Shown piece after piece: positions 1 through 52,055 of a stretch of DNA of 52,055 nucleotides (the first letter of the stretch is position 1; each line of letters begins with the position of its first letter). This DNA is from Hormoscilla sp. (GTDB lineage: Bacteria; Cyanobacteriota; Cyanobacteriia; Cyanobacteriales; Desertifilaceae), in the NCBI GenBank assembly GCA_051439505.1, contig JBFRWI010000028.1, forward strand, positions 1 through 52,055. Direction: 5' to 3'. The notes under the pieces are model-generated. The model worked only from the letters and a program-made list of their open reading frames with translations, was not told the origin of the DNA and ran no database searches. Made by a program: the position numbers and the translations under genes.

Positions 1-1
1 C

Positions 2-175
2 TTGCACAACAAAGAAGCAGTGAGCAAATACATTGCCGACTGGTTAGAGTGGAGCCACCAGCAACTAAAAGCCCAACAACTTAACCCTTCCCCATCTGCC
101 ATTCGGTTGCGCAAACTCAGAAAAGAACGAGAAGCAATGAAAAAAGCCCATGAGTCTGAGATATCTGCTGGATGA
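2..175 (+). CDS. 3' part of a DUF433-family (antitoxin-like) protein, cut by the window edge
   Basis: Open frame from base 2 reads LHNKEAVSKYIADWLEW...ESEISAG* (TGA 173-175). It overlaps the start of the DUF5615 gene, the usual DUF433-DUF5615 arrangement. Confidence 0.65.
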   Translation: MHNKEAVSKYIADWLEWSHQQLKAQQLNPSPSAIRLRKLRKEREAMKKAHESEISAG

Positions 176-533
176 AAACGTTCATCCTCTCTATAAAATT
201 CAGATGCGACGCAAGCAACCAGAACTAATGGTTTGGCAAGTTGGAGGAGAGCCTACTACTCCCCCTAAAGCCACTTTAGACCCAGAAATTCTCTGTTGGT
301 GTGAAGAATATGATTTTGTTTTGGTAACAAATAATCGCGCATCTATGCCGGGTCATTTAAGAGACCATATTAACGAAGGTCGTCACGTTCCAGGGATTTT
401 TATCCTGGGAAAAAATTTAAGTTTTGGTCAAAATATTGAGGAATTAATTTTCCTTGCCGAGGCATCTTTTGATGATGAATATCGCGACCAAATTATTCAC
501 TTACCCCATAGTTATTCCCTGAAATTAGAATGA
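150..533 (+). CDS. DUF5615 family PIN-like protein (VapC45-like toxin candidate)
   Basis: Motifs RYLLDEN, DPEIL, LVTNN and VPGIF are typical of DUF5615 PIN-like proteins; 127 aa. Confidence 0.8.
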   Translation: MSLRYLLDENVHPLYKIQMRRKQPELMVWQVGGEPTTPPKATLDPEILCWCEEYDFVLVTNNRASMPGHLRDHINEGRHVPGIFILGKNLSFGQNIEELIFLAEASFDDEYRDQIIHLPHSYSLKLE

Positions 534-583
534 CATTTTGATTGCACAATTACACCGACGATCGGGGGGCCTCGCGTGGGGCC

Positions 584-648
584 AGAAACCGGGTTTCTGA
601 TTAATTTTGGTTTTTGGCACCATATTTTGTCGCAGAAACCCGGTTTCT
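584..648. repeat. Short dispersed palindromic repeat AGAAACC(C/G)GGTTTCT, paired copies
   Basis: AGAAACCGGGTTTCT...AGAAACCCGGTTTCT. The same motif is at ~21324-21358 and ~36863-36894, always just past a gene end. Confidence 0.75.
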
Positions 649-656
649 TGTCTGTA

Positions 657-2435
657 TCAAAGTTGAAAATTAATGCTGAAGTAGAAACCTCGATCTTGAG
701 CGTTGTTACCCCGATCGTCCAGAACTACGAAAGGCAAAGCATAGTCAAATCGCACATCGACACCAGGGAGAGGCTGCCAAGCTAATCCTAAACCGAAACT
801 AGCAAGAAAGGTCTGTTCCGGTAAAGAATTGGGATTATCAAACTTATTCCAGACCATGCCCAGATCCACAAAAGGAATCAACTGGACAGTTAAATCATTT
901 GTATCATCCCGCCCGACAGTAATTCTGTCTTCAATAGAAAGCCGAAAACCATTATCTCCAGCCCGGGCATTTTGGCGATAGCCCCGCAAAGATTGACCGC
1001 CGCCAATCAGAAATTGTTGGGAAGGTAAGAGACTATCAGGGGTAAGCTGGAGGTCCGCCTGCAAGATGAGTAAATGATCGGCACCCAAACGCTGCACCCG
1101 CCTACCAGAGAAAAACCAGCTAAAGAAACGTCCATCGGGAATGGGTTCGGGATTGATGGTAGCATCTAATAGGCCCGTGCCGAAACTAAATTGCGATCGC
1201 AGGGCCCAAGCACCGTTAACTTCACGGTGTAAAAAAGAAGTTCCCAGCTTCACTACACTGGTAGTACTGTTACCATCATCGTCAGGGCCAAAACCAAAGC
1301 CAAAAGGTTGATTGTCAAACAAAAAAGTTTGACCACTTTGGTGAGATAACCCGACAGATATAGCGAACTCTGAACGCAGGTTGCGCAGCAGAGGTTGCTG
1401 GTAAGTAATATCAAAAGCCCTCGACTTGCCCCGAATACCAACATTCTGGAATTCAGGCGCAGTAATATGATTGCGACTTCCTGCTATTGTGAGTGAGAGA
1501 GTACCATCTCTAGCATTGAGGGGCACCCGATAATCAAAGGAATAAACATCAGCGCCCCCCGTAGTAGTGCGGCTATAGGATCCCGCTAACTCATCACCAA
1601 TGCCAATTAAATTACGATAGCGAACCGTACCGCCAAATCTTTCACTGCCAATAGTGGGGGGAGAATAGTTATCCACAAATAAGCTAGTATCTATATGTTT
1701 CGCCTCAGTCACCCGCACTACGAGAATACTGCGATCGACATCGCCGCCCGCACGCAGACTAGCTTCCACATTCTCAAATAAAGGATTAGTATTGAGCAAT
1801 CTTAACTGCTCTTCTATATCGGCAGTATTTAGAGGCATCTTGACTCCCAAACGTACCCGCGATCGGATGTATTCTGGATTGATTTTGCGCGTTCCTTCCA
1901 CTTCGATCGACTCCAGAGACCCTTCGATCACCCGAATCTGAACGATACCTGCGATAATCTCTTGGTCTGGTATAATTGCTCTAGAGTTTATGAAGCCGCC
2001 CTTGAGGTACAATTGGGTAATGCGATCGGCTGTCTGGGTTAGTTCCTTCAGGGTCACGGAACGGCCTAACAAAGGTTGGACGATCGGGTCAAGAATATCC
2101 GGTCCGAAAATAGTACTGCCGACAACTTCAATTCTCTCGATCGCGATCGGTTGTTCTGCTTCTGCCGATGGGTTGGGTGTAGTCTGCATTTGTTGCATAG
2201 GGATCCCCCCCAACCCCCCCCTTCCAAAAGGGGGGGCTTCCGAAGCCCCCCTTTTTAAGGGGGGTTTGGGGGGATCGGACGACTGGGCGTAGTTTGTCAC
2301 CCGATCGTCCGGATGTGATATAGAAGCATAACTAGCCCCACCTGTGGCAATATAGGCAACAACAACCAAACCAGAAATTAAAAAATCATATCGGCGTTGC
2401 ATATTTTCGGAATGATGGTTGGGAAATTTTGCCAA
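657..2435 (-). CDS. ShlB/FhaC/HecB family two-partner secretion transporter (TpsB) with an in-frame repeat insertion near the N-terminus
   Basis: POTRA motif (ADRITQLYLKGGFINSRA), barrel loop motif GGGQSLRGY, C-terminal beta strand FYFSINFQL. Confidence 0.9.
   Translation of the reverse strand: MAKFPNHHSENMQRRYDFLISGLVVVAYIATGGASYASISHPDDRVTNYAQSSDPPKPPLKRGASEAPPFGRGGLGGIPMQQMQTTPNPSAEAEQPIAIERIEVVGSTIFGPDILDPIVQPLLGRSVTLKELTQTADRITQLYLKGGFINSRAIIPDQEIIAGIVQIRVIEGSLESIEVEGTRKINPEYIRSRVRLGVKMPLNTADIEEQLRLLNTNPLFENVEASLRAGGDVDRSILVVRVTEAKHIDTSLFVDNYSPPTIGSERFGGTVRYRNLIGIGDELAGSYSRTTTGGADVYSFDYRVPLNARDGTLSLTIAGSRNHITAPEFQNVGIRGKSRAFDITYQQPLLRNLRSEFAISVGLSHQSGQTFLFDNQPFGFGFGPDDDGNSTTSVVKLGTSFLHREVNGAWALRSQFSFGTGLLDATINPEPIPDGRFFSWFFSGRRVQRLGADHLLILQADLQLTPDSLLPSQQFLIGGGQSLRGYRQNARAGDNGFRLSIEDRITVGRDDTNDLTVQLIPFVDLGMVWNKFDNPNSLPEQTFLASFGLGLAWQPLPGVDVRFDYALPFVVLDDRGNNAQDRGFYFSINFQL
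2175..2287. mobile_element. Partial MITE copy (GGGTGT(A/G)GTC family) inside the TpsB coding sequence
   Basis: 113 bp nearly identical to 30058-30170. It has one terminal repeat (GGGTGTAGTCTGCATTTGTTG) and the CCCCCCTT..AAGGGGGG palindrome; the other end and a TSD are not visible. Confidence 0.85.
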
Positions 2436-2465
2436 TTGCGAATTCCAATTGAGGGGCAGGCGATC

Positions 2466-3635
2466 CTACAAACGACGGCACACTTTGCTGACCATTTTGC
2501 GGGAAAGGCGGAGATGCAAGTGTTCTTTGTCGGCCCAGTTTTGCAGCAGTCGGTAAAAGCAAAGCCTATCGTTTGCTTGCAGCACTGCTACTTGATCTGC
2601 TGTTTCAATGGCGTAGGGGTAACCGCCCCCGACAATTACTTCACACATTACCCATTCGATCGCCCGTTCTAGCAAAGAATCTTTTCGATCTTCATAAATC
2701 CATATTGGCATTTCCAGCCGAGCCGGATAACCATCATTGGTTTTCAGATAGCAGAAAGCAATTTTGTCAGCCCAAGATCCGTATTCCTTGAGAATACCGG
2801 GACGTTGACACCTCCAGAGTCCAGTCCGCGAACCCCGCTGCATTTGAGGGTGCAGCAGTTGGGCATCGTGGAGTCCAGGCATTTCCGGCAAGGCAAATAA
2901 CTGTCGCAATGTCTCTGTCAGGTCGCGAGCAGTTGTCGTATCGATATAACCGACTAAGGGCACCCGACATCGTTCGCTAGTCTGTAAAAGCTGCCGCAGA
3001 TTTTGCACGTAAAATTCCCGGCTCTCTGGATCTTGGGTTTCGGCAAAGCTAGCAATCAAAGAACCATCGTAGAATACTAGAGTCCGCGAGCCATCGGTAC
3101 GATGTTCCTGCATATATCTAATCAGCCGCCTGATTTCCATCTCAAACCGACGCCGGTTGACAATTCGCTCTAGAGCCTGGCTACTCGCACCCGATGTCTG
3201 CAGCTGGGCTGGAGTGAGAATATCAACTGCTACATCTTTCTGATAAGCGCCAGTGGGTAAGTGCAAATTTTCATACCATCCTACTTGGATGAGGGCGATC
3301 GGGATTGAGAAATCTTTACTAGGATAGATTTGGGAACCATCCACTGCAAAGGTGGTTACTCCTGTCAGCCTTGGCCGCGCCCATGCTAATCTTTCCTCCT
3401 GACTGGTCAAGGAGATATCAAAGGGAATTACCTGACTGGCAACTTTCTCCAATGGTACTGCTGCCAGGGCCGTTCCGGAAAAATCGCCCGATCGGGCATG
3501 TCCTGCAAAATCCGATGCTGCGGCTGCCCATGCTTTTCTATACTGCTGTAGTATAGCAGCATTTTGGTCAAATCTTTTAAAGTCCGATCGCCTTGCCTGA
3601 AGCAGAGACAGAACTTGGGACTGCTTGAGTGGCAT
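2466..3635 (-). CDS. nurA: NurA-domain nuclease
   Basis: Motifs FAVDGSQI and FYDGSL, and C-terminal GYPYAIETADQVAV, are characteristic of NurA. Confidence 0.88.
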   Translation of the reverse strand: MPLKQSQVLSLLQARRSDFKRFDQNAAILQQYRKAWAAAASDFAGHARSGDFSGTALAAVPLEKVASQVIPFDISLTSQEERLAWARPRLTGVTTFAVDGSQIYPSKDFSIPIALIQVGWYENLHLPTGAYQKDVAVDILTPAQLQTSGASSQALERIVNRRRFEMEIRRLIRYMQEHRTDGSRTLVFYDGSLIASFAETQDPESREFYVQNLRQLLQTSERCRVPLVGYIDTTTARDLTETLRQLFALPEMPGLHDAQLLHPQMQRGSRTGLWRCQRPGILKEYGSWADKIAFCYLKTNDGYPARLEMPIWIYEDRKDSLLERAIEWVMCEVIVGGGYPYAIETADQVAVLQANDRLCFYRLLQNWADKEHLHLRLSRKMVSKVCRRL

Positions 3636-3641
3636 AGTTAA

Positions 3642-3675
3642 GTAGTTCGTAGTTCGTAGTTCGTAGTTCGTAGTT
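3642..3675. repeat. Heptamer tandem repeat (GTAGTTC)x~5, STRR-type
   Basis: Read directly in the sequence, just upstream of the nurA start. Confidence 0.9.
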
Positions 3676-3733
3676 TATGAAGTGGGAATGTCAACATAGC
3701 TGAACTTCGCATCAGGAGAGTATTTCAGACATT

Positions 3734-3761
3734 TTTACAAAAACTTACAAAACTTTACATG
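3734..3761 (+). promoter_or_regulatory. Putative HLR1 (RpaB-binding) direct repeats
   Basis: TTTACAAA-aa-CTTACAAA-ac-TTTACATG: three octamers at 10-bp period resembling (G/T)TTACA(T/A)(T/A), in a divergent intergenic region. Confidence 0.5.
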
Positions 3762-3986
3762 ATTCAGTTTACCAATGCACACCTAGTTATCATCCGTGGC
3801 TTCCCCTTGGAAGTTGGCTACCGCTAACAACTATTAATAGCATTTATCTTCATGATAACAGGTGATTTTGTGGTCGCGCCCAAATCCTGATGAGTTAGTA
3901 ATCCGAACTGCTATATTATTCACGCTCCCAGGGCTCGGCAATTATATAATTATCTCAGTTGCTTTTCCTGTTTAGTCCTCAATTTT

Positions 3987-4754
3987 ATGGTTATGTATGA
4001 AGGCGAAAATTTGGAAAGTATGATGCAGAAACTCCCTGCTGAAGCCAGAAACTGGACGGAAAGTTTGCCCTGGCAACACCGCCGTTATGTTTTGTCTTTA
4101 TGTCATCTTCTGCTTTCTGCTTCTCCGGAAACCCAAGCTGAATTTTTAGATGATTATACTGCAGATGGCTTGGTCTCCAAAATGCTCGAAGATCGCTATA
4201 CTAAAAATAAAGTTCAACGCTATCTAAAACAATTTCTGATTCCGACTAACCTCTCCGAAGATATCTTGAGAAGCTATATTAAACAGTTTTATATTCATTC
4301 AGCTCATGATATGCGCATCCAGCCAGATCAATATTTAGAATCTGTCCTCCGTCTAGTTCTTAGTGTTGAAGAAAAAAATAATGTCTTCAATTATATTCTG
4401 GGCTTTGAAATCATGAAAATTATGTTTAATATGAGTTGGTTACAACATGAAAGATTATATAGAATTCAGATTAATCAGGAAGATTTTCTCAAAAATTATA
4501 TCAAGCCCATTCAACATGCCCATAGGATTAATGGTATAATTATGCCCAAAGATGAAAGGTTATTCTTTGCTAAACGCAGTTACTTTGTCGAAGAACCGAT
4601 TTTGTCAGAGAAAAAAGCGATGGAGCTAATTATCGCCACATTTACTACAAAACTTATCACGGAATTTGGATTTTCTATCATGAGAAATATTAAATGCTTT
4701 AATTTTAATTATGACTATATCTATAGTCCCGAATCTGAAGAACTATTTATTTAA
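3987..4754 (+). CDS. Conserved cyanobacterial hypothetical protein, function unknown
   Basis: 255-aa AT-rich ORF with no P-loop or other recognisable catalytic motif; its stop overlaps the convergent HAD gene stop. Confidence 0.7.
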   Translation: MVMYEGENLESMMQKLPAEARNWTESLPWQHRRYVLSLCHLLLSASPETQAEFLDDYTADGLVSKMLEDRYTKNKVQRYLKQFLIPTNLSEDILRSYIKQFYIHSAHDMRIQPDQYLESVLRLVLSVEEKNNVFNYILGFEIMKIMFNMSWLQHERLYRIQINQEDFLKNYIKPIQHAHRINGIIMPKDERLFFAKRSYFVEEPILSEKKAMELIIATFTTKLITEFGFSIMRNIKCFNFNYDYIYSPESEELFI

Positions 4755-5470
4755 TTGTCGATCGCCTGGTTCTGAGGCTGTAGTGTCGTCCAGAAGTCGC
4801 CCTCTTCAGTACCTGCTGCTGATGGATAATTTCGTTTTAGCCAGATAGCTTGTAAACCAGCCTTTTGGGCAGCTTGATAATCTTCCTTAAAGCTATCTCC
4901 AATGTGCCAGGCGTCACTGGCAGAACAATTATGTTTTGCTAAGGCGGCTGCAAAAATATGGCGATCGGGTTTAGCAGCACCTGCTTCTGTAGATATGGTC
5001 ACGGATGTGAAAAATTCTGCCAGTCCGAATGCTTGTAAGACTGAGTAGATCCGAGAATCAAAATTAGATAAAACTCCTAACTCGATCGCGGACTGCTGCC
5101 AAGAGGATAAAGCGGAAAAGACATCGGGATAGACAAACCAGGGCTCAGTTGTCGCAAAGTAACCGTAGAGTTCGTTAAAGAAACTGTCAAAGTCGGAAAA
5201 CTGTGGGAAAACCCCTGCTTGTTGAAAGGTTTGCATGGCGACGACTTTCCACCAGTTAAATTCATGGGTGGGGAGATCGACTGGTTTTACTCCGGGGAAT
5301 GCCGCTGGTGGAGATGACCGAAAACTCTGGATGAATGCTGCATCTAGGGCCTCATCTGCTACCTTCACACCTGACTGACGCGCTAGCATTCCATACACTT
5401 CACCTACAGTTCCCCGGATGCCAAACAGGGTGCCGACGGCATCTAAAAAAATTACCTTTGGTTGTTTCAT
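4751..5470 (-). CDS. HAD-superfamily (IA, REG-2-like) hydrolase
   Basis: HAD motifs DAVGTL, VLSNFD, KPD and HIGDSFKED. Confidence 0.92.
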   Translation of the reverse strand: MKQPKVIFLDAVGTLFGIRGTVGEVYGMLARQSGVKVADEALDAAFIQSFRSSPPAAFPGVKPVDLPTHEFNWWKVVAMQTFQQAGVFPQFSDFDSFFNELYGYFATTEPWFVYPDVFSALSSWQQSAIELGVLSNFDSRIYSVLQAFGLAEFFTSVTISTEAGAAKPDRHIFAAALAKHNCSASDAWHIGDSFKEDYQAAQKAGLQAIWLKRNYPSAAGTEEGDFWTTLQPQNQAIDN

Positions 5471-5485
5471 GTTCTTGTGATAAGT

Positions 5486-5587
5486 TGAGGACTTCAGTCC
5501 TCACTACAAACAGTAGTAGGGTGGGCACCGCCCACCGATAATTCAAGTAGTCGTAGGGTGGGCATCGCCCACCGATAATTCAAGTAG
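5486..5587. repeat. Cluster of GTAG-type REP-like palindromes
   Basis: TGAGGACTTCAGTCCTCA-CTAC, then two tandem copies of GTAGGGTGGGCA(C/T)CGCCCACCGATAATTCAAGTAG (5516-5550, 5553-5587). Relatives are at ~8088-8107, 10729-10750 and 12449-12469. Confidence 0.8.
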
Positions 5588-6785
5588 AAAATACTTCCAT
5601 GATGGCCGACTGTAAAGGTTTAGTCATCCAGTTAAAACCGACTTTCACTTGGTGCTCGAATGTGGGCAGACGATAGAGGTATACTAGATTGCGGGCCAGA
5701 TAAGCCAAGGGACCATCTAGTTTCACTCCCAAACCGGTAAGAGTGGCGTTATCTATGCCTAAAGTCATCATTTCCCCCAAATTCTGATAGCGCCAGGGCA
5801 GTAGGGGACGCCCGGTGAGGGATGCCCAGATGTTCCAAGCAGTATAATCAGATTGCTGTAAAGCTGCTTGGGCTGTTGTCGGCACTTGCTGACCGTCGGC
5901 ATCCCGACATTCTGCCAAATCCCCGAGGGCAAAAATATCCTCGTAGTCGATGACTTGTAACGTGGGTGCGGTGACGATCTGCTGGCGTTGGTTTTGCTTC
6001 AAGGGGAGCGATCGCACGACATCGGCCACTCTAGTACCCACAGTCCATAAAACCACATCCACAGGAATGTTGTCAAGCTGTTCCTTATATACAAGTGAAA
6101 GGGAATCTGGTTCAATTGATTGGACAGTAGTTTCCAAATCAGTCCACACCCCCCTAGCTGACAAGGCATCCATGGCGGCTTCTCGGTTAAACTCACTAGA
6201 GGTACGCAAAATCATCTCCCCTTGTTCGATTAAGCGCACCCGTCCCCGAGTACCGAGTCTGTCCGCTAGCTTGCAGGCTAATTCCACCCCAGAATAACCG
6301 GCACCGACAATGGCAATGCGAATCTTTTCGGTATCGGACTGTTCGAGGATGCGCAGTTTTTCGGCTAGACGATAGGCGTCTGCTATGGTACGGAAGGGGA
6401 TAGCATGCTCTGTACATCCGGGTACTATATGTAAGGGCGTCTCGCCGCCTAGGGCTAAAACCAGGCGATCGGCCTTTATTGAGTGCCCATTATCCAACTG
6501 TACCTGCTTGCTATCCACATCAATGCTAGCTACAGCTGTCTGGATGAAGGACACACCGGTGTCGGCCAAAAGTTCGGTAAAGGGAGGGGCGATCTCCCAG
6601 GTTTCCAGTTCCCCTGTCAGCAGTTCGTACAGCAAAGGCGAGAATAAAAACCGGTCATGGCGATCGACCAGGGTAATTTCCGGTCGCGAGGACTGTTCCC
6701 AAGGTAGCTGGCTTAAGCGTTTAGCGGTGTAGAGGCCACCAAAGCCTCCACCCAGGATACAGATCTGTGTAGGTTGTTCGGTCAT
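5580..6785 (-). CDS. ndbB: Type II NAD(P)H dehydrogenase family, NdbB/NDC1-like (demethylphylloquinone reductase)
   Basis: Rossmann motifs GGGFGG and GAGYSGVELA, plus FALGDLA and PTTAQAALQQ; sequence resembles the cyanobacterial NdbB clade. Confidence 0.8.
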   Translation of the reverse strand: MTEQPTQICILGGGFGGLYTAKRLSQLPWEQSSRPEITLVDRHDRFLFSPLLYELLTGELETWEIAPPFTELLADTGVSFIQTAVASIDVDSKQVQLDNGHSIKADRLVLALGGETPLHIVPGCTEHAIPFRTIADAYRLAEKLRILEQSDTEKIRIAIVGAGYSGVELACKLADRLGTRGRVRLIEQGEMILRTSSEFNREAAMDALSARGVWTDLETTVQSIEPDSLSLVYKEQLDNIPVDVVLWTVGTRVADVVRSLPLKQNQRQQIVTAPTLQVIDYEDIFALGDLAECRDADGQQVPTTAQAALQQSDYTAWNIWASLTGRPLLPWRYQNLGEMMTLGIDNATLTGLGVKLDGPLAYLARNLVYLYRLPTFEHQVKVGFNWMTKPLQSAIMEVFST

Positions 6786-6894
6786 GGGGCCGCGAGTTCT
6801 CTTGCTAGGCAGTTCCCTTTCAGGATAGCTTGGCTGGGGGCTGCTGTGATGTCTAAGTCGTTCGCTATGGTAAAAATGGTTTATACTTCCATTC

Positions 6895-7062
6895 GGGGGG
6901 GGGACAATTGAGAGATCCTTGTGTCGTAGGAGTAACTCCCCCCGCTAGCGCAGCGGCCCGACGTAGGAGGGCTAGCAATCTCCTACTCGTGGAGATTGCT
7001 TCGGGGGGGATCCTCGACCTGTTCGGGACAATAGCGGTCATGGATACCCCCCTCGCAATGAC
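6895..7062. repeat. Composite palindromic repeat (GAGATTGCT..G-run/variable loop/C-run..TCGCAATGAC family), two half-units
   Basis: G9-34nt-C6...AGCAATCTCC and GGAGATTGCTTC-G7-37nt-C6-TCGCAATGAC, with a nested CTAGCGCAGCGG..AGGAGGGCTAG insert. Confidence 0.85.
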
Positions 7063-7189
7063 ACATTCAATTGGCTTTAAGCGCAAGTCGAGCCCTTTGG
7101 GAGTATATTCTGTAATCTGTAAGATGGCACACCAGAAGCGTAAGTAATAAATCGCAGTCAGTAACGAGGAAAATACAGGAGTATCGAAT

Positions 7190-8047
7190 TTGAGAAGTCA
7201 ATCACCCCAAGGCAATATCCAAGCAGTAATCGGAGGGATTATTGCTGCGGCGATCATTTTGATCGCCTCTAATTCTTTCGTAGTCATCAACCCAGGTCAA
7301 GCAGGAGTCCTCAGTATTCTGGGTAAGGCTAGAGATGGGGCCTTACTGGAGGGTCTCCACTTTAAGCCCCCCCTGATCTCTGTGGTGGATGTCTATGACG
7401 TGACGGTGCAAAAGTTTGAGGTGCCCGCCCAGAGTTCCACCAAGGATCTACAGGATATCAGCGCTAGCTTCGCGATCAACTTCCGCCTAGATCCCTTGCA
7501 GGTAGTTGATATCCGCAGGAAACAAGGAACATTGCAGAATCTGGTGTCGAAAGTGATTGCGCCCCAGACCCAGGAATCTTTTAAGATCGCTGCGGCCCGG
7601 CGAACTGTGGAAGAAGCTGTTACCAAACGGGCGGAACTCAAGGAAGACTTTGATACAACCTTGAACGATCGGTTAGAAAAGTACGGTATCATCGTGCTGG
7701 ATACTAGCGTGATCGACCTAAATTTCTCCCCAGAGTTTGCGAAGGCGGTGGAGGAGAAACAAATCGCCGAACAGCGGGCCCAAAGGGCGGTATATGTGGC
7801 ACAAGAGGCCGAACAAGAAGCCCAAGCAGATATTAATCGTGCTAAGGGTAAGGCGGAGGCCCAGAAATTACTGGCTGAAACCCTGAAGGCCCAAGGGGGT
7901 GAGTTGGTGCTGCAAAAAGAGGCGATCGAGGCATGGCGACAAGGTGGCGCTCAGATGCCGAAGGTGCTAGTTATGAGTGGAGACTCTAATAGTACGGTTC
8001 CCTTCCTATTCAACCTAGGGGATCTGGAAGAGGCATCTACAAATTAA
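7190..8047 (+). CDS. Prohibitin / SPFH (band 7) family membrane protein
   Basis: N-terminal TM helix, EGLHFKPP, SSTKDLQ, Ala/Glu-rich coiled coil AVEEKQIAEQRAQRA; TTG start after an AGGAG RBS. Confidence 0.92.
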   Translation: MRSQSPQGNIQAVIGGIIAAAIILIASNSFVVINPGQAGVLSILGKARDGALLEGLHFKPPLISVVDVYDVTVQKFEVPAQSSTKDLQDISASFAINFRLDPLQVVDIRRKQGTLQNLVSKVIAPQTQESFKIAAARRTVEEAVTKRAELKEDFDTTLNDRLEKYGIIVLDTSVIDLNFSPEFAKAVEEKQIAEQRAQRAVYVAQEAEQEAQADINRAKGKAEAQKLLAETLKAQGGELVLQKEAIEAWRQGGAQMPKVLVMSGDSNSTVPFLFNLGDLEEASTN

Positions 8048-8191
8048 GTAGACTCCGACTAAAATCCTTGCTCGTTCCTAGTCGTTCGTAGTAAGGACTT
8101 TAGTCCTTGCCGTCCTTGCCCCGTTCTATTAGTTCGTTAAAGGCATTAACTATCAACTATAGCATTTTTCAGATTAGTGTAATATGCTGTT

Positions 8192-8292
8192 GGAGATTGC
8201 TAGCGCTCCTGCGTCGCGCCGCTGCGCTAACGGGGGGGGGAATTCAATGGGATCATAAGTTAATCGCTACTTCCCCCCCCCCTCGCAATGAC
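8192..8292. repeat. Half-unit of the variable-loop palindromic repeat, with nested insert
   Basis: GGAGATTG-CTAGCGCTCCTGCGTCGCGCCGCTGCGCTAAC-G9-32nt-C10-TCGCAATGAC. Confidence 0.85.
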
Positions 8293-8332
8293 AAATAGGC
8301 ACTCCCACATCAAGAGAGAGAAACGCTATATC

Positions 8333-10675
8333 TTAGACGAGATCGAATGATTGCAGGAAGCTGAGTACGCTAGCGGCATCGGTACGGGTGGCATCTGGGG
8401 CGATCGCATCTTGAATGAGAGCATCACCTGTAAAACCAAACAGATAGCGGATCGTCAGAATGCCATCAGTAAGAGCGTCTGCCATGCCATTGCTATCCAC
8501 ATCTAGCATGGTATCGCGGGCCCTGTCCAGATAGGCTGTAATTTCTGAGGCTGTAGTCCGGGTGGCATCAGGGGCGATCGCATCTTGAATGAGAGCATCA
8601 CCTGTAAAACCAAACAGATAACGGATGGCCAAGATGCCATCTGTGAGGGCATCTGTTTCACCGTTGTCGTCGATGTCCAGATTTACCGGATTTACCACAT
8701 CATCATTATCGATGATTTCTAGAGTAGCTGTCCCTTGGTTACCCGTTTGAGTCCCGATACTGAGATTAGCTAAAGTGAGAGTCAGGTTTTCGGTGTCTTC
8801 TGCAATGTCATCGTCGTTGATGGGAATGGCGATCGTGGCAGTGGTCTGTTCGGGAGCAAATTCAAGGGCGATCGTGCTATTATCGAAATCCACTGCCTCG
8901 GGGGGAGTGCCTCCTGTTGCGGTGCCATCGCTTAACTGCACCTCGACTGTAGATGTCCCGCTAATATCCCCACTGCGGTTGATAGTAATATCGAATGATG
9001 TGAAGCTACCATCTTCATTGACCTGGTAGGTAGCTTGAGAAAATTCTACTGTTGCTGCGGTCAGCAGCACCGAGACATCGTCTCCAAACCGGTTCGCCGT
9101 GACTAGATCTAGTCCGCCATAGTTGTTCAATTCTGCCACGGCGATGAATTCCGGACCACCCGTTACGTCCAACCGAATGTCACTGGCAAAGGTACCATCT
9201 CCGGCACCTAATAGGACTGAGACAGTACTCCCTCGCTTATTTCCGGTAACAATGTCAATGTTACCATCAGCATCCAGGTCGGCTACGGCGACGGACTGGG
9301 GACCATTTCTGACGTTAAAGTTAGTCGCTTCCGAAAAGCTGCCATTTCCAACACCTAATAGCACTGAGACATTGTCGCTGTCATAGTTTGACATGACGAT
9401 GTCACTGTTGCCATCCCCGTCGAAGTCCGCCACAGCTATTCCCCGAGGCCCACTTTCTTCCCCCACGTCAAGGTTAATAGCATTGCCAAAGCTGCCATCC
9501 CCTGCACCTAATAAGACTGAGGCGCTGTTCGATACCCGGTTTGCTACTGTAATATCCAGGTTGCCATCGCCATTGAAGTCTGCTACCGCGATCGGGACAG
9601 GGGCCTCTTCTACAGGAAAGTTAGTTGCACCTGCGAAGCTACCATCTCCTGCACCCAATAGCACCGAGACATTGTTGTCCCCACGGTTTGCTACTGCTAG
9701 ATCCAGGTTACCATCGCCGTCGAAGTCTCCCAGGGCGATCGACCTAGGTTGAGAACCTGTGGTAAAGTTTATCCGAGGGTCAAATGTGCCATTACCATTG
9801 CCCAACAGCACTGATACATTATTGGAGTCTATGTTTGCTACTGCTAGATCTAGAAACCCGTCTCCGTTCAAGAAACCTACCGCCACATAATATGGTGCAT
9901 TCCCTGCTACCAACTGCGCTGGTTCGCTAAAGTTTCCTTCTCCATTGCCTAACAGAACTGAGACGTTATTGGAGTCGCTGTTCGCCACTGCCAGATCCAG
10001 GTTACCATCCCCATTGAAGTCTCCCACGGACACCGTGCGGGAAGAGTCTCCCGTGGGAAAGTCGATCGCATCCTGAAAGGAGACGAAAACTCCTGGATAA
10101 TTCTGGATGATTTCGGGTTTAAATGCTAGTTCTATGGGGCGATCGCTCTTTGGGAACCTGCTTTCTAGCTGCCAAGTACCTCCCAGAGTTTCATTTCCCA
10201 CTCGCCCTGCTGACGATCTCACCTCTGCAGCTGTCAGTTGATGCAGAAGTTCGGCGAAGGAAGTTTCCTGGCTGACATTACAAGCATACAGGATAATCTC
10301 AGTAACTCCCCACTCTTGTAGCTGGTGGCTGTATGAAGCTATGTTATCCTGAGTTAGGGCATCTCGTCCTATATATAAGCGACCCGGTGCCCCGTGGCCA
10401 ACTATATGTAGACTTGTAATTTCGATATCTCGTGCTAGGGCCTGAGTTATTTGGTCAACCCCATCGATATCTGTTTCCAGGATCTGAACCTGGACCCCGC
10501 TGGGTACTCCTGCGGCTAGCATTTGGTAGTCTTGGACTCTGGGGTCGATGACCAGTAGCTTTTTCTCACTTGGGAGTGGTTGTAAGCTAGTCTGATTTTT
10601 TGGTAGAAGTCCTGCTTGAGTCATTTTGGGATCCTCGACTCTCTGGGGTTTCAAATTATTTGCTTCTGCTAGCAT
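8333..10675 (-). CDS. DUF4347 + FG-GAP/VCBS repeats + Calx-beta + C-terminal duplicated Ca-binding repeat protein (putative adhesin)
   Basis: DUF4347 motifs (LHIVGHGAPG, ILYACNV, LGGTWQLE), about seven DFNGDGNLDL-type repeats, Calx-beta (VEFSQATYQVNED...INDDDIAEDTENLTLTL), and two LD(I/V)DxNGxxDALTDGIL repeats. Confidence 0.88.
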   Translation of the reverse strand: MLAEANNLKPQRVEDPKMTQAGLLPKNQTSLQPLPSEKKLLVIDPRVQDYQMLAAGVPSGVQVQILETDIDGVDQITQALARDIEITSLHIVGHGAPGRLYIGRDALTQDNIASYSHQLQEWGVTEIILYACNVSQETSFAELLHQLTAAEVRSSAGRVGNETLGGTWQLESRFPKSDRPIELAFKPEIIQNYPGVFVSFQDAIDFPTGDSSRTVSVGDFNGDGNLDLAVANSDSNNVSVLLGNGEGNFSEPAQLVAGNAPYYVAVGFLNGDGFLDLAVANIDSNNVSVLLGNGNGTFDPRINFTTGSQPRSIALGDFDGDGNLDLAVANRGDNNVSVLLGAGDGSFAGATNFPVEEAPVPIAVADFNGDGNLDITVANRVSNSASVLLGAGDGSFGNAINLDVGEESGPRGIAVADFDGDGNSDIVMSNYDSDNVSVLLGVGNGSFSEATNFNVRNGPQSVAVADLDADGNIDIVTGNKRGSTVSVLLGAGDGTFASDIRLDVTGGPEFIAVAELNNYGGLDLVTANRFGDDVSVLLTAATVEFSQATYQVNEDGSFTSFDITINRSGDISGTSTVEVQLSDGTATGGTPPEAVDFDNSTIALEFAPEQTTATIAIPINDDDIAEDTENLTLTLANLSIGTQTGNQGTATLEIIDNDDVVNPVNLDIDDNGETDALTDGILAIRYLFGFTGDALIQDAIAPDATRTTASEITAYLDRARDTMLDVDSNGMADALTDGILTIRYLFGFTGDALIQDAIAPDATRTDAASVLSFLQSFDLV

Positions 10676-11018
10676 AACCCATCTTCTGACTTAATAATGT
10701 TAACTTTTGTAAATCATCGGCACCGTTTGTAGTAAGCGCAAAGCGCGCTTGCCTCCGGTTAATGTGGGCGAAATGGACAATTTATAATTAGCCATTAGCT
10801 ATTGTGGTGGTATATGCATGTGGGCGATCGCCCAACAAGCTTGTCCCTTGTTGTCTATTTCCTGCCCGGTAAATATTTTTCTCAAAGCATGTCAATTCTG
10901 TTTATTGATGGGAGCTAATAATTAATTTTGTTCGGTAACAAATGTTTGCTAAACTGATACTACTCGTAAGGTGCCACGCGGTTTATTTAAGAAACTGCGC
11001 TAGTCTATCGAACAAAAA

Positions 11019-11749
11019 TTAGCTAAGTTCTAAGAACTTATGACTCATGCGATCGCCATACCGATACAGATCGATTAATCGATAGCCACTGCGACGAAAA
11101 ACGCGATAATGATCGATGCAAACCGTCAGCACGATAAAAAGATAATTCCCAATGTTTTTCGCTTTTTTGTGCCAATGTTTTTGATGTTCTCGTAAGCGTT
11201 TTAACTGATATACGTGAAAGTAAATATGCTGCAATTCGTCCTTGAGAATTTGTTCGCAAAGTTTCTGTAAAAGAGGCGATTGAGTCGCTGCTTGCAGGGC
11301 TTGAAATCAATCGTCGCGATAATTTCTGCTGTCAACAGAACTCGCAGAGCAATCTCTAAATTGACGCCGCGACGAAAGCGACGGAAAAGGCGATCGGACC
11401 AATGTTTTTTCCGCAGGGGAATTCCCTCGCGCTGTAGAAAATTGCCTAAATCTCGGGCGTGGCGCTGTTCCTCGCCGATAAATAATTTCATGGCTTGGAA
11501 AAATTCTGTATCCCCCGATCGCTCTACATCGCTTCGCGTTGCTTTAAGTAAATTTGTACCTTCCGATTGTTCACCGAGTTGGAATTTTTGGATGGAATGA
11601 GCGATCGCAGCTTTTTCCTCAGCAGTTAAAAAATAGGGAGTATTCCAAGGGAGCGCTAAGAGATTATAGCGGTTATCCTCGAAATAGGCAAGCCAGTCAG
11701 CAGAGGTTTGCGGCGCTTTGACGGAGGGGAAGGTCACAGAAGTTGTCAT
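11019..11749 (-). pseudogene. Frameshifted ferritin-like domain gene
   Basis: 5' frame has FQLGEQSEG, EEQRH and LLTAEIIA. After a shift near 11305 it continues QALQAATQSPLLQKLCEQILKDELQH (second ExxH) to the stop at 11019. Confidence 0.8.
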
Positions 11750-11903
11750 AAAATTTACTGATGTCGGTGAATTAGCAGCAAACTCGGTCAAAATTAGAGA
11801 CTTTTATTGCCGATCTAAAAAACGATATCGAGGCAAATATATCCTCCTTCATCACAAACCAGACATAATTCTACATTCTCAATTTACCATTCACCATTCT
11901 CCA

Positions 11904-11952
11904 AAATCAAATACCCCCTAGCTGGGGCGAACAGCTAGGGGGTATTTGATTT
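11904..11952 (-). terminator. 21-bp perfect inverted repeat downstream of ssrA
   Basis: AAATCAAATACCCCCTAGCTG (11904-11924) pairs with CAGCTAGGGGGTATTTGATTT (11932-11952). Confidence 0.75.
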
Positions 11953-11966
11953 CGAACTCAATGAAG

Positions 11967-12351
11967 TGGAGCTGGGCAGAATCGAACTGCCGTCCGCATC
12001 AGTTATTGACATTCCGATCGTTCACAGGCTTAGCCCTTCTAACCCTCGGGGCGGGAACCATCCATTATCCCGGATGACAGGATGCTCTGGTGAGTTCTTT
12101 GCTAGTTAGTTTACCAGAGACAACTGACTAGCGCATCCGTTGGGGTTTTGTCTGCAATCCTTAACGGAGTCAAACTGCAGACGCTCGAACCTATGAGAGG
12201 TTTTTAGGCAACCGCAGCTGCTTTACGAGCAAAAGGAACTACATTGTTCGCAGTTACATTTTTGTTTGAGCCGATATTTACGAGAGGAGACTCACTCTCG
12301 ACCTGAATCACGGAGCAGCTTTCGCTAACACGTCGAAGCCATTGCAGCCCC
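11967..12351 (-). ncRNA. ssrA: tmRNA (one-piece)
   Basis: 5' end GGGGCTGCAATGGCTTCGAC; 3' T-arm and acceptor GGCAGTTCGATTCTGCCCAGCTCCA (CCA not encoded); tag ORF 12251-12204 reads ANNVVPFARKAAAVA*. Confidence 0.97.
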
Positions 12352-12465
12352 ATGTCTTACTTTTCCCATTCTGGCTTAGATATTGGCAACTGTCAAGGGG
12401 TAATTACGTAAATTTTGTAGTAATTTACTTACATCTACAGTTACATCTGGTGGGCGGTGCCCACC

Positions 12466-13527
12466 CTACTGGACATTCTTACTTATCAACCGGGCCAGGG
12501 TCGCCTCCATCACCTGCGGTGTTTGACCGGAGACCGTGTAGACCATAGCTTCCCGGTAGACTCGCTGGGCCGGATGGTCGGAGTAGTTGGCCGCACCGCT
12601 GGAAACCGCCACAGCAGCATGGGCACAACGGACTGCTAGATCTATGGCCCAAGCCCTCAGTTGCAGGCGATCGTCAAAGGAGTCCTGGGGACCGGCTGCC
12701 ATAATTGCACGATCGCAGTTAGTCAGTTCTCGATTTAAGGATATCCAGGCATCGCCAATAAAAGGCAAGTCTTTTACATTCGCCGTATTTTCCACGATAT
12801 CCAGACCGGCTCTAGCGCATCCCAGGGCAAAAAAACTGTGATGAAGGACATTATTCTTGCCATTTTCCCGGTACCAGTCTGCTGGCTTGATGGAGACTAC
12901 TTGCTGTTGGGGTAGGAAGCAGTTCTTGATGACAGCTGTGACAGTGTTAGTGGAGGTCATTGCTGCCAGTTCCATGGGCTCTGAGAAGGTAATGTTTGAG
13001 GTTTTTCTCAAAGGCATGAGACCGAACAGGGCCCTACCATCCGGTAAGGTGGCTCCGATCATAAACTCCTGAAACAAGCCAAAACCCGTTATCCAGGGAA
13101 CCTTGCCATCGATCTGATACCCGCCCTCTACTGGTAAGGCTTTCACTAGGGGAGGGCCGGGACGCCGCAGTTGGGAAACGCCGACTCCTAATAATACCTC
13201 ACCATTACTCATATAAGGTAGATATGCGCTCTTGAGAGCCTCATTGTCACTACCGGCGATCCTGCTGGCGGCACTCTGGTGCTGGGTTTGCAGGAAAGCT
13301 AAGGCTCCGCTATATCTAGCTACTAGCTGCTGAAAGGCACGATAGGTCCCGATGTCTACTTCCGGACCTCCCCAGTCCTGAGGAACCATCAAACCTAATA
13401 ATGAGCGCGATCCCAGTCCTGTTAAGGCTGCTTTCAGGGCCACCGGTTCCCGATCGATCGCCCCTGCCTGGGGTGCTACTGCTACTTGCAGATAGGATGA
13501 GGCTAAGTCGAGAATATGTTGATTCAT
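12466..13527 (-). CDS. Acyl-CoA dehydrogenase family protein
   Basis: GLMVPQDWGG, IDGKVPWITG and SSGAANYSDHPAQRVYREA match ACAD fold motifs. Confidence 0.88.
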   Translation of the reverse strand: MNQHILDLASSYLQVAVAPQAGAIDREPVALKAALTGLGSRSLLGLMVPQDWGGPEVDIGTYRAFQQLVARYSGALAFLQTQHQSAASRIAGSDNEALKSAYLPYMSNGEVLLGVGVSQLRRPGPPLVKALPVEGGYQIDGKVPWITGFGLFQEFMIGATLPDGRALFGLMPLRKTSNITFSEPMELAAMTSTNTVTAVIKNCFLPQQQVVSIKPADWYRENGKNNVLHHSFFALGCARAGLDIVENTANVKDLPFIGDAWISLNRELTNCDRAIMAAGPQDSFDDRLQLRAWAIDLAVRCAHAAVAVSSGAANYSDHPAQRVYREAMVYTVSGQTPQVMEATLARLISKNVQ

Positions 13528-13756
13528 AGCTCAATTATAAATATCTTGTGAAGATTCTCAATCATCTATCAATCCGATCGAGGGGGATGTCACACTGATC
13601 GGATGGCAGCCGGGGTGCTAAAATTTTTTGGGCATTTCCCAAGCTTAAATCTATCTTTAGGCGAGCTGGCCTTCTGACTGGCAAGATGTAATTTATAATT
13701 ATAAGTAGTCCGAGGGACTGCGGTATCCTTGGCAATAGATATCTGTATGATTTTTC

Positions 13757-15331
13757 ATGAAAAGTAGGAGACTGTCAGTGCCATCAGAATTGACTCAGGA
13801 GCTATTACAGCAATTTACCCAGCTAATTGCTAACTATACTGGTTGGCGCTTCCGGGCCCAAGACCAGCCATCTGTATCTGAGAAAATCGCTTTCCGGTGC
13901 CAGGCACTGAAATTATCCGGACCAGAGGCTTATTATCAACTGTTATCCTCTAATAGCAATGATAGTCAGCGGGAATGGCAGCAACTGGCCCTACTGTTGA
14001 CAATTGGGGAAACTTACTTTTTTCGCGATCGGGGCGTTTTTGACCTCCTGCGCGATCGCCTGCTACCCGAATTAATTTCCCGGAACTCGGCCACCCGTTC
14101 GCTTGCTATTTACAGTGCGGGCTGTTCTACGGGGGAAGAAGCCTATTCCCTAGCGATTATGCTGGCAGAATTGCTTCCCGATTTGCCGAAATGGCGGCTG
14201 TTCATTCTGGGTACAGATATAAATCAAGTGGCGATCGCTAAAGCCCAACGAGGCATTTATGGTCCCTGGTCCTTTCGCGCGGTCCCACCTGAAATCCAGC
14301 AGCGCTATTTTCGTCAGGTTGACAAACATACCTGGCAACTGGACGATCGCATTCGTCGCCTGGTCACCTTCCGCTATGAAAATTTGCTGTCCCACCCGCA
14401 AGATAACCTTTACAGCCTAGATTTGATTTTGTGCCGTAATGTTTTTGTCTATTTTACCCCTGATGCCATTGCCACTGTCTTAAACAAGTTCTGTAATCTG
14501 CTCAAACCAGATGGCTATCTAATCCCCGGTCACAATGAACTCTACGGTCATAATCTCGGCAACCTCGTTACCAGGGTATTTCCAGAATCTGTCGTCTATC
14601 AGCGCCCCATTACATCTCAATTTCATTACCCCCATCCTCGGCCCCACTCTCAAGAGTGGGACTACAAGAACAAAGCAAAGTCATTGCGATTTTTCGGGCA
14701 GGCGCAGCCCTCTGCGCAGCTTAGCAACCGCCGGCACGGGCTAAGGACCCCATCGAAGCCAACAACGGATGTGCTCCACAAAACCTCTGATTCCTCTTCT
14801 GGGTTAAGGAGTACCGACGCCACTTTAGATGATAGTACCTATGCCGCCATGCTGCAAGCCGCCTCAAATCTTTTTCGGAATAAACATTATCCCGAAGCAT
14901 TGCAAACAGCATTAGAATTGCTAGAGTTGCACCCAGAACATTTTGCGACGTATCATCTCATAGCTCGGGTTTATGCGAATTTAGGAGACTTAACCCAGGC
15001 ATTAAAATACTGTCAGCTAGCTTTGTCAGTTAACCCCTTGTCAACTAAAATCTACTCTCTGTTAGCACATATTGCTGAAGAACAGGGAAATATTGAAGAT
15101 GCTAAGATGTTTTGGAAGCGGATCATATATTTAAACCAGACCGCAGTTTCGGCCTATATTGAACTGGGTTCCCTTTATGCTAAAGAAGGTGATAGGACGC
15201 GGTCCACGAAAATGTGGACTGTAGCCTTGGATTTGCTGAAAAAACTTCCCGAGCGGGCGATCGTAGAAGAACACTGTACAATGACGGCTGGAGAATTGCT
15301 ACCGCTGGTGGCTAAAAGATTGGCAAATTAG
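13757..15331 (+). CDS. cheR: CheR-type methyltransferase with C-terminal TPR repeats
   Basis: TIGETYFFRD, SAGCSTGEEAYS, GTDIN and DLILCRNV motifs, then TPR helices. Confidence 0.92.
   Translation: MKSRRLSVPSELTQELLQQFTQLIANYTGWRFRAQDQPSVSEKIAFRCQALKLSGPEAYYQLLSSNSNDSQREWQQLALLLTIGETYFFRDRGVFDLLRDRLLPELISRNSATRSLAIYSAGCSTGEEAYSLAIMLAELLPDLPKWRLFILGTDINQVAIAKAQRGIYGPWSFRAVPPEIQQRYFRQVDKHTWQLDDRIRRLVTFRYENLLSHPQDNLYSLDLILCRNVFVYFTPDAIATVLNKFCNLLKPDGYLIPGHNELYGHNLGNLVTRVFPESVVYQRPITSQFHYPHPRPHSQEWDYKNKAKSLRFFGQAQPSAQLSNRRHGLRTPSKPTTDVLHKTSDSSSGLRSTDATLDDSTYAAMLQAASNLFRNKHYPEALQTALELLELHPEHFATYHLIARVYANLGDLTQALKYCQLALSVNPLSTKIYSLLAHIAEEQGNIEDAKMFWKRIIYLNQTAVSAYIELGSLYAKEGDRTRSTKMWTVALDLLKKLPERAIVEEHCTMTAGELLPLVAKRLAN
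14643..14744. repeat. Composite repeat inserted in frame in the cheR interdomain linker
   Basis: Palindrome CCCACTCTCAAGAGTGGG-ACTAC, a GTCATTGCGA...AGCAA segment shared with the variable-loop family, and a CGGGCTAA end resembling TTAGCCCG at ~23473. Confidence 0.6.
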
Positions 15332-15349
15332 CGAGCGATTAAAGTAAAG

Positions 15350-16387
15350 ATGAATGCAGCGCAACCATATATTATTTTTAGTCTCAACAATGTCCGCTAT
15401 GGGCTGTTAGCAATATGTGTAGAAGAAGTTTTGGCCCTGCCAGAGTTAAAGCCAGTAGTAGAAGCCCCCTTAGATATTGTTGGCCTGATGAATCTGCGGG
15501 GAGAAATTATCCCAGTGATGGACTTGAATCGGCGCTTTGGGGATCGAATCCAGCCCTACTCACTGACTGATTGCTTGATAGTATTGAAGTGGAAAAATGT
15601 GCGCCTAGGGGCGATCGTTAATCAAGTACATAATGTAGAGAACATCGAGACTATTTCTCATAATATTGACTACGGGCGAGAGTCGAGAGAAAGTCGTTTT
15701 GTGGCTAGGATTGTCCAGGTAGAAGCCAATATCGTGATGCTGATCGATCACGAAAATTTAATTCGCTACTCTGAACCTATTTTACCCTCGGGTAAAGAAG
15801 AAACTCACTCAGATACTCTCAAAGAAAAAGCACCAGACAGAGAAAGGGCACATATATTCTGTCCGGAAGCCACAGCAGAAGAGAGGGAAATATTTCAGGC
15901 GAGGGCTGAGAACTTAAAAAATCAAATCGAAGGTTCCGATTTAACTGGTTTAATGCCCGTGGCGGTAATTGGTTTAAATGAGGAATATTTTGGACTCGAC
16001 TTGGGAGTGGTACGCGAGTTTACTGAAATCACTCAAGTCACTCCTATTCCCTGTTGTCCGCCTCATATTGTTGGCAATATGAATCTGCGGGGCGAGATTG
16101 TTACCTTAGTGGATATTCGTTCAGTCTTGAATCTGACAAGGAATAATGCTATAAAGGCATCTAAGGCAATGGTAGTTCAGATTGATGACTTGGTGGCGGG
16201 GGTGACGGTCGATCGGGTATTTGACGTCATGTACCTCTCACAAATTAGACCAGTACCCTCAGCTGTTCATTCTTCTCAGTCGGAATTCCTGCGAGGTACA
16301 GCTATCTATGGAGAAAAGATGATGAGTATTCTGGATATCCCGAAAATTATCGTTCAAGGGGGATTAATTGTTGATGAAGAAGTTTGA
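15350..16387 (+). CDS. cheW: Double-domain CheW
   Basis: Two CheW signatures, GLMNLRGEIIPVMDL and GNMNLRGEIVTLVDI. Confidence 0.93.
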   Translation: MNAAQPYIIFSLNNVRYGLLAICVEEVLALPELKPVVEAPLDIVGLMNLRGEIIPVMDLNRRFGDRIQPYSLTDCLIVLKWKNVRLGAIVNQVHNVENIETISHNIDYGRESRESRFVARIVQVEANIVMLIDHENLIRYSEPILPSGKEETHSDTLKEKAPDRERAHIFCPEATAEEREIFQARAENLKNQIEGSDLTGLMPVAVIGLNEEYFGLDLGVVREFTEITQVTPIPCCPPHIVGNMNLRGEIVTLVDIRSVLNLTRNNAIKASKAMVVQIDDLVAGVTVDRVFDVMYLSQIRPVPSAVHSSQSEFLRGTAIYGEKMMSILDIPKIIVQGGLIVDEEV

Positions 16388-16494
16388 TATTATCTTTGTA
16401 AGTAGTTAGTTGTCAGTAGTTAGTTGACTATTTAATCAAGCTTACAGGGAAATACTTGTTTGTCAAAAAAAAAAGTCAAATAACCAGCAAAAAT

Positions 16495-18288
16495 ATGTTA
16501 GAAAAATCGGCATCGCCATCATCAGGCCGGAGTTTAAGAACTAAAGTTGTAGCAGCAGCGATCGCGCTCGGCACCTTGCCGGTGTTAGTAATTGGGGGAG
16601 TAGCATACCACTTTACTAACCAAACAATTACAAGGCAAGTTTTAGAGTCAAAGAAAGTTAATGCTGTCAATCTAGCCGACAATGTAAACCAGTTTATCCT
16701 TGAGCGCTATGGAGACATTCAGGTATTGGCTAGATTACCTATTTTCGTGGACCCTCGCATCAGAAAAACTGCTCCTTTTCAGCAGAAAGAGGATTTGCTA
16801 AACTCCTTCATCCAAGCCTATAGCGTCTATGACAGTATTGCTGTCTTCGATCTCAAGGGGGATATAATTGTCAAATCATCAGGGGAGGCAATAGGCAACC
16901 ACAGCGATCGCAATTATTTTCAGGAGGTTCTCCAGACCGATCGCCCCTTTGTCAGCGAACCCCAGTTATCAAAAACTACTGGCGGTTTGGCAATCTATAT
17001 GGCTCTACCAATTAAAGACACCGCTACAGGCAAAACCATTGCCATCGTCCGTTCGCGAATGCCGATAAAAGCCTTAGAGCAACTGGTGTCAAGCGTCAGC
17101 TCGGAAGATCACTTACATTTAGTTGATGCATCGGGTAAATTTATCATCGGTCATGAACCGTCAGAATTTGGGAAAAATATCGAAAGAGAGTATTCAGATT
17201 TTGCTGAAATAGCAGTAAGGCCAGATGCGATCATCACAAATAATCATCTGACACAAGAGAAGATTGTACTTGCTGCCGCTCCAACTACAGAATTAGCAAA
17301 TCGGTTATCTTTGAACTGGGTAGCTGTAATAGAGATAGAGCGAGAAGTAGCTTTGGCCGCATCTAATCAGTTGTTACTCACTATTAGTATGGGAACTCTG
17401 GTGATAGCTTTGGTAGTAGGAGCGATCGCGGCCTTATTGAGTATTTTCTTCACGGAGCCATTGGTTCAGCGGATCGATAAGATTGTTGATATAATTGCCA
17501 AGGTCGCCGCTGAGATTGCTGCCGCAGTGGAACAACGGGAAGAGGCAGTTACCAACCAGGCATCTTCTGTCAATGAAACTACCACGACAATAGATGAATT
17601 GGGTGCTTCTTCCCGACAGGTGGCCCAACAAGCAGAAGCAGCGGCATCTGGCGCTCAACAGGCCCTGAATCTGGCCCGGGGAGGCACCGCAGCAGTGGAA
17701 CGTACCCTGGAAGAGATGGGAGAACTAAAAGAAAAAGTCGGCGCGATCGCCCAACAAATTTCTCTATTGAGTACGCAAACGGATCAAATTGGCAACATTT
17801 CCGTCTTGGTAAGCGATTTAGCTTCCCAGACGAATATGCTAGCATTAAATGCCGCCGTCGAAGCAGTTAGAGCTGGCGAACATGGTAGGGGGTTTGCCGT
17901 TGTTGCTAGTGAAATTAGGAAATTAGCCGACCAAAGCAAGAAATCTGCGGCTCGCATTAGCGAACTGGTTACAGACCTGCAATCATCAATCAATTCTACA
18001 GTGATTGTCACATCGTCGGGGTCGAAAAAGGTAGAATCAGGAGTGGAAATAGCTCATCAAACAGCCGATGCTTTTACTGGGGTGGCCGAAGCAGTTAATG
18101 ATGTGGTGTTGAATAATCAACAAATATCATTTAATATTAAACAACAGGCGATCGCCATAAGCAAAGTAGTTGAAGCGATGAACGTTATCAACCAGGAAGC
18201 TAAAGAAACTACCAGTAGCATTGGTCAAACAAAACTCGGCACCCAAAAGTTGAAGAACACTGCCGAGGAACTAAAAAGGATTGTCTAG
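16495..18288 (+). CDS. Methyl-accepting chemotaxis protein with periplasmic Cache domain
   Basis: Two TM helices, Cache-like SDRNYFQ, signalling hairpin QTNMLALNAAVEAVRAGEHGRGFAVVASEIRKLA. Start is ATG 16495 or TTG 16456. Confidence 0.93.
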   Translation: MLEKSASPSSGRSLRTKVVAAAIALGTLPVLVIGGVAYHFTNQTITRQVLESKKVNAVNLADNVNQFILERYGDIQVLARLPIFVDPRIRKTAPFQQKEDLLNSFIQAYSVYDSIAVFDLKGDIIVKSSGEAIGNHSDRNYFQEVLQTDRPFVSEPQLSKTTGGLAIYMALPIKDTATGKTIAIVRSRMPIKALEQLVSSVSSEDHLHLVDASGKFIIGHEPSEFGKNIEREYSDFAEIAVRPDAIITNNHLTQEKIVLAAAPTTELANRLSLNWVAVIEIEREVALAASNQLLLTISMGTLVIALVVGAIAALLSIFFTEPLVQRIDKIVDIIAKVAAEIAAAVEQREEAVTNQASSVNETTTTIDELGASSRQVAQQAEAAASGAQQALNLARGGTAAVERTLEEMGELKEKVGAIAQQISLLSTQTDQIGNISVLVSDLASQTNMLALNAAVEAVRAGEHGRGFAVVASEIRKLADQSKKSAARISELVTDLQSSINSTVIVTSSGSKKVESGVEIAHQTADAFTGVAEAVNDVVLNNQQISFNIKQQAIAISKVVEAMNVINQEAKETTSSIGQTKLGTQKLKNTAEELKRIV

Positions 18289-18290
18289 CA

Positions 18291-19133
18291 TTGAAGATGA
18301 TGGAGAAAATGTTTAAGAAAGCTTTGTGGATGGGATTGATGGGATCATGCGCGATCGCCATGTCCAGTTGTAGCAGCGCTCGAACGGAAAATCAGACGCC
18401 AGATGAAATCAAAATAGGTGGCTCATCGGAAGCTTACCCAGTCTTAGAAGTCTTGACAGCAGCTTACCAGACCAAAGGGGAAAATAGGAAAATTACTTTT
18501 CTTCCCAGTTCTCAAACCAGTGGTGGTATCCAAGGCGTGCGAGACGAAGCGATCGATATTGGTCTGGTCAGTCGGGAATTGACAAAAGCAGAAACAAGTG
18601 GTAAGCTAGAATATAGACCGCTAGTTAAGGAAGCCCTGGTCCTAGTTACTCATTCAAGCGTGACCGGAGTCACGAATCTAGATCGGGAGCAACTGCAAGG
18701 GATCTACAGCGGTGCGATTAATAACTGGCAGGATCTAGGGGGACCGGATGCAGAAATTATCTTGCTGGATGTGGCAGAAGATGAAAATGAAAAGCAACTG
18801 TTACGGGAACATTATCTGGGACAAACAAAAGTGCGATCGACAGCCATCATCTTTTCAGAAGACGATGAGGTGATAGAGGCGGTGGCAACGCAGCCTTACA
18901 GCATCGGACCGGTCCCACTACAGGCAGAACTGGCAGAACGGCCAGTTAATATCCTGAGTCTGAATGGAATTGCTCCGACTCCTACCAATATCAGCAATGG
19001 CAAGTATAAAATGCTATTAACGATCGGAATCGTCTTTCCCTCTCAACCACAGCCCCCAGTTCAAGACTTCATCAATTTTATCTTCAGTCCAGAAGGAGTG
19101 CAAAAAATAGAGTCAAGAGAAAATGGAGAATAG
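18291..19133 (+). CDS. PstS-like periplasmic substrate-binding lipoprotein
   Basis: Lipobox-like MSSC, IKIGGSS, DIGLVSREL and IYSGAINNWQDLGG; no pstCAB permease genes adjacent. Confidence 0.82.
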   Translation: MKMMEKMFKKALWMGLMGSCAIAMSSCSSARTENQTPDEIKIGGSSEAYPVLEVLTAAYQTKGENRKITFLPSSQTSGGIQGVRDEAIDIGLVSRELTKAETSGKLEYRPLVKEALVLVTHSSVTGVTNLDREQLQGIYSGAINNWQDLGGPDAEIILLDVAEDENEKQLLREHYLGQTKVRSTAIIFSEDDEVIEAVATQPYSIGPVPLQAELAERPVNILSLNGIAPTPTNISNGKYKMLLTIGIVFPSQPQPPVQDFINFIFSPEGVQKIESRENGE

Positions 19134-19135
19134 TT

Positions 19136-19303
19136 GGCGTTGCACAACGACACCGATGATGAGGTCTGCTAATTGCTAATTGTCAATGGCTAATTGAAAT
19201 GTCATATGTAGTCACAAATATATATTTACTCTTTTCAATTAGCAATTAGCCATTAGCAAATATTAACAATTGGCTGCTATCATCGGTAAAAATGTGCAAC
19301 GCG
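19136..19303. mobile_element. MITE, GGCGTTGCACA family, copy 1 (168 bp)
   Basis: TIRs GGCGTTGCACA / TGTGCAACGCG; 8-bp TSD GAATAGTT (19128-19135, 19304-19311); homologous to 51356-51531 in inverted orientation. Confidence 0.92.
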
Positions 19304-19332
19304 GAATAGTTGATTTATAATTTGGGAAGATT

Positions 19333-21308
19333 ATGAAACAGAATCAAGCACTAGCATCAGGGACTGAGGAAACTCCTAGACCCCGATCGCCAATCTCACG
19401 ACTGCTGCAAGCAGCCTACTGGCGACTGTCATTGCGGGGGAAAATCAGCGTTCCGTTTGTTTCCGTGTTCTTGGGCATGTGGATGCTGGGGATGCTTTCA
19501 ATTGGCTATTATTTTTCCGCAGATATCGAACAAAGGCAGCGCCAGGAGGCAGAAGCGATCGCCTCACTGGTTTTGCAGGAATTTGAGCAGAAAAGAAAAA
19601 ACTTGCGCTTAGATGCGAAGTTGTTAACAGAGACGGAAGGACTTCGCCCAGCCGTAGCAGATCGTAACATCAATATGCTGCGGCAGAAATTGTTACCTTT
19701 GAAAACAACCTTGTCATTCGATCTGGTTAGGGTTGTAGACAGCAAGGGCCATGTACTGATAGATTTGCGGCGACAAGTGCTGTACCAGGCAAAACTGTAC
19801 GACGAGATCCTAGTTTCCCAGGCTCTCAGTGCTGTAGATTTGTCCAGCATCGTGACAGTGGAAAAGCCTGCACCATCTATCCTAGTCGGGACTGCGCCGA
19901 TTAAATCCCGCACGGGAGTTATCGGCGCAGTTATTGTTGGCAATGCCGTTAGCGATCGGCTGTTAGAGCAGATCGCCCAAGGAACAGATAAATATATTGC
20001 CGCCTTTAATCAAGGAAAGATGATCGCCTCCACTTTACCCAATGGGACCGAGTGGCAAGCACCGCCACAGCAGGGCACCTCACGCATTAATATCGGCACG
20101 AACAGCTACATTACGAAAACTGTAATTCTGTCTGGACTGGATAATGCCGAACTAAAGTTGGTGTTGCTGAGTCCCCTGGCCCCCCTGATGAAGGCCAAGC
20201 AAAATCTCTGGATTACTATTGGTTTGTTTTCTCTAATGGGAGTTACAGTGGCGACTGCTGTTGGCTTCTGGGTCGCTGGGGCGATCGCCCGTCCCATTAC
20301 TCAGGTGACCGAGGCCACTGAAAGGTTAGCCAGTGGTATTCTGACAACCAGGTTGCCCGTGATTTCTAGTGACGAACTAGGTAAACTGGCCCAGGGATTC
20401 AATTATATGGTAGAGCAATTGGCTCAACGCGATCGCCTTCTCCACCTTCAGATGGAACAACTAGAGGAAACCCTGCAAAAACTTTCCTCAACTCAAGCCC
20501 AGTTGGTGCAGAGTGAAAAATGTCCAGCCTAGGGCAAATGGTAGCGGGAATTGCCCATGAAATAAATAATCCCATTGGTTTTATTTATAGTAATATAAAT
20601 CACGCCCATAACTATATCCAAGATATATATGAGTTACTCGCCTTATACCAGCAGCATTATCCAGAACCAGAGCCAGAAATCGCCGAATTAATTGATGACA
20701 TCGACCTTGAATTTTTGCTAGATGACTTTCAGAAAATATTCTCTTCTCTGAAAGGGGGTTCGGAACGCATTCGTGCTATTGTCTTGTCATTGCGTTCTTT
20801 CTCACGACTGGATGAGTCCGAAAGCAAGCAAGTAGATCTGCACGAGGGAATTGATAGCACCCTGATGATTTTGCAGCACCAACTGGATGCTAGTGACCCC
20901 CAAATTGAGGTAATCAAAGAGTATGGGAATCTGCCACTGGTAGAATGCTATGCAGGACAGGTAAACCAGGTGTTTATGAATATTCTCAATAATGCGATCG
21001 ATGCTTTAGCAACGGGACTTAGGGACCAAGAAGCACCGAAAATTTGGATTAGAACTGCCCCTGATACCAATTGCGTCAGCATTAAGATAGCTGATAATGG
21101 TCCGGGAATGACTGAAGAGGTTGTCGGGAAGGTATTCGACCCGTTTTTTACTACCAAACCCGTTGGCAAAGGAGCTGGTTTGGGATTAACGACTAGCTAT
21201 CAAATAGTAGTGGAAAAGCATGGCGGCCTCCTCCGCTGTTCCTCCCAATTGCATAGAGGCACTGAGTTCGCGATCGAATTACCAATTAGCCTCAAAAAAA
21301 CGGGATAA
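19333..21308 (+). pseudogene. Sensor histidine kinase (Cache-like, HAMP, HisKA, HATPase) split by a 1-nt frameshift
   Basis: ORF 19333-20532 ends LVQSEK and ORF 20520-21308 starts MSSLGQMVAGIAHEINNP. One A is missing from GAA AAA ATG at 20516-20520. Confidence 0.85.
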
Positions 21309-21397
21309 TCTCCTGTATGATTAAGAAACCCGGTTTCGCAGGAGTTACCGGGTTTCTGGGCTACTCGTAAATAGGCCCGCAGCAAAAGTGAATTCAC

Positions 21398-22396
21398 TTA
21401 CTTACCGCTACCCATCAGATAAAGCAAAGCCATTCTGACCGCAACACCGTTAGTAACCTGTTGAGAAATCAGGCTAAACTGGGGGTCATCCATCAGATCG
21501 GAGCTAATTTCTACCCCCCGGTTGACAGGACCTGGGTGCAAAACTTTCACATCAGGTTTGCAAAGTTTCAGCCGATCGCGGGTAATGCCAAACAACTGAT
21601 GATATTCTCGCCCGCTGGGAAGCAAATGCTGAGTCATGCGTTCCTTTTGCAAGCGCAAAGTCATGACAAAATCAGCATCTTGTAACGCTGGTTCAAGCTG
21701 CCAATGTAAATATAACTGTCTATTTTGTTCCCGATCGTCGGATATGGCAGTATATTCAGCAAAGAGTTTCGGTGCTAGCGTCGGCGGCGCCGCCAGATGG
21801 ACTTGGGCTCCAGTTGCTGTTAGACTCCAGATATTCGATCGGGCAACCCGGGAATGAACAATATCCCCCACGATCGCGATCTTTTTGTCTGCCAGCAATG
21901 AGATGCGCGGATGCTTGGCATCTAACAGAGAAGTAATAGTAAATAGATCCAGCAATGCCTGAGAAGGATGTTCGTGCTGGCCATCACCCGCATTCAGCAC
22001 CCGCACCTTTGCCCCCAGACGATCCATTGATGAGGCGATCGCACTCGGTACTCCTGCCTGTTTATGGCGAATCACCATCATATCAGTTCCCATCGCCAAG
22101 TAAGTCTTTGCCGTATCCAAAATCGTCTCCCCCTTAGAAAGAGAAGAAGTTCCCGGGGCAAAACTCAGGGTATCAGCAGAAAGGCGCTTTGCCGCCAGTT
22201 CAAAACTATTGCGAGTGCGGGTAGAAGGTTCAAAAAACAGATTTGCCACCACCTGTCCCTGCAAAGCTGGCACCTTCTTCGTCCGTGTAGAGAGGACCTC
22301 CACAAAGCTAGCCGCTGTCTGCAAAACAGTATCGTATTCATCTGGGGTCAAATCAGCCAGAGAAAGAATATGTCGCCGATTCCAAGTATTCGTCAT
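21398..22396 (-). CDS. pyrB: Aspartate carbamoyltransferase catalytic subunit
   Basis: [26 protein letters not shown] and HPGP motifs. Confidence 0.98.
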
Positions 22397-22509
22397 GGGT
22401 TAATAGTTAGCTGTTGGTGGATAAATGACAACTGACAACCGAGCCAAAATTAAGCTGATTATATCCTAGTGACATTGAATCAGATGAATAGCAACATCGA
22501 TCTATTTTT

Positions 22510-23052
22510 GTGATGAACATCAAGAATATTTTAGCTTTCCTGCTGTTGGTGGGCACGATCATCGTCAGCCATGGCCGTTTTCGACCTGACGACAGTAACA
22601 CCCCGGCGATCGCCAACAGCTTGAGTACCAACAGAGTAGCTGACCAAGTCACCACAACTAGCAGCCGATCGCCCATTGCCTCCACCGATACTGCTAATAA
22701 TACTGTCACGGTGACTATTTACAAAGCAGACAGCCAGTGCGAAACCTTGATTCCCGAAAACCTAGTCTTTCCCCAGCATCGCTTACTTGTGAGGGTTGTA
22801 GGAAAAGTCATAGAACAAGCAACCTCCGCTGACTTTGACATCGCTGGTTATCGGGTGAACCTCGATCGACAGCGTCAAGTCGCCACAGTCGATCTGCGAC
22901 TAAATCCTAACACGAGGCGGAAGTTGGTCTCTCTTTCTTTTTGCGAACAGTTTGCCTTGTTTGGCAGTCTCCGCCAAACCCTGACTGATAACCAAAATTG
23001 GCAGATCAAAGAAGTTCGCTTTACCCAGCTTGGTCAAGAAATTATCTTCTAA
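22510..23052 (+). CDS. Exported GerMN-like ('sporulation/spore germination') protein
   Basis: N-terminal signal/TM segment; C-terminal ATVDLR...SLSFCEQFALFGSLRQTLTDN...IKEVRFT. Confidence 0.7.
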   Translation: MMNIKNILAFLLLVGTIIVSHGRFRPDDSNTPAIANSLSTNRVADQVTTTSSRSPIASTDTANNTVTVTIYKADSQCETLIPENLVFPQHRLLVRVVGKVIEQATSADFDIAGYRVNLDRQRQVATVDLRLNPNTRRKLVSLSFCEQFALFGSLRQTLTDNQNWQIKEVRFTQLGQEIIF

Positions 23053-23073
23053 GGGAGCAGGGAGCAGGGAGCA
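23053..23073. repeat. Heptamer tandem repeat (AGGGAGC)x3
   Basis: Read directly; the same heptamer is at ~40074-40100. Confidence 0.8.
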
Positions 23074-23077
23074 CCAG

Positions 23078-23578
23078 AGCCAATATATAAATCTCCCATG
23101 AGAGGGAAAAAAAATTATTAAACCCTTGACAAGTTCCACTCCCGTTAGCTATACTTTATTCAGAAATAAAGGTTCATGGGGGCTTGGAAAATCAACAACA
23201 CAAGCCCAAGCGAAACCAGAGATGCCCGGCCCGGACTGCGCTCATAGCGCCCCACTTGGGTCAAGCAACGGTTCACCAGGCGCTGAAGAGCGTAACTCCG
23301 GGTCAGGTAAATCTCTTTATCGCTCACGCAAGACTCCACAAGGAGAGCGCAGTGGCAGGGTTCTCCTGCGCATTTTTAATTTTGCGGTCCCTGAGCGTTA
23401 GTCGAAGGGAAGTGTTGAAGGAGAGAGCCCGCACCCAACAAATGCATGACCACACCCCTGAGCCATTAGCCATTAGCCCGCGCAGGCTTTCGCGTTGGTT
23501 CATGTAGCCGGGGGCCATGCAAGGGTTCCGGCGACCAGGTCTCCTACCAACGGGCGCCAGACCACATCCAGCCGTTAC
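23078..23578 (-). ncRNA. ssrS: 6S RNA, interrupted by a ~326-bp insertion
   Basis: 5' arm 23578-23497 and 3' arm 23178-23078 pair into a long rod with a central bubble (GAACCCTTG/CAAGGGTTT; GGCTGGATGTGG/TTATATATTGGCT). The G-U pairs work only on the minus strand. Length is ~175 nt once the insert is removed. Confidence 0.8.
23179..23496. mobile_element. Composite non-coding insertion inside ssrS
   Basis: Flanked by direct repeat GGTTCATG (23171-23178, 23497-23504). Contains a MITE terminus CAACAAATGCATGACCACACCC (23436-23457), a CCCTGAGCGTTAGTCGAAGGG repeat and (AGCCATT)2 heptamers. Confidence 0.75.
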
Positions 23579-23689
23579 TGTATATAATATTTATCTAAAC
23601 TATTCAATATTAGGAGAACAAATAGGTTATGGAAGTCAAGCTGATTTTAGTGGTGTTAACCGTGGCCTTTACGGTGTCATGCTTGTTCT

Positions 23690-25396
23690 TTGGCACCAAG
23701 AACGGCTTCTATGATTCGGATAACTATCACGGTAACGGTTCTGCCCACTAAAGGATCTCCTCTTGTGCCTCAAGGAAACGAGCTGGAATGTTTAGCCTAT
23801 GGAGTCGAGCAGGCAGATGAAGGAGTCTGCTTGTTAATGTGCATGGGTGGCTACCGCCTGCTGCTGGACTGCGGTTTGAGAGATATCTCACCCCTGCAGG
23901 CGGTTACTGAGTGGGAGTTACCGGCTGACTTGGTGCTCTGTACTCACGCCCATTCAGACCATGCTAGAGGTTTGCTGTCACTACATCAAGCTTTTCGGCA
24001 ACTACCCATCTATGCCTCGGAAGCCACAACTCAACTGTTACCCCTGAATTGGCCAGAGTACAGGGCAGATCTCATCCCCTTATTTTGTCAGGCTTTGCCC
24101 TGGCAGACGCCAGTAGAGTTACTTCCGGGGTTAACTGCTCAATTGTTTCCAGCGGGACATCTGCCCGGGGCCGCTGCTTTCCTGCTGACTTACAGAACTC
24201 AACAGCGTACTTATAGTGTTTTTTATACTGGGGATTTTTTCTTATCTAACTCCCGCCTAGTAGACGGCCTGCGCTTGGAAGACGTGCGGGGGTTGAAACC
24301 GGATGTGCTGATTATCAACGGGAGTTATGGCACGGCCCGCCATCCCCGTCGGCGCACCCAAGAAAATCAATTGCTCCAACGGATTGGTAATGCGATCGCC
24401 AATGGCTGTTCCGTGTTGCTGCCAGTACCAACCCTGGGATTGGGTCAAGAACTGCTGGTGCTGCTGCGGAGTCATCACCAGTTTACTGGACGGGACCTGG
24501 ATATCTGGGTAGATGAGGGGGTCGCGGCTGGTTGCGATGCCTATTTGGAACTGCTACCCCACTTGCCCGCTGCCGTACAGAATTTTGCCCAGCATCAACC
24601 TTTGTTTTGGGATGAACGGGTGCGGCCTCGGGTGCGCCGGTTGTCTGGCCAACAATCTGTAACTTCATCGTCTCCCTATATCCTCCTGGTCGATGGCAAT
24701 GCCGATGTGACTGAGTGGCCTCATCCCCAAGCAGGACTTGTCCTACTACCTGAAGATGTTAATGGCTCCCAGAGTTTTCCATCAGATTTAGCTATGAGAG
24801 TCGAAACCTATTTGCTGTCTCAGCATTCCGATGGACCTGGCACTACCCAGCTGATTCATAATCTCCGTCCCCAGCACGTGGTTTTTATCCACGGTTCTCC
24901 ATCCTATCTTGCTGACCTCACCGGTTTGGAGGAACTCTACAATCGCTACCATTTGCACTCTCCCGCCCCTGGCACTCTGGTAGAACTGCCGATCGGCGAG
25001 ACTTTTCTCCAACCGGCACCACCAGAAACTACTTATGAAGGGGAGTTGCTTGAGTTTGAAACTACTCTCACCATTACCTTGCCAGAGGCGATCGCGCGAG
25101 ATCGGCGCTGGCAAAATTTTGCCGATACCGGTTTAGTCTCTGCTCGCTGGCAGGGAGACGAACTGGTCTTGCGGGGGGTACATCAACGGGAGTTACTCTC
25201 TAGTGGCACTGATTCTCGGGTCAGTCTAGATCTTGATTGCTGCGGCAATTGTCGCTACTACCGGGGACATAAATGTCGCAATCGCGCCAGTCCTTTGTAT
25301 GAATTTAAGGTCACGCCAGATGGTTTTTGTCCCGTTTTTGAAAGGATGCCCGTCTCCGAACAGTCGGATACGAAGTCAACTGATGACCTTTTTTGA
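23690..25396 (+). CDS. MBL-fold (beta-CASP) metallo-hydrolase/nuclease with a C-terminal Cys-rich motif
   Basis: LLDCG, THAHSDH, AGHLPGAA, YTGDF, SQHSD and FIHG motifs. The true start is probably downstream of the called TTG. Confidence 0.88.
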   Translation: MAPRTASMIRITITVTVLPTKGSPLVPQGNELECLAYGVEQADEGVCLLMCMGGYRLLLDCGLRDISPLQAVTEWELPADLVLCTHAHSDHARGLLSLHQAFRQLPIYASEATTQLLPLNWPEYRADLIPLFCQALPWQTPVELLPGLTAQLFPAGHLPGAAAFLLTYRTQQRTYSVFYTGDFFLSNSRLVDGLRLEDVRGLKPDVLIINGSYGTARHPRRRTQENQLLQRIGNAIANGCSVLLPVPTLGLGQELLVLLRSHHQFTGRDLDIWVDEGVAAGCDAYLELLPHLPAAVQNFAQHQPLFWDERVRPRVRRLSGQQSVTSSSPYILLVDGNADVTEWPHPQAGLVLLPEDVNGSQSFPSDLAMRVETYLLSQHSDGPGTTQLIHNLRPQHVVFIHGSPSYLADLTGLEELYNRYHLHSPAPGTLVELPIGETFLQPAPPETTYEGELLEFETTLTITLPEAIARDRRWQNFADTGLVSARWQGDELVLRGVHQRELLSSGTDSRVSLDLDCCGNCRYYRGHKCRNRASPLYEFKVTPDGFCPVFERMPVSEQSDTKSTDDLF

Positions 25397-25401
25397 GCCG
25401 C

Positions 25402-25710
25402 TTATTCTAAATCAGCTCCTGGATGCCGGCGTAGCCGTTCTGCTTCTGGGCATTCTTCGGAAATCATGATTTCTATGTTTCCTTTGGGGACCGTCGATAG
25501 TTTCTGGGTGACTGCACCTATACTCTCTAACCGCACCATTTCTTCCCAGGAACATATTTCATCTTCTTCTTCGCTTTCATAACGAATCGTTACCAAATCT
25601 CCTTCTATATCCAGGATCGTCGCGCGTTCTATCCAGCGTTGCTGGTCCCGCAAGAAAATCCAGACTTCACGATTTTCGCAACAGAGTTGATAAATCTTGC
25701 GGTGTAGCAT
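25402..25710 (-). CDS. Small conserved cyanobacterial protein (DUF6679-like)
   Basis: ATG at 25710 after a GGAG RBS; reads MLHRKIYQLCCENREVWIFLRDQQRWIE... Confidence 0.7.
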   Translation of the reverse strand: MLHRKIYQLCCENREVWIFLRDQQRWIERATILDIEGDLVTIRYESEEEDEICSWEEMVRLESIGAVTQKLSTVPKGNIEIMISEECPEAERLRRHPGADLE

Positions 25711-25858
25711 ATTTTGCTCCTGCTCCAAAAAACTTGTACATTCTCGATCATTCCCTGACTTTGACGAGTTACATCCGAGCAACTCTGTCCCGCTCAATGT
25801 TAATTATTTTAACAAATCCTTGACTAAATTGCTGTTTTAACATTATTATAGCAGAAAT

Positions 25859-26330
25859 TTGCCGTTGGCAAGGCATTGTCCGAAAGTAGTCTCGGAACTT
25901 AGCTGTGAGCCGGGCCCCAGACCGAGTACCATGATTCAGCTAGTAATAGATTATATCACATGTTTGGCCAGGGCAGGATTTACTAAGTTTTTCTCGATCG
26001 ATGGTCATGGGGGCAATATCGCTACCCTGAAGGCGGCCTTTGCGGAAATTTATATTCATCTGGTAAACTTAAACATAGCCAATGCCGATCGGGTACAATG
26101 TCGCCTGGCCAAATCTCTATCCCGAAGCGATTAAAACTGCTTCGGTGTCTGAAGAGGTTGGTAAGGGATATGGTTTTTATGGACCGGCTGATTTTCTTCG
26201 CCGCTACCCGGATGGCCGTATGGGGTCTAACCCGGCGTTGGCAACCCCGGAACATGGCAAGCAGTTTTATGAGTGGCGGTGAAGGAACTTAGCAATAGCT
26301 ATCTGGAATTTTTGGCCGAGTATGGGCGAT
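25859..26330 (+). pseudogene. Degraded creatininase-family gene
   Basis: Fragments in different frames: RPSTMI...DGHGGN, FLRRYPDGRMGSNPALATPEHG and AVKELSNSYLEFL. The N-terminus is missing and a MITE abuts the 3' end. Confidence 0.82.
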
Positions 26331-26341
26331 CGGCCCTCCGC

Positions 26342-26551
26342 CCATACCTCGTAGGTTTTGGATATAGATTGTCATTGCGAGGGGGGGGGACAACCGCGAT
26401 CAACTTACGGGAAATATCCTTAACCCCCCCGAAGCAATCTCATGGGTCGGAGGGGAGATTGCTTCGGGGGGATCTTGGGCAGGGATCTCCACAATATCGG
26501 ATGGTGTTCCCCCCTCGCAATGACAAATAAGATGTTAACCGAGAAGTATTG
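26342..26551. mobile_element. MITE, CAATAC...GTATTG family, copy 1 (210 bp), carrying two variable-loop half-units
   Basis: Ends CCATACCTCGTAGGTTTTG / TTAACCGAGAAGTATTG are shared with 40054-40199; flanks GGCCCTCCGC / GCCCCTCCGC (9/10 match). Confidence 0.85.
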
Positions 26552-26648
26552 GCCCCTCCGCAAGCTCTTGCGCCTACACCTGTACTAAGGAACTCAGATA
26601 ATTCCAGCCTGAATAGCTCACTGGACAGCTAGCACAGGCCCCTCGTAT

Positions 26649-27272
26649 TTAGTAACAACCCGTGTCTTGACTCGTGCGCAATCCTCCAATATAGGTGGAA
26701 ACAAACACGCAACGTCTAGCTGTCCCACCATTTTTACTTTTTACCGTTATTCGTCCAAAAGGAGGTCTATACACATTACCATAACGATCGAACCGCATTC
26801 GCCACAAATCGTCCCCGGGCTCACTATATATATCTTGTCCAGGTAAGGTTGTCTCTTCCCTATCTATTTCTACATTTTCATCCAAGCTGTTCCAAATCAC
26901 TGCATAGCGGTTAGGATCAGATGGACCCGGGTCAGGATCGACAAGGGGTATATTGAAATCATCGTCGTTGTCTGTAGCACGATGTACCGCCCACTGTGCC
27001 AGTGATTTGCCATCTATCTCTACCTGTCGAAAGCTAGCTTGCCAAGTCAAATTATTCTGCTTTCCTTGGCTTTGAGCCTCCCGCATAGCCCGGTAATTTG
27101 CGTCGTTGGCAATGCTGAGGCGTTGACTGTTGACGAAACCCAGCCAGGTGAGTCCCCCGATCGCACTTAATATCGCGATCGTTGCCACCACGACTAATAC
27201 TTCTATCAGCGTAAACCCCGCAGTGGTTTGCCGTAATTTTTTACTGGATCTATGCAGTTTTTTCATCTGCAC
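26649..27272 (-). CDS. Type IV minor pilin / pseudopilin (HpsH/GspH-like)
   Basis: Prepilin site G|FTLIE, hydrophobic helix, C-terminal Cys pair. Confidence 0.85.
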   Translation of the reverse strand: MQMKKLHRSSKKLRQTTAGFTLIEVLVVVATIAILSAIGGLTWLGFVNSQRLSIANDANYRAMREAQSQGKQNNLTWQASFRQVEIDGKSLAQWAVHRATDNDDDFNIPLVDPDPGPSDPNRYAVIWNSLDENVEIDREETTLPGQDIYSEPGDDLWRMRFDRYGNVYRPPFGRITVKSKNGGTARRCVFVSTYIGGLRTSQDTGCY

Positions 27273-27439
27273 CCTGAATTGCTAGCAAAATTTAGTCAGT
27301 CGTCCCTATCTTTTGCCCCCAAGTCTATAAATTCCTCGCTCCTTCTGACTCCGAGTTAGCTTCAGCATTACAATAACTCTACTTTATCTAATACCATTTC
27401 CGGGTTAGTAAAACACGAGATATTATATTTTTACCCTTG

Positions 27440-28138
27440 CTATGAACCCGGTCTACAGTCAGAACCTTGATCTGTTTGTACCGCACCCAATATAGTTTTG
27501 ATCACCACGCATCGGCTAGTTGATTCAACTCCCTCATCCGGATCGCTCGAACTGGGAACGCTTACCGCTACCCTGAAACCGGCTGAGCCTTCAGCCAAAT
27601 CTGCTTCTGTGGGTAAAGGTTCGATCGCCCCATATTGATCGAACCCTATTGTTATCTCCTCGCCATCTTCTTCATCTGGTTGTGGGTAAGCATCTCCAAT
27701 CGATGTGATTTGGTTTTCCTCTCCTAACACCATGTTAGTCCATAGCAATATTTGATTTGCTTGTATTTCCTGAGCTTCACCCAACTGTTTCCACGATAAA
27801 TCACTCACATCTTCTACATTCACATCCCCATCATGCAAGGCATATTCAGCCTCTCCTGCCAAATTTACTCTGAAGCTGATTCTGCGCCTCAGCCTTAGCT
27901 GTTTTGCTTCTGACTGAGCTTCTTTTATCGCTCTAAATATTTCGTCATTTACTGTACTCACTCGCTGCTGCTGCGTAAATAATAGCCAGCCGGGAAGTGC
28001 GATCGCACTCAATACAGCCACCATTGCTATCACCACCAGCAACTCTATGAGTGTAAACCCAGCCTCCGATGCTGCTGTTCTACCTTTGGTAAGATGCCCA
28101 TTTCTATCAATATCTCTACTACCCATACTCGACCTCAT
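27440..28138 (-). CDS. Type IV minor pilin / pseudopilin (HpsD-like)
   Basis: G|FTLIELLVV; fourth gene in the hpsA-led cluster. Confidence 0.85.
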   Translation of the reverse strand: MRSSMGSRDIDRNGHLTKGRTAASEAGFTLIELLVVIAMVAVLSAIALPGWLLFTQQQRVSTVNDEIFRAIKEAQSEAKQLRLRRRISFRVNLAGEAEYALHDGDVNVEDVSDLSWKQLGEAQEIQANQILLWTNMVLGEENQITSIGDAYPQPDEEDGEEITIGFDQYGAIEPLPTEADLAEGSAGFRVAVSVPSSSDPDEGVESTSRCVVIKTILGAVQTDQGSDCRPGS

Positions 28139-28172
28139 TGTTTATTTTCTCAACTATGCTGCTAAATTCTCG

Positions 28173-29219
28173 CTAATTAGCTCCTAACAAGCCACGTCCT
28201 TGCACTCTTATAGTTGTTGTCGGAAAAAATTGCGATCGCGAACTCTTATATTCAGCGTTTTCAATACTGTTGAACCTCGCTAAGGCGTTCCCCCGAATGT
28301 ATATTCTAGCTTGGGTTGAGTCCGAGTCAATACAAGCGTAAAAACTACCTGTTTTCAATACATCAGGAAACCCTCCCTCAGTATAGTTTGGCACTAGCTG
28401 CGCTGTCTCCGACATGCGATCGTCACAAAATTCATCGTATTGTTCGGTGGTCATCGCGCCGTGTGGCAGTGGTATTTCTGCTGTGTCCGTGCTTTGGTCG
28501 ATAAAATCAACTAACACATGAGCATTTTGAGTATAAGCGTCTGCTGCTTTTGTCCATCGGTTCATCTTCTCCTTCAGCGTACCTGTTCCACCGAGATTAA
28601 AAATCGCAAACCCAGGGTCTGGTTCAAAATCTGTTATATAAACACCATCACCGTCTGGATCCACTCCATCCTCTATTTGAAATCTGGATATCCGCGCTGT
28701 TCCAGACTCAGACCATGTAGAGCTACTATCTTTTATTAAATAGTAGCCCACGAGTGAGTAGACAAACGTATCGTCATCACCACCACTAACAGGGATTACG
28801 TTTTCCTTCAATTCTCGCTTCCAGAAGACTAGCACAGGTCTACAAGTACTAGCATCCCCGCAACCTGGCGCCAGACTGTCGGGTGGTATTTGGTCTCTAA
28901 TCCCAGAATCTCCTGTATCACTATGGACTGTTGTTAATGAATCGTTATCATATATATATACTGCTTGCCTTAAGTCCCGGGCTATATAGTCAATTGCTGC
29001 CTGAATTTCCAGCTCTGAGTTGGTCTTCGCTTGTTCCCGGCGCTCTGTGGTGAGGATATTTACCATAAACCCCAGCAGAGATGATATTATTATCGATGAA
29101 ATCACCAATGCTACTAAAAGTTCAATCAGGGTGAAGCCACTCTGCTTTCTGGTTAGCTTCGCAGTTTTCAGCTTTAAACTTATAATATATTCCAATATTT
29201 TATTCATCTTCATTTTCAC
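28173..29219 (-). CDS. hpsC: Hormogonium polysaccharide secretion pseudopilin HpsC-like
   Basis: G|FTLIELLVA, IDYIARDLRQAVYIYD, PVLVFWKR and YIRGNALAR; position in the cluster. Confidence 0.8.
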   Translation of the reverse strand: MKMKMNKILEYIISLKLKTAKLTRKQSGFTLIELLVALVISSIIISSLLGFMVNILTTERREQAKTNSELEIQAAIDYIARDLRQAVYIYDNDSLTTVHSDTGDSGIRDQIPPDSLAPGCGDASTCRPVLVFWKRELKENVIPVSGGDDDTFVYSLVGYYLIKDSSSTWSESGTARISRFQIEDGVDPDGDGVYITDFEPDPGFAIFNLGGTGTLKEKMNRWTKAADAYTQNAHVLVDFIDQSTDTAEIPLPHGAMTTEQYDEFCDDRMSETAQLVPNYTEGGFPDVLKTGSFYACIDSDSTQARIYIRGNALARFNSIENAEYKSSRSQFFPTTTIRVQGRGLLGAN

Positions 29220-29340
29220 CTTTGCTACCTAATTCACGACCTGGTGCGATCGACTTTACGAGTAAGCGATCGCCTCTGACAGCGGGCACGGCACACAGCT
29301 TACATTAGCTTGCCGGGCCGTCATGCCGAACCCCAGCTAA

Positions 29341-30306
29341 TCAACTACAACCCCCAATTCGTTCACACAAATTACTGTATCCCGCCCCATCTTCAGCCGG
29401 AATTTCTGTTGTTAGCTCGATCAATGGCACCTTGCGCAAACCCAGACCGCTAGTATAGGTCCTTTGTCTGCCTGTTACCTCCGTTGGATGGGAACCTGCT
29501 GATTTCAGTTCCTCATCGTCGCTGAACGCATCGGCCCGATACACCCGCACGCTCACCAGATAGCCTCGCCTACCATCCGCTTGCCTTGCCGCCTCATCAG
29601 CATCTGTAATACTTAGATAGCCAGTGTTTGTCGTGCTGCGAAAAGCTTGAATTACCATGTCTTTCATGCTGTCAGTGCTACAACCGCTTTCTTCATCCTG
29701 GTCTACACAGTACAAGCTCCAGCTGGGATTGTTCTGACAATAGGGATATAATGTTGGCCCGCAGCCTCCTAGGTCACTGCTAGGATTTGCTGGAGGAATT
29801 GTTGCAGCAAAGGTGCCTATAAACTCAGACCAAGTCGTAGTCGTCCCATCTATCACCACTGCGTGGTTCGGATGAGGAGTTGTTTGAGTGCTCAGACCAT
29901 CAATGTAGGTCCAAGCTGCTTGCGTGGCCATTTCTACCCTTCTTGCTTGCACTCGGGTTGCTACTGCCAGGACGACCATCGGCGCGATCGATGTCAACAA
30001 AATCGCCACTACCACAATTGCCATCAATGACTCCATGATAGTGAAACCCGACTGGTTGGGTGTGGTCTGCATTTGTTGCTCCCGGGATCCCCCCCAAACC
30101 CCCCCTTCCAAAAGGGGGGGCCTTGAAGCCCCCCTTTTTAAGGGGGGTTTGGGGGGATCGGACGACTGGGACGGCCCATGAACGCTCAACGGGTTTTGAC
30201 CACACCCCGACTGGTTTGAGCGGGACCACCAGGAATGGAGTTTTCCTAATAGGGGAGTTTTCCTCCCCTGCAAGTCATGTTTTGTTCTTCCCATCATTGT
30301 CTTCAC
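29341..30306 (-). CDS. hpsB: Hormogonium polysaccharide secretion pseudopilin HpsB-like, leader extended by a MITE
   Basis: G|FTIMESLMAIVVV, VATRVQARRVE and GYLVSVRVYRADAF; directly follows hpsA. Confidence 0.82.
   Translation of the reverse strand: MKTMMGRTKHDLQGRKTPLLGKLHSWWSRSNQSGCGQNPLSVHGPSQSSDPPKPPLKRGASRPPLLEGGVWGGSREQQMQTTPNQSGFTIMESLMAIVVVAILLTSIAPMVVLAVATRVQARRVEMATQAAWTYIDGLSTQTTPHPNHAVVIDGTTTTWSEFIGTFAATIPPANPSSDLGGCGPTLYPYCQNNPSWSLYCVDQDEESGCSTDSMKDMVIQAFRSTTNTGYLSITDADEAARQADGRRGYLVSVRVYRADAFSDDEELKSAGSHPTEVTGRQRTYTSGLGLRKVPLIELTTEIPAEDGAGYSNLCERIGGCS
30058..30207. mobile_element. Complete 150-bp MITE, in frame in the hpsB leader
   Basis: Perfect 10-bp TIRs GGGTGTGGTC / GACCACACCC; 9-bp TSD CGACTGGTT (30049-30057, 30208-30216). 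Confidence 0.95.
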
Positions 30307-30312
30307 CGATTA

Positions 30313-33300
30313 TCAGGATGGATTATCAGGATAGTTTGACAGATCTAGGCAATCATTTGGACGCTGGTCTGCCCCAGGAATCGCATAGCGCTGATATGTA
30401 GCGCCTGGTAGTCCGACATAAGTTTGTGGAGTCGAGTCCGGATCTCGGGCTTCCGCAGCACACATTAAGGCTTCCACCCAATCATCGTCGCGATTTACTT
30501 CCCGCATAAATTCCTTGGGAGATTCCGCTGTCTCTACCGTAAACTGTTCGGCAAACAAGTCCGGTGGCTGAGACAGTAGCCCCAGATCGAACCCCCACTG
30601 ACGGCCCGGTGGATTGTAATAGGGAATTGCACCCAGCACGTTATTCCCAGTATATCCCAGAGGTTTCGTACCGTTGTCAGTTTTATATCCTTGCCTCTCT
30701 ACAAACAGATAGGCATCGTCCGCTTCGGTAGTATTCAGCAGGGTGAAAAATGGTGCTGTAGCATAGTTATTTTTCTTAGTCTCTATGAACGAACCCGATA
30801 TGTTCAGGTCAACATAGTCTTCGTCACCCGCACGCACCCAGTTCTCCAACGTCCTCACAAAGTTATGAAGGCCACCACCATCTTCGTTTCTTGTATAGGG
30901 ACTGTCCTGCACGCGCACTGGTCCTTGACCGGAAACCGCTACTATATTGAAGGTCGATTCTGTTGCACGGGGCTGCCATCTCGTCCATTTTACTACGCAA
31001 CTCTCCCCATTGCAGTTTGAACCAGGGTCGCGACCGTTAATTGCATTAACAAAACTACCTAGATCCGAGTCACCAGTTAAATGTCGTGTTGTTACCTGCT
31101 GTTGCAATACTGGCTCCAATAGCGGCTGCTCGACCTCATTACTGATTGCTGTTCTCCAAGTTGCTGAGCTTGTGTTGTCCAAAATCACATCTTCTAATAG
31201 GTAGTCTCCATCATACTGTTGTTGATACCACAGCCATCGAGTATTACCGTAGCGGCGATTGGAACCTTGTCTTGTTACATACCACAGAGCATTGTCTTCA
31301 CGTCGAGGATGGTTTGCACCTGGCGATACCGGACCGAACCCTTCAAACTCAGTCAGAATACCACTACCACTCAGGTCTAATACGTTGTCAGTTACAGGGA
31401 GCTTAATCCTATCGGTTCCACTACTTGGATTCTGGTAAGGATACCAATCTAGCGTTCCGTCCCCCTCGTCTTTTATCCCGATCGGGATTGGTCTTCGAGC
31501 CGTTCCTGTGGTGACCACTATCAAGCGATTGTTTGCGGGATTTCTCAGGAAAGCCACCCGACGAGGATAGCGTTGCTCTACTTTATTTAAATCAGTATCA
31601 AGCGGGTCTATTGGACTGCGGGCCATCTGTACTGTCGTGCCTGACAACAGATTCCCCACTGGCGTCCCTATGGGAATTTCGCTTGCTTTTTCATTTCCCG
31701 TTCCTGTCGTCAAACCAACTACCCAGTCATCAGCTGTACATAAGGAAACCATCGGCTTGCGACATATTTCCATCACATACTCATAGAAATTAGTCCGCCG
31801 TTGAACTGGCGTGACAAAGTTGTTGAAGTAGGAACTTGCTTGGTATGCTATTAGATCCTCTTCATCAGTTGTCACCAAACTTCTGTAGTCACTATCTAGG
31901 AAATCATGACTCGTGACGTAGTTGTTGGCAAAGAATCCGTTGTCTCGGCGCTCGATCTCCGGGTCAAAGATTTCCATCGTTTCGTCTATAGTCCCATCAC
32001 CATTCCTGTCAATTCTCATAATCCCATTTGCAGTACTGTCCTCATCGTTTCTCCCACCGCCAGCATTATTTCTCAGGTCGTAATCTCCATCTACCCGGTA
32101 ACCAAACTCAAAACTATCAGACAGCAATGTGGTCGAATCTGAGATTATCGTGGCCGATCGCCACAAGTCTCCGTTTGCAGATGCACTTGCACAAACAGAG
32201 CTAGGGGGCGCCGGGCGACGGCAGGCAAAGTTTGGATCTATAGCGCTACTTGTGCGGTTGTAGAAATTTCCCCAGTCATCCGCTAGATCGGTAGTAAACT
32301 CTTCTAGAGCCGCTCCCACTGGCGTCTGATGCTTATTGAAATCGCCTTTTATATATACTGGCAATGGCGTTGCCAATACCAAGCCCTTTTCTTCATCCCT
32401 AAAATTACCGTCATTTACTGGCGTTCTATTTCTGTCTAGCCGATCGCCATTAATCAGCAATATCGCATTAGGACGGCGAGTCGGGTCAAGCTTAAAGTCT
32501 ACCGCGCTGAGGTTTAGCTGGGACGAGCCCGGAGGAGCACTCCGGTCTGGCAGGGCATCATCCCGGGTAGCATAAATTATCCCCGTATTGGGCAGCATAA
32601 ACTCTGGATTGGGCGCATCAGCTATAGCTGCAATTCCCTGATTCCGCAGTAAATTCAAGTCTAGCACCGTCGCCCGAATTTCCAACGGCTGCCTTTCTTC
32701 TACTGGGAGGTCATACCCCGGGTCATAGCCTGCATCTAGAGCCCCATTGTTAAAGCTGAAGGTTTCATCTAGATCTGTTGTACCATCGTCCGCGTGAATT
32801 GCCCTGATTTGCTGGGCATCCAGGAAAGTTTGTTCGTATATCGAGCCTGGGGTTATGGGCGGACTCGTGTCTGGAGCAAAACCCCCACTCGTATATCCTG
32901 CCAGGATTCTCAGGGAACATATCGCTGCATCGATCGCCCCATTCTCTTCAAAGGTAAACTCTGCACTACTGTCTGCTGCATATTTTTCCATCGCCGATCT
33001 TAATGGGGGGTTGGCGATCCGTCCATTGGGAAATACTATACTTGCCTGGGTTCTCAGTCGCGATCCCCAAGTCCCCATCAGCATCGTTCTGTCTTCTTCG
33101 CTGTGGGGCGGATCGTAAACTACCCCATTATTAGAACGACCCTTCTCAGCATCGTAGCGCTCATCCCAATCAGGCTCTCCAGATTCTACAAAGTTCTTGG
33201 CCGTCGTTTCAGTTGTGGGGTCGTAGTAGCTGCTGACACAGGCTAAAGGGAGCTGGTTTCTCGATTCGTCTGGAGAGGAATTAGCGTAGTGATATACCAC

Positions 33301-35844
33301 CGTTGACCTCATCAGCAGGTCTCCCATTAGATCCCGCTCATCGTTAGTTATAGCTGTATAAGGAGAAGCTAGGCTATATCCTAGAACTGGAGGGGGATCT
33401 GAATCGCCATCCCTTATCACTGGCGGTAGTTGATTGGGAACTTCCTCATCCCCATCATTCTCCCACTCCCAGTAGAATGCTAAATCCTCGGTGCCTAAAG
33501 TTGCTATATCGCCTGCGGTCAAGTCCGTGTCTGCCCACATCGGCATTGTGTCCGGCCATGCCACTATATTTGCGCCGAAGGTAGGAGCAGCCACTGTCAC
33601 GTCTTCACCTAGTTGCGGTGCCGGTAGGAAAGATATGTTTTTTCGTGGAAATAAAGAATCGCCCGCTACATATATTCCAGCGCCTGTTACCACTCGCAGT
33701 CCACCTTTATTTTCCAGCCTCTGAATTGGTTTGTCAGCAGCAGCCCTTTCCCAGAAGCCGTTGCGGTTAGTCGTTCCCAAGTCATCCAACCGTTGCACGC
33801 GAGTTTTGCGATAGCGAGTTCCGTCCCCCGCATTCCAGTTAATCCCCGAAAGCTCTTGGGTTTCGTCATCACCCACAAAGTCACCCAGAGAGTCCTTATA
33901 CCACAGCGCTGGCAGGTTGTTTCCCAGCAAGATCCGATCGCCTAGGTACTCTTCGTACCCTTGATCTTCCTGTTGTTGGGGTTCTGTCATCCCCGGTAAT
34001 GCGACCGAGCCGCTAATGTTTAAGCTCAGCCCCGTATAGCCTGTGCTGGTTGTTCCATCTATCGGATCTGTCGGAAATGCCCAGGCATTCGGCGGTCGCA
34101 GCCCTTCTGCTGCCTCTCCTGCTGACACCGATGCAAAAGGAGATCCCTCGAACACACCTGCATTAGCATCCGCTAACCCATCGCTGTCGCTATCTACATC
34201 GTAGGTGGTTCCCAATGCACTAGCACCACTGGCCACTTCCTTAAAAGGTATTCGGCGGGTACGATTTCTCATGTATAGTTCCAGTTCTTCCAACCGTACC
34301 GTTACTGGGTCTAAGGATGAGTCTTCTCTTAGCCTCGCCTTCACCCGCGTTCTCACCACTTGCGGATCTCTCGTCGTGTCCGTCACGTCCCCGCCCGAGA
34401 CCGTGTAGCTTCCTCCCGAACCCAGCTCAGCCGATCTTGTCAGAAAGTCTATGCGCTCCTCATATGCCTCATTGTTATAAGCCACATTTCTGGGAGCCTC
34501 ACCACTCACTGATTGAGATCCACTTGTAATATCACGAGAACTGGGAGCTGAGCCTACTGCCAGGTCTTCATTAAACATATCAACCTGCACTGCATAGGTA
34601 CTAATGCTACTGTCCCAACTTGCACCTCCATTAACTAAATTACCCCCTACAACCGCCTTGGAGTTTTCTTCCTGAAAAAAGCAAGATGCTGGAGAGCTGA
34701 TTAAATACAGCCTGATTGGGCAGCCGCTTCCTCCACCGCAGTTTTCAGACATAAACATATTGCTATTCGTAAATACCCGTCCATTCAGCCTGAATGGAGT
34801 ACCTGGCGTCAGCGATAAGTCGTCCTGATACCATACTGCCTGATACTGTAGCGGTATCTGACCTTGGTCTTGCTGCATCTCCAGCGCCGCAAATCCCTTA
34901 TTCCCTTGGTATTTTTCGTACCTATCCTCTGCCCCCATCTCCACAACACTTGCTATCTCCGACGGTTCAACAGTTATCGGCACTGTCGCCGTGTATACAT
35001 AAAAGCTTTTTCTCAGTTCGCTGCCCACCTTATACCAACCGTTGCTGCCCACCAAAGCAGCGCTAGTACCTATAGCACCCTCGCAGCCCGACTCTATACT
35101 CACCTCCTCCATTGGCGGTGTTCTTGCTTCTAAGGCCGTTCTCGGTCTAGTCGTAGATGTGCCACTAATAGGCGGACTGCGGAAATATAGTCCGTATAGA
35201 GTAAAGCTGTCGTACTTCCCATTATTATCCGTATCTACGGGAAACTTCCAAGCCGTGTTGCTAGTTTCGCTGTTTGCTAATTCCGTTGCCGAACCATCGT
35301 CAGTACTATTTACCGTTCCATCTCCAGTTTCAGAGTACACTCCCGCTCCGTTGCCAAAATCATCAATCACTTTCAGGGCTATTTCATCTCCGAAGGTGTA
35401 TCTTCCCGGTTGACTGACGATCGCATTGTACAGAGTTCTTTCTGATGGGGTCGATCTCGGTAGGGTCGGGTCACTAAATAACGCCTCTATTTTGGCCTTG
35501 GCACGTTCTATTGCTGGTCCAGAAGCGTTCAGCGCCGCCTGAGATACTCTAAAGTTGCTAGCATTTTTCGCTCGATCTAAGGAACGCAGCACCATCGCCG
35601 TTGTCAGCAATACCACCACCAACATCACCATTGCCACCGTCGGCAACACAAAGCCTGATGTGCCGTGGCGTCGTCCTCTGCGCCCCCTACCCACCAGACT
35701 GGCCAATAACCTATTTCTCAAACGATGAAGCAATTTCACCGACATCCGCCACAGATGTCTGAAGCTTCTTTGTAGTTTTCTGAAAAACTTGCCTATCGAC
35801 ATGGTAGCCTTCCTGATTTTACTATCTCTAGATTCCGTTTCCAC
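30313..35844 (-). CDS. hpsA: Hormogonium polysaccharide biosynthesis protein HpsA-like (large pilin-like protein)
   Basis: G|FVLPTVAMVMLVVVLLT, AWKFPVDTDNNGKYDSFTLYG, GGLHNFVRTLENW and WGFDLGLLSQPPDLFA; 1843 aa. Confidence 0.9.
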   Translation of the reverse strand: METESRDSKIRKATMSIGKFFRKLQRSFRHLWRMSVKLLHRLRNRLLASLVGRGRRGRRHGTSGFVLPTVAMVMLVVVLLTTAMVLRSLDRAKNASNFRVSQAALNASGPAIERAKAKIEALFSDPTLPRSTPSERTLYNAIVSQPGRYTFGDEIALKVIDDFGNGAGVYSETGDGTVNSTDDGSATELANSETSNTAWKFPVDTDNNGKYDSFTLYGLYFRSPPISGTSTTRPRTALEARTPPMEEVSIESGCEGAIGTSAALVGSNGWYKVGSELRKSFYVYTATVPITVEPSEIASVVEMGAEDRYEKYQGNKGFAALEMQQDQGQIPLQYQAVWYQDDLSLTPGTPFRLNGRVFTNSNMFMSENCGGGSGCPIRLYLISSPASCFFQEENSKAVVGGNLVNGGASWDSSISTYAVQVDMFNEDLAVGSAPSSRDITSGSQSVSGEAPRNVAYNNEAYEERIDFLTRSAELGSGGSYTVSGGDVTDTTRDPQVVRTRVKARLREDSSLDPVTVRLEELELYMRNRTRRIPFKEVASGASALGTTYDVDSDSDGLADANAGVFEGSPFASVSAGEAAEGLRPPNAWAFPTDPIDGTTSTGYTGLSLNISGSVALPGMTEPQQQEDQGYEEYLGDRILLGNNLPALWYKDSLGDFVGDDETQELSGINWNAGDGTRYRKTRVQRLDDLGTTNRNGFWERAAADKPIQRLENKGGLRVVTGAGIYVAGDSLFPRKNISFLPAPQLGEDVTVAAPTFGANIVAWPDTMPMWADTDLTAGDIATLGTEDLAFYWEWENDGDEEVPNQLPPVIRDGDSDPPPVLGYSLASPYTAITNDERDLMGDLLMRSTVVYHYANSSPDESRNQLPLACVSSYYDPTTETTAKNFVESGEPDWDERYDAEKGRSNNGVVYDPPHSEEDRTMLMGTWGSRLRTQASIVFPNGRIANPPLRSAMEKYAADSSAEFTFEENGAIDAAICSLRILAGYTSGGFAPDTSPPITPGSIYEQTFLDAQQIRAIHADDGTTDLDETFSFNNGALDAGYDPGYDLPVEERQPLEIRATVLDLNLLRNQGIAAIADAPNPEFMLPNTGIIYATRDDALPDRSAPPGSSQLNLSAVDFKLDPTRRPNAILLINGDRLDRNRTPVNDGNFRDEEKGLVLATPLPVYIKGDFNKHQTPVGAALEEFTTDLADDWGNFYNRTSSAIDPNFACRRPAPPSSVCASASANGDLWRSATIISDSTTLLSDSFEFGYRVDGDYDLRNNAGGGRNDEDSTANGIMRIDRNGDGTIDETMEIFDPEIERRDNGFFANNYVTSHDFLDSDYRSLVTTDEEDLIAYQASSYFNNFVTPVQRRTNFYEYVMEICRKPMVSLCTADDWVVGLTTGTGNEKASEIPIGTPVGNLLSGTTVQMARSPIDPLDTDLNKVEQRYPRRVAFLRNPANNRLIVVTTGTARRPIPIGIKDEGDGTLDWYPYQNPSSGTDRIKLPVTDNVLDLSGSGILTEFEGFGPVSPGANHPRREDNALWYVTRQGSNRRYGNTRWLWYQQQYDGDYLLEDVILDNTSSATWRTAISNEVEQPLLEPVLQQQVTTRHLTGDSDLGSFVNAINGRDPGSNCNGESCVVKWTRWQPRATESTFNIVAVSGQGPVRVQDSPYTRNEDGGGLHNFVRTLENWVRAGDEDYVDLNISGSFIETKKNNYATAPFFTLLNTTEADDAYLFVERQGYKTDNGTKPLGYTGNNVLGAIPYYNPPGRQWGFDLGLLSQPPDLFAEQFTVETAESPKEFMREVNRDDDWVEALMCAAEARDPDSTPQTYVGLPGATYQRYAIPGADQRPNDCLDLSNYPDNPS

Positions 35845-36489
35845 CCACTCAGCTCTTTGGCCACTCTGCTTTTTGGGTTTCTAGCATGACTTCCTACCTC
35901 CTGTCTTAGCAACTTACCGCGTTCCGCTTCAACAGTGAAAAACCTTAAACTGTCTTAGTAGGTTTTACCCGTTTTATTTCTCAGTAATTACCATTATATC
36001 TCTTATCCTTTACCATAGATTCAAGGGAGCAACCTAGCATGCTAAATTTATAGCTATGCGAAACTCTCCCTAATTTCCCAGATATTAGATCCCATCAATC
36101 TGAGAAACGCTATATGATCCTTCCTACGGTCGATGCACCACCAATCTGAAGTTATCTGCGGCTAAATGATACTCTGCGGACGGACTCTATTATAGATATT
36201 ACCCCATCTTCCCACAACACTTATCATCTACAGACGGATTTTCTGTCCCCAACTGTCCGGGTTGTCACCCTTAGTCTCTGGTCTCGCTAGCCAAACGCAA
36301 TTTCCTCGATACGATCTATTATATAGTATAGCGAGCCTTCAGGAGTAGTGCCCCGAGCGACCGGGAGCTAGTTTTAGCTGAAACCTTTCTTGAACAATGG
36401 TTTCAGCCGATGGCGATCTGTCTGCCGATCGCCAGCGATCCGAGTTATCACCAGCACTTTTAGTAGCTAGTTACCCAGATCATCTCCTA

Positions 36490-36524
36490 ATTCTGTATTG
36501 GATAGTTACATACCAATACAGAAT
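36490..36524 (-). terminator. Inverted repeat downstream of rpmB
   Basis: ATTCTGTATTGG ... CCAATACAGAAT, a 12-bp stem ~35 nt past the rpmB stop. Confidence 0.5.
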
Positions 36525-36560
36525 CCCCCATTCCCAATCTGCCAGGGTCTGAGCTGCTAC

Positions 36561-36797
36561 TTAATGTAGATTTAGGTTGATTCCCGCTTCCTTAGCCATG
36601 GCCTGTAGGCCCTTACGTTCCAGAGTCTTAATTGCCTTAGTAGAAAGTCGCAGCTTTACCCAGCGATTACCTTCGGGCCACCAGACTCGCTTCCACTGGA
36701 GATTAGGCTGCTGTAGTTTATGGGTGCGCCGGTGTGAGTGAGAAATAGCATAGGCATTATTTGCCTTTTTACCCGTGAGCTGACATCTGCGAGACAT
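36561..36797 (-). CDS. rpmB: 50S ribosomal protein L28
   Basis: [25 protein letters not shown]...NLQWKR; GGAGG RBS. Confidence 0.98.
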
Positions 36798-36926
36798 AAA
36801 ACACCTCCACGATCACTTCTGCAAATTTATATTATATACCTTAAAGGCAGTCGTGAAGCTAAAGAAACCCGATTTCTTTAAGAAACCGGGTTTCTGGTAG
36901 TCATTACCAACGGCGCCAAAGTGATG

Positions 36927-38906
36927 CTACTTAGTTGCTTGTTCTGTCAAGCGCGTCAGCACTTGATTTGAGCGTTCCACAAAAGCCTTCATACCATCGG
37001 CGTCGAAGCCTTTTTGGGCCATCAGGGCCAGGTCGTAGACGTGATGGCAAATTAAATTAGCCAGTTCGGCAGAGGGAGATGTGCCTTCGCCACCAATGAT
37101 GCTACCTTGGGCAAGAGTGGCCAAATTCTGGATCAGGGGATGAGTTGTGTTGACTAGCAAGGTATGCTCTTCGGGGAATTGCACAGTTTCTTGCTGCATC
37201 AAGGCATTCATCTCCTGCATCCGCCGCAGGAACTCGGGTAAGAGAACCATGGCCGGGGGCGAATCTTGGGGATTATCTGATTTTAGCGCTTCGGTGCGGA
37301 TGGTGAGTTTCGACTTATTCAGGGCCTTTTTGAAAAGTTCTTGGATCTGTTCGCTGCGGGTTTGGTTGGTTTTGGGATCGACGATTTCGGAATCTTTCTC
37401 TTTGTCCAGCAGGTTTTCGTCGATCTCGGCGTCTACCCGGGAGAACTTCACGTCTGAGTGTTCCCGTTCCAGGAAGCTGATAAAGTGGGAGTCGATGAAG
37501 GAGTCCATATACAGGACTTCCAGGCCCTGATTTTTGTGCAGCTGGATGTAGGTTGTCTGGGTAATTTCGTCGGTGCAGTAGAAGACGCGGTTCTCGTGAC
37601 GTTCTTTATTGCGCTCCAGGTATTCCTTCAAGGTGCTGTAGGTATTGCCCTTGTCATCGGTGTTGGCGGGACCGACTTCTTGCCAAGCATCTCCCTCTTC
37701 TGCTTGTACTTGCACTTCAGCTGGTTGTTGCTCCGCCTTGCCATCCCAAGTGGTACGATAGATGACGATATCTTCCACTTGCTGTTTGAACTTGTCGTCG
37801 TTGAGGCAGCCGAACTTGACAAATGTGCCCAGGTCTTTCCAGCTTTTGATGTAGTCGGCACGCTTGTCCCGGTATTGCTCTTTCAGGCGATCGCCCACTT
37901 TTTTGGCAATGAAGTCAGAGATCCGGCGGACAGTGCGGTCCATCTGCAAGGCGCTGCGGGAGACATTCAGGGGGATATCTGGACTATCGATAACTCCCCG
38001 CATGGGTAGCAGGAATTTAGGAATCACCTCCTCGCAGTGTTCGGTGACGAACACCTGATTGCAGAATAGCTTAATCTGTCCCTTAGTGACATCCACATCC
38101 GGTCGCAGCTTGGGAAAATAAAGAATCCCATTCAGCAGGAAAGGATAGTCTGTATTTAGATGGATCCACAGCAGGGGTTCTTCGGTGAAGGGGTGCAAAT
38201 AGCGGTAAAATTCCAGATAGTCCTCATCCTTGAGATCCCTGGGGGACGATCGCCAAAGGGCCTCTTGCTTGTTGACCTGCTCGCCATCCATCATAATCTG
38301 CACGGGCATAAAATCGCAGTAGGTCTTGACCAACTGCTTGATGCGTGCCGGTTCTAGGTATTCCTCTTCTCCCTCGGGAAGGGTGAGGGTAACGGTAGTG
38401 CCGCGAGTGCTGCGGGACGACTCTTCTAGGGTAAAGGCAGGAGAACCATCGCAGCTCCAGTGGACCGCCTGGGCCCCTTCTTTGTAAGATAGGGTATCAA
38501 GCTCAACTTTCTGTGCTACCATGAACGAGGAGTAAAAGCCCAGTCCAAAGTGACCGATGATGGCATTATCGCCATTGGCCTGATATTTCTCGATAAATTC
38601 CTCGGCGCTAGAGAAGGCTACTTGGTTGATGTACTTTTTCACCTCCTCCGCCGTCATGCCGATGCCATTATCCGAGATGGAGAGAGTCTTTTTATCCTTA
38701 TCTATGGTAATCTGGATTTCGGGAGTACCGAGTTCGCCGGAGAATTCATCGCTATGGGAGACCATCTTGAGTTTGGCGATCGCATCTACCCCATTGGAAA
38801 TCAGTTCTCGGAGGAAGATTTCGTGGTCCGAGTAAAGGGACTTCTTAATGATGGGGAAGATATTCTCGGTATGAATCGAGATATTGCCTTGTTCTAGTAC
38901 AGTCAT
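36927..38906 (-). CDS. htpG: Molecular chaperone HtpG (Hsp90)
   Basis: IFLRELISN, DNGIGMT and IGHFGLGFYS motifs; likely start ATG 38906. Confidence 0.97.
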   Translation of the reverse strand: MTVLEQGNISIHTENIFPIIKKSLYSDHEIFLRELISNGVDAIAKLKMVSHSDEFSGELGTPEIQITIDKDKKTLSISDNGIGMTAEEVKKYINQVAFSSAEEFIEKYQANGDNAIIGHFGLGFYSSFMVAQKVELDTLSYKEGAQAVHWSCDGSPAFTLEESSRSTRGTTVTLTLPEGEEEYLEPARIKQLVKTYCDFMPVQIMMDGEQVNKQEALWRSSPRDLKDEDYLEFYRYLHPFTEEPLLWIHLNTDYPFLLNGILYFPKLRPDVDVTKGQIKLFCNQVFVTEHCEEVIPKFLLPMRGVIDSPDIPLNVSRSALQMDRTVRRISDFIAKKVGDRLKEQYRDKRADYIKSWKDLGTFVKFGCLNDDKFKQQVEDIVIYRTTWDGKAEQQPAEVQVQAEEGDAWQEVGPANTDDKGNTYSTLKEYLERNKERHENRVFYCTDEITQTTYIQLHKNQGLEVLYMDSFIDSHFISFLEREHSDVKFSRVDAEIDENLLDKEKDSEIVDPKTNQTRSEQIQELFKKALNKSKLTIRTEALKSDNPQDSPPAMVLLPEFLRRMQEMNALMQQETVQFPEEHTLLVNTTHPLIQNLATLAQGSIIGGEGTSPSAELANLICHHVYDLALMAQKGFDADGMKAFVERSNQVLTRLTEQATK

Positions 38907-39115
38907 AGGTCGGTTCGTGATCGTCAAGAATCGGTGTCTGGGATAAATTGTCTATGATGCAGTGATAGTTTGGCATCAGGGATTGCCGGATAAGGCGAAT
39001 TCGGATTTCACTACTAGGCCCCGATCGACCCAGAATCAAGGGATGATTGATAATTAGTATAGGTGAAAATTGGGCTTTTCCACCTTTTTGCTGTCCCGCG
39101 TCGGAGAAAAATGTG

Positions 39116-40027
39116 ATGACAATGCCTAACTTTCTGCTCATCGGTGCTGCCAAATCTGGCACGAGTTCCATGTATCGCTATCTGGATCAGCATCCGGAAA
39201 TATATATGAGTAGGAACAAGGAACCTAATTTCTTTGCCTATGAGGGATGGCAACCTAATTATTCTGGACCGGGAGATGCAGAAGCATCGACAAATAGATT
39301 GTCTGTCACAAATATACAGGATTATCAGGCACTTTTTCAGGGAGTAACGTCGGAAAAAGCGATCGGGGAAGCATCGACTTTTTACCTTTATATTCCCGAA
39401 ACTCCGGAGCGAATCAAACATTATATTCCGGATGGGAAATTAATTGCGATCCTGCGCCATCCAGTGGACAGAGCCTACTCATTTTATTTACACTTGCGTC
39501 GGGACGGTCGGGAGCCGCTGAGTGATTTTCACCAGGCCCTAGAGCAGGAGGAAACGCGAATGGCCAACCACTGGTCTCCCGTTTGGCGTTACAAGCAATT
39601 TGGATTTTACTCCGTGCAGTTGCAGCGCTATTTGGAAAAGTTCGATCGGGGTCAGATGAAAATATATTTGTACGAAGACTGGCAAAGCAAGCCCGTTGAG
39701 GTTATGCAAGATATTTTCCAGTTTCTGGGTGTAGACGAGAAGTTTGTCCCGGATATGTCTGTCAGGTACAACCGATCGTCCCATATTCCCAAAAGTAGGT
39801 TAGTTTATAACTTACTGACTAAGCCGAGTGGAATTAAAGATATCCTCAGACCGTTGATTCCAACTAAGCTACGCCAGAGTATGGCTGCCAAGGTTTACAG
39901 AAAAAACCGGGATAAACCCAAACCCTTGACACCAAAGATGCGACGGGAATTAATCCCAATATTTCGAGAAGATATCTTGAAGCTCCAAGATATCCTAGGG
40001 AGAGACCTTTCAAAATGGCTGGAATAG
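39116..40027 (+). CDS. PAPS-dependent sulfotransferase
   Basis: 5'PSB motif IGAAKSGTSS, KEPNFF, and 3'PB motif ILRHPVDRAYS; likely start ATG 39116. Confidence 0.92.
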   Translation: MTMPNFLLIGAAKSGTSSMYRYLDQHPEIYMSRNKEPNFFAYEGWQPNYSGPGDAEASTNRLSVTNIQDYQALFQGVTSEKAIGEASTFYLYIPETPERIKHYIPDGKLIAILRHPVDRAYSFYLHLRRDGREPLSDFHQALEQEETRMANHWSPVWRYKQFGFYSVQLQRYLEKFDRGQMKIYLYEDWQSKPVEVMQDIFQFLGVDEKFVPDMSVRYNRSSHIPKSRLVYNLLTKPSGIKDILRPLIPTKLRQSMAAKVYRKNRDKPKPLTPKMRRELIPIFREDILKLQDILGRDLSKWLE

Positions 40028-40053
40028 TTACCGGTTGGTAACAAGGCAGTTAC

Positions 40054-40199
40054 CAATACCTCGTAGGTTTTGCAGGGAGCAGGAAGCAGGGAGCAGGGAG
40101 AGGGAGATTGCTTCGGGGGGATTAACTCAATTGAGCAGGCCGTTAATCGCGGAGTCCCCCCCTCGCAATGACAACTTTATTCTTAACCGAGAAGTATTG
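40054..40199. mobile_element. MITE, CAATAC...GTATTG family, copy 2 (146 bp)
   Basis: Perfect 10-bp TSD AGGCAGTTAC (40044-40053, 40200-40209); interior is AGGGAGC heptamers plus one variable-loop half-unit. Confidence 0.92.
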
Positions 40200-40214
40200 A
40201 GGCAGTTACTGCTG

Positions 40215-42269
40215 TTACTGCTTGACCATTTGGAAATTTTTGCCATCAGCATCAACCCGGGCCATCACAAGTTTTCCAGTTATCCGCTTGCCGTTTAAGA
40301 TTAGATCCAAATGCGCGATCTTGCCCAGTTGCATCACAGCCCGTTCGCCATCATAAAAGGTCACTCGGACTAAGCCATTTTCAATCCGGAAGTCAGTCAC
40401 CAACTGCATTAACTGCTCCAGAGTAGCATCCCCGATCTTACCATAGACCATGGAAGCTAGATAAAATAGGTTTCGCTGTTTATTTTCAAAGCCCAGGGCC
40501 GGAACGACACTGTATTTGTATCTGATATTGTTTTCCGGTACGTTAGCAGCTAAGGGTCGAGCTGCAAATTGCCGGTCGTAGCCATACAAGTTGCGGATGA
40601 AACTAATTTTGCCATCAATAGATGCCGCTTCTGCCCCTTCAGTGGAGAGAATTTCCGCAACTCCCTCGTCGAAACCTAAAGGATATCCTCCCTCCTTAAA
40701 CCGCAAAGACTTGCGAGTTTGAATCCGGTGGACGTTGAGGGTGAAGTCATCTTTGACTAGAATGTAGGTGTAAGCCCAACCTAGAGTGCCATAGAGGCGG
40801 GGTAGGAACCGGGTAGCTTCCCGTTTGACTATCCGCAGCGGATATTTGGCAGCGGCAAAATTACGTTCGCAATATAGATTTTGGATCTGCGATCGCTGGA
40901 CGTACTTGCCCCCATCGGAAAAGGTGAGGGCGTTGTCGCACAGGGCACCGTCCCCTTCGTATTTCTTCTTCAGGGGTCCGATGTCGTAACTAAAAACGGA
41001 GGAATAGACAAAGTTAGTGTATTTACTGCTAAAATTAGGATCCCAGTAATGGGATTTCTGATTAATCAATTGCACGTGACCAGTTGGGCGATCGGCTAGT
41101 AGGAGGAAGCCAGCAGACTTCAGGGGGATAGAGACGCTTTCGGAGTCAATAGCTAAAGGCTTTTCTGGAACTTGCCAGAAGGGGTGTGATGCCGGTAATA
41201 GCAGTAAGTTAAACGCCTTAGCTGCCCAATAGGGGGAACCGGCGCAAGAATAATATTCCAGCAGTCTGGGAGCATGGCGGAGATATCCAGGACTTAAGAG
41301 ATCTTTGTCCGTGAGGATTTCGCGATCGAAAAAAAACTTTAAGGTAGCATTGCAAATGGTTTTAATTTCCCCCAGCTCGAGTTCGTGACAGTTAAGATAT
41401 AGACCCAAAGCGATCGGACCGAGATAGGCAAAGCGATAGGTAGCAGATCTGCCAAAACAGGGAATGCTGCCTTCCCCAGAAAAGAAGTAGCGGAAGTTGC
41501 GCATCCATGCCTGCATTCTCTCTATGTGGATCTGAGCGATTTCCGGGAGGCGATCGCCATCTAATATCGCCCAGATCGAAAAATAGTAATGGAATGCCCA
41601 GGCATTGTAATAATCGATTTGATTTATCTTACCATCTCGATACCAGCCATCCCCCAGATACATGGCCTGGCAAGCCCGCAGGTTAGCATCAATTTCTTTG
41701 GTGGAAAAGGGCATCGACAATTTCTGCAATACGGCATTGATTACCACCTTGAACAAAAGCCAGTTATTTTTGTAACATTTTGCCCGATCGCATTGGCGGA
41801 GATAGTCAGCCACCTGCTTTTTCTCAGCCACAGAATATTTGTCCCAGATATGGGCTTGAGAGAGGTACAGGGACCAAGCTAGGGAAGCACATTCGACAAT
41901 ATGCTGGGAATAGTTAACGATCTTACCCCAATATTCTGGATGAGTGGGATTGGTTCCTGCGAGGATCCCTTCGCGGTAAAACTCAGCGACATCTAAGGTC
42001 TCGCCAGAGACAGTCATGCTACCGGTATCGCTGGCGTGCAGCCATACTCCGGCCATAATAAAAGACCGGGCAAAGCCTTCTAGTTCGTCAACTACTGGAC
42101 CTTGGCAACCCCGAGGACCGGTAATTGGGATTCTCGCTTTACCGGCGGAGGCGCAAGCTATAATTCCTTTGAGTAGCACGAAAACCGTTTCTTCCCAGTG
42201 GTTTCTGGTCCATCCAGTAATCGGAGAAGTTTCGTAGTCAAATGATGTTGTCCATTGAATCGTCTTCAT
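40215..42269 (-). CDS. DUF2264-domain protein (GH154-related candidate glycosidase)
   Basis: DELEGFARS, GTNPTHPEYWG, QHIVECA, NNWLLF, YLGDGWYRDG, DYYNAWAFH, FGRSATYRFA and EYYSCAGSPYWAAKAF. Confidence 0.85.
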   Translation of the reverse strand: MKTIQWTTSFDYETSPITGWTRNHWEETVFVLLKGIIACASAGKARIPITGPRGCQGPVVDELEGFARSFIMAGVWLHASDTGSMTVSGETLDVAEFYREGILAGTNPTHPEYWGKIVNYSQHIVECASLAWSLYLSQAHIWDKYSVAEKKQVADYLRQCDRAKCYKNNWLLFKVVINAVLQKLSMPFSTKEIDANLRACQAMYLGDGWYRDGKINQIDYYNAWAFHYYFSIWAILDGDRLPEIAQIHIERMQAWMRNFRYFFSGEGSIPCFGRSATYRFAYLGPIALGLYLNCHELELGEIKTICNATLKFFFDREILTDKDLLSPGYLRHAPRLLEYYSCAGSPYWAAKAFNLLLLPASHPFWQVPEKPLAIDSESVSIPLKSAGFLLLADRPTGHVQLINQKSHYWDPNFSSKYTNFVYSSVFSYDIGPLKKKYEGDGALCDNALTFSDGGKYVQRSQIQNLYCERNFAAAKYPLRIVKREATRFLPRLYGTLGWAYTYILVKDDFTLNVHRIQTRKSLRFKEGGYPLGFDEGVAEILSTEGAEAASIDGKISFIRNLYGYDRQFAARPLAANVPENNIRYKYSVVPALGFENKQRNLFYLASMVYGKIGDATLEQLMQLVTDFRIENGLVRVTFYDGERAVMQLGKIAHLDLILNGKRITGKLVMARVDADGKNFQMVKQ

Positions 42270-42598
42270 CTTAGTTGGGGGGTAAGGTGGATGTTCTGCT
42301 TATCGCCGGTGTAAAGAAATACTTGCACCAGAGAACTCTCGGGCAGGCCGCACTCTACCAAGATTAGCGCTCGATCGGCAATTTAGGTAAGATAGAGATT
42401 GAGGGTATGGCACGGTATGGCACCCAGGGTTGATCTATTATCAAATATAGGATATTCTAGAGATATGCTTTGATAGAGTGCCGGTTAGCATAGATCGCCC
42501 ACCGGTTTCATAGTTTGTAGAGATGCTAAGTGTAACAGTTCTAGATTGAATATAGTCCCAGTCAGATTTTCGCCCCGCGAGGTTTGCAGGAGAGTGAT

Positions 42599-43585
42599 AT
42601 GCCACTAATTTCTGTAATAGTTCCCGTATATAACGGGGAAAAAACAATTCTCCAGACTGTTGAATCTGTTTTAAAGCAAACCTTTACAGACTTTGAGTTA
42701 ATAGTGATTAATGACGGATCGACAGACTCCACTCTAGAGATATTGTCTGGCATACAAGACCCCAGACTCCAGGTATTTTCCTACCCCAATACCGGTTCAA
42801 ACCCCAGCCGTAACAGAGGATTTGCCCATTCTTCTGGGGAATATATTGCCTTCTTAGACGCCGACGATCTGTGGACCCCAGACAAGCTAGAGGCACAATT
42901 GCAAGCCCTGCAAGAAAATCCCCAAGCCGCAGTTGCTTATAGCTGGAGTGACTGTATCGATGAATCGGGTAAATTTCTCCGTCGAGGCGGTTATATTACT
43001 GTCGATGGAGATGCTTATGCTAAGCTGTTAACAGCGGACATTTTGGAACATGGTTCTAATCCATTAATTCGTCGGCAAGCTTTAATTGAAGTTGGTTTAT
43101 TTGACGAATCACTGCCGGCGGCACAGGATTGGGATCTATATTTGCGGTTAGCTGCTAAATATGATTTCGTAAATGTGCCCCGCACTCAAATATTATATCG
43201 GATTTCTGCCAACTCCCTATCGTCTAATTTCATGAAGCTAGAAAAAGCATCTTTAATAGTGATTGAACGAGCATTCAGTCAAGCTCCTGAATCGCTCCAA
43301 CACCTGAAGCGATGTAGTCTGGGAAACATATACAAGTATTTGACATACAAAGCACTTGCAGGAACGGGACGAAGCCGAAACTTGACAGCAGCCAGATTTC
43401 TCTGGCATACTGTAATTAACGATCCGACTTTCCTGCGGACGCCGTTGATTAGCCGGTTGCTAGTTAAGATTGTGGTAGGCGTGCTACTGCCACCGAAAAA
43501 AGCTCAAGCGTTCTTCAATAAATTTAAAGGTTTGCCTAAGAGCCACGAAACTTTACTGAGTTACATGGAAGTCAAAGCTTCGTGA
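42599..43585 (+). CDS. GT2 family glycosyltransferase (paralog 1)
   Basis: ISVIVPVYN, INDGSTD, FLDADD and QDWDL; AGGAGA RBS. Confidence 0.93.
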   Translation: MPLISVIVPVYNGEKTILQTVESVLKQTFTDFELIVINDGSTDSTLEILSGIQDPRLQVFSYPNTGSNPSRNRGFAHSSGEYIAFLDADDLWTPDKLEAQLQALQENPQAAVAYSWSDCIDESGKFLRRGGYITVDGDAYAKLLTADILEHGSNPLIRRQALIEVGLFDESLPAAQDWDLYLRLAAKYDFVNVPRTQILYRISANSLSSNFMKLEKASLIVIERAFSQAPESLQHLKRCSLGNIYKYLTYKALAGTGRSRNLTAARFLWHTVINDPTFLRTPLISRLLVKIVVGVLLPPKKAQAFFNKFKGLPKSHETLLSYMEVKAS

Positions 43586-43618
43586 AGGAAAATTAATTGA
43601 TGTTACCCGACAATACCC

Positions 43619-44605
43619 ATGCCCCTTATATCTGTAATTATTCCCGTTTATAATGGAGAAAAGACAATTAGAGAAACAATTGAATCGATCTTGAACCAAA
43701 CGTTCTCTGATTTTGAGTTAATCGTAATTAATGATGGTTCTACAGACACAACTTTGTCCATTGTTAACAGCATTCAAGACCCTAGGCTGAAAGTATTCTC
43801 CTATCCTAATGGAGGTGCATCTGCGTCGCGAAACCGTGGAATAGCCAGGGCGACTGGTGAATATATTTCCTTTATTGATGCAGATGACCTGTGGACACCG
43901 GATAAGTTAGAAGCTCAATTCAAAGCACTGCAAGAAAATCAAGAAGCAGCTGTAGCTTATAGCTGGACTAATTGTATAGATGAATCGAGTAAATTTTTAC
44001 ATCCAGGGGGATACATAACTCTAAACGGCGATGTCTACGCACATATGTTAGTAGTAAATTTTTTGATATGTGGTTCCAATCCTTTAATTCGTAGACAGGC
44101 CCTTGATGAGGTCGGTGAGTTTGACAAGTCACTCATGGGAACGGAGGATTGGGATATGTGGCTGCGGTTGGCAGCGCGTTTTCATTTCGTGGCAGTACCT
44201 ACCCCGCAAATTTTATATAGACAAGTTGCTGATTCCGTGTCTTCTAATATAGTTCGACAAGAAAGAGAAATCCTCAAAGCTATAGATATTGCCTTTGCCC
44301 GAGCACCTGAATCTCTACAGCACTTAAAAAAGCCCGCTCTGGCAAATAAGTACAAATATCTGATCTACAAAGCGCTGCAAGGAAAACCAGCAAGAGAAAA
44401 AGGCTTTACTGCTGTGAGATTCTTAGGTCAAGCGATTCTTAACGACCCGTCACTGCTGCGATATCGAGTGGTTTGGAAAGTGTTGTTGAAGGCAGGGGCG
44501 ACCTGCTTTGTTCCGCCTCAATTAGCCCAGGCATTATTCACTAAATTTACCAAACTCGCCAATACCAGCAGTATTCTGGGCTACATTAAAATCCAGCCAT
44601 TCTGA
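43619..44605 (+). CDS. GT2 family glycosyltransferase (paralog 2)
   Basis: ISVIIPVYN, FIDADD and EDWDM. Confidence 0.93.
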   Translation: MPLISVIIPVYNGEKTIRETIESILNQTFSDFELIVINDGSTDTTLSIVNSIQDPRLKVFSYPNGGASASRNRGIARATGEYISFIDADDLWTPDKLEAQFKALQENQEAAVAYSWTNCIDESSKFLHPGGYITLNGDVYAHMLVVNFLICGSNPLIRRQALDEVGEFDKSLMGTEDWDMWLRLAARFHFVAVPTPQILYRQVADSVSSNIVRQEREILKAIDIAFARAPESLQHLKKPALANKYKYLIYKALQGKPAREKGFTAVRFLGQAILNDPSLLRYRVVWKVLLKAGATCFVPPQLAQALFTKFTKLANTSSILGYIKIQPF

Positions 44606-44609
44606 ATCA

Positions 44610-45569
44610 TTATTTAGCCCGAGAAAGTTCCTTAATGCGGGCTAAATAAGCCTCAGCCTGTTGAGGGGGGATGAGAGTTCCCACCAATATCTTTAAAAAG
44701 ACGATCGCCATGAGTCGCCGCCGTCGCCAAAGTATAGAGGGTCTAAATCTAACAGTTTTCCATAAATATCCAGCACCCACCAGACTGCTACTACGATTTG
44801 GAGAGCCTTCCAGGGATCTAAAAATCAAATATTGATAAATATTAGTAATACTCTCCTTTTTGAGATGCTGTAGAGATGCAGGTGCTTGATTAAAAGCGCG
44901 TTCAATAACTTTTAGGCATTCTCTTTCCTGTCGAATAACATTAGCAGATAAAGAATTCGCAACTTGTCGATATAAAATTTGCGGGTAAGGGACCGCGACA
45001 AAATGGAAACGCGCTGCCAATCGCAGCCACATATCCCAATCCTCACCTGCCAAGAGTGAGTTATCAAACTTACCCACTTCAGCAAGAGCTTGACTGCGAA
45101 TCAAAGGGTTGGAACCATTTGCCAAAAAATTTTCTACCAACAGTTCCGCGTAGACATCCCCGTTGACAGTTCTATGGGCTCCCGGACGCAAAAACTTACT
45201 TGATTCATCTATACTATCAGTCCAGCTATAAGCGAGAGCAGCATCGGGTTTGTCTAGTAGTGCTTTGAGTTGAGCTTCTAGCTTGTCCTGTGTCCACAGG
45301 TCATCTGCATCGATAAAGGAAATATACTCCCCCGTTGCCCGAGCAATTCCACGGTTTCGCGACTCAGCTAGACCAGCATTGACGTAGGAAAATACTTTCA
45401 CTCTGGAGTCTTGAATGCTGTCAACAATTTCTAAGGTTGAATCTGTCGAGCCATCATTAATTAAGATTAGTTCAAAATCGGAGAAAGTTTGGTTGAGTAC
45501 AGATTCAATCGTCTCTTTAATTGTTTTCGCTCCATTGTAAACCGGAATGATTACAGAAATTACTGGCAT
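44610..45569 (-). CDS. GT2 family glycosyltransferase (paralog 3)
   Basis: Same motifs, very similar to paralog 2; follows hpsE. Confidence 0.93.
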   Translation of the reverse strand: MPVISVIIPVYNGAKTIKETIESVLNQTFSDFELILINDGSTDSTLEIVDSIQDSRVKVFSYVNAGLAESRNRGIARATGEYISFIDADDLWTQDKLEAQLKALLDKPDAALAYSWTDSIDESSKFLRPGAHRTVNGDVYAELLVENFLANGSNPLIRSQALAEVGKFDNSLLAGEDWDMWLRLAARFHFVAVPYPQILYRQVANSLSANVIRQERECLKVIERAFNQAPASLQHLKKESITNIYQYLIFRSLEGSPNRSSSLVGAGYLWKTVRFRPSILWRRRRLMAIVFLKILVGTLIPPQQAEAYLARIKELSRAK

Positions 45570-45590
45570 ATCATGATTTTATAACTCTTT

Positions 45591-46556
45591 TTACTGAAAC
45601 CATAAATATAGCCTTAAATAAGGACTATATAACTGACCGATTTTTACTTGAAGTTCACAGGCTTTGCCAAAATCATCCTCAAGCACATCTTTATATTTGA
45701 TATAGTGATTCAATACTCGCAAGCTATCCCGCAAGGTATAAAACGGTATTGCTAATTGCACTAGAGGTCTTTGCCAAGGATAATATCTGGTTAGGCGCAC
45801 CAGATGATTGGACAAACCATATCCACGGGCCAATCTGAGTAGATATGCTTTTTCTAAACGATCGGGGGTAATATGGTGCCAGATTTCCATTTTCGGATTG
45901 TGCCATACTTCCCATTTACTATTTTGGATATAACACATCATTTCCGCATCTTCGCCAGCAGCCATTGTTTTTTCATCTCTACCGGGAATTAGCAATTTTT
46001 CTGGAGGCGGTATTGCTTCAGACCATGCTTGCTTGCGGATGACTACTCCTGGCGCAGCTGGGATTCTCCTTGGTTTAGCGTTACGCTGGTAATGAAAAGG
46101 TTTGTTCCCCCGGTTGTAGATAGTTAGATAGTTCTTGACTTGCTTGAAGTAGGGCGGAGGATCGTTATCTAGTTTAGCATGGATTATGCCGCCATAGGCT
46201 CCTACTTGGGGCCGATCGCGCCCAAAAGCAAAACATTCTGCCACCCAATTAGGCCCTGCTATATTATCATCATCCAAAAAACCCATGAGGCTAATGCTTT
46301 TAACTGCTTTTACCCCACAGTAACGGGCATAAGCCGGTCCTTGTTTCGCTTCAAACAGATACCGTAACTGGCTATCTTGACGCCATTGCTGGGCGTAGTT
46401 CGATACCACCTCGGCTGTTTCGTCCTTGCTATTGTTGTCAACGACCAACACTTCCCATTTTATCCCCTCTGTACCCACCTGACCTTGCAGACTATCTAAC
46501 ACTTCTGGCAGACGTTGAGCACCATTATATGTGGGAATGACTATGCTAAAATCCAT
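45591..46556 (-). CDS. hpsE: Hormogonium polysaccharide glycosyltransferase HpsE-like (GT2)
   Basis: MDFSIVIPTYNGAQRLPEVL, VVDNNSKD, FLDDDN and WHNPKMEIWHHI. Confidence 0.8.
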   Translation of the reverse strand: MDFSIVIPTYNGAQRLPEVLDSLQGQVGTEGIKWEVLVVDNNSKDETAEVVSNYAQQWRQDSQLRYLFEAKQGPAYARYCGVKAVKSISLMGFLDDDNIAGPNWVAECFAFGRDRPQVGAYGGIIHAKLDNDPPPYFKQVKNYLTIYNRGNKPFHYQRNAKPRRIPAAPGVVIRKQAWSEAIPPPEKLLIPGRDEKTMAAGEDAEMMCYIQNSKWEVWHNPKMEIWHHITPDRLEKAYLLRLARGYGLSNHLVRLTRYYPWQRPLVQLAIPFYTLRDSLRVLNHYIKYKDVLEDDFGKACELQVKIGQLYSPYLRLYLWFQ

Positions 46557-46567
46557 AGCTACTTTAA

Positions 46568-49228
46568 TTATTGGGTGACTGTCGTCGGGGTAGGAACAGT
46601 CTCTACTAGCGCTTTTGAAACCAAAGCTGGCTGTTTTTTGCTGAAACTTAGAGATTCCTCTACTGAATCTATGATAATCCGATCGCCCTCCACAAAGGTA
46701 TTTTCCAGAATTTTGGTGGCGATCACATTTTCCAGTTCCCGCTGAATAGCCCGTTTCAGGGGGCGGGCCCCATAGACAGGATCGTAACCCGCCTCCACCA
46801 AATGGTCAATAGCAGCATCAGTCAGTTCCAGAGTTATTTTTTGCTCTGCCAGCAGCTTTTCCATCCGCTGAATTTGAATTCCCACGATTTGTCGTAACTC
46901 AGATTTATCCAGGGCATGGAAGAGAATTATATCATCAACCCGGTTGAGAAACTCTGGGCGGAACTGCTTGCGCAGGGCCTGTAACACCCGTTTGCGCATC
47001 TCCTCATACTGAGTATCGTCCCCCGCCACATCCAGTATATGGTCGCTACCGATATTACTGGTCATGACGATCACTGTATTCCTAAAATCTACCGTGCGTC
47101 CTTGGGAATCTGTGATTCTGCCATCATCCAACACTTGCAGCAAGATATTGAACACGTCTGGATGGGCCTTTTCCACCTCATCCAGCAGCACTACGGCATA
47201 GGGTCGCCGGCGCACCGTCTCGCTTAACTGTCCTCCCTCCTCATAACCTACATATCCTGGAGGCGCACCCACCAGTCGCGCTACGGAATGCTTCTCCATG
47301 TACTCGGACATGTCGATCCGTACTATGGCATCATCGCTATCAAACAAGCATTCTGCTAAGGTCCGGGCCAGTTCCGTTTTCCCTACTCCCGTCGGTCCCA
47401 TAAACAAAAAGGATCCGATCGGGCGTTGGGGGTCTTTCATGCCGGCCCTGGCCCTGCGTATTGCTGCCGATACCGCTGCTACTGCTTCATTTTGCCCTAC
47501 TACCCGCTTGTGCAGGTATGTTTCCAACTGCAATAATTTTTGTCGTTCCGATTCTAGCAGCCTGTTGACCGGTATCCCCGTCCATTTCGCCACCAATTCT
47601 GCTACATCTGCTTCCGTCACCTGTTCCCGCAGCAGGGCCGATCCGCTGGACTGCATGTCCAATAATTGCCCTTCCTTCGCCTCCCGATCGCCCTCGATCT
47701 TTTGCAGGCGTCCGTACTTCAACTGGGCCGCCTTATTCAGATCGTAGGCCCTTTCTGCCTGTTCGATTTGCACCCGCAGCTTATCTTCCTCTTCCTTGAG
47801 AGTTTTGATGGCCTCCAACAGTTGCTTCTCCCCCTGCCACTGGTCGTTAAACTGTTGCTGACGTTCCTGCAAACTGCTAATTTCTTGCTCGATCCGGCGC
47901 GATCGTTCCTGGGCCTCCCGCTGCACTTCCGCTTCCAGGGACAGCTTTTCCATTTCCAACTGCATGATTCGCCGGTCTATGGTTTCCAGTTCCTCCGGTT
48001 TGGAAGTGATCTCCATCTTCAGCTTCGCCGCCGCTTCATCTACCAGGTCGATCGCCTTATCGGGCAAAAATCTATCCGTGATGTAACGACTGGACAGCAT
48101 GGCCGCCGCTACCAAGGCCGAGTCAGTAATTTTCACCCCGTGATGGACTTCATAGCGTTCCTTCAGTCCCCGCAAGATAGAAATAGTATCCTCTACCCCG
48201 GGCTGATTCACAAACACCTGTTGAAACCGGCGTTCCAGAGCGGCATCTTTTTCGATATATTTGCGGTACTCGTCCAGGGTTGTGGCCCCGATGCAGCGCA
48301 GTTCCCCCCGTGCCAGCATCGGTTTCAGCAGGTTACTGGCGTCCATCGCACTCGACTGTCCCGCACCGGTTCCTACCACCGTATGTAGTTCGTCGATAAA
48401 CAGTACGATCTGACCGTCCGAGTGAGTCACTTCTCGCAATACTGCTCTCAACCGGTCTTCAAATTCCCCCCGATATTTAGCACCAGCAATTAGAGACCCC
48501 ATATCCAGGCCAATTAACTGCCGGTTTTTCAGAGATTCGGGTACTTCGTTATTAATTATCCGCTGGGCCAGGGCTTCCGCGATCGCCGTTTTCCCTACCC
48601 CCGGTTCTCCGATCAGCACCGGGTTATTTTTCGATCGGCGAGACAATACCTGAATCACGCGGCGAATTTCTTCATCCCGGCCAATCACCGGATCCAGCTT
48701 CCCGGTGCGAGCCTGTTCTGTCAAGTCCCGTCCGTACTTTTCCAGGGCCGCGTAGCGATTTTCTGGACTTTGGTCCGTTACCTTCTGACTGCCCCGGATA
48801 TCCTTTATTGTCTCTTCCAACTGGGTGCGGGTACAGTTAAATCCTCTAATTAACCGGCGACCGACGCGCTCATCTTCAGCGAAGGCCAGCAGCAGGTGTT
48901 CGACCGAGATATACTCGTCTTCCCATGACATTCTGGCCTCTTCGGCCTGGTCCAGCATCACGTCCAAGCCCCGTCCCAGGTATAATTGATCGACATCGTA
49001 GGATTTTTTTTGCCGGGAATCAAACAGTTCTAACTGTTGAAATAGCTTCACTGGGTCTACGCCAGCTTTGGACAGGATCGTCTTGGCAATGCCGTCCTGT
49101 TCTAACATGGCGATCGCCACATGTTCCACCTCCAACTGCTGATGTTTTCCGCGACGGGCCACATCCTGGGAGTTGACGATCGCTTCCCAAGCTTTATCTG
49201 TAAATTTACTGGAGTCTGTCGGCTGCAT
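46568..49228 (-). CDS. clpB: ATP-dependent chaperone ClpB
   Basis: Two AAA+ modules ([16 protein letters not shown]) and a long coiled-coil M domain; no IGF loop. Confidence 0.97.
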
Positions 49229-49280
49229 GGCTGGAATGTGATGCTATTAGCTATATCTTACGTCCCCCAGGCGATCGCCC

Positions 49281-49310
49281 CTCGTTCCCAGGCGGGAGCC
49301 TGGGAAGGGG
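49281..49310. repeat. Palindromic repeat CTCGTTCCCAGGC..GCCTGGGAA
   Basis: A second copy is at 51261-51289. Confidence 0.75.
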
Positions 49311-49316
49311 GGGACT

Positions 49317-49748
49317 TCAGCTGGAAGCCATTGCTGGAGTTGCTTGCTGCTGAGATGAACCTTGAGTACCCAACTGAATGAGTTCGATCTTATATCCATT
49401 CGGGTCTTGGACGAAGGCAATCACCGTCGAACCATGCTTCATCGGACCCGGTTCCCGCACTACCTTACCACCACGGACTTTAATCGTCTCGCAAGTGCCA
49501 TAAATATCATCCACGCCAATGGCGACATGACCGTAACCATCACCCAGATCGTACTTATCCGTATCCCAGTTATAGGTTAGCTCCAGCACAGTATGGTCGG
49601 ACTCGTCGCCATAACCAACAAAGGCCAGAGTAAACTTACCACCGGGATAGTCCTTCTGGCGTAGCAGCTTCATCCCCAGCACCTCACAGTAGAACTTGAG
49701 GGACTCTTCCAAGTTGCCCACCCGCAGCATCGTGTGTAATAGTCGCAT
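49317..49748 (-). CDS. gloA: Lactoylglutathione lyase (glyoxalase I)
   Basis: [24 protein letters not shown] and [10 protein letters not shown]; start ATG 49748. Confidence 0.97.
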
Positions 49749-49840
49749 GGTCAATCCCAAATAAATTCCAAACTTCAGCCAAGAGTTGTCGATCTGGACG
49801 TATTCTAGCAAGCGACAGTCGGTCTGATGAGGTAAGATAA

Positions 49841-51133
<1,293 letters not shown>

Positions 51134-51169
51134 CAGCAGAGTTAAATTCTCTCGTTTGTTCCATAGCCC

Positions 51170-51219
51170 GCCGGGGGTTAAAACCCCCGGCTAACAGCTA
51201 AAGTGGGTTAAAACCCACT
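51170..51219. repeat. Double-hairpin repeat after eno
   Basis: GCCGGGGGTTAAAACCCCCGGC and AGTGGGTTAAAACCCACT. Confidence 0.75.
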
Positions 51220-51355
51220 ATTAACATTGTCTAGAAAGGACGATCGCCCATTTTTTTCCCCTCGTTCCCTGGCTCCGCCTGGGAACGAGTAACGAGGCGG
51301 GGGCCTCTAGTTGCAACAGGTGCAATATGTGAGTTAAAAGCGACTAAAATTATTG

Positions 51356-51531
51356 GGCGTTGCACATTTTTGGGATGATAGCAGCCAATTTTTAAACTTT
51401 GCTAATGGCTAATTGCTAATTGAAAAGAGTAAATAGATATTTATGACTACAAATGACGATTCTCTTGCCCGCCATTGACAATTAGCCATTAGCAATTAGC
51501 AGCCCTCATCATCCCGTCGTTGTGCAACGCC
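51356..51531. mobile_element. MITE, GGCGTTGCACA family, copy 2 (176 bp)
   Basis: Perfect TIRs GGCGTTGCACA / TGTGCAACGCC; 8-bp TSD AATTATTG (51348-51355, 51532-51539). Confidence 0.93.
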
Positions 51532-51590
51532 AATTATTGTAATTTTAGCTATAATATATACGCTTTCTGACGCTTTAAGAGTAATCATAA

Positions 51591-51875
51591 ATGCCGAGTG
51601 ACATCCAATTCGCCGTTAATAATAAATCAGCTTGTAAAAATCAGGAAACTAGATTAGAGTTTGTGGTGACGAATGACCCAGAACTAGATTTCGATCTTGT
51701 TCGAGAAGTATGGCTTGCAGATCGGGTAATTGCTGTTCTTCGGCAAGTGGAGGGAGATTGGCAAGTCACGTTTATTCCCGATGGTGATTTTTGTCAAATT
51801 TATTGGCAATATTTGATGGAAATAAGGCAAGCTTTCTCAATATTTATCAGCGAAAGTAAGCAGGCGTTATCATAA
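51591..51875 (+). CDS. Hypothetical protein
   Basis: 94-aa ATG ORF with a TATAAT box upstream; no recognisable family. Confidence 0.5.
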   Translation: MPSDIQFAVNNKSACKNQETRLEFVVTNDPELDFDLVREVWLADRVIAVLRQVEGDWQVTFIPDGDFCQIYWQYLMEIRQAFSIFISESKQALS

Positions 51876-51881
51876 TTGCAT

Positions 51882-51902
51882 GGGTGTGGTCAAAACCAGT
51901 TG
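51882..51902 (+). mobile_element. Terminus of another GGGTGTGGTC-family element
   Basis: GGGTGTGGTCAAAACCAGTTG matches the reverse complement of 30187-30207 at 20/21 positions. Confidence 0.75.
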
Positions 51903-51928
51903 GTAAAAAAGACCCGCCCCCAACGCGA

Positions 51929-52055
<127 letters not shown>

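Follow-up and report, generated by a model that had tools for sequence, protein, structure and literature searches.

A 150-bp MITE sits in frame in the leader-coding part of the prepilin gene hpsB, within an operon of the window (the whole stretch of 52,055 nucleotides that was analysed). It was confirmed as a true, lineage-specific insertion, and we think it probable that the insertion is tolerated and that the peptide is discarded, as predicted, when PilD removes the leader. The stronger result is the family itself: the MITE resembles the RPEs, has a candidate transposase in the same genome, and has landed in proteins about 20 times.

The preliminary description of this DNA had assigned to hpsB a 150-bp element bounded by perfect 10-bp TIRs and flanked by a 9-bp TSD, and we recovered the same bounds at the same window coordinates (Table 1). 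Its further claims of 53 added codons and of a regenerated cleavage site also stood: the element plus one TSD amounted to 159 nt, or 53 codons with zero stops, and the minus-strand frame read WWSRS-NQS, 50 element residues, and then NQS-G|FTIME, with the site rebuilt by the TSD. An empty site, for which an alignment of orthologs had been proposed, was present in three of the three congener loci aligned (G001, G003, and G004), in each of which one AACCAGTCG stands immediately before the Gly-Phe codons. Depth at the two junctions was 130 and 126 in contigs of run X1 (flank 137-147) and 180 and 179 in contigs of run X2 (flank 204-222), these runs belonging to one study and one of them possibly being the source sample. 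The empty-site joint was not found among the contigs of the two runs, contigs being of a kind that hides rare variants. The TIR of the family is about 21 bp long and imperfect, and the hpsB copy is without one T inside one TIR as compared with the common end. It is also rather diverged, with a nearest neighbour at 89.5%, a value that was lower in just 14 of 79 copies, and it differs from that nearest relative copy by four small indels.

Table 1. Features of the hpsB operon, of the inserted element, and of other in-frame copies. Positions are those of the window; those with a C label belong to copies elsewhere in G000.
Feature	Position	Strand	Remarks
hpsB prepilin	29341..30297	-	native ATG 30297; 84-aa leader + 234-aa mature pilin; frame open from GTG 30306
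Predicted PilD cleavage site Gly/Phe	30043..30048	-	FTIME, Glu at +5; cleavage predicted
hpsA (NF038301)	30313..35844	-	upstream in operon
hpsC (NF038304)	28173-29219	-	downstream in operon, no insert
Two further prepilins	27440-28138, 26649-27272	-	downstream in operon, no insert
MITE, 150 bp	30058..30207	.	non-autonomous, no transposase; minus-strand reading gives 50 Pro/Gly-rich residues, HpsB leader
TIR, upstream end on coding strand	30198..30207	.	10 bp perfect, GGGTGTGGTC; ~21 bp imperfect, common to ISKra4-like IS
TIR, downstream end on coding strand	30058..30067	.	GGGTGTGGTC; short-end variant, one T missing just inside
TSD copy 1, AACCAGTCG	30208..30216	-	codons N-Q-S ahead of element
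TSD copy 2, AACCAGTCG	30049..30057	-	N-Q-S restored before cleavage glycine
Inner G/C-rich branched hairpin	30086..30159	.	GATC at both bounds; outnumbers TIR-bearing ends genome-wide
Possible second start, element-borne	30070..30083	-	GGGAG 30083-30079, 6-nt spacer, in-frame ATG 30072-30070; 9-residue leader
One-end-trimmed short-end copy	2175..2288	-	in frame in ShlB/TpsB-type outer-membrane transporter gene 657-2435
In-frame copy, menC	C132:76692		
In-frame copy, menD	C169:3200		
In-frame copy, lnt	C167:38911		
In-frame copy, rsmG	C97:1237		
In-frame copy, hydroxy-acid oxidase	C135:7130		
In-frame copy, NFACT protein	C44:31545		
In-frame copy, PTS EIIA-HPr-EI fusion	C101:1273		
In-frame copy, GAF hybrid kinase	C43:29704		

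The ORF at 29341-30306(-) was identified as HpsB by NCBIfam model NF038303 (231 bits, cut-off 150), with the match beginning at NQSG|F, and the nearest named HpsB homologs were from Hormoscilla at 86% identity. TIGR02532 scored above its cut-off, and PF07963, at 20.8 bits, stayed just under its cut-off of 21.2. Gly at -1, Phe at +1, Glu at +5, and the hydrophobic helix that follows were all present, and pilD occurred in the genome as one copy with an intact open frame. AlphaFold gave a confident pilin body with the pilin helix at residues 87-137, and residues 1-80 had a pLDDT of about 44-54 with no secondary structure; Foldseek against the PDB returned nothing at E<=0.001, the top row being a minor pseudopilin (E 1.1). 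The dN/dS of mature HpsB against three congeners was 0.39-0.55, which indicates purifying selection over the whole branch, pre-insertion time included. Private changes in mature hpsB numbered 12.5 synonymous and 14.5 non-synonymous, with no stop and with the cysteines kept. Since the cleavage signature is intact, the single pilD is intact, and the mature protein is under purifying selection, the insert is likely to be discarded with the leader, and removal of the insert peptide together with the leader is the outcome that we predict as most likely from these features. The neighbouring HpsA (30313-35844, -) has a long natural basic leader of its own before G|FVL, of 64 aa from a GTG and of 50 or 31 from later ATGs; the available text of PMC13759059 places HpsA in the PilX class of core minor pilins.

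The insertion lengthened the leader from the native 31 aa to 84 aa, which is longer than all other HpsB leaders measured in three sets: 101 of 120 proteins (median 18, maximum 79), 140 genes (median 17, maximum 62), and 137 loci read by a first-ATG rule (median 29, maximum 80). Leaders of 40-60 aa with no inner ATG exist naturally among HpsB-like genes, and the absence of K/R from the last 9 leader residues is likewise found in 48 of 101 HpsB leaders. The unusual length is one reason to ask if the insert impairs hpsB, through poor processing or a block in the operon mRNA, with the gene a young pseudogene or dispensable here. Folding of 30030-30340 gave a z of -4.6, and a hairpin region of about -136 kcal/mol lies inside the operon; moreover, other in-frame copies strike enzyme cores, such as the oxidase insert between residues 275-277 inside the conserved hydroxy-acid oxidase fold, so that being in frame is no proof of harmlessness. 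Against impairment, neither hpsB nor hpsC has a stop or frameshift, dN/dS is below 1, a promoter and terminator scan found none (0 terminator-like sites), the divergence of the copy implies that it has lasted, and both junctions are at flank depth in the two runs. We therefore regard impairment as quite unlikely and a tolerated insertion as the better account.

How much of the insert is translated depends on the start codon. The native ATG stands 15 nt past the hpsA stop and agrees with annotated congener starts (P0002, P0004), and this position would favour coupled initiation with read-through of the element. The public gene call (P0001, 243 aa) begins instead at the in-frame element ATG at 30072, which has GGGAG ahead of it, so most of the insert is perhaps untranslated. 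Taken further, translation could run mainly from this ATG, with the upstream 75 codons mostly untranslated and the element having rescued the gene with a new start. The purine-rich end is found in the nearest family copy too, which implies that the start arrived together with the insertion, and the common-end variant would provide a second ATG in the downstream frame even if the upstream frame were broken, which offers a route via an out-of-frame stage. We nevertheless judge such a rescue unlikely, given the congener-like native start, an inner ATG that lies next to a very stable hairpin and to the stem of the TIRs (unpaired probability 0.32 on average versus 0.40-0.44 at native starts, a small difference), and an upstream frame that is still open despite the four small indels. 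Little can be concluded about read-through from the open frame, because in the orientation and phase of hpsB 31 of 103 copies would have one. A scan for anti-Shine-Dalgarno duplexes chose a G-run at spacing 13 and not GGGAG, and it did not separate the starts. The native start and the element start would yield an identical mature pilin.

The hpsB element is not a chance arrangement, since both its TIR 10-mer and TSD-flanked copies are abundant in the genome. The exact TIR 10-mer occurred 283+286 times in the 6.47 Mb, TIR-paired copies of 30-520 bp with a TSD numbered 128 (108 of them with perfect 9-mers), and a profile search of the genome with nhmmer gave 266 matches to the family. The commonest copy length was 150 bp (23/79). 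BLAST matches in the genome numbered about 340 over the hairpin core versus about 75 and 180 over the element ends. Within the genus the family was general: a TIR 14-mer was found 94-360 times per genome in five of five genus genomes and 0-13 times in 26 other relatives. The same TIR ends enclosed several unrelated inner hairpins of 52-500 bp, the termini acting as a shell for differing cargo, and the GATC-bounded hairpin was found also without TIR ends. Further exact TIR 10-mers in the window (23448-23457 and 51882-51891) fell outside the main hairpin subfamily.

A candidate autonomous partner was found at G000:C102:12439-14879 (L039:140-2580). This 2441-bp IS has 238-bp inverted ends, a 9-bp TSD, and a 481-aa transposase, and the outer bases of its inverted ends equal the MITE TIR. 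The transposase matched NF033572 (ISKra4) with 179.5 bits and E 1e-52 over positions 17-421 of 422, under a cut-off of 205, and it scored 64.9 bits with the ISLre2 model and matched Pfam UPF0236. A single full copy of the IS was found in G000. Of 151 genomes from the order, 11 had homologs of the transposase, and the same GGGTGTGGTCAAAA ends flanked them in 6 of the 10 other genomes (G028, G063, G086, G087, G108, and G152), with 9-bp duplications at the homologous IS in G063 and G152. The inverted ends are unusually long, the G152 relative having ends of 174 bp. Judged by the shared ends, an ISKra4-like IS of the Mutator type is likely the mover of the MITE. A first search for a partner by way of unpaired TIRs found none among the matches listed. 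Two other TIR-bounded elements were rejected as partners. The 2123-bp element at G000:C81:36974-39096 (L041:175-2297) proved to be an IS4-family element, with inner repeats of its own, nested inside the hairpin of a MITE copy. The 1405-bp element at G000:C174:29000-30404 (L040:700-2106) has MITE ends and a 9-bp duplication around 1.4 kb that carry a 22-bp tandem repeat and a non-transposase ORF of 240 aa (DUF4469); it is possibly a case of gene capture by MITE ends.

We further investigated where else the family lies in protein-coding sequence. The profile search gave 27 in-frame overlaps with long ORFs, of which 20 were retained after curation; the 7 excluded were six short or tandem pieces of the inner hairpin and one with a doubtful start, and one retained overlap (C72) is also doubtful. 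Named hosts included lnt, menD, menC, rsmG, a hydroxy-acid oxidase, an NFACT protein, a PTS EIIA-HPr-EI fusion, a YcaO protein, two sensor kinases, a CHASE2 cyclase, and a ShlB-type transporter encoded in the same window; a further host, taken by eye for NAD synthetase (C176), had no Pfam match at 1e-6. The family was read in three different frames. Six hosts besides hpsB were compared with four congeners. Under the thresholds applied, five of them (menD, lnt, the oxidase gene, NFACT, and one kinase gene) were single-copy in G000, and no insert was present at the congener loci with which they were compared; the sixth, the transporter gene, has paralogs, and its empty site is less clean. The menD, lnt, NFACT, and transporter loci of congeners (L076, L081-L084, L096, and L103) contained lineage-specific repeats as well, of different families and at different positions, and proteins of the genus seem riddled with repeats. 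A protein search with the insert peptide (residues 33-86) against proteins of 176-562 aa gave 1 candidate and none that was significant, and it was uninformative because G000 holds many such fusions.

The distribution of these copies bears on the proposal, made in the preliminary description, that the leader acts as a safe haven. The insert is likely lost with the leader, which agrees with that proposal, yet a haven was unnecessary, as about 19 in-frame copies lie in retained parts of proteins, five of them in genes shown to be single-copy. The transporter copy, for example, sits just after an apparent signal peptide (by eye) and would therefore remain in the mature protein. An enrichment in cleavable leaders, for which a test had been proposed, was not found: with leaders read by eye, hpsB was the one case among 20 in-frame copies, which is not an excess if cleaved leaders make up roughly 1% of coding sequence by our own estimate, and hpsB had itself been chosen for its leader location. 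A random copy would be in frame and stop-free in 0.113 of orientation and phase cases. In comparison, 5 of about 13-15 intragenic copies with a TSD were in frame (binomial P 0.011-0.021 versus 0.113), the denominator having been judged by hexamer score and by eye over the 60 best rows of the list of TSD copies. The copies that broke the frame lay in what we take to be small or accessory genes.

Targeting of prepilin leaders or cleavage motifs by the element or its transposase might be suspected, as the copy lies one codon ahead of the cleavage glycine and repeats recur in HpsB leaders of other lineages. The 9-bp targets were however near random (105 distinct 9-mers out of 108, with weak base bias only), one of eight genes with a prepilin motif carried the element, 1/20 in-frame copies was in a cleavable leader, and none of 137 HpsB-like leaders from an even sample matched the G000 repeat library. 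Targeting is thus very improbable, and the leader is likely a low-cost landing place selected by survival. We give just as little credence to removal of the element before translation ends, by RNA splicing or by ribosome hopping between the duplicated 9-mers. The TIRs pair in the predicted fold and bring the two identical 9-mers together, but skipped copies have no need to be a stop-free multiple of three, and copies in conserved genes are exactly that; an Rfam search of the element gave no family at gathering score and sub-threshold hairpin matches only.

The tolerated insertion that we favour would then proceed as follows. An ISKra4-like transposase would move the MITE into the hpsB leader at a 9-bp target that appears to be random. 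Ribosomes leaving hpsA would initiate at the native ATG and continue through the hairpin to make an 84-aa disordered cytoplasmic leader, which PilD would cut at the rebuilt Gly|Phe site. A share of the protein may start at the element ATG, with the mature pilin unchanged. The copy would have survived since its frame stayed open and the leader is predicted to be removed.

Copies with the short end of the hpsB element behaved differently from those with the common end. Five of 6 short-end copies were in frame in long ORFs versus none of 46 common-end copies (Fisher P 2e-6). The simplest reading is that short-end copies form an older subfamily, most of whose remaining members are those that genes have retained. 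In-gene copies in general were trimmed more often, both ends being kept in 10 of 20 versus 94 of 109 elsewhere (P 7e-4). The hpsB copy was the sole full 150-bp one among five short-end in-gene copies, a fact that fits a cost-free site only weakly. The notion that hpsB holds the only old copy left whole is itself weak, as an older 153-bp copy with both ends lies in a sensor kinase, in a part that is retained. A bolder and rather doubtful reading is a protein-dwelling branch of Mutator-type MITEs, in which the short-end variant suits reading frames and, within genes, persists longer than its sisters between genes. The sole refuge erased after translation would be prepilin leaders, where whole, mobilisable copies persist cost-free with their own start as a back-up. 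If so, cyanobacterial pilin leaders would be recurrent sinks for unrelated repeats, and the genus a tractable model for the entry of RPE-like elements into proteins.

We also looked for repeats in other HpsB leaders. Several long leaders among 120 HpsB homologs looked repeat-derived, of differing kinds. With the G000 repeat library at >=27 bits, 4 of 110 leaders (2,551 aa) matched and none of the 110 mature regions (25,077 aa) did; two of the four came from close relatives and one relied on a single match, which leaves about two solid events. In L244, where the leader repeat was confirmed at the DNA level, the start is 3 nt after the upstream gene stop with no other ATG, and the leader hairpin (L244:4001-4126) had 18 further matches in its own genome and resembles the MITE core; L244 had served as a query and is not an unbiased find. 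Another hpsB leader of 62 aa contained three hairpins (L355:212-397). Across 382 prepilin genes there was 1 library match in 28.5 kb of leader and 0 in 273 kb of mature sequence. The even sample of 137 HpsB-like loci showed no leader excess of hairpins. Recurrence of repeats in HpsB leaders is therefore real but rare, and tolerance by a disordered tail explains leader repeats no less well than cleavage.

That palindromic repeats occur in frame in bacterial proteins is known, and their entry route and the cost of their peptides are mostly untested. Here, the small element, a candidate transposase gene between like ends, and about 20 in-frame insertions occur together in one genome, and relatives that lack the insert are available for the seven hosts compared. 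At hpsB the cost could be zero, with the host predicted to remove the peptide, and the case allows a direct test of the leader length that PilD tolerates and of start-codon donation by a transposon. It also matters for annotation, as gene callers begin genes inside such elements.

In the accessible text of PMC3184786, cyanobacterial MITEs are TIR elements of 130-230 bp with direct repeats, stable hairpins, and filled and empty sites, and fusions with ORFs occur in Anabaena; that text does not mention a Mutator-type partner or a leader-peptide site. The present family is like Nezha, Muzha, the Anabaena MITEs (Wolk 2010, Fewer 2011), and the Microcystis MITEs by description. The candidate partner has inverted repeats that end in C and 9-bp direct repeats, in line with ISKra4 / p-MULT 4 as defined in the portion of PMC3942029 available to us (IRs of 18-39 bp with a terminal C and direct repeats of 8-9 bp); it departs from that group in its sub-cut-off score (179.5, cut-off 205) and 238-bp inverted ends, and the same portion mentions no MITE derivatives. 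Among titles and the starts of abstracts, we found no repeat in a prepilin or signal leader like the hpsB case and no description of an ISKra4-linked MITE that matches it, primary papers on cyanobacterial repeats and their supplements being sources that could bear on novelty; a literature text search for the TIR gave nothing relevant among the matches listed (20 of 150).

Repeats read in frame within proteins have been described as Rickettsia RPEs, as BRE and BOX elements, and as Anabaena MITEs (PMC10969869, PMC3184786, and PMC3733652, each in excerpt). The likeness to RPEs drawn in the preliminary description was partly borne out. RPEs are hairpin repeats of about 150 bp in frame in unrelated housekeeping genes according to extracts of PMC10969869, and the present family is a palindrome of about 150 bp with some 20 in-frame inserts, including the conserved genes lnt, menC, menD, and rsmG; being read in three frames, it makes no single conserved peptide. 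RPEs appear in excerpts of PMC3733652 as CGTC-tagged REP-like repeats, whereas the hpsB family shows clear TIRs together with a 9-bp TSD, its genome contains an identifiable autonomous IS, and one copy lies in a protein segment predicted to be discarded by the host, RPEs being compared here by description. The Geobacter sulfurreducens PilA, with leaders of 10 and 29 aa that are both cut by PilD (PMC6201914, in part), is a parallel of another kind, as two starts and two leader lengths lead to one mature pilin. Both starts are native in PilA, whereas in hpsB the second start is transposon-derived and the long leader reaches 84 aa.
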